Source: an uncultured Spirochaetota bacterium
GTDB lineage: Bacteria; Spirochaetota; Brevinematia; Brevinematales; JAOACQ01
DNA: 64,000 bases
Direction of reading: 5' to 3'
Assembly: GCA_963768055.1 (NCBI GenBank)
Contig: CAVYGN010000002.1
Coordinates: 704,001 to 768,000, forward strand
Shown: positions 1-64,000 of the stretch, piece after piece
Layout: every line of letters begins with the position of its first letter
Numbering within the stretch: position 1 is the first letter of the stretch
Program-made: the position numbers and the translations under genes
Notes under the pieces: generated by a model
What the model was told of the DNA's origin: nothing
Database searches by the model: none
The model's input: only the letters and a program-made list of their open reading frames with translations

Positions 1-2165
1 TTGTCTCTCATGCGGTCCAGGTCGCCAGCAGCGAATTTTTTTATAGCTGATATCAGTCTTTCTTCTCCATATTCCTCGTCTTTTATCGATTTCGCCTCAA
101 TAATCCCATCTGTAAAAGCAACCATATAATCACCTTTTTTAAGTTGAACCTGATGAAGGATTATTTCAGGGTTGAAGACAACGCTGTCAACCATACCGAT
201 AGGCATTCCACCGGTTTCCAGCTGCTTGATCTTTTCATCTTTTGAATTGTAAATTATTGCCGGATGATGCCCTGCGTTCGTATAGTAAAGTATGCCGGAA
301 GATATGTCAACAACAGAATAAAGTATAGTAGCAAACATATTGGGAAGAGTATCCCTTTTAAGAATAGGATTTATTCCCTTCAACACCGTGGAAGTGTCCT
401 TTTCCCCGGCGGCGTAAGTTCTCAGGTGAGATCTAAGCATAGACATGACAATGCCGGCACCTACTCCATGACCAGTTACATCGGCGATCACTATACCGAA
501 ATGATTATAATCTACATCGATAAAATCGTAATAATCCCCGCCGGATTCGGTCTGCGGCTTGTAATAGGCTGAAAATTTATATTTCTCGGTATTCGGGAAT
601 GATTTAGGAAGTATGGCTTCCTGAATTGCGCTTGCATTTTTAAGTTCGGCTTCCATCCTGGCTTTATCCTTCACTTCCTCAAACGCCTTTTTCAGGCTGA
701 CGGTCATAATATTGAATTTATCAGCGAGCTGGCCGATTTCATCCTTTGCTTTCATATTTATCTTTCTATCAAGATTACCCCGGGCTATTTCATCTGTTCC
801 ATCCGAAAGCACTCTGAGCGGTCTGATCATGAAAGAAACAAAAAAATAAGTCAGGGCAAATAACCGAAGAATTATCATAACGGCAATATTTATTATATCG
901 TTATTGATCGCTATCTGATCCAGCCTGATCTGATTTAGATCCAGCACTATTCTAACGGTCCCTATCCGGTAGATATTTTTGAAATCGCTGAAGATTTTCT
1001 CAATTTTTTCCCCGGAGAAGCTGACTCCACTGTAACGGAAATTTTCAAGATTTTTCCAATCACTGTAGAGTTGTTTCATTGATGAAGAAAAATTATCCTT
1101 GTTCAATAAAGTATCACCGATCTTCTGGTCCTTCTTGAGGCTATTGGATAATTTATAGTCTATGGAGGTCAGCTTACCGACAAGATTGTCGAAATTCCTG
1201 GTAAAATTATTTTTGCTGTCAATATAACCGGAGAGATAATTGCCCAGATAATTAATAAACTGATTATCGTTTTTCAACTCCTCGTCAAAGGTGATTTTAT
1301 TATTGAATAGTTTTTTCCTGCTCCGTAAAGATATATATTCGTCGGCTTTATTTCCCGCCCAACCCAATCTCATCATCGTACTGATAAGTTCTGAAAAATC
1401 CCTATCCGTCAATGTTATAAGCCCGCCCGCCTTTAAGGAATCCCATTTCATTTTCCATAACGCCAGCCGGTTAATTTCAATAAAAGTGATTTTTGTTAAA
1501 TTTTGTCCGGTATTTTTTGTACTTCCGGGATTTTTAATATAAGGCCCGGCAGTTTCTTCAAAATCCTTTATAAAACGAAAATCGTTTATCATTTCTTCAG
1601 GATAGATTTCTCCCTTAAACAGTTTTCCATTATTATACATATCAATAAATTCGTCTATCTTAATAAATTCTGTTTTAGATAAATGCGGATGGTAAAAAGG
1701 CATGAATCCGTTAAACCAATGGATACCTTTGGATTTATCCTCATACTCTTCATAATAAACCTTGCTTTCGAATGCTTTTTTAAATTCGCTGTACATAACT
1801 CCGATCTTCTTGTTTACAGAATTTTCATCAGAATGAACAATGATATTTCCAGCGTTGTCTATAAACATTGCCATTTCAAAATTCGTAATATTTTTATAAG
1901 ACTGGAGTATATCTGTAAGGCTCACCCGGTCATGTTTTTCTATCAATATTACTTCCACGTCCTTCCTGAAGGTTTCAAGATAGACATTCATGGTATCTTC
2001 AAGTCTTTTCTTAAGAATATCATTTTGATAATTAACTATAAATCTGAAAAGTATGACTACGCCGATTATAAAAAGAACGAAAACCAGCAGAGTTGCCTTC
2101 CATTTTATACTGAAAAATACCGGCCTGATACTGGAAATGTCCCTGGCCTTTTTTGTCAATGCCAT
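1..2165 (-). CDS. Membrane-bound HAMP + SpoIIE/RsbU-type PP2C phosphatase (3' end runs off the window)
   Basis: Not in the ORF track; translated by hand from ATG 2165 (MALTKKARDISSIRPVFFSIKWKATLLVFVLFIIGVVILF...). N-terminal TM, large extracytoplasmic region, HAMP (IRPLRVLSDGTDEIARGNLD...KDEIGQLADKFNIM), PP2C motifs SGGDYYDF, IADVTGHGVGA, NAGHHP, FTDGIIEA. Confidence 0.9.
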   Translation of the reverse strand, partial: MALTKKARDISSIRPVFFSIKWKATLLVFVLFIIGVVILFRFIVNYQNDILKKRLEDTMNVYLETFRKDVEVILIEKHDRVSLTDILQSYKNITNFEMAMFIDNAGNIIVHSDENSVNKKIGVMYSEFKKAFESKVYYEEYEDKSKGIHWFNGFMPFYHPHLSKTEFIKIDEFIDMYNNGKLFKGEIYPEEMINDFRFIKDFEETAGPYIKNPGSTKNTGQNLTKITFIEINRLALWKMKWDSLKAGGLITLTDRDFSELISTMMRLGWAGNKADEYISLRSRKKLFNNKITFDEELKNDNQFINYLGNYLSGYIDSKNNFTRNFDNLVGKLTSIDYKLSNSLKKDQKIGDTLLNKDNFSSSMKQLYSDWKNLENFRYSGVSFSGEKIEKIFSDFKNIYRIGTVRIVLDLNQIRLDQIAINNDIINIAVMIILRLFALTYFFVSFMIRPLRVLSDGTDEIARGNLDRKINMKAKDEIGQLADKFNIMTVSLKKAFEEVKDKARMEAELKNASAIQEAILPKSFPNTEKYKFSAYYKPQTESGGDYYDFIDVDYNHFGIVIADVTGHGVGAGIVMSMLRSHLRTYAAGEKDTSTVLKGINPILKRDTLPNMFATILYSVVDISSGILYYTNAGHHPAIIYNSKDEKIKQLETGGMPIGMVDSVVFNPEIILHQVQLKKGDYMVAFTDGIIEAKSIKDEEYGEERLISAIKKFAAGDLDRMRD

Positions 2166-2251
2166 ATTATCTCCCGGTTTATACAATTTATTTATTTTAT
2201 AATCAAATGCTTTCTTTTACAATATTATTCAATATTTTGGGGACCGATTAA

Positions 2252-2279
2252 TTGATATTATTGGAATATAAATTATAAT
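2252..2279 (+). promoter_or_regulatory. Putative sigma70 promoter for the H-NOX-like/DUF3467/smpB operon
   Basis: TTGATA (2252-2257), 16 bp, TATAAT (2274-2279). Confidence 0.45.
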
Positions 2280-2288
2280 TTATAGGCG

Positions 2289-2343
2289 CTTGTGCCCATA
2301 GGGTACACCTGAATGATATTAGATGTACCCTAACGGGCACAAG
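2289..2343. repeat. GC-rich REP-like hairpin
   Basis: CTTGTGCCC/GGGCACAAG outer arms and TAGGGTACA/TGTACCCTA inner arms in AT-rich intergenic DNA. Confidence 0.75.
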
Positions 2344-2393
2344 TATAACCTTAGTGCATCCTGAATAGCATTAGAATCAAAAGGAAAAAGATT

Positions 2394-2921
2394 ATGAGGG
2401 TTATTTACCTGACAGCCATCAAGGAGTGGATAACAAATAAATATAACGACGGTTTGAAGTTATGGAAAGAAATAGCCGAAGAATTGGGAATCGGGGTTGA
2501 TTCTTTTAATAACCAGGACAATTATATCTCTTTTCAGCGTTTAAAATTATTGCTTAATATTTCGGCAAAAAAGATTAAGAAATCAGAATTTGACCTCAGT
2601 GTGGAATTCCTGCAGTACTGGCTAACGGATTTTGCGCCCAGGCTTTTCCAATCTCTGGCAAGGAGCGCAGGTTCTGTTAAAGAATTTTTATTTAATTATG
2701 TAAAATTGAATAATGAACTGTGCCAGTTTATACCCAATAACAGTTATATATTTAAAATAGACTTAAAGGAAAACGATAAGCAGACATTAACCGCTGTTTA
2801 TGGAAACGAAAAGAGCCTTGTTGATATTATCGGGCTTTTGCGCGGTATCGGCGCCTACTACAAGGAACAATATACTATAAAAAAGATTAATCCTTTCAGC
2901 ATTGAAATACATTTTACTTAG
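2394..2921 (+). CDS. H-NOX (heme NO-binding) family protein, degenerate
   Basis: Size (175 aa) and pattern fit H-NOX (LWKEIAEELG, SVKEFL, IGLLRGIGAYYKE); proximal His and YxSxR motif replaced. Confidence 0.7.
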   Translation: MRVIYLTAIKEWITNKYNDGLKLWKEIAEELGIGVDSFNNQDNYISFQRLKLLLNISAKKIKKSEFDLSVEFLQYWLTDFAPRLFQSLARSAGSVKEFLFNYVKLNNELCQFIPNNSYIFKIDLKENDKQTLTAVYGNEKSLVDIIGLLRGIGAYYKEQYTIKKINPFSIEIHFT

Positions 2922-2939
2922 TAACGACAGGAGTTTCCG

Positions 2940-3242
2940 ATGACGGAAAAAACCACTCTTAAAGACCAGAATTTAAAAATAGAAATCGCAAGCGATGAAA
3001 ACATAGTAAAATATTCGAATTTTGCTATTGTTTCTCATTCGCAGGAAGAATTTGTTATCGACTTTGCTCATATTTTGCCGGGAAAAGAAGAAGCCAAGAT
3101 TATTACCAGGATAATAATGACACCGAAAAACGCAAAAAATTTCCTGGCGGCGATAGGCAATAACATATCCAATTATGAAAGACAGTTCGGGGAAATAATC
3201 ATCCCTGTCAAGCCGCCAGATAAATTCCATGAAGTCCAGTAA
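2940..3242 (+). CDS. DUF3467 family protein
   Basis: YSNFAIVSHSQEEFVIDF...RIIMTPKNAK...NYERQFGEI signature. Confidence 0.9.
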   Translation: MTEKTTLKDQNLKIEIASDENIVKYSNFAIVSHSQEEFVIDFAHILPGKEEAKIITRIIMTPKNAKNFLAAIGNNISNYERQFGEIIIPVKPPDKFHEVQ

Positions 3243-3256
3243 TTCGAGAAAAATTC

Positions 3257-3715
3257 ATGGAGAAAAAAAAGATAATTGAAATCTCTCAAAACAAAAAAGC
3301 CTTTCATGATTACGAAATTTTAAATACTATCGAAGCCGGGATAGAATTAAAGGGAACCGAGATTAAATCGATCCGTGATCATTCAGTCAACCTGAAAGAC
3401 AGTTTTGTGATCATCAGGAATGGAGAAGCTATCATTTATAACCTTCATATCAGCCCTTACGGTTTCGGGAATATATTTAATCATGATGTTCTTCGGGTAA
3501 GAAAGCTTCTGCTGCATAAAAAGGAGATATTAAAATTATCCGGGCTTTCATCACAAAAAGGTGTTACTCTTGTCCCTACAAAAATTTACATAAAAGGTAA
3601 ATATGCAAAGGTGATGATAGGCATCGCAAAGGGGAAAAAACTTCATGAGAAAAAGGCGGCCTTAAAAGAAAGGGATATTAAGAGGGATATGGACAGAGAA
3701 ATGAGCGAACGTTAG
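3257..3715 (+). CDS. smpB: SsrA-binding protein SmpB
   Basis: NKKAFHDY, EAGIELKGTEIKSIR, RKLLLHKKEI, AKGKK. Confidence 0.98.
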   Translation: MEKKKIIEISQNKKAFHDYEILNTIEAGIELKGTEIKSIRDHSVNLKDSFVIIRNGEAIIYNLHISPYGFGNIFNHDVLRVRKLLLHKKEILKLSGLSSQKGVTLVPTKIYIKGKYAKVMIGIAKGKKLHEKKAALKERDIKRDMDREMSER

Positions 3716-3727
3716 CGGCCGGATACC

Positions 3728-4411
3728 TCAGTTTCTTCCTCTCGAGATTAAAATGAGTCTCAGTAATTGCATTAATGCCATCAATGCAGCGGCGACATAA
3801 GTAAGGGCTGCGGCAGAAAGGACTTTCCCGGCGCCTTCAAGCTCTATAACAGTCAGATAAGAACCCTGCTTTAATATCTTTAATGCCCTTCCGCTTGCAT
3901 CGAATTCAACCGGCAATGTGATAAAATGGAAAATAACGACACCTGTGAATAAAAATATACCGATATGAATTAATAAAGGATAACTAAATAGGATCCCTAC
4001 AATAAACAGCGGAAAAGCCAGCCATGATGTTATCCCGGCTACCGGGACTAAAGAGTTCCTGATAAAAACCGGCGTATATCCCCTTGCATGCTGAATTGCA
4101 TGCCCGCTTTCATGAGCGGCGATCCCCAAAGCCGCGATCGACGCCTGGCTGTAGACAGGTCCGGAGAGGTTCAAAACCTTATGGACCGGATCATAATGCT
4201 CCGTCAATTCTCCATTAATCATCCGGATTTTGATGTCATGAATTCCATAAGCCGTTAATATTTTTTCGGCAGCCTCTGCCCCTGTAATATTTCTCTCAGT
4301 AGTTACCCGGGAATATTTACGGTAAGTTCCTTTAGTTTTTGCCTGCGCCCACATTGCGAAAATCAAAGGCGGAATTATTAAAAGAAAAGTCCAATCGAAC
4401 AAATAAAGCAT
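3728..4411 (-). CDS. Putative neutral zinc metallopeptidase (YugP-like membrane protein)
   Basis: LTEHYDP, AAHESGHAIQHA, TLPVEFDASGRAL, AAALTYVAA. Confidence 0.92.
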   Translation of the reverse strand: MLYLFDWTFLLIIPPLIFAMWAQAKTKGTYRKYSRVTTERNITGAEAAEKILTAYGIHDIKIRMINGELTEHYDPVHKVLNLSGPVYSQASIAALGIAAHESGHAIQHARGYTPVFIRNSLVPVAGITSWLAFPLFIVGILFSYPLLIHIGIFLFTGVVIFHFITLPVEFDASGRALKILKQGSYLTVIELEGAGKVLSAAALTYVAAALMALMQLLRLILISRGRN

Positions 4412-4425
4412 TTTAATCCTCCGGT

Positions 4426-7400
4426 TTAATGTTGCGGAGCGTCTCCTATAGCCTTGAACAGGATCTCGGCGTCGTCAAATTCCACGTTAATTATCTTGGA
4501 AACGCCCATCTCTTCCATTGTAACGCCGTAAAGGGCGTCACAGATCTCTAATGTAGATTTTGAATGTGATACAATTACAAACTGGCTTGTTTCCTTAAAA
4601 TCATGCAGAAGCGATTTAAATCGTTCGATGTTATCATCATCAAGAGAAGCGTCTATCTCATCAAGTACGACGAACGGCGTAGGTTTCAGATAAAGTATAG
4701 AAAATATTACAGCGATAGCAACAAGAGCCCTTTCTCCTCCGGATAATAAAGATATACTCTGAAATTTTTTCCCGGGAGGTTCCGCGAAAATATTTACACC
4801 GCTGTTAAGGACATCTTTTTCATCCTCCAATAACAAATCCGCCCTTCCTCCGTCAAACAGCCTTGCGAATATTTTTTTAAATCCCTTCCGGATATCTTCA
4901 AAAGACGAAGTGAACTGCTCGATGCATTTTTTATTTGTTTCATCTATCAGGGCTATTATATCGATCATGGCCTTTTCACTATCCTGTTTCTGAATCGACA
5001 GGAATTCAAGCCTTTCTTTTGCATTCCGGTACTGCTCGATCGCCAATAGATTCACATCTCCGATCTTTTGCAATTCAGCCCTGAAGCTGTTGATCAATCC
5101 GTAAGTTTTTTCAATATTATCACCCTTGTCAATTTGTATAGTTTTTATATCCACATTGTAATTTTTTTGAACGTTATCGATGATTGACGATAAAAAGCCC
5201 TTTCGTTCCGAAATCGAATTATCAAGGCCGGAAATTATTTTTTCGATTTTTTGAGCGTTTTCTTCGGTGTTTTTTCTTTGATTATCGAGGTTTTTTTTCG
5301 CTTTTTGCATGCCTTCTATTAGCTTTTTTTTATTTTCAATATTATTTTTGTATTCCTCAATACGCCCTTCTAGCTTCGATTTACCGTCTTCATCAATTGT
5401 AATCCTATCGCTTATGTCCTTAATCGATAACCCGGTGTTATCTCTATCGTGCAAGTAACTTTCTTTCATTTTATCGATATCTGCAATCTGGTTTTTTATT
5501 CTAAGTATTTCGTTAGACAGGGATAAATACTTTTCATCTATTCTCGCAAAATCAATTTTTTTCTTGTTTAGTTCATCAAAATAGTTATTCCTGTCCGATT
5601 TTATCCTTATCATCTTGTCTTCATAATCGTCTATGATTTTTATCATTTCTTCAGTGATGGTCTGCCTTGTTTTGATTTTTTCGGATATGTCATTGATCTG
5701 GTTCTCAATCGTTTTCAAGGATTCCTGGGCTGAAAGTAATTCGGAATTGAATTTATTTATTTCATTTTTCATGCTGACAGCGTCATACTGACTCTTGTTA
5801 TAATTATTCTGTATTCCTTCCCTTATTTCCTGCATGTCCTTTAAAAGTTCCCTGGTCTTTTCGATTTCATCACTATTCCCGGCAATCATGGCCTCTGTTT
5901 GTTCGATCTTCCCGAGAAGGGATTCTTTTTTAGTATACGTACCGTCATCGCTGTAAAGGACGTTCAATATACTTTCATAATACTCCTTGTACCGGTAGAA
6001 CTGATTTTTTAGCGTATTCATTCTGTCCTTGATCTGATCCAATGGCGAATTATTCCGGATAATACCTATAAGATCCGAAAAAATTAAATCTATTTCAACT
6101 TCAATTTCAGGCTTTTTCCCCGTAAAATCTTTCATTAATTTAGCCTGTTTTTCAAGGGATTCAATAATGAGACGATCCATTTTCCTTGATTCTTCCTGGA
6201 TGAAACTTACTTCGTCGTTTAATTGATGATTTTCATCTTTAAGTTTTTTTTCCCTGTCATGCAGGGTTTCAATTTCTTTAACAGCTTTAGTTAATTCTTC
6301 CGTCAAAAAAGAAATATTCTGTCCGGTTATCTCAGCTTGTTCTTTTTTTTCATTTATCTGTTGTTCGATTGTTTTCATCAGGTTCCATTTTTCCTCAAGT
6401 GTGGTGCGAAAATTTTCTAACCGGGTTTGCAGCGCTATAATCTCCTGCTTGTTTTTTTCCACATTATCCTTGCTGATTATCTTTTCAAAACCGATTCCCT
6501 TGGACAGGCCCAGCGCCCTCTCGTCCAGATGTTTAATTGAAAGATGAATTTCGTCGATCTTGGCTTCAATGTTTCTCAAACTCTCTGAAACGGCTTCTTT
6601 ATCTTCAGAAGCAGAGTTTAGTTCATTCTTTTTTCCTGCAAATTCGTTTTTAAGGGCATTTCCTCTGTCTTCACCGTCTTTAAGCCTGCTTTCCAGGTTC
6701 AGTATCTGCCGTTCCATGGCTTTTTTTCTTTCTATGTTATTTATCAGCCTTGAGTTAAGTTCTCCAAACTCTCTCTCAGCCCGGGTATATTCATCGCGCA
6801 GATTGTTAAAATAGCCTTCATCCTTTTGAATATTTTCTTCCAGTTCGATAATTTTATTTTCATTAAAAACAAGCTGGTCTATCAGGGGCTTCATCTTTTC
6901 CTCATTAGCCGCCTTTTGCGCTGTTTTATTCTCTATTTCAGCTTCACAATTTGCCTTTCGCAGCGCTTCAAATTTCAATTCCTCCCTCTGTAATCCTGCT
7001 TTAAATTCCTGGTACCGGTTTGCATTATCCGCCTGTTCTTTCAAGCTGATCACTTCTCTATCAAGTTCCATTATTATATCATTCAATCTTTCAAGATTTG
7101 TTCTTGAATTTTCAAGCTTTTTTTCTGCTTCTTCTTTTCTATATTTAAATTTTGAAATGCCGGCGAAATCCTCAAAAAGAGCTCTTCTTTCAATAGGGCT
7201 CTCGCTGAGAAGCCTGTCTATTTTACCCTGTTCGAATATAGAATAACTATCCCTCCCGACCCCTGTATCCAGGAAAAGTTCTACAACATCCTTTAAGCGC
7301 ACCCTGGATTTATTTATAGAATACTGGCCTTCTCCCGACCGGAACATTCTCCTGGATACAGATACTTCGGAAAAATCAATCGGGAGCCAATGATTGTCAT

Positions 7401-7662
7401 TATCAAAAATAAGCCCCACTTCAGCCATACTCATGGCCGCACGGTCTTTGGTGCCGTTAAATATTACGTCTTCCATCCTATCGCCGCGAAGGCTTTTTGC
7501 GCTTTGCTCTCCCATCACCCATCTGATAGCTTCAACAATATTTGATTTGCCCGAACCGTTTGCGCCGACAATGCCGGTTATGCCGTCAACAAGTTCTAAC
7601 TGTGTTTTAACGGGAAAAGATTTGAAACCCTGCAGGTATAGGTATTTTAAGTATTTGACCAT
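4426..7662 (-). CDS. smc: Chromosome segregation protein SMC (no recognisable canonical hinge)
   Basis: LQGFKSF, Walker A GANGSGKSN, Q-loop FEQGKI, long coiled coils, signature LSGGE, Walker B VLDEIDASLD. Confidence 0.95.
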   Translation of the reverse strand: MVKYLKYLYLQGFKSFPVKTQLELVDGITGIVGANGSGKSNIVEAIRWVMGEQSAKSLRGDRMEDVIFNGTKDRAAMSMAEVGLIFDNDNHWLPIDFSEVSVSRRMFRSGEGQYSINKSRVRLKDVVELFLDTGVGRDSYSIFEQGKIDRLLSESPIERRALFEDFAGISKFKYRKEEAEKKLENSRTNLERLNDIIMELDREVISLKEQADNANRYQEFKAGLQREELKFEALRKANCEAEIENKTAQKAANEEKMKPLIDQLVFNENKIIELEENIQKDEGYFNNLRDEYTRAEREFGELNSRLINNIERKKAMERQILNLESRLKDGEDRGNALKNEFAGKKNELNSASEDKEAVSESLRNIEAKIDEIHLSIKHLDERALGLSKGIGFEKIISKDNVEKNKQEIIALQTRLENFRTTLEEKWNLMKTIEQQINEKKEQAEITGQNISFLTEELTKAVKEIETLHDREKKLKDENHQLNDEVSFIQEESRKMDRLIIESLEKQAKLMKDFTGKKPEIEVEIDLIFSDLIGIIRNNSPLDQIKDRMNTLKNQFYRYKEYYESILNVLYSDDGTYTKKESLLGKIEQTEAMIAGNSDEIEKTRELLKDMQEIREGIQNNYNKSQYDAVSMKNEINKFNSELLSAQESLKTIENQINDISEKIKTRQTITEEMIKIIDDYEDKMIRIKSDRNNYFDELNKKKIDFARIDEKYLSLSNEILRIKNQIADIDKMKESYLHDRDNTGLSIKDISDRITIDEDGKSKLEGRIEEYKNNIENKKKLIEGMQKAKKNLDNQRKNTEENAQKIEKIISGLDNSISERKGFLSSIIDNVQKNYNVDIKTIQIDKGDNIEKTYGLINSFRAELQKIGDVNLLAIEQYRNAKERLEFLSIQKQDSEKAMIDIIALIDETNKKCIEQFTSSFEDIRKGFKKIFARLFDGGRADLLLEDEKDVLNSGVNIFAEPPGKKFQSISLLSGGERALVAIAVIFSILYLKPTPFVVLDEIDASLDDDNIERFKSLLHDFKETSQFVIVSHSKSTLEICDALYGVTMEEMGVSKIINVEFDDAEILFKAIGDAPQH

Positions 7663-7700
7663 TCTCCCCTCTTTTTAATAAAAGGATGGTTGAATTAACT

Positions 7701-7729
7701 ATTATAAAGTTTCAGTTCATTTTTATCAA
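7701..7729 (-). promoter_or_regulatory. sigma70 promoter of smc
   Basis: Minus strand TTGATA (7729-7724), 17 bp, TATAAT (7706-7701). Confidence 0.6.
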
Positions 7730-7753
7730 TAAGAGGGCATAGATTTGTCGAGT

Positions 7754-8584
7754 TTAGCAAGCATAATAATAATATGCGAGATGGGGAAACCGGAGCTTTA
7801 TATTTGTAAGGACCTTTTTTTCTATCTGCCTTGTAGCCTCAGCGGATATAGAATATTTACTGCCAAGGTTATTAAGAGTTTGTTTTTTATCCTCTGTCAG
7901 TCCATACCTGTTTTTTATTATATCCCTTTCCCTGTTTGGAAATGAATCGATTGCTGACATAACATCCTCTTTTAACTTTTTCTTTTCAAAAATTGATTCG
8001 GGGTTATAACTGTTGTCCTGCACCATATCTACCAATTCATCATTCGGGTCGAGGCCGCCGCCGCTGTATTGAAATTCTCCATTGCCCCTGTAAAGCATTA
8101 CAATATCGATCACATCCCTTCGCTTTACCTTGAGTTCACTGATTATCTTTGCGATATCCGGCAATTTTTCGTTTTTGGAAAAGTGTTCCCTGATATAATT
8201 CTTTATTTTTTTATTGATCTCATCCTTCCTGTAAGAAATGCTCACACTGAGAGCAGGCTTAATAAAACCCCTCAATATTGACTGCTTTATCCAGAAGGCT
8301 GCGTAGGTTGAAAATTTTACGTCCCGGGCGGGGTTAAATTTGTCCGCCGCCTTAATAAGGCCTAAATTTCCGTTTTGAATGATATCCATTATAGAAGATC
8401 TTCCCTTGCAATATTCCGCTGCAATTTTTACAACCAGCTTAAGATTTGAGTTAATTAATTTTTCAAGCGCAGATCGGTCACCCACTTTTATCTTTAGAGA
8501 AAGTTCTTTTTCCTCATCACGGGTAATACGGGAAAACTTTGAAATACTTTTGATGTATTGCCGGAGTAATGTGATATCTTTCAT
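7754..8584 (-). CDS. rpoS: Alternative sigma70-family factor resembling spirochaetal (Borrelia-type) RpoS
   Basis: Regions 1.2/2/4 (NLKLVVKIA, GNLGLIKAADKF, KFSTYAAFWIKQSI, TRQIEKKVL), no region 1.1. YRKD and DNSYNPE recall Borrelia RpoS. ATG 8584 follows a GGGGG SD. Confidence 0.75.
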   Translation of the reverse strand: MKDITLLRQYIKSISKFSRITRDEEKELSLKIKVGDRSALEKLINSNLKLVVKIAAEYCKGRSSIMDIIQNGNLGLIKAADKFNPARDVKFSTYAAFWIKQSILRGFIKPALSVSISYRKDEINKKIKNYIREHFSKNEKLPDIAKIISELKVKRRDVIDIVMLYRGNGEFQYSGGGLDPNDELVDMVQDNSYNPESIFEKKKLKEDVMSAIDSFPNRERDIIKNRYGLTEDKKQTLNNLGSKYSISAEATRQIEKKVLTNIKLRFPHLAYYYYAC

Positions 8585-8607
8585 AATATCCCCCTGATAA
8601 TTAAATG

Positions 8608-8622
8608 GCAATTATTATGCCA
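8608..8622 (-). promoter_or_regulatory. Putative sigma54 (RpoN) -24/-12 promoter of the rpoS-like gene
   Basis: Minus strand TGGCA-TAATAA-TTGC: exact GG-N10-GC spacing, 24 bp upstream of the ATG. Confidence 0.65.
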
Positions 8623-8789
8623 TAAAAATAACAGGGGAAGGATGATGTTTTTCCGGTACTTAAAACCTTGCCAGTTCAGGATTATCTACTACTGTCAGCC
8701 GATGTATGTTTATTCATACTCGATTAAAATTTGTATCTTGGTTGGGGCCTATCAATTATGATATATTATTATTAATATAGCTGGAGATT

Positions 8790-9308
8790 TTATTTTTCAA
8801 TGTTCTCCAGCCATTCATTGTCTTCCTTTTCCAGTTCTATTGCGATTTGATATGCTATATCGTCTTTTTTATATTTCTTCGACAGATCGAACACAAGTTT
8901 TTTTAATTTATAAATTTCCACATTGGTCAGAAATTTCCCCATTTTTTGACCTTTTGTAAAAGAGTTAAGCAGATCAAGTACTTTGATATTGGCACAGGCG
9001 TCAAGAATATCGCAATATTCCGCGATCTGTTTATAATAATTGTTTTTTATCATCATTATAAAGACTTTATTAATATTAGAGGAAACGAAAGGCGAGATAT
9101 CTTTTACTTCAGCATGCATATATCCCAGGAGGTAAAGAAATTTGTCAATATCCTCTTTTTTTTTATATTCGCTAATTATCCTGTCGACAAGTTTGATGAA
9201 ACTTTTATTCTCCGTGTTAAAATAATGTTTTAATTCTTTAAAATCCTCCGGGGAGACTTCAAAGATACTTCCGGATAGAAGGTTTAATAATTTTGGAGAT
9301 AATTCCAT
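8790..9308 (-). CDS. Hypothetical helical protein
   Basis: 172-aa ORF with GAGG SD, directly downstream of the PAS-SpoIIE gene. Confidence 0.75.
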   Translation of the reverse strand: MELSPKLLNLLSGSIFEVSPEDFKELKHYFNTENKSFIKLVDRIISEYKKKEDIDKFLYLLGYMHAEVKDISPFVSSNINKVFIMMIKNNYYKQIAEYCDILDACANIKVLDLLNSFTKGQKMGKFLTNVEIYKLKKLVFDLSKKYKKDDIAYQIAIELEKEDNEWLENIEK

Positions 9309-9316
9309 TTGATACC

Positions 9317-11392
9317 TCAAAATAATTCAGATAAAACCATCGTAATATCGTCAATCCGAATAGGCCTGTCTCTTCCCGCTTCATATCGTTCTTCCTTCCT
9401 CATCTGAATTGTTTTTTCAATCTCCTTCCGCATTTTTTTTATATCGAGTTCCTTATTACTTTTTAAGAAATTTATCAGATTTTCAGCTTCATATGAAAAG
9501 ACATCGAGAATACCGTCGCTATAAACGAAGATTTTATCCCTTGGAAGTACATTCCCTTCTTCTTCTGTATAAACAAAATCAGCTATTATACCGGCTGGAG
9601 GAGAGTTTTTTATTCCAAAAGTTTTTACGTCGGTGTTCTCCCTCAATATTACCGCATGCGGATGTCCCGCCGAGCTGTATTTAATCTTGTTTTCGTATAA
9701 ATCCAGCATAAGTATAAAGACCGTTACAAACCTGCTTCCTTCCATATTTAAATTAATTATTTTTTTATTAAGCATAACAATGAAATCTGAAAGCTTTATA
9801 TTCCCTTCGTATTCAAGGTTAATTTTAAAATCGGTATAAACATCTTTAACAAGGACGGTCAGCATAGATGCCCCTACTCCATGCCCGGACACATCAGCCA
9901 GAAGAGTTATATAATACTTTCTTTTTTTAATATCAACCTCATCTACATAATAAAAATCGCCCCCAACTTCATCCGACGGCATAAATATAGCCTGAAACTT
10001 GATCTTTTTGCTCCTGGGAAGCTGGGCGGGAATAAGATTTAGGTGCATTAATTTTGCCGCCTGTAAATCTTCAATCAGATTTCTATTCATTTCTTCAAGT
10101 TTTTCCCTGGTTTTCATAATGTATGTGTTGTCAATAAAAAAAATGACAACTCCTTCAAATGCTTTAACGCTTTTAATAGGGAAAAATCTTATATTATACC
10201 ATAAATCACCGAATTTAAGATTAAGGAAAGTAAGTTCTGTTTCACTGTTTTTCAACTCGTTGATTTTGCTCTTGAATTTCTCACCGTATTCCCTGGAAAA
10301 TATCTGGTTTATTTCCATTCCCAGATAAGTTATCCCTGAATCAACAATATTCTTTACCTTTTCGTTTAAAAAAGTGATCCTGTTTTCTTCATTAAGAAGC
10401 AGCATCCCATCACGAGCATTTTCAACAATACTTTTATTGATGACCGCTTGCCGGCGAATGCTTTTTTTCCAGATATCTTCCTTTGTTATATCTTTTACAA
10501 GAATATAATAACCGGTACATACATCTTCAAGGAAGATCCTTTTTATTAATATTTCAGAAACAATTGTCGTTTCATTGTTGTCTTTCATTAAAATTTCGCT
10601 TTTCACCTCTTCGGTTTTTTCCGATATCTCGATAGCTTTGTTAAAAGAGGATTGTGATTCATTTTCAATTAAAACATTAAAATTTTTATTTATTGCCTCA
10701 GCCATTGAAAACCCGAACATTATTTCCGCGCCCTTATTCCAGGTTGTTATATTAAGGTCAACATCTACGGTAATAAAAGCGTAATCCTTAACACTAAGCA
10801 GCATCTGGCTACCAATATCCTGTTCCCTGTTTTTTAAAACATTGATGAGATCATAAATAACTTCATTAAGTTTTTTCGAATTTATTAACAGTGAAATTGC
10901 GGCACGCATATAAGAAAATAAGTTAAAATAACATAAAATAAAAAAAGCGGTTAACTTATTATTACGGATAGTCGGTACCAGAATCGTCATCGGGGGTTTT
11001 CGAAAAATAATCGCATTTATTTTATTTTTAAGGATCTGAAGGGATTTGTAATCGGATTTACTTAAAAAAAATAAATTCACCTCATTTAAAATATCTGTTT
11101 TAATTTTAAAATGCTGTCTTTTGTTTGAAACTGATGATGCCCTTAGAAATAATTTTCCGTTTGAAATTGAAAAAAATAAAGTTAAATCGGATAAAAAAAC
11201 TTTTCTCATCTCATCGCATAAAGCATTAAAAAAATTCTTGGAAAAATCAATCGCTGTTTTTTCAATCCTCAGAAAATTTCTAAACAATCTTTCAATTAAA
11301 AGCTCAAATTTATATGCGTTTTTAATATAATCAACAAAAATTATTACTATTACAAAAAGAAAAAAGATAATTAAATATTGGGAAAAAACCAT
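9317..11392 (-). CDS. Membrane-anchored two-PAS SpoIIE/RsbU-type phosphatase
   Basis: N-terminal TM; PAS (ITTWNKGAEIMFGF; IVENARDGMLLLN); PP2C motifs VGGDFY, ADVSGHGVGAS, SAGHP, YSDGI, DDIT; GAGGAG SD before ATG 11392. Confidence 0.9.
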   Translation of the reverse strand: MVFSQYLIIFFLFVIVIIFVDYIKNAYKFELLIERLFRNFLRIEKTAIDFSKNFFNALCDEMRKVFLSDLTLFFSISNGKLFLRASSVSNKRQHFKIKTDILNEVNLFFLSKSDYKSLQILKNKINAIIFRKPPMTILVPTIRNNKLTAFFILCYFNLFSYMRAAISLLINSKKLNEVIYDLINVLKNREQDIGSQMLLSVKDYAFITVDVDLNITTWNKGAEIMFGFSMAEAINKNFNVLIENESQSSFNKAIEISEKTEEVKSEILMKDNNETTIVSEILIKRIFLEDVCTGYYILVKDITKEDIWKKSIRRQAVINKSIVENARDGMLLLNEENRITFLNEKVKNIVDSGITYLGMEINQIFSREYGEKFKSKINELKNSETELTFLNLKFGDLWYNIRFFPIKSVKAFEGVVIFFIDNTYIMKTREKLEEMNRNLIEDLQAAKLMHLNLIPAQLPRSKKIKFQAIFMPSDEVGGDFYYVDEVDIKKRKYYITLLADVSGHGVGASMLTVLVKDVYTDFKINLEYEGNIKLSDFIVMLNKKIINLNMEGSRFVTVFILMLDLYENKIKYSSAGHPHAVILRENTDVKTFGIKNSPPAGIIADFVYTEEEGNVLPRDKIFVYSDGILDVFSYEAENLINFLKSNKELDIKKMRKEIEKTIQMRKEERYEAGRDRPIRIDDITMVLSELF

Positions 11393-11402
11393 ATCTCCTC
11401 TT

Positions 11403-12449
11403 TCAAACAAATAAAAATGATTTTGGTACAAAATATTTGTAAAATAAATTTATTGCTTCAGTATCAGTCATCAATGCTAAAAAATCAACAAGAGATCTTT
11501 TTTCATCTTCATCAGGATTACAGTTTGCCTGATTTAATTTTTCATATACTATCTCCATATTGTTTGATAAATAATAATAAAGTTCATGCAGTATTTTTTT
11601 TGCCTTATCCATCTCTTGAATAAGCGAAGGATGTTTATATACATTATTAAATAAAAAATCCCTTAAATTTTCAGTGACCTCTAAAATTTCTTTGCTCATA
11701 TAAATATGATTTTTATCTATACTATTTGAAATAACATCTTTTACAAGGGAATTTATCCTTTCAGAATGTTTTTTACCAAGGAATGTTATGGTGTCTCTGG
11801 GTAAATCTTCAATTTTAAGAATTCCTGATTTTACAGCATCATCTACATCATGGTTTACATAAGCGATTGTATCTGAAAATCTAACTACCTCTCCTTCCAA
11901 CGTCATTGGATATTCATCTTTTTTAAGAAAGATTATAGAAGATCTTCCGGTTTTTGAATGTTTTTGAATCCCGTCAAGAACTTCAATAGTCAAATTCAAT
12001 CCATTTCTATTTTTTTCAAGATAATCAAGGACTCTAACACTTTGTTCCGAATGTTTAAAATCCGGATAGGCTTCTTCTCTTATTACCTGTTCTCCCGAAT
12101 GGCCGAAAGGTGTATGACCTACATCATGACCAAGAGCAATAGCCTCAGTAAGGTCTTCATTTAGTTTAAGTGCCCTTGAAATAGTCCTTGCAATCTGGGA
12201 AACCTCAAGAGTATGCGTTAGTCTTGTCCGAAAAGAATCGTTTGAAGGAGATAAAAACACCTGTGTTTTATGCTTTAATCGTCTGAATGACTCTGAATGA
12301 ATTATTCTATCCCTGTCCCTCATGTACTCTGTCCTTATCCAATCAGGTTCCTCTTTTAATTTCCTACCTTTTGATGATATACTTAAAGATGAGAAGGGGG
12401 AAGAATTTTCAGATTCGGTTTTTTCTATTATTTTTCTTATATTTTCCAT
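11403..12449 (-). CDS. dgt: Deoxyguanosinetriphosphate triphosphohydrolase-like HD protein
   Basis: RDRDRIIHSESFRRLKHKTQVF, RTRLTHTLEV, HDVGHTPFGHSGE, AYVNHDVDDA. Confidence 0.93.
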   Translation of the reverse strand: MENIRKIIEKTESENSSPFSSLSISSKGRKLKEEPDWIRTEYMRDRDRIIHSESFRRLKHKTQVFLSPSNDSFRTRLTHTLEVSQIARTISRALKLNEDLTEAIALGHDVGHTPFGHSGEQVIREEAYPDFKHSEQSVRVLDYLEKNRNGLNLTIEVLDGIQKHSKTGRSSIIFLKKDEYPMTLEGEVVRFSDTIAYVNHDVDDAVKSGILKIEDLPRDTITFLGKKHSERINSLVKDVISNSIDKNHIYMSKEILEVTENLRDFLFNNVYKHPSLIQEMDKAKKILHELYYYLSNNMEIVYEKLNQANCNPDEDEKRSLVDFLALMTDTEAINLFYKYFVPKSFLFV

Positions 12450-12459
12450 TTAATTACAC

Positions 12460-12700
12460 CTATTTAGTATTATATAATAGTAACTCTTATTTTTAAACTT
12501 ATCAAGCTTTAACTTTCTATCCGACATCAGGTTCCATCTCTTTTTTATTGTACGGAACCTGTTCTTTAACTATGTTATATTTCACACATAGCGAACAATT
12601 TTCAGGATTTTTTAGAGATTTGCGTTTAATCGTTTTTTTAAACACAGCTAATAAACAAATTCTGCATAATTTTGATACAGTCTATGTGCATTGTTTCCGA
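12460..12700. other. Candidate replication origin (oriC-like intergenic region)
   Basis: Divergent AT-rich intergenic region; DnaA-box-like 9-mers at 12580, 12638, 12649, 12660, 12671 (last four 11 bp apart) and reverse at 12685; close to smc and parABS. Confidence 0.4.
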
Positions 12701-12709
12701 AAATATATT

Positions 12710-13192
12710 ATGCATCTCAACATTAAATTTATTTCCCTTGCATCTTTATTTATTTTATTTTTCTTTACTGCAGGACAATGTTTTGATAAGACTTCAACAA
12801 GCAACTCTATTGATACAATTACAAATATATTAATAAAGACAAATCAATCTTGTGTTGTTATTTATTGGGCCGGCGTTTTTGATTATAGCCGGGAAACAAC
12901 AATAGCAATATACAGAACGGAAGAAAAAATTACCAATGCCAATGAAATAGCAAAGGTCCCACCTTATAAAAAAATGACTAACGAGTTTTTTTTTGAGGAT
13001 CCGGATATAAGTTTCGGTGTTCCTTATTATTACCTGATTATTGTTAATGAAAATATGGTTATTTTACCGGGTAAAAATGTAAATTCAGAACCTGTTTTTT
13101 TCGGAGCGACCAATGGTGCAGGCACTGTCGATGTAGAGGTATTATCGAGTACGAATGAAAACTATTCGGATTTTATTAAAAAATTTAAATAA
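12710..13192 (+). CDS. Hypothetical exported protein
   Basis: Hydrophobic signal-like N-terminus from ATG 12710; beta-rich body; same direction as TPR gene and parAB. Confidence 0.7.
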   Translation: MHLNIKFISLASLFILFFFTAGQCFDKTSTSNSIDTITNILIKTNQSCVVIYWAGVFDYSRETTIAIYRTEEKITNANEIAKVPPYKKMTNEFFFEDPDISFGVPYYYLIIVNENMVILPGKNVNSEPVFFGATNGAGTVDVEVLSSTNENYSDFIKKFK

Positions 13193-13206
13193 TAAGGGGA
13201 ACCCTG

Positions 13207-14286
13207 ATGGAAAGGGGTGAAAAATGGCTGGCTTTCTGGGCTTTTGTTCTGCTTTTTATATTGATAATCGGATTTTCTTTTCTAATGCTTCATGATAAAA
13301 TTCCGGATATAAATTCAATTTCAGCAATTTTCAATTCCGGTAAGTCAGACGAAGCCATGTATAACAAAATCGATGCCGCTTTTGAATTGAAGGAATATAA
13401 TAAAGCGCTTGATATGTCTTCGGATTTTAACGCCCTTTATCCGGATAGCAGGCAACGGGTTAAGGTAATGATAATTGAAGCAAAAGTATTTTATGCATTG
13501 AAGGATTTTGATAAAACCAGGATAATTATTCAAAAAATATTTGCCGATCCGATTATCGATAATAATGATTTCATTCAATCGGCGGATATTCTTGGGGTCC
13601 TTGCAAGGGATGATGGGAAATACGATCCGATAGTTATGAATTATCTTGAAAATGCATATTTAAAATCGGATACAGCGCAAAAGACAGAGATTGCCGGATT
13701 TCTGGGGTATCAGTCTCTTTTCAAAAAGGATTATAATTCAGCTATAAAATATTTTAATAATTCGGCGGGAGAAGAAGGTATTATCGGCAGAGCAAGGGTT
13801 TATATTGAACAGGGCAATTACCCAGTCGCAATCCAGGAATATTTAAATTATTTTAACAGCTATACCGGCGGCGAACGTTATGAAAGGATAAAGACAGCTT
13901 TTATAAAACAATCTTTTTATTATGCGGAATCTTTAAAAAAAAACGGAGAGTATAGAAAATCTATCCAGTATTTTTTTTATGTTGTTAATTATTTTCCTGC
14001 CGATCCTTCTGCAGATGAAGGCTTAATTAAAATTGCAGATATATACGCAATTAACAAGGATTATAAAAATGCGGTTGATTTCCTCGATAAAGCTTTGAAT
14101 AACAATGTAACAAACGGCGATGAGGAAGCTCTATACGACAAAGCTGTTATATATTATCAATGGGGCAAAAAAAACGAATCGATAGGACTATTCAAAGAAC
14201 TTAAGAATAAATACTCCACAGGCATTTTCGGTAAAAAATCGGACGATTGGATCGACCTCATCAAAAAGGACATCGAAGCCAATTAA
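13207..14286 (+). CDS. Membrane-anchored tetratricopeptide repeat protein
   Basis: N-terminal TM; repeated TPR helices (ARVYIEQGNYPVAIQEY, ADEGLIKIADIY, EALYDKAVIYYQWG). Confidence 0.85.
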   Translation: MERGEKWLAFWAFVLLFILIIGFSFLMLHDKIPDINSISAIFNSGKSDEAMYNKIDAAFELKEYNKALDMSSDFNALYPDSRQRVKVMIIEAKVFYALKDFDKTRIIIQKIFADPIIDNNDFIQSADILGVLARDDGKYDPIVMNYLENAYLKSDTAQKTEIAGFLGYQSLFKKDYNSAIKYFNNSAGEEGIIGRARVYIEQGNYPVAIQEYLNYFNSYTGGERYERIKTAFIKQSFYYAESLKKNGEYRKSIQYFFYVVNYFPADPSADEGLIKIADIYAINKDYKNAVDFLDKALNNNVTNGDEEALYDKAVIYYQWGKKNESIGLFKELKNKYSTGIFGKKSDDWIDLIKKDIEAN

Positions 14287-14380
14287 AACAGGAAAGAACA
14301 AGATATAAACCACGATTAACACAGACTAATCGTGGTTCCAATCTATTTAATTGAGTTTTTAAATTCCTTCGCATATAATT

Positions 14381-14495
14381 ATGGACGCTTCTAACTTTTC
14401 ACCGGACAGGCCGGTTCAAGCGAAGCGGATAGGCGAGCTGATAACAATTAGTATGGTAATTATTGGTTTCAAAAATGATTTTTGAACCGCCCTTA
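14381..14495. repeat. Small MITE-like element of the GGGCGCTTCTAA family
   Basis: Left end ATGGACGCTTCTAA, right end TTTGAACCGCCCTTA; internal GCTTCTAACT(T/C)TTC...CGGATAGG...GATAA shared with 34468-34530. Confidence 0.5.
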
Positions 14496-14526
14496 ATACA
14501 TCCGATCGTCGCAAAGAGGAGGGATA

Positions 14527-15303
14527 ATGGCCAGGATTATCGCTATAGCAAACCAAAAAGGGGGGGTGGGCAAAACTACAACAGCTGTAAATCTTTCCGC
14601 TTTTTTAGCTATGGAAGGCAAGCGGACTCTTTTGGTTGATATAGATCCTCAGGGCAATTCCTGCAGCGGATTGGGAGTTAATATCAGCGAAAGGGCCGGC
14701 TATGGTATTTATGAGGTTTTACTTGGGAGTAAAAAAATCTCGGAAGTGATTATAGGGACAAATTACCACAATTTAAAAATAGTTCCTGTTACCCTGGACC
14801 TTGCGGGTGCGCAGATTGAACTTAGCAATTTTCAGAGAAAAGAATTTATTCTTAAAGAGGCGCTTACGGAGGTTAAAGGCGATTTTGATTTCATCCTGAT
14901 CGATACTCCCCCATCGCTGGGTTTATTTACTTTAAATGGGCTCATTGCCGCAGAAAGTGTTTTGATACCGATGCAAAGTGAATTTTATGCAATGGAAGGG
15001 CTGGCCCAACTATTGAAGGCAATAAAACTTGTAAAAAGCGGTCCGAATAGGGACCTTTCAGTGGAAGGTGTTTTAATTACAATGTACGATTCCAGAACAA
15101 ACCTTTCAAAACAGGTTACCGAGGAAGTAAAAAATTATTTCAAGGAAAAGGTCTACGATACAATAATCCCGAGAAATATCAGGTTAAGTGAAGCTCCAAG
15201 CCATGGAATTTCTATTTACGAATATGACTCTAAAAGCCAGGGGTCGCAGTCATATATTGAATTCGGAAAAGAATTTTTAAAAAAAGCTGGAAATAATTTA
15301 TGA
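14527..15303 (+). CDS. parA: Chromosome partitioning ATPase ParA/Soj
   Basis: NQKGGVGKTTT, DIDPQGN, IDTPPSLG, IPRNIRLSEAPSHG. Confidence 0.98.
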   Translation: MARIIAIANQKGGVGKTTTAVNLSAFLAMEGKRTLLVDIDPQGNSCSGLGVNISERAGYGIYEVLLGSKKISEVIIGTNYHNLKIVPVTLDLAGAQIELSNFQRKEFILKEALTEVKGDFDFILIDTPPSLGLFTLNGLIAAESVLIPMQSEFYAMEGLAQLLKAIKLVKSGPNRDLSVEGVLITMYDSRTNLSKQVTEEVKNYFKEKVYDTIIPRNIRLSEAPSHGISIYEYDSKSQGSQSYIEFGKEFLKKAGNNL

Positions 15304-16160
15304 AACATGGATTAGGTCGGGGAATGATGGCCCTCATGGACGATCAGGAAGTTACCCGCGGACAGGAAAACCGGACGAATTCGATAGATATAAATATGAT
15401 AATTCCGAACAGGTACCAACCCAGGAAATCATTTAATGAAGAAGCGCTTAAAGAACTTGCAGATTCTATTCACGATAAGGGTGTATTACAACCGGTAATC
15501 GTCACCGAGCTTGGAGACGGGCGTTTTGAATTAGTGGCGGGCGAAAGACGGTGGAGAGCGGCAAAGATAGCTGGGCTGCTTGAAATCCCGGTTATAATAA
15601 AGGATTTTTCAGATGAAGATAAACTTGAGATAGCTTTAATAGAAAATATTCAAAGAGAAGACCTGAACCCCCTTGAAAAAGCGGAGGCATTCAGGGAGAT
15701 CATCGATAGGCTCAATCTAAGCCAGGAAGATTTAGCAAAAAAAATCGGTAAAGATAGAACCTCCGTAACAAACACATTGCGCCTGCTTAAACTGCCGGAA
15801 TTTGTAAGGGAAAGGCTTGTTTCAGGCGAAATATCCGAAGGTCATGCACGTGCTATACTGGCGATTGAAGATATAGATAGTATAATTGAATTAACAAGAT
15901 ATGTAATTGAGAAAGGGTTATCGGTGAGGGAAACGGAAGCAGCGGTAAAGAATATTAATAAAGATGCAGCCCCTGTGAAAGTAAAAAAGGAGCGAAAACA
16001 TTTTCCCGAAATTGAAGCTATTCAAGAAAGGTTTATCAAGGCGATAGGAGCAAAGGTTGAAATCAAGGGGACGATTAACAAAGGGAAAATAGAGATCCAT
16101 TATTTTTCAAAAGAAGACCTTGAAAATATATATGGATATATTTCGGGAAAAGGGGATTAA
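15300..16160 (+). CDS. parB: Chromosome partitioning protein ParB/Spo0J
   Basis: GLGRG, PNRYQPRK, AGERRWRAA, ENIQREDLNPLE, HTH, SEGHARA; overlaps the parA stop. Confidence 0.98.
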   Translation: MKHGLGRGMMALMDDQEVTRGQENRTNSIDINMIIPNRYQPRKSFNEEALKELADSIHDKGVLQPVIVTELGDGRFELVAGERRWRAAKIAGLLEIPVIIKDFSDEDKLEIALIENIQREDLNPLEKAEAFREIIDRLNLSQEDLAKKIGKDRTSVTNTLRLLKLPEFVRERLVSGEISEGHARAILAIEDIDSIIELTRYVIEKGLSVRETEAAVKNINKDAAPVKVKKERKHFPEIEAIQERFIKAIGAKVEIKGTINKGKIEIHYFSKEDLENIYGYISGKGD

Positions 16161-16172
16161 ATTCTTATCGGA

Positions 16173-16188
16173 TGTTTCACGTGAAACA
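16173..16188. promoter_or_regulatory. parS centromere site
   Basis: Perfect palindrome TGTTTCACGTGAAACA 12 bp after the parB stop. Confidence 0.95.
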
Positions 16189-16198
16189 TTCCGTAGAG

Positions 16199-16379
16199 TT
16201 TACATGGAAACAGAGGCACAGAGAGTTTAGAAAAAACCCTCTTAATTAATTCATTCTATTCATTAAACAAACCATACCAAACTTTAATAAGGGAAAGATG
16301 AAAGCGGTTTAAAAGTCTGTAAGGACACATTAAGATTGTTATCTAAATGAATCTCCGTGACTCTGTGTCTACGTGTAAA
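16199..16379. repeat. Inverted pair of CACAGAG-type repeats
   Basis: 16199-16230 TTTACATGGAAACAGAGGCACAGAGAGTTTAG resembles the reverse complement of 16343-16379 (TTTACACGTAGACACAGAGTCACGGAGATTCATTTAG). Confidence 0.55.
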
Positions 16380-16441
16380 AAATTCTTATATATCTTTATG
16401 TTGAGTTACAAATTTATATTTTTGAAATAGGATTATATCTT

Positions 16442-17464
16442 ATGAAAAATTTCACATTACCAAAAACCAATCCGTGGATTATATATAATTTACGCGACAG
16501 TTCGTTTGCAAGCGATTTATTTATATGTGCAGTTGGACATCTCGATTTTTTTAACTGGTTGAATAAAAATCCGGGTGATATTAATGCAATAGTTACACAT
16601 TTCAATATTAAACCGCGTCCAGCGGATGTGATCCTGACATTATTTAAATCCTATCAATTTATCCGGGAAAACGAAGGCATTTATAGTGTTACAGATTTAT
16701 CGAAGGAATTTTTATTTTATGGATCATTCTGGGATTTAAGCCTATATGTGGGTTCATTAAAAGACAGGCCGATCTGCTTAAGCATGCTGGATGTGTTGAA
16801 AACTGGCAGGCCGGCAAATTGGGCCGGTAAAAAAGACAGTACCGAGTGGAAATTGTCGATGGAAAATCCTCAATTCGCAGAATCTTTTACTGCAGGGATG
16901 AACAGCCGCGGTACCTATTTAGCGAAAGGGATTGTAAGAAAATTCAATATGTCGAATTATAAAAGGATTCTGGATATAGGCGGGGCATCAGGTATTTATT
17001 CTATTGTTTTTTTGTCGGAATTTAAAAATCTATCAGCCACAGTGCTGGATAAATCACCGGTGGATCAGATAGCTAAAAACTGTATTAAAAATTATAATCT
17101 TGAAAGTAGAATGAACGCGGTCAATGGGAACTTCTTCACAGAAGATATTCCTGAAGGTTATGATCTTCACTTTTTATCTCATACTCTGCACGATTGGGAT
17201 GAAGAACAGGTTAATAATATCTTAAAAAAGTCGTATAAGAGCCTTAAAGCAGGCGGCTCTGTCGTAATTCACGATGCTCATATAAATGAGGATAAAACCG
17301 GCCCTGTCAGTGTCGCTGAATATTCAGCATTATTGATGTTTTCGACAGAAGGGAAATGCTACTCCATTGGAGAAATGAAACAGATGTTAAAGTCAGCCGG
17401 ATTCAGAAATATAAAATATATTCCCACAATGTTAAACAGAAGCATTATAATAGGAAGAAAATAA
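16442..17464 (+). CDS. SAM-dependent O-methyltransferase (Methyltransf_2 with dimerisation domain)
   Basis: ILDIGGASG, GNFF, SHTLHDWDEE; N-terminal winged dimerisation region. Confidence 0.9.
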   Translation: MKNFTLPKTNPWIIYNLRDSSFASDLFICAVGHLDFFNWLNKNPGDINAIVTHFNIKPRPADVILTLFKSYQFIRENEGIYSVTDLSKEFLFYGSFWDLSLYVGSLKDRPICLSMLDVLKTGRPANWAGKKDSTEWKLSMENPQFAESFTAGMNSRGTYLAKGIVRKFNMSNYKRILDIGGASGIYSIVFLSEFKNLSATVLDKSPVDQIAKNCIKNYNLESRMNAVNGNFFTEDIPEGYDLHFLSHTLHDWDEEQVNNILKKSYKSLKAGGSVVIHDAHINEDKTGPVSVAEYSALLMFSTEGKCYSIGEMKQMLKSAGFRNIKYIPTMLNRSIIIGRK

Positions 17465-17466
17465 AA

Positions 17467-17482
17467 TGTTTCACGTGAAACA
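17467..17482. promoter_or_regulatory. parS centromere site (second copy)
   Basis: Perfect TGTTTCACGTGAAACA, extended to the palindrome AAATGTTTCACGTGAAACATTT. Confidence 0.95.
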
Positions 17483-17520
17483 TTTACTACTTGGGGGGTT
17501 ACACAGAGAAACAGATTCAC

Positions 17521-17764
17521 TTAAGGGGTACCGAAGGCGGTTATTAGAAGCGCCCTTAATTTGTAAATTCCCTGCAGATTATCGCGAAAAGTCATTTGTA
17601 TTCTTACTGATTTTTTTGTAAAAGTCCATTATAATATATGATTAGTTTATGGGCCCTTCTAATAACTGCCCATTTGGGGCAGCAAGGTAGGGCCCATTGG
17701 GCGGTTTTATTACTGTAAGAACATCTTTTTTTAATAACAATGTTAGTTTTGAGAACCGCACTTA
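17521..17764. repeat. Cluster of GGGCGCTTCTAA-family palindromic elements
   Basis: 17536-17555 GGCGGTTATTAGAAGCGCCC is an 18/20 inverted match to 17651-17670; nested hairpin ATGGGCCC...GGGCCCAT; further ends GGGCGGTTTT...GAGAACCGCACTTA. Confidence 0.6.
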
Positions 17765-17806
17765 TTATTATCAAAGTGATATCAAGCTTTAAACCGGAGT
17801 TAATCG

Positions 17807-19006
17807 ATGATAAAGATCAACGAAAATTTTAATTCCCTTCAAGGGAACTACCTTTTTTATGAAACAGGTAAAAGAGTAAATGAATATTTGCAGAAAAATC
17901 CAGGGGCCGGGATAATCAAGCTGGGAATTGGGGATGTGACGGAACCTCTAAGCCCTTCAATAATTACAGGCTTAATAGAAGCGGTAAAAGAAATGGGTGT
18001 AAGAGAAACCTTTCAGGGATATCCGCCCTGTGAAGGGTATGATTTTTTAAGGAATATAATAAGTGAAAGTGAATATAAGGTAAGGGGGATTGATATCTCC
18101 CCGGATGAAATATTTATTTCAACAGGGGCAAAAGAGGATACGGCAAATATTCAGGAACTCTTTTCTAACGATATCAAACTGGCCATCACCGATCCGGTAT
18201 ACCCGGTTTATGTGGACAGCAATATAATGGCAGGAAGGAAAGAAATAGTCTACCTGCCCTGCACTTCAATGAACAATTTCCTTCCCGAACTTCCTGAAGA
18301 GGATGTAGACCTAATATACCTTTGTTTTCCTAACAATCCCACAGGCCAGGTTATTAAATTTTCGGGTTTAAAAAAATGGATCGATTATGCAAAACAAAAA
18401 AAGGCTATTATATTATTTGACGCGGCTTATGAGGCATATATAAGGCAAGACGATATCCCCCGCAGCATATTTGAAATTGAGGGGGCTCATGAAGTTGCCG
18501 TTGAATTCAGGAGTCTTTCAAAGACAGCCGGTTTTACAGGAACAAGATGTTCTTATACTGTTATTCCTGATAAATTAAATGTTTCTGATATGAAAGGAGA
18601 GATACATAGCCTGAAAAAACTATGGCTGAGAAGACAGTCGACAAAATCGAATGGGGTAGCTTATATCATTCAAAAAGGCGCCTATCGATATTTTACTGAA
18701 CAGGGAAGAAGAGAAAACAGAGCGGTATTGGATTATTATCTTGAAAATGCGGCTATCATAGGAAGGGGAATATCCTCTCTCGGCCTCGGGTTTACAGGGG
18801 GTGTTAATTCTCCCTATATATGGTGCAATGTTCCCGATGGATTGAGTTCATGGCAATTTTTTGATGAGCTTTTAAATAAATGTAATATTGCAGGGACGCC
18901 GGGATCTGGTTTCGGTGCTTGCGGAGAGGGATTCTTTAGACTGACCGGGTTCGGGAAAAGGCAGGATATTGAAGAAGCTGTCGAAAGGCTTGCTAGGTTT
19001 AAATGA
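17807..19006 (+). CDS. dapL: LL-diaminopimelate aminotransferase
   Basis: LGIGDVTEPL, CFPNNPTG, FDAAYEAYI, SLSKTAGFTGTRC, GTPGSGFG. Confidence 0.96.
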   Translation: MIKINENFNSLQGNYLFYETGKRVNEYLQKNPGAGIIKLGIGDVTEPLSPSIITGLIEAVKEMGVRETFQGYPPCEGYDFLRNIISESEYKVRGIDISPDEIFISTGAKEDTANIQELFSNDIKLAITDPVYPVYVDSNIMAGRKEIVYLPCTSMNNFLPELPEEDVDLIYLCFPNNPTGQVIKFSGLKKWIDYAKQKKAIILFDAAYEAYIRQDDIPRSIFEIEGAHEVAVEFRSLSKTAGFTGTRCSYTVIPDKLNVSDMKGEIHSLKKLWLRRQSTKSNGVAYIIQKGAYRYFTEQGRRENRAVLDYYLENAAIIGRGISSLGLGFTGGVNSPYIWCNVPDGLSSWQFFDELLNKCNIAGTPGSGFGACGEGFFRLTGFGKRQDIEEAVERLARFK

Positions 19007-19031
19007 TCGTTTAAATTAATTCGGAGGTTAT

Positions 19032-19292
19032 ATGCCACAGTACGATTATAAATGCGACAAATGCGGTTATTTTTTCGAAGTTTTTCAGAAGATAACTGAT
19101 GAAAGGATTGAAAGTTGTCCCGAGTGCGGCGGGTCTGTAAAAAGGATGATAGGCAGCCTTGCCGGGATAATATTTAAGGGGAATGGGTTTTATACTACGG
19201 ATTACAAAAAAAATGCTCCGACATGTGAAAATAAATCGGATTCTAACCCTGCATGCGGAAACTGCCCGAGCCGATCATCCCGGACCGATTAA
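19032..19292 (+). CDS. FmdB family zinc-ribbon protein
   Basis: MPQYDYKCDKCG...CPECGG...IFKGNGFYTTDY. Confidence 0.93.
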   Translation: MPQYDYKCDKCGYFFEVFQKITDERIESCPECGGSVKRMIGSLAGIIFKGNGFYTTDYKKNAPTCENKSDSNPACGNCPSRSSRTD

Positions 19293-19308
19293 ATCGGAAT
19301 ATATAATT

Positions 19309-20442
19309 TTATTTTTCCAGCAATACCAGATTATCGATATGGACTGCGGATGAGTATTTATTCTCCTTTCCAAGAATAATTTCTATTTCAGAATTTTTCT
19401 TTCCAGCGATCCTGAGTATATCAGCTGATGAATAATTGGTTAAACCGACCCCTAATTCATTGCCTTCCGTGTCGGCAACAACCACCGTATCTCCGTAATG
19501 AAAGTTTCCGGATGTTGTTCTTATTCCGCTCGCAAGCAGGCTCTTATGATGGAGGATAGCGTTTTTCGCGCCATCGTCTACATATATAGTGCCCCTGGTT
19601 TTTTTTACACTGATCCATCTCTTTTTATAATTCAGGCTCTTAGGTGAAGGCAGAAATATCGTACCTTCCGACAGATCATGGAATACCAGTGAAAGGATAT
19701 TTTTTTTAAAACCGTTCGCTATGACACATGGAACCCCGGAGAGAGTCGATACCTTCGCGGCATGGAGTTTTGAGATCATACCGCCTTTTGTATAATTTTC
19801 TTCCTGTTTACAGGCGTATTTCATTACTGTGTTTATATTATCGACAACTCGTATGAATTTTGCCGATGGAGTGCCATAGTCCTGGTAAAAACCGTCAACA
19901 TCCGATAACATAATATAAAGGTTAGAATCTGACAGCAAGCTCACATAAGCCCCAAGGCGGTCATTTTCACCGACCTTGATCTCTTCGACGGCGACGGAGT
20001 CGTTTTCATTTATCACTGGAGTTATTCCCATTTCCAGCATAGAATTAAGTGTGTTCCTCGCGTTAAGATAAGAAGTCCTGTTGTCAAATATATAATGCGT
20101 CAGCAATACCTGGCCCACAGGCAGCTTATGTTTATTGAATTCTTCTTTAAATATCTGCATCAATCTGATCTGTCCCAATCCTGCAATAGCCTGTTTTTGG
20201 GATAAGGTTAGTTTATCGGCCATATCCTTGTTTTGAAATAGTTCATATATGCCAAGCCCTATTGCACCGCTTGAAGTTATAATAAATTCGACGCCCTTTT
20301 GTTTTAATTCAGCGATCTCCCTTACGATACCTGCGATATTCTCTGAATTAATGCTGTTCAGGTCTGTTATTTGTTTAGTCCCGAGTTTAATAACGACCCT
20401 TTTAATGTTTAATTCCCTGTTATCCGGCAATTTTATTTTCAT
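19309..20442 (-). CDS. proB: Glutamate 5-kinase with PUA domain
   Basis: VVIKLGT, SSGAI, PVINENDSV, GGMISKL, C-terminal PUA (VDDGA...SLLASGI). Confidence 0.96.
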   Translation of the reverse strand: MKIKLPDNRELNIKRVVIKLGTKQITDLNSINSENIAGIVREIAELKQKGVEFIITSSGAIGLGIYELFQNKDMADKLTLSQKQAIAGLGQIRLMQIFKEEFNKHKLPVGQVLLTHYIFDNRTSYLNARNTLNSMLEMGITPVINENDSVAVEEIKVGENDRLGAYVSLLSDSNLYIMLSDVDGFYQDYGTPSAKFIRVVDNINTVMKYACKQEENYTKGGMISKLHAAKVSTLSGVPCVIANGFKKNILSLVFHDLSEGTIFLPSPKSLNYKKRWISVKKTRGTIYVDDGAKNAILHHKSLLASGIRTTSGNFHYGDTVVVADTEGNELGVGLTNYSSADILRIAGKKNSEIEIILGKENKYSSAVHIDNLVLLEK

Positions 20443-21443
20443 GAACTTTTCTCAATTTCCATGTATTTATCAATCAGGCTGTATTTTAATTCTTTCAATC
20501 CTATGCCTGTAAGCGCCGAGATCAGAAAAACCTCACCGGCGATATTTTTAAATTTTGCTAATAGAGCCAACCTGGCCTTTTCATCAAAAGTCAGATCTAT
20601 TTTATTTAAAGCGACTATATATGGCCTGTTATAAATATTAATAGAATAACCTGCCAGCTCTTTTCTTAATATTTTGAATTTATTTTCAGGATCATCATTT
20701 GAATCTAAAATAAATAATATAAGGCTTGTTCTTTCGATATGCTTGAGAAAATCGGTGCCGAGACCTTTACCTGTATTGGCGCCTTCAATCAAACCCGGTA
20801 TGTCGGCTATTACCAGGCTTTGGTAACTGTCATCTGAATTCATAATACCGATGTTAGGGTGAAGGGTTGTAAAGGGGTAATTGCCTATTTTAGGCCTTGC
20901 ATTTGTAATTTTTGAAATCAGGGTCGATTTACCCGAATTTGGAAAACCAACAAGGCCTATATGCGCAATCATTTTTAATTCCAGGGCTAAATTTATTTCA
21001 TCTCCAGATTTTCCCTTTTGCGCGTAAAACGGTGTCTGATTCGTAGGGCCTTTAAAATGAACATTTCCCTTGCCCCCGATTCCTCCCCGCGCAGCAATAA
21101 ATTCAGATTCATTTTCTGTAAGATCGGCAAGAAAGCCCCCTGTATCTGCATTGTTTATTATCGTACCGGCAGGCACTTCTATGGATAATGAGGAACCATT
21201 TTTCCCGGTTTTTTTGTTCGACAACCCTTTCCCGCCGTCTTCCGCTTTAAATTTTTGATTGTTATGTAAATATGATAGAGTTCTCAGATGGGGATTGACT
21301 TTTATTATTACATTCCCGCCTTTCCCTCCGTCACCTCCGTCTGGGCCGCCTTTAGGGATATATTTCTCTCTTCGGAAAGTGGCCGCACCGGCGCCTCCTT
21401 TCCCGGCTTTCACAACGATCCGGACTTCGTCCTTAAACATCAT
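20439..21443 (-). CDS. obgE: GTPase ObgE/CgtA
   Basis: FRREKYIPKGGPDGGDGG, GFPNSGKST, YPFTTLHPN, DIPGLIEGA, NKID; ATGA overlap with upstream stop. Confidence 0.97.
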   Translation of the reverse strand: MMFKDEVRIVVKAGKGGAGAATFRREKYIPKGGPDGGDGGKGGNVIIKVNPHLRTLSYLHNNQKFKAEDGGKGLSNKKTGKNGSSLSIEVPAGTIINNADTGGFLADLTENESEFIAARGGIGGKGNVHFKGPTNQTPFYAQKGKSGDEINLALELKMIAHIGLVGFPNSGKSTLISKITNARPKIGNYPFTTLHPNIGIMNSDDSYQSLVIADIPGLIEGANTGKGLGTDFLKHIERTSLILFILDSNDDPENKFKILRKELAGYSINIYNRPYIVALNKIDLTFDEKARLALLAKFKNIAGEVFLISALTGIGLKELKYSLIDKYMEIEKSS

Positions 21444-22906
21444 AAATTGAAGACCCACCATTCATCGCATTTTTCGCAAAGAGGGGGGGTGGAAAAATTC
21501 TCATTCCAGTGTTCCTTATACGCCGAGTTCATATTGTTCCAGCAATTTTCTATTCCATCAGTGAGCATGTTTCCCATTAAAATGCGGGCATTATAATCCT
21601 GTCTGCAGAGCGGTACGTTGCCATCCGAATGGATAACCATATCGTGTTTCAAATGCAGGCAGGGGAAGCGCCTGACCGGCGACAGATCGACGACCCTGAA
21701 CTTATCCAGCATCCCTCCGAAAGTATCCGGTTTTTTTATTATTATCCTTTCTGAGAATTCCCTCCATCTTTCATAAAATTGTAAAAGCTCATTTTCATTT
21801 TCCGTGGTCCGTGTAAATTGAATATATATTTTCTCTCTATTTTCCATTATTTTTATCTTTTCCTCCATGGCCGCAAGCCCTTCGAAGGGAATAAGGGTAT
21901 TAAGGGGTTTTTTATATAAGGCGAAAGTATCATTTTTTGAGGAACTGACATCGAAAATAACCCTTACATTCGGCAATTTGAGCAGGGCTTTGACCGGGTC
22001 CGTGTTATTGAAAAGGCATCGGCTTTCGATAAGAAACTGAATTTGAGGGTATTTGCCTATTTCAGTTATAACATCCCCGATTGCTGAATATAACATGGGT
22101 TCACCGAAAAGACCCAGACTGACAGCCGGGTTATATGAAAATTCGGATATCTGCCCAATGATTTTTGTGAAATCGACGATATTAATTTCCGGTCTTCCAT
22201 CGAGCTTTCCAGAGATAAAAAAATCACTGTTTTCTCTCTCGGAATTTAGCTCGATCTCAAAATAAGTAGGCCGTTTCCTGATGATGCCGGGATTGTTATT
22301 GATCAAAGCTTCGAGTTCCAGATGGGACAAATTATTGCTTCCTCTGGATACGATATCATCAAGAATAAGATAATTGTTATAATTATCGGGGACGAAATTA
22401 ACTCTGTAATTAATTAGCCTGCATGGAGATATGTATATATTACAGTCATAGGAGGATATGTCTTTTTCGAAAATTTCTTTAACGCTGTTCCTGAAAAGAG
22501 GGAGGTTTTCCGGTATGGTTTTTAAGATAAAACCGGCAACATCGCTTTCCAGGATCTCAGGGAAGAGGCCGGCCGGTAAATTTTCAGGGAATGTGTAGTC
22601 GAACGCGAAACGTTTATGCTCCTCAAGCATTTTCCTTGTCGATTCAAGGTCCAGCAAAGGCGAAAAGGCGTTCATAATAATGACGCTTTTACCTTTCAGT
22701 CTGTCCTTTAAAAAAGTTAAAAAATCTTTTGAAGTTTTATATGATAAGACCTTTATATTGTCTCCGTATTTAATGGGGGGATTGCCGGATAATATATAGA
22801 TCTCATCAGTTAAATGCTTGATTTTCGACAGGGTTATATCGAAAAAGACCTGGAGCTTTTCCCGGTCTGAAAACTTATTGTCTACGAGTATCGCCGCAAG
22901 GCTCAC
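21440..22906 (-). CDS. spiro-SPASM protein
   Basis: Cytidylyltransferase-like N-terminus (DYTFPENLPAGLFPEI), radical-SAM-like core lacking CxxxCxxC, C-terminal SPASM (RRFPCLHLKHDMVIHSDGNVPLCRQD...CEKCDEW). Confidence 0.85.
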   Translation of the reverse strand: MSLAAILVDNKFSDREKLQVFFDITLSKIKHLTDEIYILSGNPPIKYGDNIKVLSYKTSKDFLTFLKDRLKGKSVIIMNAFSPLLDLESTRKMLEEHKRFAFDYTFPENLPAGLFPEILESDVAGFILKTIPENLPLFRNSVKEIFEKDISSYDCNIYISPCRLINYRVNFVPDNYNNYLILDDIVSRGSNNLSHLELEALINNNPGIIRKRPTYFEIELNSERENSDFFISGKLDGRPEINIVDFTKIIGQISEFSYNPAVSLGLFGEPMLYSAIGDVITEIGKYPQIQFLIESRCLFNNTDPVKALLKLPNVRVIFDVSSSKNDTFALYKKPLNTLIPFEGLAAMEEKIKIMENREKIYIQFTRTTENENELLQFYERWREFSERIIIKKPDTFGGMLDKFRVVDLSPVRRFPCLHLKHDMVIHSDGNVPLCRQDYNARILMGNMLTDGIENCWNNMNSAYKEHWNENFSTPPLCEKCDEWWVFNL

Positions 22907-23160
22907 ATCCAGCTCCTTATTAAATTAATAATCGTTAGTGAAAGCCACAGATTACACGGATATATTATTATAATTATGTTAAAGAGTTATCGCAATTTTA
23001 ATTAGAACGATTAAGCCAAAATCTCTTATCGAGTCTTTGCGTTAACGGTCTTGGATGCGGCGTCATTCCGGCAAGGCCGGATATTTTATTATAAAAAATC
23101 ACGTTTTTTTTTAAAAATCCGATATTAGCGATATTAGATTAAAAAACGGGGTAATTTCAA

Positions 23161-23979
23161 ATGAGACAGCTATTCGCAATCGTTATATTTATTTTATTAT
23201 TTTCTTTCTCTTTCGGGGATGATTTTATTATCGACGAACCGGGTTCAAACAGCAATTCCTCTTCGCCTGTGAAAACCTCGCCAGGATTCACTCCGGGACT
23301 TACCGGGAAATCTGTGAATTCGATAGGGTCCGTCCCTGTCCCGTCGGGGATTGGAAAGGGAGACGTTGACGGCGAATTTTCAATGTATGATGACGGCGGT
23401 GTAAATATGCGGTTTATCGTGGGGATTATGGATGCGATAGATATAGGAATTTCAGAGAACCTTGACGGCCTTATAGGATCGGGCAATATTAATGTGAATA
23501 TTCCCGGAGCATATATAAAGGTTACACTTATTAAGGATTTGAATAATTTTAACTGGGCTTTCGGCTTTGACAGTTTTGCTTACGGGACTGAGGGAACTTA
23601 CTTTCCTACAAACACAAACCTGGCTCCCGCGACTATTTACGGTTTTTATACCGCTGTCGGCTGGCATTACAGCGCTATCGGCGGAAACGATATTCTTTCG
23701 ACAGGGATAAGGTTCCCGCTGCTGCCGGCAGAAGAAAGGGATTTTACTAACGCATCTTTATTTATCGGGGCGACTATAAGCGCGCCTCAATATATATCGT
23801 TTGGTTTGACCCTTGAAAACTTTTTCTTTGATTTTTCCAGGGCTAAATATATCCTTCCTTCTTTTATATTTACAATTACCCCGAGTCAGCCTTTCAATAT
23901 TTCTTTGATCCTGCAGTATGATTTCAGTGTTTCCAGATTGAACAGGATATTATCCCTGAACTATATAACAGGATTTTAG
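23161..23979 (+). CDS. Hypothetical exported protein, probable outer-membrane beta-barrel
   Basis: Signal peptide, alternating amphipathic strands, C-terminal Phe (LNYITGF). Confidence 0.65.
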   Translation: MRQLFAIVIFILLFSFSFGDDFIIDEPGSNSNSSSPVKTSPGFTPGLTGKSVNSIGSVPVPSGIGKGDVDGEFSMYDDGGVNMRFIVGIMDAIDIGISENLDGLIGSGNINVNIPGAYIKVTLIKDLNNFNWAFGFDSFAYGTEGTYFPTNTNLAPATIYGFYTAVGWHYSAIGGNDILSTGIRFPLLPAEERDFTNASLFIGATISAPQYISFGLTLENFFFDFSRAKYILPSFIFTITPSQPFNISLILQYDFSVSRLNRILSLNYITGF

Positions 23980-23986
23980 AAGCGCC

Positions 23987-25213
23987 CTAACTGAGATAAT
24001 TGGCGTTAATCATCACATAGTCGCAGGTTAAATCGCTTGTCCAGAGGAAATATTCCCTTTTTCCTATTCCCAGATCCAAAGTAATACGTATTTCAGGGGA
24101 CAGCAGTTCTCCCGATGCCAGGCTTTCATTGGCCCTATTGACATCGCCTTTCTCGAATATGATCAAATCGTTTATTTTAAGTGAAATCTGTGCGAGTTCG
24201 AATTTGGCTTCGGAATACCCAAGCGCGGCAAGTATTCTGCCCCAGTTGGGGTTCTGGCCAAAAATCGCTGTTTTTACCAGAAAGGAATCGCCTATAGCTC
24301 TGGCGATTTTTTCGGCGTCTGAGACCGTCAGTGCATTATGGACCGAAATACTGATGAATTTGCTCGCTCCCTCTCCGTCTTTTACTATCATTTTTGCAAG
24401 AGTCTGGCATATTATTATCAGTACCTGCTTGAAAAGCTTATAATTATCGTCGTCTTCTGAAATAATAGTGTTTTCTGCTTCGCCATTCGCTATTAAAAAC
24501 ACGCTGTCATTGGTACTGGTATCATTGTCGACGCTGATGCGGTTGAATGAAAGGTCGGCGGCCTCTTTTAAAGAGAGTTTCAGCATATCGTTTGAAATAA
24601 CGGCATCCGTTGTAATAAAAACAAGCATGGTTGCATGAGGCGCTTCCAGAATCGGTTTTATCATACCCGCGCCTTTAGCTGTGCCGCCTATTTTCACCTT
24701 TTTGCCGTTTAGTTCAAACTCATAAGCGCAATTTTTCATTTTTTTATCGGTTGTCATAATTGCATTGGAAAAATTCTTATAATTGCTTTCTGTTTTTATG
24801 AGATTACAAAGCTTTTCAATACCGTAATTAACACGGTCCATAATTAACTTTTTTCCGATAACACCGGTGGAAGCCGCCATTACCGAACCCTCTTTAAGAG
24901 AAAGTAATTTCTCGACCTGTTTTACCATATCCATGGCGTTTTCATCGCCTATCTTGCCAGTTAGGCAATTCGCGTTGCCGCTGTTTACAATAATGGCTGA
25001 GACAGGATTATTTGAACGTGAAATGTCCAGGGTGACCGGAGCAGCTTTGACCTTATTTTTCGTGAAAAGGCATGCGGCGGAGCATGGTGTTTTTGATACT
25101 ATAAGGCCGATATCCTTGTACCCGCCTTCCTTCAGGCCGCAGGATACTCCCGTAGCCTTGAATCCCTGGGGTTCCGTTATTCCGCCTTCCAGCGCCGTAA
25201 ATTTTACTTCCAT
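23987..25213 (-). CDS. argJ: Glutamate N-acetyltransferase / ornithine acetyltransferase
   Basis: NSGNANCLTG, ASTGVIG, AIMTTD, KGAGMI..P..ATML, DNDTSTND, DGEGASK, NWGRI. Confidence 0.97.
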   Translation of the reverse strand: MEVKFTALEGGITEPQGFKATGVSCGLKEGGYKDIGLIVSKTPCSAACLFTKNKVKAAPVTLDISRSNNPVSAIIVNSGNANCLTGKIGDENAMDMVKQVEKLLSLKEGSVMAASTGVIGKKLIMDRVNYGIEKLCNLIKTESNYKNFSNAIMTTDKKMKNCAYEFELNGKKVKIGGTAKGAGMIKPILEAPHATMLVFITTDAVISNDMLKLSLKEAADLSFNRISVDNDTSTNDSVFLIANGEAENTIISEDDDNYKLFKQVLIIICQTLAKMIVKDGEGASKFISISVHNALTVSDAEKIARAIGDSFLVKTAIFGQNPNWGRILAALGYSEAKFELAQISLKINDLIIFEKGDVNRANESLASGELLSPEIRITLDLGIGKREYFLWTSDLTCDYVMINANYLS

Positions 25214-25227
25214 AACTATTCCCTGAA

Positions 25228-26292
25228 TTAATTGTCATCCGGCGTACCGCCGGATTCGGCTTTTCCGAATGCAGTTATGTCAGCACCTTCTGAAAGTTTT
25301 CTCCGAACGAGTTCATCAACTTTTTTAAGGATTGCAGGCTTGTCCTCTATTTCCTTGATAAGATTGTCCCTTCCCTGGGAGATCCTGTCTTCACCTAGAA
25401 AATACCATGTCCCTTTACGCTGAATTACACCGCTGGATACTGCGGCGTCTATGAGGCAGCCTATCTTGGAGATGCCTTTGCCGTAAATGATATCGAATTC
25501 AGCCTGTTTGAACGGTGCCGACATTTTATTTTTAACAACTTTTGCCCTTACCCTGTTGCCGTAATTTTCTTCGCCTTTTTTCAAAGCCTCTATCTTGCGG
25601 ATTTCGATTCTAATGGAGGAGTAAAATTTTAAAGCCATCCCTCCTGTAGTTGTTTCCGGGTTTCCATATACAACACCAATTTTCATTCTTATCTGGTTGA
25701 TAAAAATTAAAGCGGTTTTCGATTTACTGATAATTGCGGTTAATTTACGCAATGCTTGTGACATCAGGCGGGCCTGCATACCCATCTGTGCGTCTCCCAT
25801 ATTCCCGTCGATTTCAGCCTTCGGGACCAGGGCTGCTACAGAATCGACAACGATTAGATCGACAGCGCCGCTGCGGATAAGACTTTCGACGATTTCAAGG
25901 GCCTGTTCTCCCGTATCCGGTTGTGAAATAAGAAGGTTATTGATATCAATTCCGATTTTCTCAGCATACAACGGATCCAGTGCATGTTCGGCATCTATAA
26001 ACGCGCAGATTCCTCCCGCTTTCTGAGATTCTGCAATAATTGAAAGAGTAAGGGTTGTTTTACCGGATGCTTCGGGGCCGTATATTTCAGTCACTCTGCC
26101 GCAAGGGATCCCTCCGATTCCAAGGGCCAGATCAAGCGTCAGGGCTCCCGTGGAAATAGCAGGGTAATCGTTTGTTTTGGGCCTATCGCCCATTTTCATT
26201 ATAGCGCCCTTTCCGAATTGTTTTTCGATCTGGGCCATGGCTATCTGGAGCGCTTTTTCTTTTTCTTTAACATCCATGGTATTGTCGGACAT
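25228..26292 (-). CDS. recA: Recombinase RecA
   Basis: [47 protein letters not shown] before ATG 26292. Confidence 0.99.
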
Positions 26293-26528
26293 AAAAACCT
26301 CCGGTAGTGACAGAATATTATTTATATTATACAATAGTTTATAGAATATGAAAATAAATAGGATGAAACAAAATTCCCCATCACTTTATAACAAATCAAT
26401 ATTGTAAATGATGTCACTATCAAGTGAAATCTTACAGGACTATCCTTGACTAATGACCTGATCTGCTTTAGAATTTATCGTCTTTTGATGCGGTCATTTT
26501 TATCATAATAATAAAAGGGAGTTAGATT

Positions 26529-26831
26529 ATGGGTTTGGCAAGTTTTATCATAACCGCGGCCGGCATATTGCTGACTTTACTTGGGTTTTTATGGGATATT
26601 AAATTCTTACCCGAAGGATTTGCAAATTTAAAAATGCCTGTATTGTCCATACTTCTGCCTGTTAATATGACACTTCTTATTATCGGGCTTGCGACAGGGA
26701 TCGTAACATACCTGAAAGACATTCAAAGAGGTTTCTCAATGATGTCTATAATATTTTCGGCATTTTTTGGACTTGTGACCTTGAATAATATTTTTGTCAC
26801 ATTTGAGATTCTGGATAAAATCAAATTCTAA
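26529..26831 (+). CDS. Small hypothetical membrane protein (about 3 TM)
   Basis: GGGAG SD; three hydrophobic segments. Confidence 0.7.
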   Translation: MGLASFIITAAGILLTLLGFLWDIKFLPEGFANLKMPVLSILLPVNMTLLIIGLATGIVTYLKDIQRGFSMMSIIFSAFFGLVTLNNIFVTFEILDKIKF

Positions 26832-26873
26832 AAACATTATTTTTCCGGAGAATTGACCATTGATTTTTGAGAA

Positions 26874-26948
26874 GGGCGCTTAGCTCAGTTGGTTTAGAGC
26901 ATCTGCCTTACAAGCAGAGGGTCACAGGTTCGACTCCTGTAGCGCCCA
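26874..26948 (+). tRNA. tRNA-Val(TAC)
   Basis: Acceptor GGGCGCT/AGCGCCC, anticodon arm CTGC-CTTACAA-GCAG, GGTTCGA T-loop; CCA not encoded. Confidence 0.97.
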
Positions 26949-26998
26949 ATTATTATTATTAAAAAATAAGGTAAATATATAACAATACGAATAAAAAA

Positions 26999-28471
26999 AT
27001 GAAAAAATTAATAATATTATCGTTATTTTCTATACAGATTTTATCCTCATGTGTTACACGTCCCGATCAAACCTTAGATAAAAACAACCAGACAAATCGT
27101 AATATTATTGTAGATAAATTATATAATTATTATAGCGCATTTCGAAATGGAAACAGCGCCCAGTTAAAAGATTGTCCCCCTGTATTTTTATCAGCATTGT
27201 CAAACGAGTTTATTTTAAATGTTTTTACAGGCGAAAAAGCCCTGGCAAACGCAGCTTTACTTTATTCCTCTATGACTAATGAGAATGATTTAAACAGGGC
27301 TTTTATAAACCAGCGAATTGGAACTGTATATTATAAGATGGGAAATTATCCGGAATCATATAAATATATAAATACAGCTATTTACGAAGGGACAAAAAAC
27401 CCGGAATTATTTTATTACAAAACGCTGCTATTATATTACTATAAAAAGGATTATACGGGAGCTGAAAATTATCTGGAAAACCTTGACATAGGCCAAACAG
27501 GCCCTTTCCTTAATTATCAGGATATTTTATTTCTAAAAGCCTCTTTGAAATGTGAGAAAAATGATTTCAATAACGCTTATTCGATATTTATGAAAGCGAA
27601 AGATATTGATCCGGACCGCTTTTTTATTTATTACGATATACTGCCTTATTTTATCAGGAGCGATAATCCAGGCATACTGGGCGGCTATATAAAAGATTCG
27701 TTTAAATATCTGACGTCTTTCTCCAACAATAATTACAGGCTGAAAGCTTATAGGGAGCTCATTACTTATAACAGATTACAGAACAGGGAAACCCTTTATA
27801 TACCGTTTAATCTTTCAGAAAATTATAACTATTCGACAAACCTGCTTTATTTTTATTCAAAGGGGTATCCGGTCATTGAAAAAAGAAAAAGCCAGAATAT
27901 TATAAGCCCCCTTCAGGAGATAAAAAAAACATCAAGGGACCTGGTTTATTCCCCTCTTTATGAAGAATATGTCGACTCGGAAAACGGTAGTACTGTGTTT
28001 TTGCAGGAAGGTATCGTAAAACTGACAAATATCAGGCTCTTCCCTTATTCCTATTCTATTCCTGTTACAAAACTCATAACCATCAGCAATATTATCCTTC
28101 TTCTTTCGCCTACAAACCGTTTTGAAGTGGTTACTAATGCGGATAAACAAGATAGTACAAAAGAATATATTACCAGTAACGCGCTCAATGAAATTTATAG
28201 GATCAATTGCCCTTATGATTATTATTTAGACACAGGTATGTTCGCCCTTGAGAATAATAAGACCAGGGATTTTGTGACCTTTGGAATAACCACAAACAAT
28301 CAAGTCGTAGTCTCCATCTTTTATCCTGTTCAAAAAAAACTTGAATCTTACAAATTTTCATTAAAAAGGTATGACAGCGCTTTTGTCATCCAGGATATCA
28401 AGGGTGATAATAATCCCGAATTGATTTTGCTTGACGATGACATCTATATAATTGGAAAGACTAACCGCTGA
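26999..28471 (+). CDS. TPR-containing lipoprotein
   Basis: Lipobox ILSSC; TPR-like repeats (RIGTVYYKMGNYPESYKY). Confidence 0.75.
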   Translation: MKKLIILSLFSIQILSSCVTRPDQTLDKNNQTNRNIIVDKLYNYYSAFRNGNSAQLKDCPPVFLSALSNEFILNVFTGEKALANAALLYSSMTNENDLNRAFINQRIGTVYYKMGNYPESYKYINTAIYEGTKNPELFYYKTLLLYYYKKDYTGAENYLENLDIGQTGPFLNYQDILFLKASLKCEKNDFNNAYSIFMKAKDIDPDRFFIYYDILPYFIRSDNPGILGGYIKDSFKYLTSFSNNNYRLKAYRELITYNRLQNRETLYIPFNLSENYNYSTNLLYFYSKGYPVIEKRKSQNIISPLQEIKKTSRDLVYSPLYEEYVDSENGSTVFLQEGIVKLTNIRLFPYSYSIPVTKLITISNIILLLSPTNRFEVVTNADKQDSTKEYITSNALNEIYRINCPYDYYLDTGMFALENNKTRDFVTFGITTNNQVVVSIFYPVQKKLESYKFSLKRYDSAFVIQDIKGDNNPELILLDDDIYIIGKTNR

Positions 28472-28492
28472 TTGCTTTCGACAGCCCCAGGT

Positions 28493-28526
28493 GTCATTTC
28501 GAGGAGTGTAGCGACGAGAAATCTCC
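28493..28526. repeat. Palindromic intergenic repeat (TGTCATTTCGAGGAG...GCGACGAGAAATCTC type)
   Basis: TGTCATTTCGAGGAGTGTAGCGACGAGAAATCTC between convergent genes. Confidence 0.6.
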
Positions 28527-28539
28527 CCTGTAAATAATA

Positions 28540-29451
28540 TTATTGAAGGTCCAATATCATGCTGTCCCTGCCCAGTGATGATTCCTTTATTTTCTGAATT
28601 GCTTTATTCGCGTCTTCTTTAGTCGCGAATTTTCCCACTCTTACTCTATAATATATAATTCCATTGACATTTGCTTCAACCAGGTAAGATTCAAGCCCCA
28701 TTTTTCTGAGCCCGTCTTCCACTTCCCGGGCCTTTTCCATGCTGGTATGAGCCGACACCTGGATCGTATATTTTCCTTCGGCGCCGGAAGAGATCTTTTT
28801 TATGGATTTCTGTTTTTTATCGCTGTTTTTTATTTTGTCGGAGGGTTTTTCCAGCCCTGTTTTAAGTTTTACATTCTTTTGTTCGGATTTTGAGCTGTTT
28901 TCGCCTTTAATCGGGGGAACTGTAAGATTTTCGGGGACATTATCCTGTATTTTCATATTTGTAGCGTTATCTCCCGGAATTACTGATTTAGTTTCTTCCT
29001 GCTGCGGGAAGTTCTGAGGGAGGTTATTAAAAGCGAAGTTGTTTTCCATTTTTTTCTGGTCGATTTTATCCTCGATTTTCTGCACTTCCTGTTTATTGCC
29101 GAGCGCTAAATCTTTGAGAGTTGTTTTCCCGAGCCAATATCCTATGAGAAATATAAACACACCGAAAAATACGAAGATCGCGCCGGCCCAGACTATCCTT
29201 TCGTCGTTTACGTTTATATATGATTTTTTTTGAGGGTTTCTATCCTGGTAAGGACTTCTGTCCTGGTATCCTTCCTGGTATCTATCTTGATTATAAGGTT
29301 CGCTCTGCCTGTGGATATTATTGCTGGAGTGTTTGTAATCGTTTATTCTTGATCTTCCCGCATAATGATAGCCCTCGTCGCTTATTTCATCTGCGTGGCC
29401 TTCCCTGCCGCCGGAATCGGGGAAAAGATCCATTATTTCGGGTTCGCCCAT
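28540..29451 (-). CDS. SPOR domain membrane protein (FtsN-like architecture)
   Basis: Single TM, low-complexity linker, C-terminal SPOR (YTIQVSAH...YYRVRVGKFATKEDA). Confidence 0.88.
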   Translation of the reverse strand: MGEPEIMDLFPDSGGREGHADEISDEGYHYAGRSRINDYKHSSNNIHRQSEPYNQDRYQEGYQDRSPYQDRNPQKKSYINVNDERIVWAGAIFVFFGVFIFLIGYWLGKTTLKDLALGNKQEVQKIEDKIDQKKMENNFAFNNLPQNFPQQEETKSVIPGDNATNMKIQDNVPENLTVPPIKGENSSKSEQKNVKLKTGLEKPSDKIKNSDKKQKSIKKISSGAEGKYTIQVSAHTSMEKAREVEDGLRKMGLESYLVEANVNGIIYYRVRVGKFATKEDANKAIQKIKESSLGRDSMILDLQ

Positions 29452-29557
29452 AATAATTCCTCCTTACAGGACATTCCTTGCGCTTCCTCTTCCTATATCA
29501 TTTCGGAATAAAAGATAAAATGTTGAGAAGGAAGGATCTTTTTTATTCCCCCGTAAT

Positions 29558-30274
29558 TTAAACTTTGACCTTGTTTTTAACAACAGCGCCGGGAGAAATC
29601 TCCAGCCTTCCGCTGTATTCGACCAGATCGATCCGGCAGTTGTCTCCAATAATTATATCGTTTCCACGTATGGTTTTAGCTTCAGTGTTTTCCACCATAA
29701 TAACCGTTCCCTCGATAAGGTCCGTTTCAAGACAGTCTCTTTTACCGAAAAGGGACAGCAGGAAGCTCATACTGTACTTGCTGTGCCTTATTCTTATTTC
29801 CTCGCCGCCGATTTCTCCGGCGCAACTGTGCCATCCGAAAATGACATCTATATTGTTGGCGTTCAGCAAACCGCTGATCTTGAATTCTCCCCGCGATCTG
29901 AATTCTTCGGATTCGACCCCGGCCCCGGAACATATAAACCCTGCTGAATTTATATACCGGGATTTTATGCCTTTTTTTACTGAAATACTTCCGTTATTAT
30001 GAATTTCATCGGCAGAGAGAAAACCATCGACAGTCAGGGTTCCTGAGTCTTTCACGGATTTGCATTCCAGATCCCCGGATATAGAACCCATCCCGCTGAC
30101 TGAAATTTTTTCAATAATCGCTTTTCCATTGATTTTACCCATGCCTGAAATTATAAGAGACTCCGCTTCAACATCCCCATCTATGTCGCCTCTGCCTGAA
30201 ATTTTAATATCCCTGAATTTCCCGCCTCCGGTTTTTCCCATGCCGGAAATCTTCAAATCAGAAAGATTATCCAT
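29558..30274 (-). CDS. YhbE/YhbF-like polymer-forming cytoskeletal (bactofilin-type) protein
   Basis: Repeated ISGMG beta-helix motifs, GLLNA..I, EIGGEEI, IEGTVI..ENTEAKTIRGNDIIIGDNC.IDLVEY. Confidence 0.8.
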   Translation of the reverse strand: MDNLSDLKISGMGKTGGGKFRDIKISGRGDIDGDVEAESLIISGMGKINGKAIIEKISVSGMGSISGDLECKSVKDSGTLTVDGFLSADEIHNNGSISVKKGIKSRYINSAGFICSGAGVESEEFRSRGEFKISGLLNANNIDVIFGWHSCAGEIGGEEIRIRHSKYSMSFLLSLFGKRDCLETDLIEGTVIMVENTEAKTIRGNDIIIGDNCRIDLVEYSGRLEISPGAVVKNKVKV

Positions 30275-30293
30275 TGTATACTCCTTAATTAAA

Positions 30294-30932
30294 TTATTTT
30301 TTAAGCATGTCTTGTAATATCAGAAATAAATCTTTTGATACTTCATCAAGATCGAACGACGACAGTTCCCTTGTGCTTTTATCGCAAAATATGCTGAAAT
30401 CCTGTTTTGCAAGAAGGAAAAATTGGATTGATTTCTTTTCATATACGATCAGCTTGTAGGATGTGCTGTCTAAATGAGGGAGCCATGATATAATACTCCC
30501 TATAAATTCATCGATATACTCATTGTTTATGACCGGGATTTTTTTTAACATACTAGCAATATAAATGAAAATAATTTCTATAAAGTTGAAATAGCTTTTC
30601 TGAAAATTCCTTTCAAAATTTTCGAGAATGCCTTCGTCGATACCCTTGATGTTTATTAAATCGCCTTTATTGAAAGATCTTCTTGACAGTTCCGGCGAAA
30701 GCATGTCGGCAAGTTCTTCGAGAGAATACCGGTCCTTAAGTTCTATTATCCCTGAAATTCTACTGAGAATTTTATCCCTGGGAAAATAGGTCTCCTGGCC
30801 CGTATATGAAGGCTTCTTGATAAACCAGGATTCGGGTATCAGGTTTTCACGCTTCCATCTGTATAATTGCCCGTAAGAAATCCCGGTCATTTTTAACAGA
30901 TCCTTTTTTGTTATAAGATCCGATTCTTCCAT
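30294..30932 (-). CDS. YhbD/DUF4004 family protein (MerR-like HTH)
   Basis: LITKKDLLKMTGISYGQLYRWKRENLIPESWFIKKPSYTGQETYFPRDKIL. Confidence 0.9.
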   Translation of the reverse strand: MEESDLITKKDLLKMTGISYGQLYRWKRENLIPESWFIKKPSYTGQETYFPRDKILSRISGIIELKDRYSLEELADMLSPELSRRSFNKGDLINIKGIDEGILENFERNFQKSYFNFIEIIFIYIASMLKKIPVINNEYIDEFIGSIISWLPHLDSTSYKLIVYEKKSIQFFLLAKQDFSIFCDKSTRELSSFDLDEVSKDLFLILQDMLKK

Positions 30933-30983
30933 CTAAAACTCCCCAATCTTTATGCAATCGATATAAAACAATGTTGCGCTAAT

Positions 30984-31012
30984 AATATAACATAACATTG
31001 TTACGTTGTCAA
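30984..31012 (-). promoter_or_regulatory. sigma70 promoter of the yhbD-like operon with a palindromic operator in the spacer
   Basis: TTGACA (31012-31007), 17 bp, TATATT (30989-30984); imperfect palindrome AACATAACATTGTTACGTT at 30989-31007. Confidence 0.7.
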
Positions 31013-31050
31013 GTTAAATAAATATTATTTTTTAAGGGGGCCCTGTGTAT

Positions 31051-32190
31051 CTATTCTGGTATTAAATCCCAAAGTTCACGGATAACCCTGTTGGAAACTT
31101 CGAAACCCCTTTCAGTTAAGCTGATTCGGTTCTCTTTTTTAACAATGAAGGGATCGAGTTCAGGCGGTATTTTCGATACAAGTATTTTTTCAAGGCTTGT
31201 GTGGAAAATCTCTTCGAAATGAAAGTAAGAAATCCCGGCGGATTTCCTAAGTCCGAGCATTATGTATTCCCTTATTGATGTTTCCCTGTTAATTTCCTCA
31301 GTGAATTCCCGCGGAAGATTGCCGGCGCGCACGGCTGAAGAATAATTTTTTATCGACCCTATGTTGGTCCAGCGTAACTTTTTGAAAAATCCTGAAGCTC
31401 CGGCGCCGAAGCCGATATATTCCCCGTAATCCCAGTAATTCATATTATGAGAACTGAAATACCGGTCTTCCAGGGAGAAGTTCGAGATTTCATAATGCTT
31501 GTACCCGGCGTTTTGCAGTTCTTGCCTTATTTTGCGGTAATGCCCTATGGCTGTAAAATCAGTCAGCGGGATATATTTTCCCGCTTCGACATTCCTGCGG
31601 AGCAGGGTTTTATCCTCCACGGAAAGCTGGTAGACAGAAATATGGGGAGGTTTCAGGCTGAGAAGGGATTCGAGCAATTTCAGGGCATGTTCACCCCTGA
31701 TGCAGATGATCAGGTCAAGGCTTATGTTTGATATGCCCGCATCCCTCAATGTATGCACTGAGCGGATATTGATTCCGGCGTCATTCTGCCGGCCAAGGAA
31801 TTTGAGGACCTGCCCCTCCATCGATTGAAACCCAAGGCTTACCCTGTTAATACCGGCTGACTTCCAGCTAAGGGCTTTCTCAGGAGTTACATCTTCCGGA
31901 TTGGCCTCGATGGTGTTTTCATTGTTTAATAGTACGAATTCCGATTTTAATTTTTCGAATATTGTTTTTATCTGGATTTGTGATAATAAAGAGGGGGTTC
32001 CACCACCTATGTAAACAGTTTTTACCGGGCCTGTTTCGCGATGTAATTTTTTAAAAAGGTCTATCTCGCCGAAAAGCGCTGTAATATATGATTCGATCGA
32101 ATTCTTTTCGGGTTTGAAGCCGCTTATGAAGTTGCAATAAGAACATTTCTGCCTGCAATATGGCAGGTGAACATATATGGAAAAGGGCAT
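31051..32190 (-). CDS. hemW: Radical SAM heme chaperone HemW (HemN-like)
   Basis: YVHLPYCRQKCSYCNF, YIGGGTPS, YEISNF, HNMNYW; start is ATG 32190 or TTG 32196. Confidence 0.92.
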   Translation of the reverse strand: MPFSIYVHLPYCRQKCSYCNFISGFKPEKNSIESYITALFGEIDLFKKLHRETGPVKTVYIGGGTPSLLSQIQIKTIFEKLKSEFVLLNNENTIEANPEDVTPEKALSWKSAGINRVSLGFQSMEGQVLKFLGRQNDAGINIRSVHTLRDAGISNISLDLIICIRGEHALKLLESLLSLKPPHISVYQLSVEDKTLLRRNVEAGKYIPLTDFTAIGHYRKIRQELQNAGYKHYEISNFSLEDRYFSSHNMNYWDYGEYIGFGAGASGFFKKLRWTNIGSIKNYSSAVRAGNLPREFTEEINRETSIREYIMLGLRKSAGISYFHFEEIFHTSLEKILVSKIPPELDPFIVKKENRISLTERGFEVSNRVIRELWDLIPE

Positions 32191-32192
32191 TC

Positions 32193-33305
32193 TCAAACAA
32201 ACTTTTCAAATGCTTTCAATGCGTTAAAAATAGCCATATCCATATTATAATAGCCGTATGTAGCCAGACGGCCTAAAAAGAGCACATTTCCCTTTTTTTT
32301 GCCTTCATTTTCGTACTTTTTATAGAGTTCCATATTTTCATCTTTCGGGACCGGGTAATAAGGGATATCTATTTCTATATCGCATGGTTTAGAATACTCT
32401 TTTATTATTGTGGTTGAAGCACTTTTTTGGCCTGTAAGGCGTTTGAATTCGGTTATTCTTGTAAAGCGGTAATCATTCGGATAATTTACAACCCCAACCT
32501 CCTGAAAATATTCAATATTAAGGTGGGACCATTCGAAGTCGAGAGACCTGTACGGCAGCTTTCCGAATTTGAAATCGAAATAGGAATCAATTGGGCCGGT
32601 GAAGACAAGTTTATCGTATTCTATTTCCTTCTTTATGTCGTTAAAAGATGTGTTCAGCATTATCCTTATACCCGAATTATTGAGAAGTTTTTCAAATATC
32701 GGGGTAAAACCTCCTACCGGCATTCCCTGGTAGGGATCCTGGAAATAGCGATTGTCCTTGCTTATAAATACCGGTACTCTTCCCGTTACGGATGGAGACA
32801 GTTCATCAGGCCGTAAGTCCCACTGTTTTATCGTATAATTCAAAAATACCTTTTCATATACATATTCAGCAAGGAATTTAAGGTCCTTGTCCTCTGATTT
32901 CCTCAACTCAAGAATGGTTATCTTTTTTCCGAAACCATAGGTTTCGATTAGTTTTTTCTCCAGTTTTTCTGCAAATGTCTGCGGAAACAGGGCATGAAGC
33001 GTGTTGAGATTGAACGGAATCGGCACTTTCTTACCCTCGATCAGGCCCAGGACTTCATGATGATAAATATTCCAATTCGTGAAAGGCGCAAGATATTTCC
33101 ATACCTCAACCTGGTTTGTATGGAAAATATGGGGGCCGTAAACTTGTATAAGAATTCCATCCTGATCATATTTATCGAAAACATGCCCTCCTATATGGTT
33201 GTGGGCTTCAACAATAAGAACGCTTTTCTTTAATACGCGGGAAATTCTTTCCGCCATTACGCAGCCTGAAAAACCTGCTCCGACAATGCAGTAATCAAAT
33301 TTCAT
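32193..33305 (-). CDS. glf: UDP-galactopyranose mutase
   Basis: GAGFSG, YGPHIFHT, YTIKQW, RYFQDPYQGMP, LPYRSL, PYYP, GRLATYGYYNMD. Confidence 0.96.
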   Translation of the reverse strand: MKFDYCIVGAGFSGCVMAERISRVLKKSVLIVEAHNHIGGHVFDKYDQDGILIQVYGPHIFHTNQVEVWKYLAPFTNWNIYHHEVLGLIEGKKVPIPFNLNTLHALFPQTFAEKLEKKLIETYGFGKKITILELRKSEDKDLKFLAEYVYEKVFLNYTIKQWDLRPDELSPSVTGRVPVFISKDNRYFQDPYQGMPVGGFTPIFEKLLNNSGIRIMLNTSFNDIKKEIEYDKLVFTGPIDSYFDFKFGKLPYRSLDFEWSHLNIEYFQEVGVVNYPNDYRFTRITEFKRLTGQKSASTTIIKEYSKPCDIEIDIPYYPVPKDENMELYKKYENEGKKKGNVLFLGRLATYGYYNMDMAIFNALKAFEKFV

Positions 33306-33315
33306 ACTTTACCCC

Positions 33316-34323
33316 TTATACTTCAACTTTCCTGAGATATTCTGCATTTTCTTCGGGGATGCTCGGATTTATGAACATGCCCGATCCCAGCTCGAATCCA
33401 GCCTGTCGTGTAAGTCGTGGCACTATTGTTATATACCAGTGAAAAAAGCTTGAGTTAAGGTAACCTTTCGGGGCCCCTCGAACTATGAAGTTGTAATCGG
33501 GATCGTTGACCCCGAAATATAATTTTCTCAAAGCCTGTCTCAGAATAGAAGCGGCCTCCGAGAGTTCGTCATCCGTTACCTGCAGTATGGAAGAGGCATG
33601 TCTTTTAGGAAACAGCCACATGGCGAAAGGCGAATAAGCGGCGTAAGGGACGAATACAGTGAAATTAGGGGAATCGATTACTACCCTTTCCCCGGATTCG
33701 AGTTCGCTTTTCAGGACACGGCAGAAAATGCATTCCCTGTGTTCCTCATGGAATCTTATGCTTTCGTTCATACGTTCAATGATATCTCTGGGTATGATCG
33801 GAAGCGCTATAATTTGCGAATGAGGATGGATGAGGGATGCGCCTGCCCTTGTCCCATGATTTCTGAAGGGTATGACCGATTCGACATAAGGGAGTTCAAA
33901 TAAATTTAAATTACGCTGCCGGTAAGTTTTTAAAATATCAATTACATTTGGCAACTCCATTGTCGCCATTGTCAGGTTATGCCTCGGATTCTCTACCAGG
34001 ACTTCATGGTTTCCTATACCGTCCATCCATCGGAAATATCCTGATGTGTTAAGGTCGATGCCATTCTCAGGCGGCGCTAATGCAGGGAATTTATTCGGTA
34101 CTACGCGCATTTTCCAGTTATCTTTATCGCCAAGCCTGTAAAATTCCTCAATGTTGCCGGATTTTTTTTCATTGCCAGGGCAGAATGGGCAATCCGGGTC
34201 GTAATCAGGGATGGCGTATTCAGAAATATTCTTGTCCTCTCTAAGCTGTTCAGGCCTCTTTGCCCTTTCGGTTGCAATAATCACCCATTCTTTTAACACA
34301 ATATTCTGGCGAAGCTGCGGCAT
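33316..34323 (-). CDS. galT: Galactose-1-phosphate uridylyltransferase
   Basis: RAKRP, CPFCPGNE, NKFPAL, NHG..AGASLIHPHSQ, AGFELGSG. Confidence 0.95.
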   Translation of the reverse strand: MPQLRQNIVLKEWVIIATERAKRPEQLREDKNISEYAIPDYDPDCPFCPGNEKKSGNIEEFYRLGDKDNWKMRVVPNKFPALAPPENGIDLNTSGYFRWMDGIGNHEVLVENPRHNLTMATMELPNVIDILKTYRQRNLNLFELPYVESVIPFRNHGTRAGASLIHPHSQIIALPIIPRDIIERMNESIRFHEEHRECIFCRVLKSELESGERVVIDSPNFTVFVPYAAYSPFAMWLFPKRHASSILQVTDDELSEAASILRQALRKLYFGVNDPDYNFIVRGAPKGYLNSSFFHWYITIVPRLTRQAGFELGSGMFINPSIPEENAEYLRKVEV

Positions 34324-34388
34324 AAAACCTCCTTGACCGATTTATTATAAATTGCATTTTAAAAAAATCAAAAGATTTTTATATAGTT

Positions 34389-34530
34389 ATGGACGATTCT
34401 ACGGGGGGTGCAAGCATAGGGCAAACATTTTGCTTTAGCATAGAATCCATGATAAAATATTAATTGTGGGGGCTTCTAACTCTTCGGCCCTGCGGGCATA
34501 AACCCTTCGGATAGGAAGCCCCCGATAATC
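34389..34530. repeat. Two adjacent GGGCGCTTCTA-family hairpin elements
   Basis: ATGGACGATTCTA...TAGAATCCAT (34389-34450) and GGGGGCTTCTA...TAGGAAGCCCCC (34468-34523). Confidence 0.55.
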
Positions 34531-34535
34531 AAAAT

Positions 34536-34608
34536 GCCACCGTAGCTCAGTTGGTAGAGCAATTGATTCGTAATCAATGGGCCAGCGGTTCAATCCCGCT
34601 CGGTGGCT
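34536..34608 (+). tRNA. tRNA-Thr(CGT)
   Basis: Acceptor GCCACCG/CGGTGGC, anticodon arm ATTGA-TTCGTAA-TCAAT, GGTTCAA. Confidence 0.97.
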
Positions 34609-34668
34609 TTTTTATCCCTTGCCGGATCACTAAATTTGTTGTATTGTTTTATTAAGGATGATTATTAA

Positions 34669-35331
34669 ATGGGAAATATATCTTTTGAAACTGTAATATA
34701 TTTTGTACTCTATGCAATTCTTTTTATTTACAGTATTATTTTTCATGAGATAATGCATGGGGTAGCCGCTTATATATTCGGTGATGATACGGCAAAGAGG
34801 GCGGGAAGGATTACGCTTAATCCGGTCCCTCATATAGATCCTATAGGCAGTATATTACTGCCGGCCGTAGGTTTCCTGTTCAAGATTATTTCCGGCGCAA
34901 GCATTATCATCGGATGGGCAAAACCCGTACCTGTAAACCCTTACAATTTTACCCATAGAAGATGGGGTGAAATTACAGTGTCTCTGGCCGGGGTAAGTGC
35001 CAATTTTATTATGATAATAATAATGCTGTTCCTTTTTACAAAAACAGGATACCCGGTTTTCTTCGATGTTGCGGCTACGAATTTCTTTTTAATTTATCTT
35101 AATATCCTTCCCATACCCCCGCTGGATGGGTATAACTTTGCCGTTAATATTCTGCCTGCGGGTATTTCACGTTATATAACCGGTTTTGTAAGGGGGAGGG
35201 AAACAATGTTCCTCGGTATTTTATTTTTGATTTTTGCCACACCAGCAGGCCGGTTTATATTTACACCAGCGGCATATATTTTCGAAGGATTGGCGCGATT
35301 TTTACTTAATATTATGGGTTTTAGAGGGTGA
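34669..35331 (+). CDS. Site-2 protease family (peptidase M50)
   Basis: FHEIMHG, TLNPVPHIDPIG, GWAKPVPVNP, NILPIPPLDG. Confidence 0.95.
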   Translation: MGNISFETVIYFVLYAILFIYSIIFHEIMHGVAAYIFGDDTAKRAGRITLNPVPHIDPIGSILLPAVGFLFKIISGASIIIGWAKPVPVNPYNFTHRRWGEITVSLAGVSANFIMIIIMLFLFTKTGYPVFFDVAATNFFLIYLNILPIPPLDGYNFAVNILPAGISRYITGFVRGRETMFLGILFLIFATPAGRFIFTPAAYIFEGLARFLLNIMGFRG

Positions 35332-35332
35332 A

Positions 35333-37225
35333 ATGAATAAAGCGTTCCTTTTTATTTTTCTCTTTCTCTTATTATCTTCATTTCTTTATTCACAAAAGGC
35401 AATCGATAACCCGGATGAGAAGACTGAAATGACATTTGCCGAAGCTGTAATGTTATCTACGGAGGGGGATTATGACAATGCGATCCTAAAATACCAGGAT
35501 CTCCTGTCGAATCAGATAAAGGATAAATATGTATATTATTCTCTCCTGGAAACTTACAGTCTGAAAGCGGGAAAGGCGCAGATGACCTCAGATGAGGAAT
35601 CACTTAAAGCCTTGTATAAGGAAGAAATGAATTATTCGAAAGAGGCCCTGGGGTTGTATACGAACGACAGGAGGCTTTTATATTTCTACGCTGATTCGGT
35701 ACGTAACCTTGGATTGGCCGATGAATATATTTCTGTCCTTCAAGAAATTCTTGCGATAGATAATTTTGACGTTTTTGCGAATTATTATATAGGCGATTAT
35801 TATTTTATTAATAAACAATATGATCAGGCCGCATTTTATTTTCAAAAGGTCCTTACCGCAACGGAAGAGGATAAAGAATTCGACTTGATGGCAAAATACA
35901 GGGCTTTTTATTCCCTTGGAATAATTTCAATTATCGGAGGGGACTATCAATACGCAATTCAATACCTGGAAAAGGCAAAAAACATATATTCGAAAGATTA
36001 TGAATTGATCAAAACAATAGCGTTGACTTACGCCGGGATACTGGAATTCGATAAGGCTTTAGAAAATTTCGATATTATCCCTGACTCATATAAAAGTGAA
36101 GACACCCTCGATATTTACTACGGTGTATTATTTGCAAAAGACCAGAAATTACTGAAAAATAACCCGGACAAAATAAATGATAAATCGCATTATTTATCTG
36201 CACTGGATTACTTTTTAAAAAAGAAATACAGCGATTCAATAAAAGAATTGGACGCCTCGGTTTCTGAAAAAAAGGTCCTTGATTATTACCTGCTCTTTCT
36301 CTATTATCTTGATTACAAATATGCCGGTAATAAGGAAAAAATGTACCAATATGCATTTTTATTGGGAAATAAAGCAAGAGATGTCGGAAAAATCGACACG
36401 GCTATCGGCTATTATAAGATCCTTCTGGGGAGCAAAAATTCAATACCATCGATATACTGGCTCATCGGTTCCCTTTTTGACGATAAAAACGATTACGCAA
36501 ACGCTATCGTTTATTACAATAAATATTTGAACAGCAAGGATGGGGACGAATATAAAATACAGGCCCTTATTAGAATATCTGATATGTACTACAGACAGAA
36601 GAATTTTGTCACAGCGGACAAGATGCTTAATAAAGCTAAAACAGGAGCCGTAAAAAAAAGCGACCAGTTTCAAGTCTATTTTTATTCCGGACTTATCCAG
36701 TTTGAAAGCAAGATGTACTCAAACGCAGTAATTGATTTCAATGAAGCAATGAAAGCGGATGAAAAGGAATCCAGATTATATTATTTTCTTGGTGCAAGTT
36801 ATTTTGAGCTTCAAGACTATGATAAAGTCATACAGATACTTGAAACCGGTATAAAATATGACAGCCGCAGTCCTGAAATCAACAATCTGCTGGCTTATGC
36901 TTACTCTATTGAAAAAGTCAAACTGGATGATGCTGTCAGGCTGATAAATATGTCCCTGTTAATGCAGCCCGAAAATATAGCTTATCTGGATACCCTTGGC
37001 TGGATTTATTTCCAGAAAGAAGATTTTAAGAAGAGCTATGAAATTTTTAATCATATTATAGACTTGCTTGAAAGGGGGAATAAACTTGATGGCCTGGATG
37101 AGATTTATTACCATATCGGGATGATCCTTGAAAAAATGGGTAATAAAGAAGAAGCGATGGGCTATTATTCGACGGGTTTAAAGATAAATCCATCGAACGA
37201 CATGATCAAAAACAGAATGAAATAA
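35333..37225 (+). CDS. Exported multi-TPR protein
   Basis: Signal peptide from ATG 35333; many TPRs; C-terminal NLLAYAY...AYLDTLGWIYF...HIGMIL pattern. Confidence 0.88.
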   Translation: MNKAFLFIFLFLLLSSFLYSQKAIDNPDEKTEMTFAEAVMLSTEGDYDNAILKYQDLLSNQIKDKYVYYSLLETYSLKAGKAQMTSDEESLKALYKEEMNYSKEALGLYTNDRRLLYFYADSVRNLGLADEYISVLQEILAIDNFDVFANYYIGDYYFINKQYDQAAFYFQKVLTATEEDKEFDLMAKYRAFYSLGIISIIGGDYQYAIQYLEKAKNIYSKDYELIKTIALTYAGILEFDKALENFDIIPDSYKSEDTLDIYYGVLFAKDQKLLKNNPDKINDKSHYLSALDYFLKKKYSDSIKELDASVSEKKVLDYYLLFLYYLDYKYAGNKEKMYQYAFLLGNKARDVGKIDTAIGYYKILLGSKNSIPSIYWLIGSLFDDKNDYANAIVYYNKYLNSKDGDEYKIQALIRISDMYYRQKNFVTADKMLNKAKTGAVKKSDQFQVYFYSGLIQFESKMYSNAVIDFNEAMKADEKESRLYYFLGASYFELQDYDKVIQILETGIKYDSRSPEINNLLAYAYSIEKVKLDDAVRLINMSLLMQPENIAYLDTLGWIYFQKEDFKKSYEIFNHIIDLLERGNKLDGLDEIYYHIGMILEKMGNKEEAMGYYSTGLKINPSNDMIKNRMK

Positions 37226-37331
37226 ACCCTTTTTAATCAATTTCCTGCAGATTTATACCACAAATCTTGATTAATATAAATTAGCCCTTAAAATAATGGG
37301 TATAGCATGGAGATATGGTGTTGAGGAATAT

Positions 37332-38894
37332 ATGAAACCGATATTTCTAAAATTTCCTTCAGGAAAGATTTTTACTGTCTTGACTGATATGTCAAGGACA
37401 AGGGACATGGAAAGGTGTGTGATCCTCTTTTTTACAGAAAATAAAATGGTAAAATATTTTGATATTGATACTTCTATTATCAAAGATAAATTTATCGCGT
37501 TTTATTCGTCTCCTACAAGGGAAGGAGTGGAACATATTACAAAAAACGATGGATTTTATTATATATGTCTTTGTGCGGCGGCTCAAATAAGGAAATTTTT
37601 CAATGAAAAAATTTTCCCGCTGCTTGACTCCGGTGAAAAAACCGACTTCATAATACTTTCGGAAGAGATGTCGATAAAAAAGGATTATTTTGAAATTCCG
37701 GATGAATTCTGTCCACTATTTTATATAATTTCGAACAATCAACTGGTTCCTGTGTCGTATTCTCCTTTTTCGTATAACAAAATCGAGATTGCGGGCGAGA
37801 AGCATCATAAAGAGTTATTATCCTTAGGAAATGAAAAAGATTTTACAATTTCATATCTCCAGGAAGGCGGGATAACGATTTCGCCCAATTTCGGAGAACT
37901 TGATAATTTATATGAAATCGACGCGATGGATATTCTGGTTAATTCAATAATGGGGCATGGTAAATTTAAAAATATCACGGTTTTGAAAGATTATAATAAT
38001 TATTCGATGATTTCAGATTACACAAGAAAATTTCCAAACGTTAAAAATGTCTATCATGCATTCGCGCATATGTCCAACGTTCTTTTTGACAATGATATCA
38101 TTGAAGAAAAAAGTATAGGCATAGTTTATGACAGCATCAGTTATGATGACAGCGACCAGATAAGGGGCGGAGAAATCCTTTACGGCAATATAGGGAACAT
38201 TGATATTATTGGCGGTTGGAGACCGCTGCCCCTTCCTGGCGGCGATATAGCAAACATCGAACCCTGGAGGATAGTACTCGCTGTTCTGAGGGAAGTCACC
38301 AAGGGAGGGCTTTCTTCTGTTAAGCTGCCTCTGGTTCAGAGCATAAGGGACAATCAGAATTATAGATATATTTATGATGCGATCGACCAGGGTATTATAA
38401 GCTATTCGCTTTCATCAAGCATGCATCATATAATCGCGGCTTTAGGGGAGGTAATTTCTTACAAAGAGTCTACATATAACTTCGAATATTTTGAGAATAT
38501 GATGGATAATACTATTATAGAAAAATGCGAAGGTACATATTACGATATACCCATTATTGAAGAGGATGGGATATATCTTTTGGATACCTATGACCTTTTC
38601 AGGCATGTCGTAGAATCATTGAGTGCTGGTCAAGAACCAATTTCACTGGTCTGCAATATTATAGTAAGCATAGCCAAAGCGACTGCCAAACTTACAGATA
38701 AATTATCTAAAATTTACAATGAAAATAAAATATCTTTAGCCGGTGAATATTTCAAGCATCCGCATTTATTGTCGCTGCTTTATACGGAGCTTGAACAAAA
38801 GGGCTATCAACTGTATCTTCCAAGAAAGATACCGATCGATGACAGCGGCATTTCCGTCGGACAACTGTTATTTCATTACTACGAAAATTTATAG
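37332..38894 (+). CDS. Divergent HypF-like (Kae1/carbamoyltransferase C-terminal) protein
   Basis: VYHAFAH, GIVYDSISY..D.IRGGEIL, LPLPGGDIANIEPWR, KIPIDDSGISVGQ follow the order of HypF motifs; GAGGA SD before ATG 37332. Confidence 0.75.
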   Translation: MKPIFLKFPSGKIFTVLTDMSRTRDMERCVILFFTENKMVKYFDIDTSIIKDKFIAFYSSPTREGVEHITKNDGFYYICLCAAAQIRKFFNEKIFPLLDSGEKTDFIILSEEMSIKKDYFEIPDEFCPLFYIISNNQLVPVSYSPFSYNKIEIAGEKHHKELLSLGNEKDFTISYLQEGGITISPNFGELDNLYEIDAMDILVNSIMGHGKFKNITVLKDYNNYSMISDYTRKFPNVKNVYHAFAHMSNVLFDNDIIEEKSIGIVYDSISYDDSDQIRGGEILYGNIGNIDIIGGWRPLPLPGGDIANIEPWRIVLAVLREVTKGGLSSVKLPLVQSIRDNQNYRYIYDAIDQGIISYSLSSSMHHIIAALGEVISYKESTYNFEYFENMMDNTIIEKCEGTYYDIPIIEEDGIYLLDTYDLFRHVVESLSAGQEPISLVCNIIVSIAKATAKLTDKLSKIYNENKISLAGEYFKHPHLLSLLYTELEQKGYQLYLPRKIPIDDSGISVGQLLFHYYENL

Positions 38895-38949
38895 GCAGAT
38901 ATTTACTAAAGCCATATAAAAATTAGCGCTATTATCGAGGAGGCCTCCT

Positions 38950-40662
38950 GTGGTCTTGAATGGAGCGAGAATATTAATAGAAAGCCTGAAAAAAGAGGGA
39001 GTCGATACTATTTTCGGATATCCCGGGGGGGTTGTAATTCCCCTTTTTGACGAATTATATGATGAGAATGATATAAGGCTCATTCATGTAAGGCATGAAC
39101 AGGGTGCTGCGCATATGGCTGACGGTTATGCGAGAGCGACCGGGAAAGTCGGCGTATGCCTTGCAACAAGCGGCCCGGGCGCCACTAATCTTGTAACCGG
39201 AATTGCAACTGCATATATGGATTCTATCCCTATTGTGGCGATTACAGGGCAGGTTGTCACATCGATGATCGGCAGCGACGCTTTTCAGGAGGCAGATATT
39301 ACGGGAATTACCAGGCCGATTACAAAACACAATTATCTGGTAAAGGATGTAAACGACCTCGCCGAAGTGATAAAAGAGTCTTTTTATATAGCGGCCACCG
39401 GAAGGCCCGGCCCGGTACTTATAGATATACCCAAGGACGTCTTTACAGGTAAAACCGAGTTTGAATATCCTTCAAAAGTAGCTCTCAGGGGTTACAATCC
39501 CAATGTCAGGGTGCACAAGGGCCAGATAAAAAAAGCAATGGAATTGATCGAATCGGCAAAAAAGCCCCTGATTTACTTTGGGGGAGGGGTGATTTTAAGC
39601 AATGCTTCTAAAGAGTTGACTGAATTTGTGAAATTGACTGGCATTCCCTGTACGGCGACCCTCATGGGTCTCGGCGCCTATCCGGTAAATAAGGATGACC
39701 CTCTTTACCTCGGGATGCTGGGTATGCATGGCACAGCTTACGCTAATTACGGCGTGCATCATTCCGATCTTATAATTGCCGTAGGGACAAGGTTCGATGA
39801 CCGGGTTACCGGCAGGATCGATGATTTTGCGCCGGGCGCCCGAATAATTCATATCGATATTGACCCTACTTCAATAAGTAAAACGGTTATTGTCGATGTT
39901 CCGATAGTCGGAGATGCTAAGAGCGTTCTAACGGAAATGATCAAATCGGCAAAACCCCTTAAAATTGACGAATGGATAAAACAGATAATAGACTGGAAAA
40001 AAAACCATCCCTTAACTTATCAGCAGAGCAGTGAAGAAATAAAGCCGCAGTATGTTATACAAAAGTTAAGTGAATTAACAAAAGGAAACGCCATTATCGC
40101 TACAGATGTGGGGCAGCATCAGATGTGGACATGCCAGTATTTCGATTTTAAAAGTCCGCGAACTTTTTTATCTTCAGGCGGCCTGGGTACGATGGGATAC
40201 GGATTGCCTGCGGCGATAGGCGCAATGGCCGGCATGAAAAACAAACTGGTTATAGATATAGCCGGAGACGGATCGATCCAGATGAATATTCAGGAGCTTG
40301 CCACGGCTAAAAGCCATGATATTAATGTAAAGGTTATAATAATGGATAATTCTTATTTGGGAATGGTCAGGCAATGGCAGGAATTGTTTTATAATAAGCG
40401 ATACTCAGCAGTGCTTCTTGAAAAACATGATCATAATAAGTCAACCGGGGAATACTATCCGGATTTTGTAAAAATAGCTGAGGCTTACGGGTTCTGGGGG
40501 AAGCGAGTTAATAAACCTTCAGAACTGGAATCGGCTATAAAAGAAATGATTTCTTTTGACGGCCCCGCCCTGCTCGATGTGATTATAACAAGGGAAGAAA
40601 ATGTTTACCCAATGGTGCCCCCTGGAGCTAGCCTGACTCAGATGATTGGAGGTCTGGCATGA
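38950..40662 (+). CDS. ilvB: Acetolactate synthase large subunit
   Basis: FGYPGG, RHEQGAAHMADGYAR, TSGPGATN, DVGQHQMW, GDGSIQMN, LGMVRQWQ. Confidence 0.98.
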   Translation: MVLNGARILIESLKKEGVDTIFGYPGGVVIPLFDELYDENDIRLIHVRHEQGAAHMADGYARATGKVGVCLATSGPGATNLVTGIATAYMDSIPIVAITGQVVTSMIGSDAFQEADITGITRPITKHNYLVKDVNDLAEVIKESFYIAATGRPGPVLIDIPKDVFTGKTEFEYPSKVALRGYNPNVRVHKGQIKKAMELIESAKKPLIYFGGGVILSNASKELTEFVKLTGIPCTATLMGLGAYPVNKDDPLYLGMLGMHGTAYANYGVHHSDLIIAVGTRFDDRVTGRIDDFAPGARIIHIDIDPTSISKTVIVDVPIVGDAKSVLTEMIKSAKPLKIDEWIKQIIDWKKNHPLTYQQSSEEIKPQYVIQKLSELTKGNAIIATDVGQHQMWTCQYFDFKSPRTFLSSGGLGTMGYGLPAAIGAMAGMKNKLVIDIAGDGSIQMNIQELATAKSHDINVKVIIMDNSYLGMVRQWQELFYNKRYSAVLLEKHDHNKSTGEYYPDFVKIAEAYGFWGKRVNKPSELESAIKEMISFDGPALLDVIITREENVYPMVPPGASLTQMIGGLA

Positions 40663-41135
40663 TAAAATATACCCTATCCGTTCTTGTAGAGAACCACTTT
40701 GGTGTACTTGCCAGGGTATCGGGGCTGTTTTCCGCAAGGGGATATAACATATCCAGCCTTGCGGTTGCCGAAACGGAAGATCCGAGCGTGTCAGTAATGA
40801 CTATTGTTGTAGACGGCGACGAGAGGGTAATCGATCAGGTGAAAAAGCAGTTGAACAAGCTTGTCGATGTAATAAAGGTTAAGGACCTTACTGAACAAGG
40901 GCATGTTTCGAGAGAACTGGCCCTTGTGAAAGTGGTTGTCGATTCGATTAAAAGAAGGGAAATAATAGAAATAGCTGACGTATTCAAGGGCAGGATCGTT
41001 GATATTTCCCATGATTCGCTTACAATCGAGGTTACTGGAGATTCATATAAAATCGATGCGATAATAGGGCTGCTGAAGGTTTATGAGATAAGAGAATTAG
41101 CCAGGACGGGCAGGGTAGCTTTATTACGGGGTTAG
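40659..41135 (+). CDS. ilvN: Acetolactate synthase small subunit
   Basis: LVENHFGVLARVSGLFSARGYNI, KQLNKLVDV, ELARTG. Confidence 0.97.
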   Translation: MIKYTLSVLVENHFGVLARVSGLFSARGYNISSLAVAETEDPSVSVMTIVVDGDERVIDQVKKQLNKLVDVIKVKDLTEQGHVSRELALVKVVVDSIKRREIIEIADVFKGRIVDISHDSLTIEVTGDSYKIDAIIGLLKVYEIRELARTGRVALLRG

Positions 41136-41146
41136 GTACTAAGGAA

Positions 41147-42052
41147 ATGAAGCCGGTCATCGCCCTAGCAGGCCCAGGAGTGCTTGAAAAAAGGATGTAT
41201 CTTTCCAACCTGCTGGAGAGTTTAGACAAAAAATCCGTATATACTTATTTCCTTGGTGAAACTGATGCCGCCTTAATATTTTCAGAATGCCGTCAGGATT
41301 CTCTTTTCAGTTCTACAAAAACTATTGTAGTCAAAAATATCGATCTGGTTAAAGAAAAGCAAAAAAAATCGTTCGAAGAGGCCCTTGACAGTTACCTCGA
41401 CGATATAAACCATAATGTCGTGCTGATTATCGTCCCGGATGAACTGCCGGCTGGATTGATCAATAAAATAAAGGAATCCGGAGAAGTCCTGCAATTCAAA
41501 AGGATGTATAAGAACGACCTGGCAGTTTACATAAGCAAACAATTGAACGGCTGCGGTGTCGGCTACGATAGGGAACTGCCTGATTTTATAGTGTCGCTTT
41601 CCAATGAGGATGAACTGGAAACTGAAAATATGCTTCAAAGCCTGATTTTTTTTTCAAGCGGAGGGAAGGCAATCTCGATCGCCGATGCAAGGTCGATTTT
41701 GGCTCGCTCTGCAAATATGGGCATATTTGACCTTATCGACGGTATTTTTGAGAAAAGTCCTAAAAAGGCCGCGCATGCCCTGTCCGATCTCCGGAGAGAG
41801 GGCGAACCTGTAACGCGGATGATTTACATGATAATGAGAAGCGCGAAAATGCTCTGGGGATTTTTATCCGCCGGCGATTCTAAATTGAAAGGCTATGAAT
41901 TGAATAAAATGAAGGTTTATTCTAAAAAATGCGATCTGAGGTTTGTCAGCAGAATATTCGCCCTGGCGGGGAAACTCGAACTGACGGCCAAATCCATGAA
42001 AGAAGAATTCTCATACATTGAACTGGAGAATTTTATTTTTAGTATGAATTAA
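41147..42052 (+). CDS. holA: DNA polymerase III delta subunit
   Basis: DSLFSSTKTIVVKN, IFDLIDGI, size ~300 aa. Confidence 0.8.
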   Translation: MKPVIALAGPGVLEKRMYLSNLLESLDKKSVYTYFLGETDAALIFSECRQDSLFSSTKTIVVKNIDLVKEKQKKSFEEALDSYLDDINHNVVLIIVPDELPAGLINKIKESGEVLQFKRMYKNDLAVYISKQLNGCGVGYDRELPDFIVSLSNEDELETENMLQSLIFFSSGGKAISIADARSILARSANMGIFDLIDGIFEKSPKKAAHALSDLRREGEPVTRMIYMIMRSAKMLWGFLSAGDSKLKGYELNKMKVYSKKCDLRFVSRIFALAGKLELTAKSMKEEFSYIELENFIFSMN

Positions 42053-42059
42053 AGAATTT

Positions 42060-42132
42060 TGAGCCGCATGGGGGTCGAACCCATGGCCCTCACATTAAAA
42101 GTGTGATGCTCTACCAGCTGAGCTAGCGGCCC
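42060..42132 (-). tRNA. tRNA-Lys(TTT)
   Basis: Minus strand GGGCCGC.../GCGGCTC-A, anticodon arm TCACA-CTTTTAA-TGTGA, GGTTCGA. Confidence 0.97.
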
Positions 42133-42143
42133 AAAAGAACGTT

Positions 42144-42172
42144 ATTATAACAAACACGCAAGGCAGCGTCAA
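42144..42172 (-). promoter_or_regulatory. sigma70 promoter of tRNA-Lys (overlaps the secF stop)
   Basis: TTGACG, 17 bp, TATAAT. Confidence 0.65.
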
Positions 42173-43197
42173 GATTTAACTGAGTTGACGGCCTTTGCAC
42201 GGTATGCTTTGGATCCTTTTAAATTTGCGTCATATGATTTCCGCAGCATGTAAGTGATCGGCGCGGCGATAAAAATGGACGAGTATGTACCGTCAACAAC
42301 CCCGATCAGCATTAAGAGGGCGAAATATTTCATCACTATCCCGCCCCAGATAAATATCGATAAAACCATAATAAAAACTGTTAAAGAAGTAATGATTGTC
42401 CTGCTCAGTGTCTGAGTTATACTTCTGTTAATAATATTCTCGTAATCCCCGTCCCTGTTCAGAGAATGAATTTCCCTGATTCTGTCGAAGACAACGATCG
42501 TATCGTTGGTGGAGTATCCGATTATGGTCAATATAGCCGCTATTACAGTTATATCTATAGGTATATTAAGAATCAGTGTGCAGGAAAGCATAAAAAGCAC
42601 ATCATGGAACAGGGCGCCGATGGCTCCGGCTCCATAAAACAGATCGAACCGGATGAAAACATAAACAAGTATCCCTCCGGCTGCTATAAGGATAAGGTAT
42701 AAGGCTTTCAAGCTGAAATCCTTGCCTATTCTCGCGTCAACTTTTTCAGATCCTTTTATAATAACGTTTTCCTGTCCATAACTTTTATTAAGTATATCGG
42801 AGATCAATCGCACCTCATCAGTGGAGTTTTCACTCGTGAATATCGGAAGGGTGATCAGGAACTGATTGTCCTGAGTGTTGCCAAGGGTGTTTACATCAGC
42901 CTCGATTTTAGCGTTTTTAAAAATATTTCTAATATCTTTAATATTGACATTTTGATTTTTAATTTGGGCCTCGACCTTTATACCGCCCTTGAAATCTATC
43001 CCGAGCGGAAAACCGCCCCTTATAAAGAACATAGTAAAACCTGTAATGATTACAAGGGCGGAAATACCGAAAAGAGTAAACCAGCGATAGGATATAAACG
43101 GAATGATCGTTTGTATGTTAATCCCGAATATCCTTGTCTGGTGATCCGATTTTTCCGCTGTTAAATTTGCTGCATTTTTATTGCTATTTGAATTCAT
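42169..43197 (-). CDS. secF: Protein translocase subunit SecF
   Basis: LGIDFKGG, ALFHDV, GYSTNDTIVVFDRIRE, TLSRTIITS. Confidence 0.97.
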   Translation of the reverse strand: MNSNSNKNAANLTAEKSDHQTRIFGINIQTIIPFISYRWFTLFGISALVIITGFTMFFIRGGFPLGIDFKGGIKVEAQIKNQNVNIKDIRNIFKNAKIEADVNTLGNTQDNQFLITLPIFTSENSTDEVRLISDILNKSYGQENVIIKGSEKVDARIGKDFSLKALYLILIAAGGILVYVFIRFDLFYGAGAIGALFHDVLFMLSCTLILNIPIDITVIAAILTIIGYSTNDTIVVFDRIREIHSLNRDGDYENIINRSITQTLSRTIITSLTVFIMVLSIFIWGGIVMKYFALLMLIGVVDGTYSSIFIAAPITYMLRKSYDANLKGSKAYRAKAVNSVKS

Positions 43198-43208
43198 TAT
43201 AAATCTCC

Positions 43209-44759
43209 TTATACGCTGATTCTTTCAACTCTGAAGGTATCGAGTATCCAATCGTAAACAAGGTGTGTAATAAATAAAGAGGCGAAAATATTGGCCAGAA
43301 TACCGATCATCAGTGTTAAGCCGAATCCTTGAATAGAACCCGAACCCTTCCCGAAGGCAAAAAGCGCAAAACCTGCGATAAGAGTAGTGACATTCGAATC
43401 GACGATCGTAGGTGTGGCATGCAGGAACCCGTTTTCCAGGGCATGCCTGTAACTGCGAGACCGGCGCAGCTCTTCACGCATCCTTTCGTATATGATAACA
43501 TTCGCGTCAACAGCAATACCTACGGTCAGGAATAATGCCGCAATACCCGACAGAGTGAGAGTCCAATGAAAACCTGCCGTGAATGCGATAAGATAGAACA
43601 TTGTAAACAACAATGAGAAAATAGATAATAAACCCGAGACCCTGTAATAAAAAATCATAAATGCTATAACAAATGCCGCTCCGATAAGGCCGGCTGTAAC
43701 CATGTCCTTGATTGAATCCTCTCCCAGGGAAGCGCCTATGACCCTTTCCTGTACAATATCGATTTTTACAGGCAGCGATCCGGCTTTCAGGACGTTTTGA
43801 AGAAAAGTGGCTTCTTCGGCAGTAAAATCGCCGCTTATCTGGCCGCTCCCGCCGGCTATCTCGGAGTTTATGACGGGGGCGCTGGTTACTTTATCGTCAA
43901 GCACTATGGCAAGCCTGTTCTTTACATTCTGGGCTGTTACCTCGTCAAAAATATCCGCCCCTTCCGGAGTGAGGGTAAAATTGATAATGTTGCCGCCGAA
44001 CTGGTCATGGTCCGCCTTGGCGTTATTTATCATTGTCCCGTCGAGCTCGACCTTCTTAAAAAGAACAATCCATCCCTTAAGTTTGGGAATCTGGAATTCG
44101 TCATTTTTCCAGCATGAAGCCCATTCCGAACCCGGAGGAAGCTGAAAATTCGTAGGCACATCCTGGCGGGATGCCACCCAATCCTCCCTTGAAACCATGG
44201 GCACCTTTAAGGCCTCAAGTTCCTTCATTGTTTTTTCATCCACGATTTTGAACTCGAGTTTTCCTACTTTGCTCATCTCATCCATGGCTAACTGGGGATC
44301 GCTTAATCCGGGCAGTTCAACAGAAATCCTACCCTCGTAAGTTTTCTGTATCAAGGGTTCGGCTACCCCGAACTGGTCGATCCTGTTTTTTAGTACAGTG
44401 AGGGCGCGGTCAACGGAATTGGCGTATTCTGCTTTATATTCGGTGTTAAGTTTATTTGTATCGAAATCGTATCTTTCCAGGAGAAGGTTTGTCAGGCTTT
44501 CTTCGTTTATCTGCAAGGTAAGGTTAACGCCGCCCTGGAGATCCAGGCCGAGATTGACGGCCCCTTTCCTGATATTCTTGACTTCCAGTGCCCTTTTTTT
44601 CATTTCGACACTTTGAATGTCAAGCTGGTCCTGGGATAACTTCAACAGGTCCTTTTCCTTCTGGGGTAAAAAAAAGTACCACTCTATTGACGGCAGAAGA
44701 AAAACAAAGGATAATCCTATTGTTATCATCAGGATTACTAAACGCGTTAATTTACTCAT
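43209..44759 (-). CDS. secD: Protein translocase subunit SecD
   Basis: LGLDLQGG, RIDQFGVAEP, LAIVLD, LKAGSLP, GIAVDANVIIYERMREE. Confidence 0.97.
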   Translation of the reverse strand: MSKLTRLVILMITIGLSFVFLLPSIEWYFFLPQKEKDLLKLSQDQLDIQSVEMKKRALEVKNIRKGAVNLGLDLQGGVNLTLQINEESLTNLLLERYDFDTNKLNTEYKAEYANSVDRALTVLKNRIDQFGVAEPLIQKTYEGRISVELPGLSDPQLAMDEMSKVGKLEFKIVDEKTMKELEALKVPMVSREDWVASRQDVPTNFQLPPGSEWASCWKNDEFQIPKLKGWIVLFKKVELDGTMINNAKADHDQFGGNIINFTLTPEGADIFDEVTAQNVKNRLAIVLDDKVTSAPVINSEIAGGSGQISGDFTAEEATFLQNVLKAGSLPVKIDIVQERVIGASLGEDSIKDMVTAGLIGAAFVIAFMIFYYRVSGLLSIFSLLFTMFYLIAFTAGFHWTLTLSGIAALFLTVGIAVDANVIIYERMREELRRSRSYRHALENGFLHATPTIVDSNVTTLIAGFALFAFGKGSGSIQGFGLTLMIGILANIFASLFITHLVYDWILDTFRVERISV

Positions 44760-44793
44760 TGACAAACCTCCATCGGAAAGTGAATGGGAAAGT

Positions 44794-45099
44794 TTATTGG
44801 TTTTTAATGATTGCCGCGATCGATTCTTTTGCTACTTCGAGCTTTGATTCCAGGCTCTTGATATAAATCGATTTTTCGGATATGAAATCGATAGTACCGT
44901 AAATACCGCTGTTCGTCAGCACCTTATCGCCGGGTTTCATCTGGCTTATCTGCTGTTTAAGCTTTTTCCGCCTGTTGCTTTCGGGAAGGAACAGTACAAG
45001 GTATATGATCACGAACATACCTATGATAATAAAAATCTGGGTATAACCGCCCAAACCACTTGCGCCGGGTAAAGTCTGAGCATAGATGAGATTAGACAT
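44794..45099 (-). CDS. yajC: Preprotein translocase subunit YajC
   Basis: Single TM, KPGDKVLTNSGIYG; upstream of secDF; GGAGG SD before ATG 45099. Confidence 0.93.
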   Translation of the reverse strand: MSNLIYAQTLPGASGLGGYTQIFIIIGMFVIIYLVLFLPESNRRKKLKQQISQMKPGDKVLTNSGIYGTIDFISEKSIYIKSLESKLEVAKESIAAIIKNQ

Positions 45100-45145
45100 T
45101 TTGGCCTCCTTTTTCATTGAAGTATTAAATGCAAAGTTGGAAAAT

Positions 45146-45174
45146 ATTATAAGTTAGAAAACAAAAATCGTCAA
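45146..45174 (-). promoter_or_regulatory. sigma70 promoter of yajC-secDF
   Basis: TTGACG, 17 bp, TATAAT. Confidence 0.65.
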
Positions 45175-45237
45175 ATGCTACCGCTTTAATGTTTTAGGCA
45201 ATTCAGGATATGTTATTGGGTTATCGCAGATGAGTCC

Positions 45238-46079
45238 TTACTGACTCACATTCGAGATTTCCTCCAGTACAAGCATTCCGCCCGCCATACCGCCCTTTAT
45301 TACAAGCGATCTGTCTGAATCTTCCACAAGGTAAACAATGGATTTCAAGTATGGGTCCATCAGCCGGGCGATGAAAGGATCCGCCATCATAAAGTTGAAT
45401 TTATTTACATTGAAGGTTCCGGCTTTTGTTTCTACAGACTCTTTCAATAGATATTTACATGTCACAGCTATCGGTCCTTTTACGGCCTCCGGAACAATGG
45501 AATAGCAAATACCGCCATTCCGGGAGTCAAGAAAGCGCATAAAAAAAGCTGCATTCCCCACATATCCATCGATGGAACGCTTGTATCGAATTTTACTATG
45601 TATGTGCTTTCGTTGATCTTTTTATCAGCTTGATAGCCATGTATGTATTCCACTTCCCCTTTTTCCGGGTCCATCCTGTAATGCCAGTATCCGCCTTTTG
45701 TCCAGTTCTTTGCGGCGCCTGGCTTCAGATCTCCTTCCGATTCTATTACAGAACCGATCCCGGGATCGAACACGAAAAATATAGGCCAGCGCTTGTAATT
45801 AACAGGCGGTTTTGCCTTTTCAGAAACCGGAACGATATCGAGGTAAGTCATGTAAAATATTTTCCCACTCCTGCCGGCGATCTTTCTGGTAATATAGTAA
45901 CAATCATTAACCTTTTCTCCGCCGTAGTAACCGGCATAATGAAGATACTCGCCGTCCGGAATGTCAATACGGGCATTTACTTTCATCGGGAAATACCTGC
46001 CCCCCTTGCCGCATGCTGCCGCTGCTGCCAGCGACAGTATCAATCCGATGGAAAAGAGAAAACGATAACTTATTATCAT
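45238..46079 (-). pseudogene. Frameshifted DUF3108-like lipoprotein gene (paralogue of 58844-59701)
   Basis: Two overlapping ORFs match the N- and C-halves of the 58844-59701 protein; one extra T in the T7 run (A7 at 45541-45547) joins them into 280 aa; lipobox AAAC. Confidence 0.8.
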
Positions 46080-46127
46080 ATAATCATATCCCCTGAAAAT
46101 CCCGGAATTTATTGAATATATAAACTG

Positions 46128-46155
46128 TTGACTTTCGACTGCTGACTGATGACTG
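46128..46155. repeat. Short heptameric tandem repeat
   Basis: TTGACTT TCGACTG CTGACTG ATGACTG: GACT recurs at 46130, 46137, 46144, 46151. Confidence 0.55.
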
Positions 46156-46237
46156 CGGCCCTCACCTTAAATTTTGATATTTTAATTTATAAGGCTTATA
46201 ATAATGGCACTAATTTTGTTATTGGAGTAAACAACTT

Positions 46238-47983
46238 ATGAATACAGGATACGAAAGAAGGATGATGATAGTTTTTCTCCTGTCGCTTGGGCTGATGATA
46301 GCATCTCTTTATTTTTTACCTCGTAATAAAGGACCCGTGAATACGGAACAAACCCAGACGCAGGCGACAAACGTCATTGAAAACAAGACGGCTGCGGTAA
46401 CCAATACAGTGATAAGCGCTCCTGTCAATTGGGAAAAAAACGCATCTCCCACTAATATCACTATAGCTTACAGGGATCAGATATCCGTCGGGATAAACAC
46501 CTTCGGGGGAAGAGTTTCGAAAGTTTCCCTCAACGGTTTCTGGAACAGAAAAAAAACTGCTATTGATGTGGTTTCTCCGGAAAATCCCTATCGCATAGGC
46601 GATACTGTTTTCGGACCGTTTGAAAACACAAGCCTTGTAACAGACAGGCCGGCTTTCACGATAACGGGAATTACAAACGATTCAGTCGAATTGTCAGCGA
46701 AGATAATAACCGGAAAGGACATTTTTAAGGTAATTAAAACGTTATCTGTCGGCAGCAATTATCAGATATTCGAGGAATTAAGGCTCACAAACCTGTCTCA
46801 GAGGAAAATATCGTTCGATTATAAAGGGGCTTCTTTATCTTTTCCCGCGAGCATTGCTTTTGTCAGCCTGGAATCGGCTAATCCGGGAAATCAGCTTATC
46901 GAGCAGTATTATAATGGAAGCGGACTTGTAAGTTCGCTGCCCGGCGGATTTTTATTCTTCTCAAAGTCCATTTTGACTAACTCGGTTACGAATTCCAGAT
47001 GGCTAAGCGTGAAAGACAATTATTTCGTTTCGATTATGAGACCGTCGTTCGATGGTTTTACAGCAAAGTTCATGGTACTGAAACAAACAAATGCCTATAA
47101 AGAAGATGCTTTGGGTATTGAAATGGCTCCTTTCTCGCTCGGGCCGAACGAAAGCAAATCTTTCAAGGTTTCCTATTATATAGGGCCAAAGAAGGAAGAG
47201 ATACTCGATAAAGTCGATGAGGAATGGCTTAATAAAAACGAGGCCGGCAATAAAAACAAGGTTAAATCTTATTACCAGTTTTTCCTGTGGTGGCCGGTAT
47301 TCAACTGGTTCATGAAGCCCATTGAATGGATAATGGTCAAATTGATGTATGTAATATCCCTGGTGGTTCCAAATTGGGGCTTAATTATAATCCTTCTTGC
47401 GATTGTAATCAAATTCGCCCTTTCCCCCCTGTCCATACAATCAGCCCGTTCGATAAAGAGATCGAACTTACTGCAGCCGAAATTGAAGAGCCTTCAGGAA
47501 AAATATAAAGGCGATCAGCAGACTTTAAACCAGAAAATGGCAGAGCTTTATAAAAAAGAAGGGGTCAACCCCCTCGGAGGATGCCTGCCGATGCTGCTGC
47601 AGATTCCTGTGTTTTTCGCTCTTCTACGCGTTTTACAGAATTCAGTCGATCTTAAAGGGGCAAGCTTTCTCTGGATGACCGACCTGACTCAGCCTGACAC
47701 CCTGTTTAAAATGAGCATTCCATTTCTGCCAAACACATTTAATCTGCTACCGTTATTAATGACGGGAATACAGCTCGTTCAGATGAGGCTGCAGGCCATG
47801 AAAACAGCATCCGCAGGGGCCAATCAACAAAATGCTATGAACATGTATATCATGCCGCTTATATTTTTGTTTATTTTCTGGTCTATGCCCTCGGGTCTGG
47901 TCCTTTACTGGACGATTCAAAGCATTTATACCATTTTTGAACAGGAATATATAAATCTTGACAAGCATGTACGGCTCAAATAA
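46238..47983 (+). CDS. yidC: Membrane protein insertase YidC
   Basis: YIGPK, NWGLIIILL, LQPKLKSLQEKYK, NPLGGCLPMLLQIPVFFAL, DLTQPD, PSGLVLYW. Confidence 0.97.
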   Translation: MNTGYERRMMIVFLLSLGLMIASLYFLPRNKGPVNTEQTQTQATNVIENKTAAVTNTVISAPVNWEKNASPTNITIAYRDQISVGINTFGGRVSKVSLNGFWNRKKTAIDVVSPENPYRIGDTVFGPFENTSLVTDRPAFTITGITNDSVELSAKIITGKDIFKVIKTLSVGSNYQIFEELRLTNLSQRKISFDYKGASLSFPASIAFVSLESANPGNQLIEQYYNGSGLVSSLPGGFLFFSKSILTNSVTNSRWLSVKDNYFVSIMRPSFDGFTAKFMVLKQTNAYKEDALGIEMAPFSLGPNESKSFKVSYYIGPKKEEILDKVDEEWLNKNEAGNKNKVKSYYQFFLWWPVFNWFMKPIEWIMVKLMYVISLVVPNWGLIIILLAIVIKFALSPLSIQSARSIKRSNLLQPKLKSLQEKYKGDQQTLNQKMAELYKKEGVNPLGGCLPMLLQIPVFFALLRVLQNSVDLKGASFLWMTDLTQPDTLFKMSIPFLPNTFNLLPLLMTGIQLVQMRLQAMKTASAGANQQNAMNMYIMPLIFLFIFWSMPSGLVLYWTIQSIYTIFEQEYINLDKHVRLK

Positions 47984-47996
47984 TAAATAATATGAA

Positions 47997-49361
47997 ATGA
48001 AAGACACCATTATAGCCCTCGCGACTCCATCAGGAGAAAGCGCCCTTGGGCTTATCAGGCTTTCCGGGCCGGCGGCCTTGGAAAACACGAATAAACTTGT
48101 TAAGTTCAACTCCAGAGAAAGCCTGGAAACCCGGTTAATAAGAGTAGGCAAGATAATTTATCCCGAAAACAATCTTATCGATGAGGCCTGCATTGTATTT
48201 AATAAGGCGCCCGAATCTTATACAGGCGAAGATACCATAGAAATAACATGCCATGGAAATCCCCTCATCATTAATGAAATCCTGCATGCTTACATGTCTC
48301 TCGGCGTGCGAATGGCCCGGTCCGGTGAATTCACTGAAAGGGCTTTTTTAAACGGGAAACTCGACTTAACAAGCGCTGAAGCTGTCAACGATATAATAAA
48401 GGCCCGGACGAGATATTCCAAGGCTGCAGCTCTAAACCAGATGCAGGGTAAATTATATACTGAAATTAATAGTATACATATGAAAGTAATGGAACTCCTG
48501 GCTGAACTCGAAGCATCGATCGATCACAGTGACCTGGATGAAAAATTCATTGAATATGATGAAATAAAATCCATTATAAATATTCTTATAGGACAAACTG
48601 ACAGCCTTCTCAATACAGCACCGGCTGGAAAAATGGCTGGAAATGGCGTACAAGTTGTAATAATCGGGGCCCCGAATACCGGAAAATCAAGCCTTATGAA
48701 TTTATTACTAAGGGAAGACCGTGTCATTGTTTCTGAAATTCCGGGAACAACGAGGGATGTTATTCATGAAACCCTCAATATCAAGGGTATTTCAGTTAAT
48801 ATTTTTGATACTGCAGGTTTGAGAAATGCAGGGGATTTCCTGGAGAGAAAGGGCATGGAAAAGACCATTGAGCTTCTTAAGAGCAGCGATATCAGGATTA
48901 TTATGCTTGACGCCTCAAGGCCTTTCAATGAAGAGGATTCCCGGATCGTTGAGAAAGTGAAGGGGCTCTTCAATATCTTTGTCCTTAATAAAATAGATCT
49001 GAAACACACTTTGGAATTAAACAATGTAAGAAAACTTTTCGGGGTTGAAGCGATACCGTTCTCTGCCGCGACTGGAGAAGGTCTTGAATTTCTGGAGAAA
49101 GCGGTTTATGATTTTTATTTCTCATTCGGTTATAATCCCGAGAAAGATACACTGATTGCTAACGCAAGGCAGGAAGACCTGCTGAGGAAAACCAGGGAAT
49201 GCCTTTTGAAAGGTTTTGAAAGCCTTGAAAAAGGATTATCAACGGAGTTTACAGCCAGTGATATCCAGGGAGCCGGCAAATATCTTGAAGAGATAACGGG
49301 TAAAAGTTCTGACGAATTTCTTCTGGAAAGGATTTTTTCGAAGTTCTGCATCGGCAAATAA
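47997..49361 (+). CDS. mnmE: tRNA modification GTPase MnmE/TrmE
   Basis: DTIIALAT, GEFTERAFLNGKLDL, GAPNTGKSS, PGTTRD, DTAG, C-terminal FCIGK. Confidence 0.98.
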   Translation: MKDTIIALATPSGESALGLIRLSGPAALENTNKLVKFNSRESLETRLIRVGKIIYPENNLIDEACIVFNKAPESYTGEDTIEITCHGNPLIINEILHAYMSLGVRMARSGEFTERAFLNGKLDLTSAEAVNDIIKARTRYSKAAALNQMQGKLYTEINSIHMKVMELLAELEASIDHSDLDEKFIEYDEIKSIINILIGQTDSLLNTAPAGKMAGNGVQVVIIGAPNTGKSSLMNLLLREDRVIVSEIPGTTRDVIHETLNIKGISVNIFDTAGLRNAGDFLERKGMEKTIELLKSSDIRIIMLDASRPFNEEDSRIVEKVKGLFNIFVLNKIDLKHTLELNNVRKLFGVEAIPFSAATGEGLEFLEKAVYDFYFSFGYNPEKDTLIANARQEDLLRKTRECLLKGFESLEKGLSTEFTASDIQGAGKYLEEITGKSSDEFLLERIFSKFCIGK

Positions 49362-49370
49362 GGAGAGTTA

Positions 49371-50183
49371 ATGATCTGTAAAAATATAAAAATATTCCTC
49401 AAAAAAGGCCTGAAGACCCTTTATTTCTTTCATGTAATTCTCATTATAGTAATATTTATCCTTTGTTCGCTTTTTGCAATAACAAACCTGGATATAGGGA
49501 CTTTGATGCTTTACAGGAAGATAAATAACCATTTTACAATTAAACCGATAAGTTTTATTCCCCTAAAAAAAATACCGAAACCGATTATTACCATGGTGAT
49601 AGCCGCTGAAGATTACAGGTTTTATGAAGAGTGGGGAATAGATCCGGATGGAATTCATGACGCTTTATACCTGAGAAATAACCTGAAAATGAAATACTAC
49701 GGCGGCAGTACAATAACCCAGCAGCTGGCCCGGACTCTTTTTCTGTTTCCCGATAAAACGTTTACCAGAAAGTATTTTGAAATAATTATTGCAATCGAAA
49801 TGGATGCATTCATGAAAAAAGAAAGGATACTTGAACTTTACCTTAACTCGATCGAATGGGGAAAGGGGGTATTCGGGATTGAAAACGCCTCCCTTTGCTA
49901 TTTTAAAAAAAGCGTCGATCAATTGAGTCTTGATGAAATGATAAGGCTCGTAACGATAATGCCCAGCCCTGTCAAGTATAATACCGATAATTTTAACTCC
50001 TACAAGGCTCTTTCCAGGAGATATGAATTTCTAAACCAGGTAATGGGTTTAACCAGTGATGATACGGCAAGTAGCACAAATGATGAAAGTACTGAAAGCA
50101 TCCTGAATACTCAAGGTATATCTAATACCGATCCAATTGAAAATAATGATGAAGATACTAATAATTCTGAAGCCGGAAGCTGA
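49371..50183 (+). CDS. mtgA: Monofunctional peptidoglycan transglycosylase (GT51)
   Basis: AAEDYRF, GGSTITQQLART, RKYFE, KERILELYLNSIEWG; acidic disordered tail. Confidence 0.88.
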   Translation: MICKNIKIFLKKGLKTLYFFHVILIIVIFILCSLFAITNLDIGTLMLYRKINNHFTIKPISFIPLKKIPKPIITMVIAAEDYRFYEEWGIDPDGIHDALYLRNNLKMKYYGGSTITQQLARTLFLFPDKTFTRKYFEIIIAIEMDAFMKKERILELYLNSIEWGKGVFGIENASLCYFKKSVDQLSLDEMIRLVTIMPSPVKYNTDNFNSYKALSRRYEFLNQVMGLTSDDTASSTNDESTESILNTQGISNTDPIENNDEDTNNSEAGS

Positions 50184-50185
50184 AT

Positions 50186-51112
50186 ATGAGACATATAGAT
50201 ATTTTGATTCATATCATTACTTTGTTCTCAGGGGTTATGACCGCGTTATTAGGTTTTCTATTGTATCTGAAATACAAAAGCAAGGCAATCCGGCACTATT
50301 CCCTTTTTATTTTAACCACAACTTTTACTGTTGCAACCACTACTTTGATGAGTTATTCATCACAGTTTGTAAACATTGACCAAAACTCCTGGCCTTTTAT
50401 GATTTCCTCACTGGTTTTCGCCTTTTTTATTGTATTGATCGGCTATGCATTTATAAGTTTTGCGCTGGGGATTATCAATAAACCGTTTTCCATGCTTAGC
50501 CGGATATTAACAGGGATACCCGCCCTATTAGTTTTATTGTCCCTCTTTGCAATACTGTATCAAAATTTGGGAAAAACCAGTGTTGTTTTTCCCGGGGCAG
50601 TAAATTTCTTTTATTATGGAAATCTGTTTTTCCTCTTTTTAAATTTTGTATTTTACAGCATCAGGATCATGTTCAATTTAAAATTCATGGATAATCTGGA
50701 TTTGAGGAGGGCTTTAAAGGTGTTAGCGCTTTTATTTATCGTATTTATACCTGTTCAGACTATGATCGTTATTTTTAACAGGCAGGTTTCTGTCATTATG
50801 CTGAGCCGCAATTTATTCTATTTCCTGGCCAATGTCCTCAGCATTATCTTTGCAGCGAAGTATTTTTTTCTAAAAACGCCGAATATTGCCGAGCGGTTTG
50901 ATTTGAACGACAGGTTTATTAACAATTTCGGAATTACGGACCGTGAAAAGGAGGTAATAGAACTCCTTATCGGCGGTAATTCAATAAAAGAGATCAGCGG
51001 AAAATTGAACCGCTCCTTTAAAACTATTAACAATCACATATATAATATTTATCAGAAAGCGAGGGTCAGCAGCAAACTGGAACTTCTGAACGTGATCAGA
51101 GATAACATATGA
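50186..51112 (+). CDS. Multi-pass membrane LuxR-family transcriptional regulator
   Basis: About 7 TM segments, then GITDREKEVIELL...SFKTINNHIYNIYQK. Confidence 0.9.
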   Translation: MRHIDILIHIITLFSGVMTALLGFLLYLKYKSKAIRHYSLFILTTTFTVATTTLMSYSSQFVNIDQNSWPFMISSLVFAFFIVLIGYAFISFALGIINKPFSMLSRILTGIPALLVLLSLFAILYQNLGKTSVVFPGAVNFFYYGNLFFLFLNFVFYSIRIMFNLKFMDNLDLRRALKVLALLFIVFIPVQTMIVIFNRQVSVIMLSRNLFYFLANVLSIIFAAKYFFLKTPNIAERFDLNDRFINNFGITDREKEVIELLIGGNSIKEISGKLNRSFKTINNHIYNIYQKARVSSKLELLNVIRDNI

Positions 51113-51140
51113 AGGGGCTATCCCTGGAGACAGCCCCTTA
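51112..51140. terminator. Hairpin between convergent genes (likely bidirectional terminator)
   Basis: AAGGGGCTATC-CCTG-GAGACAGCCCCTT. Confidence 0.6.
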
Positions 51141-51149
51141 TTGTTTAAA

Positions 51150-51731
51150 TTATTTACCCGAAAACGGAGGGTATTTATCGGTCAGAAACGACATGTACAT
51201 TGAAAGGCGCGTTGACCAGCGAATAGTGCCCACCTGGTAATTAAAAAACCCGTCGGGGTATTTTCCCGTAAACAGCACAACCCACCAGGCGAGGAACATG
51301 AGTACCAAACCCCATATTATCCTGAAGTACAGGCAGAAGCCATGCGGGATAAGGATGTAGAAAAACCCGAAAAGGAGCCTGAGAATAAGAGTCAGGCGGC
51401 TTAATTTTTCAGGATAGGGCGCCTCGAGGGTTACTGACGGATTGGACCCTCCCGGGCCGATCTGCGGGTATCCGTCTATCAGATTATAGACCGATGCGCT
51501 TAAACGGGCACTCCAGGATAAAAGTTTAACCTGGAATTCGTACCAGGACTTCGGATACTTTCCGGTAAAGAGGACTACCCAGAAAGCGAGAAACATTAGA
51601 ATCCCCGCCCAAATGGCAACAAAAAACATGATGAAAAAATGAGGAATGAGGATATAAAGCCAGCCGAAAAAAGTCCTCAACAGTAATTGTCCCCTGGAAA
51701 ACTTTTCCTGTTTTTTGATCGTGAATTCCAT
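51150..51731 (-). CDS. DUF4389 domain membrane protein
   Basis: Internal duplication of YILIPH...WVVLFTGKYP; ends TDKYPPFS. Confidence 0.88.
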   Translation of the reverse strand: MEFTIKKQEKFSRGQLLLRTFFGWLYILIPHFFIMFFVAIWAGILMFLAFWVVLFTGKYPKSWYEFQVKLLSWSARLSASVYNLIDGYPQIGPGGSNPSVTLEAPYPEKLSRLTLILRLLFGFFYILIPHGFCLYFRIIWGLVLMFLAWWVVLFTGKYPDGFFNYQVGTIRWSTRLSMYMSFLTDKYPPFSGK

Positions 51732-51836
51732 AATTACCTCCCTAGAAAATTATTTATAAAATATTAGATCATTTTAATTAATAAATATTTAATTGCAAGA
51801 TATATCTTGAATATTTTGTAAAAATATTTTGAAACC

Positions 51837-52283
51837 TTAACCCTTCTTATCGACGATCCCAGTGCTGCCAAAACCACCCGCGCCCCTTCCCGTTTCGGAT
51901 AATCCGGATGCTACTGTGAATTCTGCTTTTCCAACTTTCTGAACAATAAGTTGTGCGATCCGGTCGTTGTGATTTATTGTAAAATTCGTTCCGCTAAGGT
52001 TCATAAGTATCACTTTGATCTCGCCCCTGTAGTCAGCGTCTATTGTCCCGGGAGAATTAGGAAGGATTATACCCTTGGCCGCAAGACCGCTTCTCGGCCT
52101 TACCTGGGCTTCGAAACCTTCTGGAAGTTCGATCGAAATACCCGTAGGCACAAGCGTTATTCCCATGGGTGAGAGCAATAGCTCTTTATCCAGGCATGAA
52201 TACAGATCGGCCCCCGCGCTTTGAAGGGTCTTGTATTCCGGAAGCCTGGCGTTTTGATTTAGTTTTTTGACTTTTACTATCAT
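51837..52283 (-). CDS. dut: dUTP diphosphatase
   Basis: AGADL, RPRSGLA, GTIDADYRGEI, RIAQL, RGAGGFGSTG. Confidence 0.98.
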   Translation of the reverse strand: MIVKVKKLNQNARLPEYKTLQSAGADLYSCLDKELLLSPMGITLVPTGISIELPEGFEAQVRPRSGLAAKGIILPNSPGTIDADYRGEIKVILMNLSGTNFTINHNDRIAQLIVQKVGKAEFTVASGLSETGRGAGGFGSTGIVDKKG

Positions 52284-52322
52284 TTTTTGTTCTCCTGAAT
52301 TACCGTGTCCCCCCGGTTTCGA

Positions 52323-53180
52323 TTATGAATCTGATCTGTTGACAATTATATTATCAATCAATCTTGTATTACCTATATAAACAGCGGCGGCGATAAGGAC
52401 TTTGTTTTCAAGAATTTCGATATCCGAAAGGGATTCGGGATCGGCGATCGAGATATAATCGACCCTGGAACCGGTCGAATTCGTTAAGATAAAATCCTCG
52501 ATTTTTCCGATGATTACCTGAGAACGCTTTTCTCCGCCGAGTATGAGATCTTCTCCAAGTTTAAGTGCGCGATATATTGCTGAAGCTTCGTCTTTTTGTT
52601 TATCGGTCAGGTATTTGTTCCTTGAACTCATGGCCAGGCCGTTAGTCTCCCGGACGATGGGAATTATCTTTATTTCGGTTGAAAAATTAAGGTCTGCAGC
52701 CATTCTCTTTATTATAAGGGCCTGCTGGTAGTCCTTTTGGCCGAAATATGCCGTATGGGGTATTGTTATATTAAAAAGTTTAGCGACTACCGTTGCAACC
52801 CCCCTGAAATGCCCCTCGCGCTTGAGCCCGCAAAGATGCCGGGGCAGATTTTTGAGATCGATATAAGTTTCGAAAAAACTTCCATACATCTGTTCAGAGG
52901 ATGGTAAAAACAGGTAATCCGTATTTTCATGTTTTAAAAGAATAGAATCCTGTTCAAGTGTACGGGGATATTTATTGAAATCCTCATTCGGACCGAATTG
53001 AATAGGATTTACAAAAATGCTGACGGTTACGATTTCGTTTTCTCTCCGGGCAGCCCTGACAAGGCTTAGATGTCCGTCATGCAGAGCGCCCATTGTGGGC
53101 ACAAGGCCTATTTTTTTACCCGAAAAGATTTCGTTCCTTGTAATTGAGGACATTTCCGAAATATTTTCGACGATCTTCAT
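52323..53180 (-). CDS. panC: Pantoate--beta-alanine ligase
   Basis: VPTMGALHDGH, FVNPIQF, HFRGVATVV, FGQKDYQQ, GLAMSSRN, RLIDN. Confidence 0.98.
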   Translation of the reverse strand: MKIVENISEMSSITRNEIFSGKKIGLVPTMGALHDGHLSLVRAARRENEIVTVSIFVNPIQFGPNEDFNKYPRTLEQDSILLKHENTDYLFLPSSEQMYGSFFETYIDLKNLPRHLCGLKREGHFRGVATVVAKLFNITIPHTAYFGQKDYQQALIIKRMAADLNFSTEIKIIPIVRETNGLAMSSRNKYLTDKQKDEASAIYRALKLGEDLILGGEKRSQVIIGKIEDFILTNSTGSRVDYISIADPESLSDIEILENKVLIAAAVYIGNTRLIDNIIVNRSDS

Positions 53181-53181
53181 C

Positions 53182-55005
53182 TCATTTACCGTTTTTTTCA
53201 GACCTGTATTTTAATGCTGCGGTGATGAACGATTTAAAAATAGGGTGGGGTTCGATGGGTGACGATTTGAACTCGGGATGGAATTGGCCGCCTAAAAACC
53301 AGGGATGATCGGCGATTTCAGCCATCTCTACCAATCCGGATTCCGCAAAGGCGCTGAAGGAAAGCCCGTTTTTCTCAAGGATTTCAATATATTCCGGATT
53401 GACTTCATAACGATGTCTGTGCCTTTCTTCTATTTCCTCTTTTTGGTAAACCTGAAAAGCGAGAGTGCCTTTTTTTACCCTGGATTTCGCAGCCCCTTTT
53501 CTCATGGTCCCGCCCATATAATTTACACCCTTCAAGTTTGCAAGAAGTTCTATGACGGGTTCTTCAGTTGTCGGTTCAAATTCTCTGGAATGGGCGTTTA
53601 CGATCCCGCAGACATTCCTTGCATATTCTATCACAGAACATTGCATGCCCAGGCATATCCCGAGGAAGGGGATCTTCTTTTCCCTGGCGAAAGTTACGGC
53701 TTTGATCTTTCCTTCCACCCCGCGGTTTCCGAAGCCTCCCGGGATTAATATACCGTCAATTTCTTCGGAAAGGAGGCCCCTGTAATCAATAAATTTAAGG
53801 ATGCTCCGTATCCTGTTTTTATTTTCCTCGCTCGTATCCTCTGCCAGTTCAAAATAATTACTGCTTGAGTCTTTCTGGTAAACGCTGCATAAGAAGTCCC
53901 TGTCCCCTTCATTCGGTATCCGGCTCAATATATTGTTATCAAAATGATCGACTATCGCCCTTTTAAGAATTCCATCCTCGAATATTTCGCCTTCATAATG
54001 TTCTGCGTCGATCTTTTTTACACGGACGTGAACCTTGTTCGCTATTCCCCCATGTGTAAGCGCTGCATCGACGCTTTTATAAGTATCTTCAAGATTAATA
54101 TATTTACCTATTAGAGCAATAGTTACACAGTCAGTTGAATTATTGCAGATCTCCACCATCCTTGTCCATTTCACAAGGTCCGGTTTCCTGTTGGGAAGGC
54201 CGAGCTTTTCGAGGATCATATGATCCGCCCCTTGGCGGTGGAAAACAAGAGGAACTTCATATACTGTGCCGCTTACATCGACCGCAGAAAAAATATTTTC
54301 TTCCTCGATGTTGCAGAACAATGCCATCTTTGTTTTTACGGAAGGGGGCAGCATGGTTTCCGAACGGCAGAATAGGAAATCAGGCTGAATTCCCATAGAC
54401 ATCAAAGCCTTCACCGAATGCTGGGATGGTTTAGTTTTAAATTCCCCTGAACCTTTAATAGTCGGTACGAGAGTCAGGTGTGCGAATTTAACGTTGCTTT
54501 TTCCCTCTTCGATTGTAAATTGTCTCACAGCCTCGATAAAGGGAAGTCCCTCAATATCCCCGACAGTACCGCCAAGCTCGATGATAATGATATCAGAATT
54601 GGACCCTTCGTCAAGAATGCGTATTCTTCTCTTAATTTCATCAGTAATGTGGGGTATGACCTGGACTGTCTGGCCTAAATAATCCCCTCTTCTTTCAGAA
54701 TCGATGACATTCTGATAAACCTGCCCGGTCGTAAGACTGGAAAGCTTTGATGTTTCTATTCGGACATATCTCTCGTAATTGCCGAGATCCAGATCGGTTT
54801 CAGCCCCGTCATTTGTCACATAAACTTCACCATGCTGGTATGGACTCATTGTCCCGGCGTCCACGTTCAGATACGGATCGATTTTCATCATGTTTATCTT
54901 GAACCCCGATGCTTTCAAAAGTACGCCGATGGACGCTGCGGTGATGCCTTTTCCAAGGGAGGAACAAACCCCGCCGGTGACGAAAATATATTTTTTAATA
55001 CCCAT
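53182..55005 (-). CDS. pyrG: CTP synthase (with an internal insertion)
   Basis: TGGVCSSLGKG, KIDPYLNVDAGTMSP, KTKPSQ, PGGFG, GICLGMQ, ERHRHRYE, QFHPEF; 607 aa. Confidence 0.97.
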   Translation of the reverse strand: MGIKKYIFVTGGVCSSLGKGITAASIGVLLKASGFKINMMKIDPYLNVDAGTMSPYQHGEVYVTNDGAETDLDLGNYERYVRIETSKLSSLTTGQVYQNVIDSERRGDYLGQTVQVIPHITDEIKRRIRILDEGSNSDIIIIELGGTVGDIEGLPFIEAVRQFTIEEGKSNVKFAHLTLVPTIKGSGEFKTKPSQHSVKALMSMGIQPDFLFCRSETMLPPSVKTKMALFCNIEEENIFSAVDVSGTVYEVPLVFHRQGADHMILEKLGLPNRKPDLVKWTRMVEICNNSTDCVTIALIGKYINLEDTYKSVDAALTHGGIANKVHVRVKKIDAEHYEGEIFEDGILKRAIVDHFDNNILSRIPNEGDRDFLCSVYQKDSSSNYFELAEDTSEENKNRIRSILKFIDYRGLLSEEIDGILIPGGFGNRGVEGKIKAVTFAREKKIPFLGICLGMQCSVIEYARNVCGIVNAHSREFEPTTEEPVIELLANLKGVNYMGGTMRKGAAKSRVKKGTLAFQVYQKEEIEERHRHRYEVNPEYIEILEKNGLSFSAFAESGLVEMAEIADHPWFLGGQFHPEFKSSPIEPHPIFKSFITAALKYRSEKNGK

Positions 55006-55174
55006 ACAGGCTCCCGACAATGACAATTTATATTATCTCAATATTGAAGAAAAAGCAAAAGATTTACAGGGACGGTAAACCACAGGGATTAAGACTTTAT
55101 GTGAACCCGATAAAATTTTCAAATTTGGCTTTTATTATTTATAATATAAGCAGGCGATATATTTATGGTGTTAT

Positions 55175-55603
55175 ATGATATTTAAATTTACTATATCCGG
55201 AAAAGAGGAAGAAGTAGTACAGTTTGAAAAAGAACTGCTTGATATTCTCCAAAAAATCACGGGAAATAAGGGAATGCTGGCTTATGAAATTCACTTCTGC
55301 GTACATGAGGCTATTCTGAACGTTATTCAGCATACTTATAAATGGAACCTGGAACAACCGATCGATATCCGGATCGATGTGACAAAGGTTAATTCATCGT
55401 CGCAGGAGCTGGAAATATCGATAAGGGATTACGGACCGAAAATAGAAAAACCTATAACTCCGCCCAAACATATCGGCCGGTTTCAACTGAGGAAAAGAGG
55501 GCTTTACATGATCAGTAAAATTATGGATGATTGCACTATAGAGCCCCAGGTTAAAGGCGGAAACATGACTTATATGAAAAAATTATTAGTTAATTCGAAT
55601 TAA
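55175..55603 (+). CDS. RsbW/SpoIIAB-like anti-sigma factor (HATPase_c_2)
   Basis: HEAILNVIQH (N box), IRDYG (G1), RGLYMISKIMD; adjacent to a STAS gene. Confidence 0.82.
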   Translation: MIFKFTISGKEEEVVQFEKELLDILQKITGNKGMLAYEIHFCVHEAILNVIQHTYKWNLEQPIDIRIDVTKVNSSSQELEISIRDYGPKIEKPITPPKHIGRFQLRKRGLYMISKIMDDCTIEPQVKGGNMTYMKKLLVNSN

Positions 55604-55622
55604 TAAATCAAGGAGATCTGTT

Positions 55623-55997
55623 TTGGATGGAAAACTTAATATCAAAGTGTCCATTTATAAGGAAATAATTGCAATAGTAAACTTCTCAGGCGAGTTTACG
55701 GTTTTTGTTCAGGAATTTGAGCTTTTATACAAGGAGCTGCTGGCTTATATAAAATCAGGGATTTACCGTTTCATTTTAAATCTGGACGGCCTGTCTTACA
55801 TCGATTCTTCGGGGATCGGCGTTATTATGCGCCTGGCGACGAATGCTTCAAAACACAATTCATTGATCTGCGTCATCTGCGACCAGCCCCAGATCCTCAA
55901 AATTCTCGGCATTTCGAATGTGGATAAGATCGTCCATTTTGTCGGGAGCGCTGAGGATGGCATATCGTATTACAAATCGGTGAATAATTTCGAATAG
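55623..55997 (+). CDS. STAS-domain anti-anti-sigma factor (RsbV/SpoIIAA-like)
   Basis: ILNLDGLSYIDSSGIGVI with the phospho-acceptor Ser; TTG start with AGGAG SD. Confidence 0.9.
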   Translation: MDGKLNIKVSIYKEIIAIVNFSGEFTVFVQEFELLYKELLAYIKSGIYRFILNLDGLSYIDSSGIGVIMRLATNASKHNSLICVICDQPQILKILGISNVDKIVHFVGSAEDGISYYKSVNNFE

Positions 55998-56091
55998 CAT
56001 CACAGCCAAGCCGTAAAAAACTCCCACACGCCTAAAAAAAATCGTAAAATGACCGAAAAATAAAGAACGGCCCCGCGGAGGTTGTTTTTTT

Positions 56092-57630
56092 ATGAATAGG
56101 TCCATTGTGTCGATTTGCCTGCTTTTATTCTGCAGTTCTCTTGTCCATACCTTAAAACCCTTTACTACCGAAAGCATACTGCTCCTGGAAAGCCGGGATA
56201 TTAAGGTTTTTCAAATGGAAAACCTGAATCTCAAGAAATTGAATCAGAGGTATGTATTTCAGATCAATGAAAACACTAATTATGATATCAATTCTTACGA
56301 TCTTTACCTTGATTTCGAAAATCCGAGTCTTTCATTGATCAATTACAATATTATTTATTCGAAATTCGAAATGAATAAATACCAGAGCGTCAACGGAAAT
56401 TATTCGGGTAAATTTTACTTTTCGGATAATTATATTTCACTGCTGCCTCTGCCGACATCGATTTTTGCGCCAGGTAATATTATAGGCAGTTTTACGATCG
56501 ATTTCTGGCTTTACACATACAAAAATTATGATAATCAATATGTAATTAAGTATATCGGTAACAATCTTTCGGATGAAAAAGATAAAAATATTTACGGATT
56601 TTCTATTTTTATTAAAAACAGCAGGGTAGTATATCAGTTCCAGAATTTTTTCTTTAATGAAAAAAAAGAATCCGTTTCCCTCGAGATTAAAGATGAGGAA
56701 AATATCGTTCTTAATAAATGGGAGCATCATGCCCTGACCTTTGATATTAAAAGCGGGAAAATTTCTGTCTATAAAAATGATATGGAACAGGATGTCAAAT
56801 GGGTGACTGAAAATGGTTCGCCTTTATCGGAGGTATTGACCCCAAGAATAAAGGAGGAAATGAGCGCTCCTTTTCTGATAGGTAAGGGCTCGTTTTTTTC
56901 AATGGACAACTTTAAGATCGGGAGATATACAGCGAACGGGTTCGATTTGAAAAAATTCAATACAGGGAATTCTTATTTGATAACGGACGTATATAAGTAC
57001 TCAACGAATAAATCTGTTTTAAAAAAACTGTCTTACCAGGCGGATAGGCCGGATTACTCATTTATCAAGTTCTCTTACAGGATTTCCGATTCATATTTTC
57101 TGCCTGACGATAAAAACATCAAATGGGTTTTCCTTCAAAACGGCTCCGAGAATTTCCCTGAAAACCTGAATACTGGAAAATATATACAATTTATGCTCCA
57201 GATCTTTCCCTATGAAAATGAGGATAAAGAAATAAATATTTATTCGATAAAATTGGATTATTCTGAAAACAACTCTCCCGCAAGTCCTGTAATATCCGGT
57301 GCAGAGCCTATGGACGGTAAAATCCTCCTGACCTGGATACCTACCCCGGAGGACGATATTACGGGATATGAGATCTATTACGGCAATATGATTGGAGATT
57401 ATATCTGCGGGGATGCCGCTGAGGGAAAATCGCCGATCTTTGTCGTAGCGACTGAACCGGGTAAAATAAACCCCGTTACTTATTTAATGACCGGGCTTGT
57501 CAACGAAAGGCCTTATTTCATATCTGTCAGAAGCGTAGATAACAGCGGGCATAAGAGCCCCTATTCAAAAGAAGTATATGTAAGGCCAAGTTCAATTTAT
57601 AACAATGACAAATATAGTGTGGGAAGATAG
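56092..57630 (+). CDS. Exported LamG-like (ConA) + fibronectin type III protein
   Basis: SFTIDFWLY and NKWEHHALTFD (LamG-like); ILLTW..P..DITGYEIYYG...GLVNERPYFISVRSVD (FN3). Confidence 0.8.
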   Translation: MNRSIVSICLLLFCSSLVHTLKPFTTESILLLESRDIKVFQMENLNLKKLNQRYVFQINENTNYDINSYDLYLDFENPSLSLINYNIIYSKFEMNKYQSVNGNYSGKFYFSDNYISLLPLPTSIFAPGNIIGSFTIDFWLYTYKNYDNQYVIKYIGNNLSDEKDKNIYGFSIFIKNSRVVYQFQNFFFNEKKESVSLEIKDEENIVLNKWEHHALTFDIKSGKISVYKNDMEQDVKWVTENGSPLSEVLTPRIKEEMSAPFLIGKGSFFSMDNFKIGRYTANGFDLKKFNTGNSYLITDVYKYSTNKSVLKKLSYQADRPDYSFIKFSYRISDSYFLPDDKNIKWVFLQNGSENFPENLNTGKYIQFMLQIFPYENEDKEINIYSIKLDYSENNSPASPVISGAEPMDGKILLTWIPTPEDDITGYEIYYGNMIGDYICGDAAEGKSPIFVVATEPGKINPVTYLMTGLVNERPYFISVRSVDNSGHKSPYSKEVYVRPSSIYNNDKYSVGR

Positions 57631-57634
57631 ATAA

Positions 57635-58501
57635 TTACTTGATTATTTCAGTGCCTACTCCGGCGCTGGTTAGAAGTTCCAGGATCAGCGAATGTTCTAT
57701 TGTTCCGTCTATAATATGGACTTTTTCAACCCCATGATTAAGGGATTTTAATGCGGATTCAACCTTTGGGAGCATTCCCTTATCGATTATCCCGTCCTTA
57801 ATCAGTTTCTTTATTCCGGCGCCGTCGATAGCCGGGATAAAGGTGTTTTCATCGTTTAAATCGGAATATATTCCTTTGATATCCGTCATATAAATAAGTT
57901 TCGAGGCTTTCAAGCTGATCGCTATTTCGCCCGCTGCTGTGTCGGCATTTATGTTGAAGGCTTCGCCGTCGCTTCCTGCTGCTACGGGCGACACTACAGG
58001 AATGTATCCCTTTTCAATTAAAGTAAGCAGTAATTCCGGGTTGATTTTGATAATCGAACCTACCCTCCCGAGTTTATGGTCCTTTTTTTCCGCCACTATC
58101 AACTTTCCATCCCTGCCTGAAATCCCGGCGGCTTTTCCCCCTTTCGAATTGATCCGGGCCGTAATTTCCTTGTTTATAGAACCGCTGAGCACCATTTCGG
58201 TAATTTCCATCGTCTCCGTGTCTGTGACCCTATGGCCCGATATAAAAACAGCTTCCTTTCCCAATTTCCCCATTAATGTTGTTATATGAGGCCCGCCTCC
58301 ATGGACTAAAACTATATTAATGCCGATGAATTTTAACAAAACAAGGTCCTGGATAACCTTTCCCTTTAGGACGGGATCCTCCATAGCGTTTCCGCCATAT
58401 TTGATAATAATGGTTTTATTATGGAATTCTTCGATGTAAGGCAGGGCTTCGATAATAATGCGGGCTTTTTCAATAAATTCTTTTTTCAATTTAACCCCCA
58501 T
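57635..58501 (-). CDS. argB: Acetylglutamate kinase
   Basis: EALPYI, IKYGGNAM, VHGGGP, RVTD, NINADTAA, GMLPKV; start is ATG 58501 or TTG 58489. Confidence 0.97.
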   Translation of the reverse strand: MGVKLKKEFIEKARIIIEALPYIEEFHNKTIIIKYGGNAMEDPVLKGKVIQDLVLLKFIGINIVLVHGGGPHITTLMGKLGKEAVFISGHRVTDTETMEITEMVLSGSINKEITARINSKGGKAAGISGRDGKLIVAEKKDHKLGRVGSIIKINPELLLTLIEKGYIPVVSPVAAGSDGEAFNINADTAAGEIAISLKASKLIYMTDIKGIYSDLNDENTFIPAIDGAGIKKLIKDGIIDKGMLPKVESALKSLNHGVEKVHIIDGTIEHSLILELLTSAGVGTEIIK

Positions 58502-58502
58502 G

Positions 58503-58551
58503 AAAAAAAATGGGCTGTCCCAGGCGAACTTATCGCGCAAGAGACAACCCG
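58503..58551 (-). terminator. Intrinsic terminator downstream of tRNA-Pro
   Basis: Minus strand GGGTTGTCTC...GGGACAGCCC followed by A and T8. Confidence 0.65.
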
Positions 58552-58557
58552 GACAAT

Positions 58558-58633
58558 TCGGGGTGGTGAGATTCGAACTCACGGCCCCTACCACCCCAAG
58601 GTAGTGCGCTAAACCAAACTGCGCTACACCCCG
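58558..58633 (-). tRNA. tRNA-Pro(GGG)
   Basis: CGGGGTG/CACCCCG-A acceptor, anticodon arm CTACC-TTGGGGT-GGTAG, GTTCGAA; upstream TTGACT-17-TAGAAT promoter (58677-58649). Confidence 0.96.
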
Positions 58634-58843
58634 ATAAATCAGATAAATATTCTAATTTTGAAGCATTTAAAAGTCAAATCCCTGTTAAAAATACCTTTTT
58701 CTCGTGATTAGAGGATGAATAACGATCTGGAACCGCAGATTAAGTCCTGTAAGGATTCAATTTAAATTTACTAGCCATTAGTTTATTAATATCTGTACCT
58801 AATTACTCCGGTATATATGAGCACCAGTATTGTTTTCTGCCGC

Positions 58844-59701
58844 TTATTGCATCCCTTTCTTTTGGATTGTTGATATTTCATCTACCATAGTATATCCGGT
58901 TGGCCCTGTTGCTTTAATCAGAAGCATTCGCGGAGAATCCTCTATCCACATCATACCCTGTTTTAAATATGGTTCCATAAGTTTTGACAGAAATGGATCT
59001 GCCATTAATAGTACATATTTTATAGTATTAAATTCTCCGGCAGGTGTTTCAATGGTTTCCCTTCCTGCTGACTTAAAAGTTACCGGAATTGGATTTTTAA
59101 AAACTTGAGGTACGCATAAATATGCTATTCCAGGAACTGTAATATCAAGAAAGCGGACAATATAATATGTTGAATTCGCATCAAAGGTAGGATAACCTTT
59201 TCGAGTGGACATACTGCCCCGCATTATTTTCGTGGTGTATCCATCAAAATATTCATCAACCGAATGAATTACACCAGCTTCTTCATCCAGACTTATTGAT
59301 GCCCGGATTAGACCCTTAGCAAGACTACTATTATTGTTAGTCTCTGGATTAATATAAGAAGAATATAAAACACTTCCTGATTGAAGGTCAATTGTAATAT
59401 GCATATTATAATTTGTATAATGTTCCGGGATTTTTTGTTTCATATCAAGCTGAGATTGCCAATAGACTTCCAATCTATCTGTATTAGTATTGATGCGTGA
59501 AACAATATAGTCCACACTGCTTTTTTCCCCCGAGGTATAATGGGTCATTCTAATAAATTCTCCATCCTGAACTTTAATTTTTGAATGATGGTAAGGAATA
59601 TTGTTTTGAATACTGCTTCCCATTGCTGATACCATATTTATTGCCGTCATTACAAAAAGAAATGATAAGACATAAAAATTTAAATTTTGTCGATTAGACA
59701 T
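58844..59701 (-). CDS. Exported DUF3108-like protein
   Basis: Signal peptide, ETIETPAGEF motif; full-length paralogue of the split gene at 45238-46079; GGAGG SD. Confidence 0.7.
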   Translation of the reverse strand: MSNRQNLNFYVLSFLFVMTAINMVSAMGSSIQNNIPYHHSKIKVQDGEFIRMTHYTSGEKSSVDYIVSRINTNTDRLEVYWQSQLDMKQKIPEHYTNYNMHITIDLQSGSVLYSSYINPETNNNSSLAKGLIRASISLDEEAGVIHSVDEYFDGYTTKIMRGSMSTRKGYPTFDANSTYYIVRFLDITVPGIAYLCVPQVFKNPIPVTFKSAGRETIETPAGEFNTIKYVLLMADPFLSKLMEPYLKQGMMWIEDSPRMLLIKATGPTGYTMVDEISTIQKKGMQ

Positions 59702-59831
59702 ATCATCCTCCTAGGCGGATGATCTTCGGACACTCGAATGCTCTTCCAATAATTATATGATGATTTCACTGATATTCCAAATTATTATCTGTGTCCATCT
59801 GTTAATATCATTATCCGGGAAGAATATCTTA

Positions 59832-60872
59832 TTAGCGCAGCTCGACAGAATCTATTTCACCGCTCGCATAAACGAAGCCTTTCCTATAAAACACAGCGAA
59901 CTGGCCGGGAGTGATATCCCTGTCCTTCTCAAGAATTATAGCGGCATGATCCTCACTCAGACTGGCCCGGCACTTGACAGGCTCGCTTTGATAACGAACG
60001 CGCACATCGTAACTGCCGGAGGTGAATTTATTGGAAAAAATATTAAGCCTGTGAACTGTAAATTTTCCTGACATGGGTTTTTCACCCAGTAAAATTGAGT
60101 TTTCGGCGCGGTTGAATTGCCTTATATAAACCCTTTCCCCGGCTGCGACGGCAAGGCCGCGCCTTTGCCCAAAACTATAAAATGGAATTCCCCTGTGACG
60201 TGATATTTTATTTCCTTTGTAAATGAAATATCCCTCTTTTTCTTTCACTCCTCTTGTTTTTAAGAATTCCCTGTAATTATCTTTAATAAAACATATGTCC
60301 TGGCTTTCTGTTTTTTGAGGTGAAATTGGAAGTCCGGCTTTCTGAATTATTCCCCGGATTTCTTTTTTTAAATAATGGCCTACGGGCAGCTTTATGAAGG
60401 GCAGCTTGTTCTTTTCAACATAAGAAAGGAAATAAGACTGGTCTTTAGAACAATCGAGTGCTTCCTGAATAAAATACTCGCCCGCATTTTCAGTTATCCG
60501 GGAGTAATGGCCTGTGGCAAAAAAATCCGCCCCCTTCGCAAGGCTGTATTCAAGCATTGCACCGAATTTGATGTACCTGTTGCAAAGCACGCAGGGATTG
60601 GGGGTCAAACCTGCCTGATAACTTTTTATGAAATTATTAATAATCCTGGCGGTAAAAACATCCCTAACATCGATTATAAGATGAGGGATACCCAGGAATG
60701 AACATACCCTTTGAGCGTCATTGATATCTTCAATACTGCAGCATTTTCGAGACCCTTCTTCCTGATAAGCTGTAAATGTGATGCCTGTCATGTTATAACC
60801 CTGCTCCTTCAATAGATAAGCGGCAGCGGAACTGTCGAGACCGCCGCTCATTCCTACATAAACATGCGGCAT
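59832..60872 (-). CDS. mnmA: tRNA-specific 2-thiouridylase MnmA
   Basis: GMSGGLDSS, TPNPCVLCN, ATGHY, KDQSYFL, ESQDICF, GQRRGL, TPGQ. Confidence 0.97.
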   Translation of the reverse strand: MPHVYVGMSGGLDSSAAAYLLKEQGYNMTGITFTAYQEEGSRKCCSIEDINDAQRVCSFLGIPHLIIDVRDVFTARIINNFIKSYQAGLTPNPCVLCNRYIKFGAMLEYSLAKGADFFATGHYSRITENAGEYFIQEALDCSKDQSYFLSYVEKNKLPFIKLPVGHYLKKEIRGIIQKAGLPISPQKTESQDICFIKDNYREFLKTRGVKEKEGYFIYKGNKISRHRGIPFYSFGQRRGLAVAAGERVYIRQFNRAENSILLGEKPMSGKFTVHRLNIFSNKFTSGSYDVRVRYQSEPVKCRASLSEDHAAIILEKDRDITPGQFAVFYRKGFVYASGEIDSVELR

Positions 60873-61451
60873 CTAAAGTTTTCTGAGCCTGTCCTTTTGA
60901 TTCTTTAAAAAATCTATTTTATCAAGATTCTTGTTTTTTGGGAAAAGGGTCAGGATATCGAAGAATTTCGTTTGTTTGGGTTTCATATTATCCTTGTTAA
61001 GTTCAATGAAATCTATTGTCTCTTTGTCGGTTATCTTGTCGATAAGTCGAACCCCGTCGCCTGAAAGGCTTAAAAGGTAGTAAGATGCTCCGACTTTTAC
61101 GATCAGGAGGTAGCTCCCCATTCCGATAAATTTCGTCATTACCGTTTCAACAAGCCTTTCATCTGCCGTAGCGGGTAATCCCCCTTTTTTTGCCAGATAA
61201 CGTATAAGGAAATATGCCGCCGCTGCAAAAACGCCTATGTAAAGAATAACCTTTATAAAAGTCCATATTGGGTTCGGCTGATTGGCTGTATTAGCCGTTT
61301 CAGCATTATTTGTAGTCCCATAGAATTGGCCTAAATATGAATTGCTGTTTGTCGATGACAAATTAATTCTATTGGTGTCATTAGTCAAAGCGAAACTGGA
61401 CAAAGCTGTAAAAATCAAAAACAAAACAGAGATTGGTAATTTTATTTTCAT
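60873..61451 (-). CDS. fliO: FliO/FliZ-like flagellar biogenesis membrane protein
   Basis: Signal region, one TM, then LLIVKVGASYYLLSLSGDGVRLIDKITDKE; spirochaete-like C-terminus FLKNQKDRLRKL. Confidence 0.7.
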   Translation of the reverse strand: MKIKLPISVLFLIFTALSSFALTNDTNRINLSSTNSNSYLGQFYGTTNNAETANTANQPNPIWTFIKVILYIGVFAAAAYFLIRYLAKKGGLPATADERLVETVMTKFIGMGSYLLIVKVGASYYLLSLSGDGVRLIDKITDKETIDFIELNKDNMKPKQTKFFDILTLFPKNKNLDKIDFLKNQKDRLRKL

Positions 61452-61464
61452 TTGCGCATCTCCG

Positions 61465-62370
61465 TTAAAATCCTATATTGATAATTGGCATGAATCCTAC
61501 CCAGCCCTCTTTTACCGTATTGATCAATCCGATCTGGACCCCGCTGAGCGTCCTTGCGCTGTTGATCAATCCGATCTGGGCCCCTTTTACACTATCGGCG
61601 TGATTTATAAGGCCTACCTGAATGCCGTAAATGTTTTTATCGACTGTATTTATCAAGCCGACCTGGCAGCCCCCCATGTATGAAACCTCGTTCAATACCG
61701 GGCCCACCTGAATACCGTATATTGCAAAATCATAGCCTGAAATAACATTAATGCCCACACCTCCAATTGAAAAACTTTCCGGGACAAGGGCTATTCCCCT
61801 CACAAAAGAGAACTGTATCGGAAAGAAACCAGGTTTTCGAGGGGGTTTTACTTCCGAACCCGTTTCAGTGTTTGTTACTGAAGTATTCACTTCATCCTGG
61901 TTTTCTCCTTTAGATTTTTTTATGATTTCGTCAATTGCCGATGGGATGTTTTCACTTATATAACCGATGCTGTCTCCCTTGATCTCCTGATATATTTCGA
62001 TCGTTCCGGTGGAAATGTCGATTATTTTAATAAGAAGCTGGTATTCCTTATCGATCTTGAAAAGCGACCCCATGATTAACTTGTTCGCACCCGCTATGCT
62101 GCCGATCCGTGTAGCGTCGTTTTCGGCGATGCCTGCAGATTGAAGTTTCTGTTCATCGAGGATTTTATTCAATTGGGCCCTTTCGACAACTATATAAGTC
62201 TTCCGGTTGACAAGGGTATTCTGGATAATTTCAGAAAAACTGGTTGTATCGATGTCTTCCCCCTTGACGCGTGAATCGATGCCCAGGACTGCTATCTTTG
62301 TCGAAGGGTCCCAGCTGAAAGCAATGGAGCAAATAAAAATTAAGAATAAAGCTGCTGCTGTTCTAGACAT
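61465..62370 (-). CDS. CsgG/HfaB-like domain fused to LA_2272-like GxQIGLIN repeats
   Basis: VVERAQLNKILDEQKLQ..G...IG...GA (CsgG-like); five GxQ(V/I)G repeats; C-terminal FMPIINIGF. Confidence 0.8.
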   Translation of the reverse strand: MSRTAAALFLIFICSIAFSWDPSTKIAVLGIDSRVKGEDIDTTSFSEIIQNTLVNRKTYIVVERAQLNKILDEQKLQSAGIAENDATRIGSIAGANKLIMGSLFKIDKEYQLLIKIIDISTGTIEIYQEIKGDSIGYISENIPSAIDEIIKKSKGENQDEVNTSVTNTETGSEVKPPRKPGFFPIQFSFVRGIALVPESFSIGGVGINVISGYDFAIYGIQVGPVLNEVSYMGGCQVGLINTVDKNIYGIQVGLINHADSVKGAQIGLINSARTLSGVQIGLINTVKEGWVGFMPIINIGF

Positions 62371-62418
62371 ATTAACCTCGCAAATTAACTTTTATAATAT
62401 CATTATTTTATGGATAAA

Positions 62419-63525
62419 TCAAGTATGGCTTGAGGATTTCCAGGCCTTATAATATTGCTTTATTATGTTTAAAAGAATGTCTATGTTCATGTTTTTTTCA
62501 GCGGAAATATAGAGGCGGTCCGGGTAATTTAAACGGAATTCAAGTAATTTTTCCGGCGTCAGCAGATCTATTTTATTATAACAGTCCACAACCGGTATCG
62601 AAAATGCCCCTATTTCCGAGAGGGTATTTTTAACGACTTCCTGTTTTTCATTAAAGTCATGTGACGATATATCGATCAAATGGATTAACAGGTCTGCTAT
62701 TACCGTATCCTCGAGAGTCGACTTGAAACTTTCAATAAGACCATGAGGAATGTCCCGGATAAATCCAACTGTGTCGGTTATTACAGCTTTAGCTGTTTTT
62801 CCGTCGACAATACCAAGCCAGAGTTTTCTTGTAGTGGTGTCAAGGGTAGCGAAAAGTTTGTTTTCTACTAAAACGTCGGCTCTTGTAAGCCTTCGAAGAA
62901 GGGTTGATTTTCCCGAATTGGTATACCCTATAATGGCTATCTTAAACTCTCCCTCTACCCTGCTTTTTCTCTGTTCTTTTCTTCCCTTATCGAAAAGCTC
63001 AAGTTTTTTTTTGATAATAAAGATTTTCCTTTGGATAAGCCTTCTGTCTAGTTCCAGCTGTTGTTCGCCTGGGCCGCGCGTGCCGATTCCTCCCCCCAGC
63101 CTTGACATGGACAGCCCCTTGCCTGTTATACGTGGAAGTTCATATAAAAGCTGGGCCAGTTCGACCTGGAGCCTTGAGAGGTTTGAAGAGGCATGAAGCG
63201 CGAAAATATCAAGGATAAGTTCAGTCCTGGTAATGATTTTTAAATCCAGAGCCTTTTCAAGGTTGCGGATTTGGGTGGGTGAAAGCTCATGATCGAATAT
63301 AAGAAGTGTGACACCTTTTACAGTATATTTTAATTTTATTTCCTCTACTTTTCCCTTTCCGATAAAATATTTGGGATCGATCCCCTTTCTTTTCTGGATG
63401 ATTGTATCTAATACGAAGGCTCCGGCGGTCTCTGAAAGTTCTCTTAATTCCTCCAGCGATTCGTTTATCCTGAAAAAGGAATCAAAAGGCAGCAGAACAC
63501 CTATCAGTACAGCGTTTTCTATCAT
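62419..63525 (-). CDS. hflX: GTPase HflX
   Basis: IGKGK, LSPTQIRNLE, QVELAQL, GTRGPGE, GYTNSGKST, LFATLD, DTVGFI, NKID. Confidence 0.98.
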   Translation of the reverse strand: MIENAVLIGVLLPFDSFFRINESLEELRELSETAGAFVLDTIIQKRKGIDPKYFIGKGKVEEIKLKYTVKGVTLLIFDHELSPTQIRNLEKALDLKIITRTELILDIFALHASSNLSRLQVELAQLLYELPRITGKGLSMSRLGGGIGTRGPGEQQLELDRRLIQRKIFIIKKKLELFDKGRKEQRKSRVEGEFKIAIIGYTNSGKSTLLRRLTRADVLVENKLFATLDTTTRKLWLGIVDGKTAKAVITDTVGFIRDIPHGLIESFKSTLEDTVIADLLIHLIDISSHDFNEKQEVVKNTLSEIGAFSIPVVDCYNKIDLLTPEKLLEFRLNYPDRLYISAEKNMNIDILLNIIKQYYKAWKSSSHT

Positions 63526-64000
63526 TATTCCTTCAATAAAAGTATTAGCTCTTTAATCGATTTGATGGTTTCATAACTTTTCAAAAGCCCGCTCAAATAC
63601 CTGGAATTTTTAAGACCCCCTATTGTCCGTATATTTCGAAGATATTTCGGGGGCTTCGTGTCTATATCGTTATATAATTTTGTCAATATGTCAGTTATAA
63701 GCGAAAAATTGGGATAAAATTCATCGAAGAGCTCTTTTGCTTTCGTGTTTGCGTAAGCGGTATTTCTTTCCAGGGTTTTCCTCGTTTCAATCTGATTTCC
63801 TTCTTTTTTCAATAAAAGGCTCGATATTTTTTTACCGGTAACTCCCTCATCTTTCATGTCAAAAATAAAGTCCCGAAGTTTTTCCTCGAATTTGTCAAGG
63901 GAATAAAAGGTATCCGATACGGTCTTCTGAAAGAACTTTTCTATAAACAAACCGTTTGTAACCGTGAGGTTGAGGATGCTTTTCATTGTCTCATCATAGA
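63525..64000 (-). CDS. C-terminal part of a hypothetical protein (possibly DUF5312-like); 5' end outside the window
   Basis: Frame stays open beyond ATG 63986 to the window edge; stop overlaps the hflX start. Confidence 0.65.
   Translation of the reverse strand, partial: YDETMKSILNLTVTNGLFIEKFFQKTVSDTFYSLDKFEEKLRDFIFDMKDEGVTGKKISSLLLKKEGNQIETRKTLERNTAYANTKAKELFDEFYPNFSLITDILTKLYNDIDTKPPKYLRNIRTIGGLKNSRYLSGLLKSYETIKSIKELILLLKE

Follow-up and report, generated by a model that had tools for sequence, protein, structure and literature searches.

A predicted sigma-54-dependent gene for a Borrelia RpoS-family sigma factor in a Brevinematales spirochaete

Whether the RpoN-RpoS cascade of Borrelia burgdorferi exists in other spirochaetes is the question raised by a sigma factor gene in the window, the 64-kb stretch of DNA analysed here, which belongs to an uncultured Brevinematales genome (named G000, with contigs C1 and C2). 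The available text of PMC12472547 calls the cascade unique to Borrelia, PMC3162934 cites, in its available parts, sigma-54 control of sigma-S for Borrelia alone, and the accessible portions of PMC12655853 and PMC4014564 contain nothing on the cascade beyond Borrelia. PMC2965109, in the part available, describes Treponema denticola as being without an RpoS homolog. No account of an RpoN-RpoS cascade beyond Borrelia was found in the literature searched, of which subscription papers formed only a small part. Our main reading, for which we estimate a probability of roughly 0.8, is that the gene encodes a member of the sigma family of Borrelia RpoS and is likely transcribed by the sigma-54 polymerase from a promoter motif at 8622-8608. 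Transcription would require an AAA+ activator, for which the Rrp2 orthologue is the likeliest choice, to be bound at an enhancer predicted from sequence comparisons.

The open reading frame lies on the minus strand (7754..8584), starts with an ATG at 8584, ends with a stop codon at 7754, and encodes 276 residues. Pfam matches regions 1.2, 2, and 4 and region 1.1 is absent, bearing out the description in the earlier note of a group-2-like sigma factor without region 1.1. Region 3 gives a Pfam score, a weak one, in 4/32 close homologs; despite this, we consider the region to be present because the AlphaFold2 model (mean pLDDT 86) shows the helices of a sigma factor of this kind, with a sigma3-like block at residues 118 to 167, where sigma3 belongs. 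The protein therefore has the group-2 sigma-70 architecture (regions 1.2, 2, 3, and 4, without 1.1), and a separate 565-aa RpoD is encoded in the genome. A fold search with the model returned only the generic sigma-70 fold, with low TM-scores due to the domain arrangement. The closest named homologs carry Brevinematales labels.

None of the listed NCBIfam models for RpoD, RpoS, and RpoH was matched at its cut-off. The protein resembles E. coli sigma-S in its group-2 architecture and fold, with the RpoS model TIGR02394 and sigma-S chains among the top matches, but it misses the TIGR02394 cut-off (158.8 against 378.7 bits), and no sigma-54 motif is found before E. coli rpoS. The identity to B. 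burgdorferi RpoS is 37% over 256 residues (139 bits). The earlier note had named four sequence features of Borrelia RpoS, namely, FWIKQS, YRKE, DNSFNPE, and ISSETVRQIEK, all of which are verbatim in the B. burgdorferi protein; FWIKQS is found exactly in the protein described here, but the other three occur as the variants YRKD, DNSYNPE, and ISAEATRQIEK.

The exactly spaced -24/-12 motif that had been noticed before the gene is indeed present, as TGGCATAATAATTGC at 8622-8608 (8608..8622, minus strand) with the GG-N10-GC spacing. With the -12 C at 8608 as reference point, the predicted transcription start is at about 8596 (8595..8597, minus strand), next to a Shine-Dalgarno-like AGGGGG (8590..8595, minus strand). 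On its own, TGGCATAATAATTGC is within chance, with 0.17 occurrences expected in the 64 kb and one found in 17/100 window shuffles. Since a single occurrence is not beyond chance, we consider the motif to be real because of its conservation. A strict motif, TGGC-N8-TGC at no more than 140 nt from the start codon, precedes all 19 Brevinematales orthologues (19/19), the conservation that the earlier note had proposed to check. It is also found before 41/48 other spirochaete genes of family A, our name for the spirochaetal sigma factor family containing Borrelia RpoS, and in 29/30 Borreliaceae loci, giving 89/97 family-A genes examined. By coded family, the strict motif is present in 22/26, and the remaining four show variants differing at one base. 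None of 9 spirochaete rpoD genes and none of 83 non-spirochaete sigma genes has it, and control spacers of 7 or 9 gave 0 to 1 matches per set. The motif starts at least 35 nt from the start codon in all 89 family-A genes having it, so the Shine-Dalgarno sequence always lies inside the predicted transcript. Degenerate versions were seen at one Borreliaceae rpoS locus (L149) and at the T. denticola family-A gene (L090 and L332, genome G055), the latter having a perfect UAS-A (described below) and a -24 element reading TAGCAC.

Sigma-54 promoters of the NtrC/AtoC type have a palindromic site 85 to 150 bp upstream of the -24/-12 element. The promoter described here shares the upstream palindrome and the -24/-12 element with them, but it controls a gene of the sigma-70 family, so that the arrangement is a relay. 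Alignment of the upstream regions on the -24 element revealed GTAT-N8-ATAC about 100 bp upstream of the sigma genes. In the window it is the core of the palindrome AGTATG-N6-CATACA (UAS-A, 8703..8720), a single match with 0.03 expected. The exact core is found before 10/19 orthologues and 18/47 other family-A genes, against shuffle means of 0.03 and 0.21, that is, before 28/66 non-Borrelia family-A genes, the two sets spanning 4 and 11 family labels, respectively. It precedes none of the 29 Borreliaceae genes and none of 38 family-B genes, which belong to a second spirochaetal sigma family described below. Because the enhancer consensus strings were initially derived from some of these sequences themselves, their weight rests on the counts across sets. 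In a de novo count of G/C-containing dyads, UAS-A ranks first in two disjoint sets, the Brevinematales outside family f1 and the other spirochaetes, and it is tied for first in family f1. UAS-A-like sites are found at the family-A genes of T. denticola and S. thermophila, and a search for the perfect UAS-A in the B. burgdorferi genome (G166) gave 0 matches, the reversed control pattern giving 3 sites.

An independent locus, the lipid A synthesis gene lpxC (G000:C2:1074262-1075266; comparison loci L362 to L381), supports UAS-A. A sigma-54 motif precedes lpxC in 20/24 loci, comprising 20/20 Brevinematales loci and 0/4 loci of family f7, and a UAS-A-like site with at most one mismatch is found in 13/20 Brevinematales loci and lies at -85 to -88 in 11 of these. 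The counts of the analysis leave aside a truncated lpxC locus (L386) and locus L078, which duplicates L147. UAS-A is thus likely to be an enhancer for a sigma-54 activator, and lipid A synthesis is likely under sigma-54 control.

The proteins needed for such a promoter are encoded in the genome. The rpoN gene, whose presence had been named as a check, is intact (C2:75117-76463), without stops, with a TIGR02395 score over the cut-off and three Pfam domains. Its presence does not discriminate between readings because rpoN was found in 144/147 spirochaete genomes searched. One Borreliaceae genome has stops inside rpoN (G134:C1:472400-472828), through a frameshift or a sequence error. G000 has seven strong sigma-54 activator-domain genes, five of them with GAFTGA. 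The Rrp2-type activator looked for is among them (C2:404901-406262), being the genome's best match to Borrelia Rrp2 (48% identical) and composed of a receiver, a GAFTGA-containing domain, and an HTH. In a quick tree of 53 rows, it forms a clade (SH-aLRT 99) with the proteins of Borrelia, T. denticola, and S. thermophila, and the proteins of this clade have a conserved GRKTL-type helix. Rrp2-clade genes also occur in genomes where the family-A search found none. The Hk2 kinase gene adjoins rrp2 in six loci outside Brevinematia, and no kinase match was obtained beside rrp2 in G000 or at any of the loci tested from families f1, f2, and f5. With regard to the BosR requirement of the Borrelia cascade, two Fur-family genes are present in G000, and no Fur match was obtained in the T. 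denticola genome G055.

By elimination, we lean towards Rrp2 as the protein predicted to bind UAS-A. The chief alternative keeps the sigma-54 promoter and the enhancer but assigns UAS-A to another activator, such as an NtrX-like, a GAF-containing, or a receiver-less protein. The Brevinematales share four activator lineages, and the complete genome G014 has exactly those four. A search for autoregulatory UAS-A or UAS-B sites before rrp2 and activator genes found none, with 1 weak match in 17 rrp2 genes, and no specific site is known for Rrp2 in Borrelia (PMC1976401 and PMC3037356, in the parts available, the latter stating that specific Rrp2 binding was not demonstrated). The NtrX-like lineage is common to some Spirochaetia too. 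Among the shared lineages, however, only the Rrp2 clade was shown to have members in both T. denticola and S. thermophila, which have UAS-A-like sites at their family-A genes. Two further T. denticola activators, which were not rows of the tree, have no clear G000 orthologue by BLAST. An activator other than Rrp2 is therefore the less likely choice, although a serious one.

A second palindrome, TATCA-N4-TGATA (UAS-C, 8750..8763), is likely another enhancer and is found at 6/19 orthologues. Five of the nine intergenic copies in G000 sit 85 to 140 bp before a sigma-54 motif, preceding the sigma gene, a TonB-receptor gene (C1:384498), its neighbour (C1:381325), the gene at C2:80948, and an activator operon. 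This operon (G000:C2:1323783-1326896) is composed of a small gene, a kinase gene, and a gene for a sigma-54 response regulator (C2:1325559-1326896), so that the presumed UAS-C activator is of the two-component type and its own operon is preceded by a sigma-54 motif and TATCA-N4-TGATA, suggesting that the operon is likely autoregulated. The orthologous regulator regions with a sigma-54 motif have UAS-C in 7/8 cases, 1.8 to 2.8 kb upstream of the regulator; 3/11 regions are without the motif. All six genomes with UAS-C at the sigma gene have the activator, and none of the seven activator-less genomes has UAS-C; six further genomes have the activator, with no UAS-C in the 250 nt examined. We slightly favour the reading that UAS-C serves this local two-component activator in this lineage. 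The three palindromes UAS-A, UAS-B, and UAS-C are predicted sites, none of them matched here to a tested binding site.

A different account would attribute most expression of the gene to a sigma-70 promoter or to read-through of the operon upstream, the sigma-54 site being minor or repressive. The upstream genes are indeed co-directional, and the immediate neighbour, a hypothetical gene of 176 aa (8790..9320, minus strand), adjoins the sigma gene in 16/19 orthologue loci; its product belongs to no Pfam or NCBIfam family, and its Atlas matches are unnamed or weak. Further putative promoters upstream are also mentioned for the Borrelia rpoS region in the available text of PMC1976401. We nevertheless regard this account as improbable, since the conserved palindromes at enhancer distance imply activation, the one sigma-70-like site found between the two genes extends over the start codon, so that its transcript would lack the Shine-Dalgarno sequence, and the neighbour varies across the phylum whereas the motif persists.

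Equally improbable, in our view, is that the resemblance to Borrelia RpoS is superficial, arising from a separate duplication or from fast-evolving rows drawn together, with the sigma-54 promoter gained independently. The identity to Borrelia RpoS is indeed only slightly above that of the genome's other group-2 sigma factor (33%, 134 bits), the Borrelia branch is long, and sigma-54 motifs occur in family B as well. The phylogeny points the other way. The short group-2 sigma genes compared came from related genomes, a sample across the phylum, and one family of two genera; they are the best query matches and not a census, and related genomes are non-independent samples. Exact look-up identified row L167 as B. 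burgdorferi RpoS and named further rows as T. denticola, S. thermophila, Brachyspira, and Brevinema proteins. The scan of named genomes, with at least 80 loci among the matches listed, mostly RpoD, supplied 76 negative controls and 4 named family-A genes; of 146 proteins newly listed by a profile search against cluster representatives, 103 were RpoD-like, and a plasmid tblastn search for named Borrelia RpoS returned distant outgroups only.

A first quick tree of 146 rows defined two spirochaetal sigma families, A and B, and a mixture-model tree of 77 rows confirmed both. Our protein and Borrelia RpoS fall together with those of T. denticola and S. thermophila in family A (37 rows), which a branch with bootstrap 91 and SH-aLRT 99 separates from the other rows, the bootstrap value being below the star level of the tool and the branching within the family provisional. 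Family B (17 rows, 98/93) contains the other group-2 sigma factor of G000 (C1:778642). AU tests on 41 rows rejected the union of Borrelia RpoS with family B (p 1e-5) and with E. coli RpoS (p 1e-4). RpoH, which stood on the family-A side of the quick tree with a long branch, was placed outside by the mixture-model tree.

The families also differ at diagnostic residues in regions 3.0 and 4.2. An RK pair at Borrelia positions 121 and 122 is found in 37/43 family-A rows, in place of which 29/35 family-B rows have NR. In the protein described here, R119 and K120 of Y118-R119-K120 match Borrelia R121 and K122 of region 3.0, the residues that PMC6719511, in its available part, proposes for promoter selectivity. 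In the region-4.2 helix, family-A proteins carry SPETV or SAEAT where those of family B carry TKERI or SKERI. Each Brevinematales genome has one family-A match, and so has each Borreliaceae genome. The flgJ-rpoS synteny of Borrelia was not found, as the upstream gene is hypothetical and a flgJ-like match lies at C2:530 kb. No family-A-level match was obtained in the searched f6, f7, f15, f20, and f36 genomes or in genome G120. A few weak, divergent candidates from other genomes are treated as unclassified or as loosely assigned. A look-up of 10 divergent family-A proteins yielded almost no taxonomy, one cluster member having both a Clostridia and a Spirochaetia label and one being labelled only "bacterium". 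The restriction of family A to spirochaetes is unproven because these labels are mixed or nearly absent. The grouping with Borrelia RpoS expected in the earlier note thus stands at the level of one spirochaetal family (91/99), but not as a particular sister relationship to Borrelia, and the protein is a co-member of a phylum-wide family and a probable orthologue of Borrelia RpoS. PMC6719511, in the part available, groups Borrelia RpoS broadly with proteobacterial homologs and treats the origin of RpoS as disputed.

That the inverted repeat ATGGCA-N7-TGCCAT, present at 8623-8605 as the earlier note had described, acts as a repressor site or as a weak terminator of the upstream operon is very improbable; the 6-bp repeat is perfect and was flagged by the terminator scan, but the scan yields 1.1 such terminators per shuffle, the sigma-54 consensus is near-palindromic in itself, the base after TGC varies freely, and the mirrored TGCCA is kept in only 2/19 orthologues and in 0/41 and 0/29 of the other motif-bearing family-A genes, leaving a repressor role unsupported.

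In the favoured reading, transcription by the sigma-54 polymerase from 8622-8608, a closed sigma-54 holoenzyme would rest on the -24/-12 motif, phosphorylated Rrp2 would bind UAS-A about 100 bp upstream, and, with looping of the DNA, the complex would be opened. In this lineage, a two-component activator acting through UAS-C would provide a second input. A short-leader mRNA from about 8596 would yield the sigma factor, which, with its region-3.0 RK pair and altered region-4.2 helix, would redirect the polymerase to extended -10 promoters. Borrelia would have retained the promoter and Rrp2 and lost the enhancer.

The comparison with the B. burgdorferi cascade (BB0763, RpoN, BB0771) shows the same sigma family, a 48% identical Rrp2-clade activator, the conserved RK pair, and the same -24/-12 motif before the gene, which reads TGGCACAGTTTTTGC at -78 in the B. 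burgdorferi locus. The differences lie mainly in the control region and in the gene complement. The locus described here has a predicted enhancer, whereas none was found in 29/29 Borreliaceae loci, and a second, lineage-specific one. The motif is at -38, against -62 to -84 in Borrelia, giving a shorter leader. Neither the flgJ synteny nor an Hk2 gene adjoining rrp2 is found, and seven activator-domain genes are present, compared with one in Borrelia, together with a second sigma-54-linked group-2 sigma gene.

In the available text of PMC1976401, the introduction of which describes enhancer-dependent sigma-54 promoters, purified Rrp2 showed no binding to the 238 bp preceding Borrelia rpoS, and activation did not depend on an enhancer, which fits the missing UAS-A of the Borreliaceae genes. 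GTAT-N8-ATAC would accordingly be a candidate for the Rrp2 site that the Borrelia rpoS upstream region failed to yield in that study, as far as its available text goes, and the candidate site makes an old question directly testable. The conserved family-A motif, rpoN, and the Rrp2-clade gene support the earlier suggestion of an old spirochaetal circuit, made in view of amino acid and pantothenate biosynthesis genes, of which the window does contain PanC, ArgJ, two amino-acid-kinase-family genes, and one TPP-enzyme gene. The sigma-54-to-sigma circuit, described as unique to Borrelia, probably arose early among the spirochaetes, and its enhancer-equipped variant is apparently ancestral to much of the phylum. 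Borrelia RpoS is thereby placed in a widespread spirochaetal family, nearly all genes of which have the sigma-54 motif, giving a testable origin for this protein.

As to the output of the sigma factor, our best guess, a tentative one, is cell-envelope remodelling because UAS-A and UAS-C are also found before lpxC and TonB-receptor genes. Genes of G000 with a sigma-54 motif in front include lpxC, exbB/tolQ, two TonB-receptor-like genes, amtB, and hsp20.

The paralogous family-B gene (G000:C1:778505-779532, L016) has a sigma-54 motif at -47 and an enhancer-like palindrome at -90. Among family-B genes, the strict motif is found in 16/24 Brevinematia genes and 13/38 other genes, that of G000 included. 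The palindrome, TGYRTCA-N3-TGAYRCA, occurs before 19/38 family-B genes against 0/95 family-A genes, and it is kept in 17/17 Brevinematales loci at no more than 3 mismatches. Its sole other intergenic copy in G000 (at most one mismatch) lies, together with a sigma-54 motif, before hsp20 (C2:685559-686169), which suggests that hsp20 and the family-B sigma factor form a parallel stress relay. In f7 genomes (L044 to L048), which are relatives at class level and for which no family-A match was obtained, 17-bp TGTRTA-N5-TATACA-like sites precede the family-B gene, as if a UAS-A-type input had moved to the paralogue. More speculatively, and about as tentatively as for the envelope output, we suggest that ancestral spirochaetes may have had two parallel sigma-54-to-sigma-70 relays with enhancers of their own, GTAT-N8-ATAC serving the Borrelia RpoS family and lpxC and TGYRTCA-N3-TGAYRCA serving the sister sigma family and hsp20, that GTAT-N8-ATAC may be the Rrp2 site, and that the enhancer-independent, BosR-assisted virulence switch of Borrelia may be a remnant of an envelope circuit of free-living spirochaetes.

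Downstream of the sigma gene lies smc (SMC_N), preceded by a near-consensus sigma-70 promoter motif, TTGATA-17-TATAAT (7701..7729, minus strand), with 11/12 consensus positions matched, which suggests that smc is transcribed separately. Elsewhere in G000, two strong intergenic sigma-54 motifs (C1:1397120 and C2:1230802), with no called gene of at least 100 aa within 300 bp, may drive small RNAs or short proteins.
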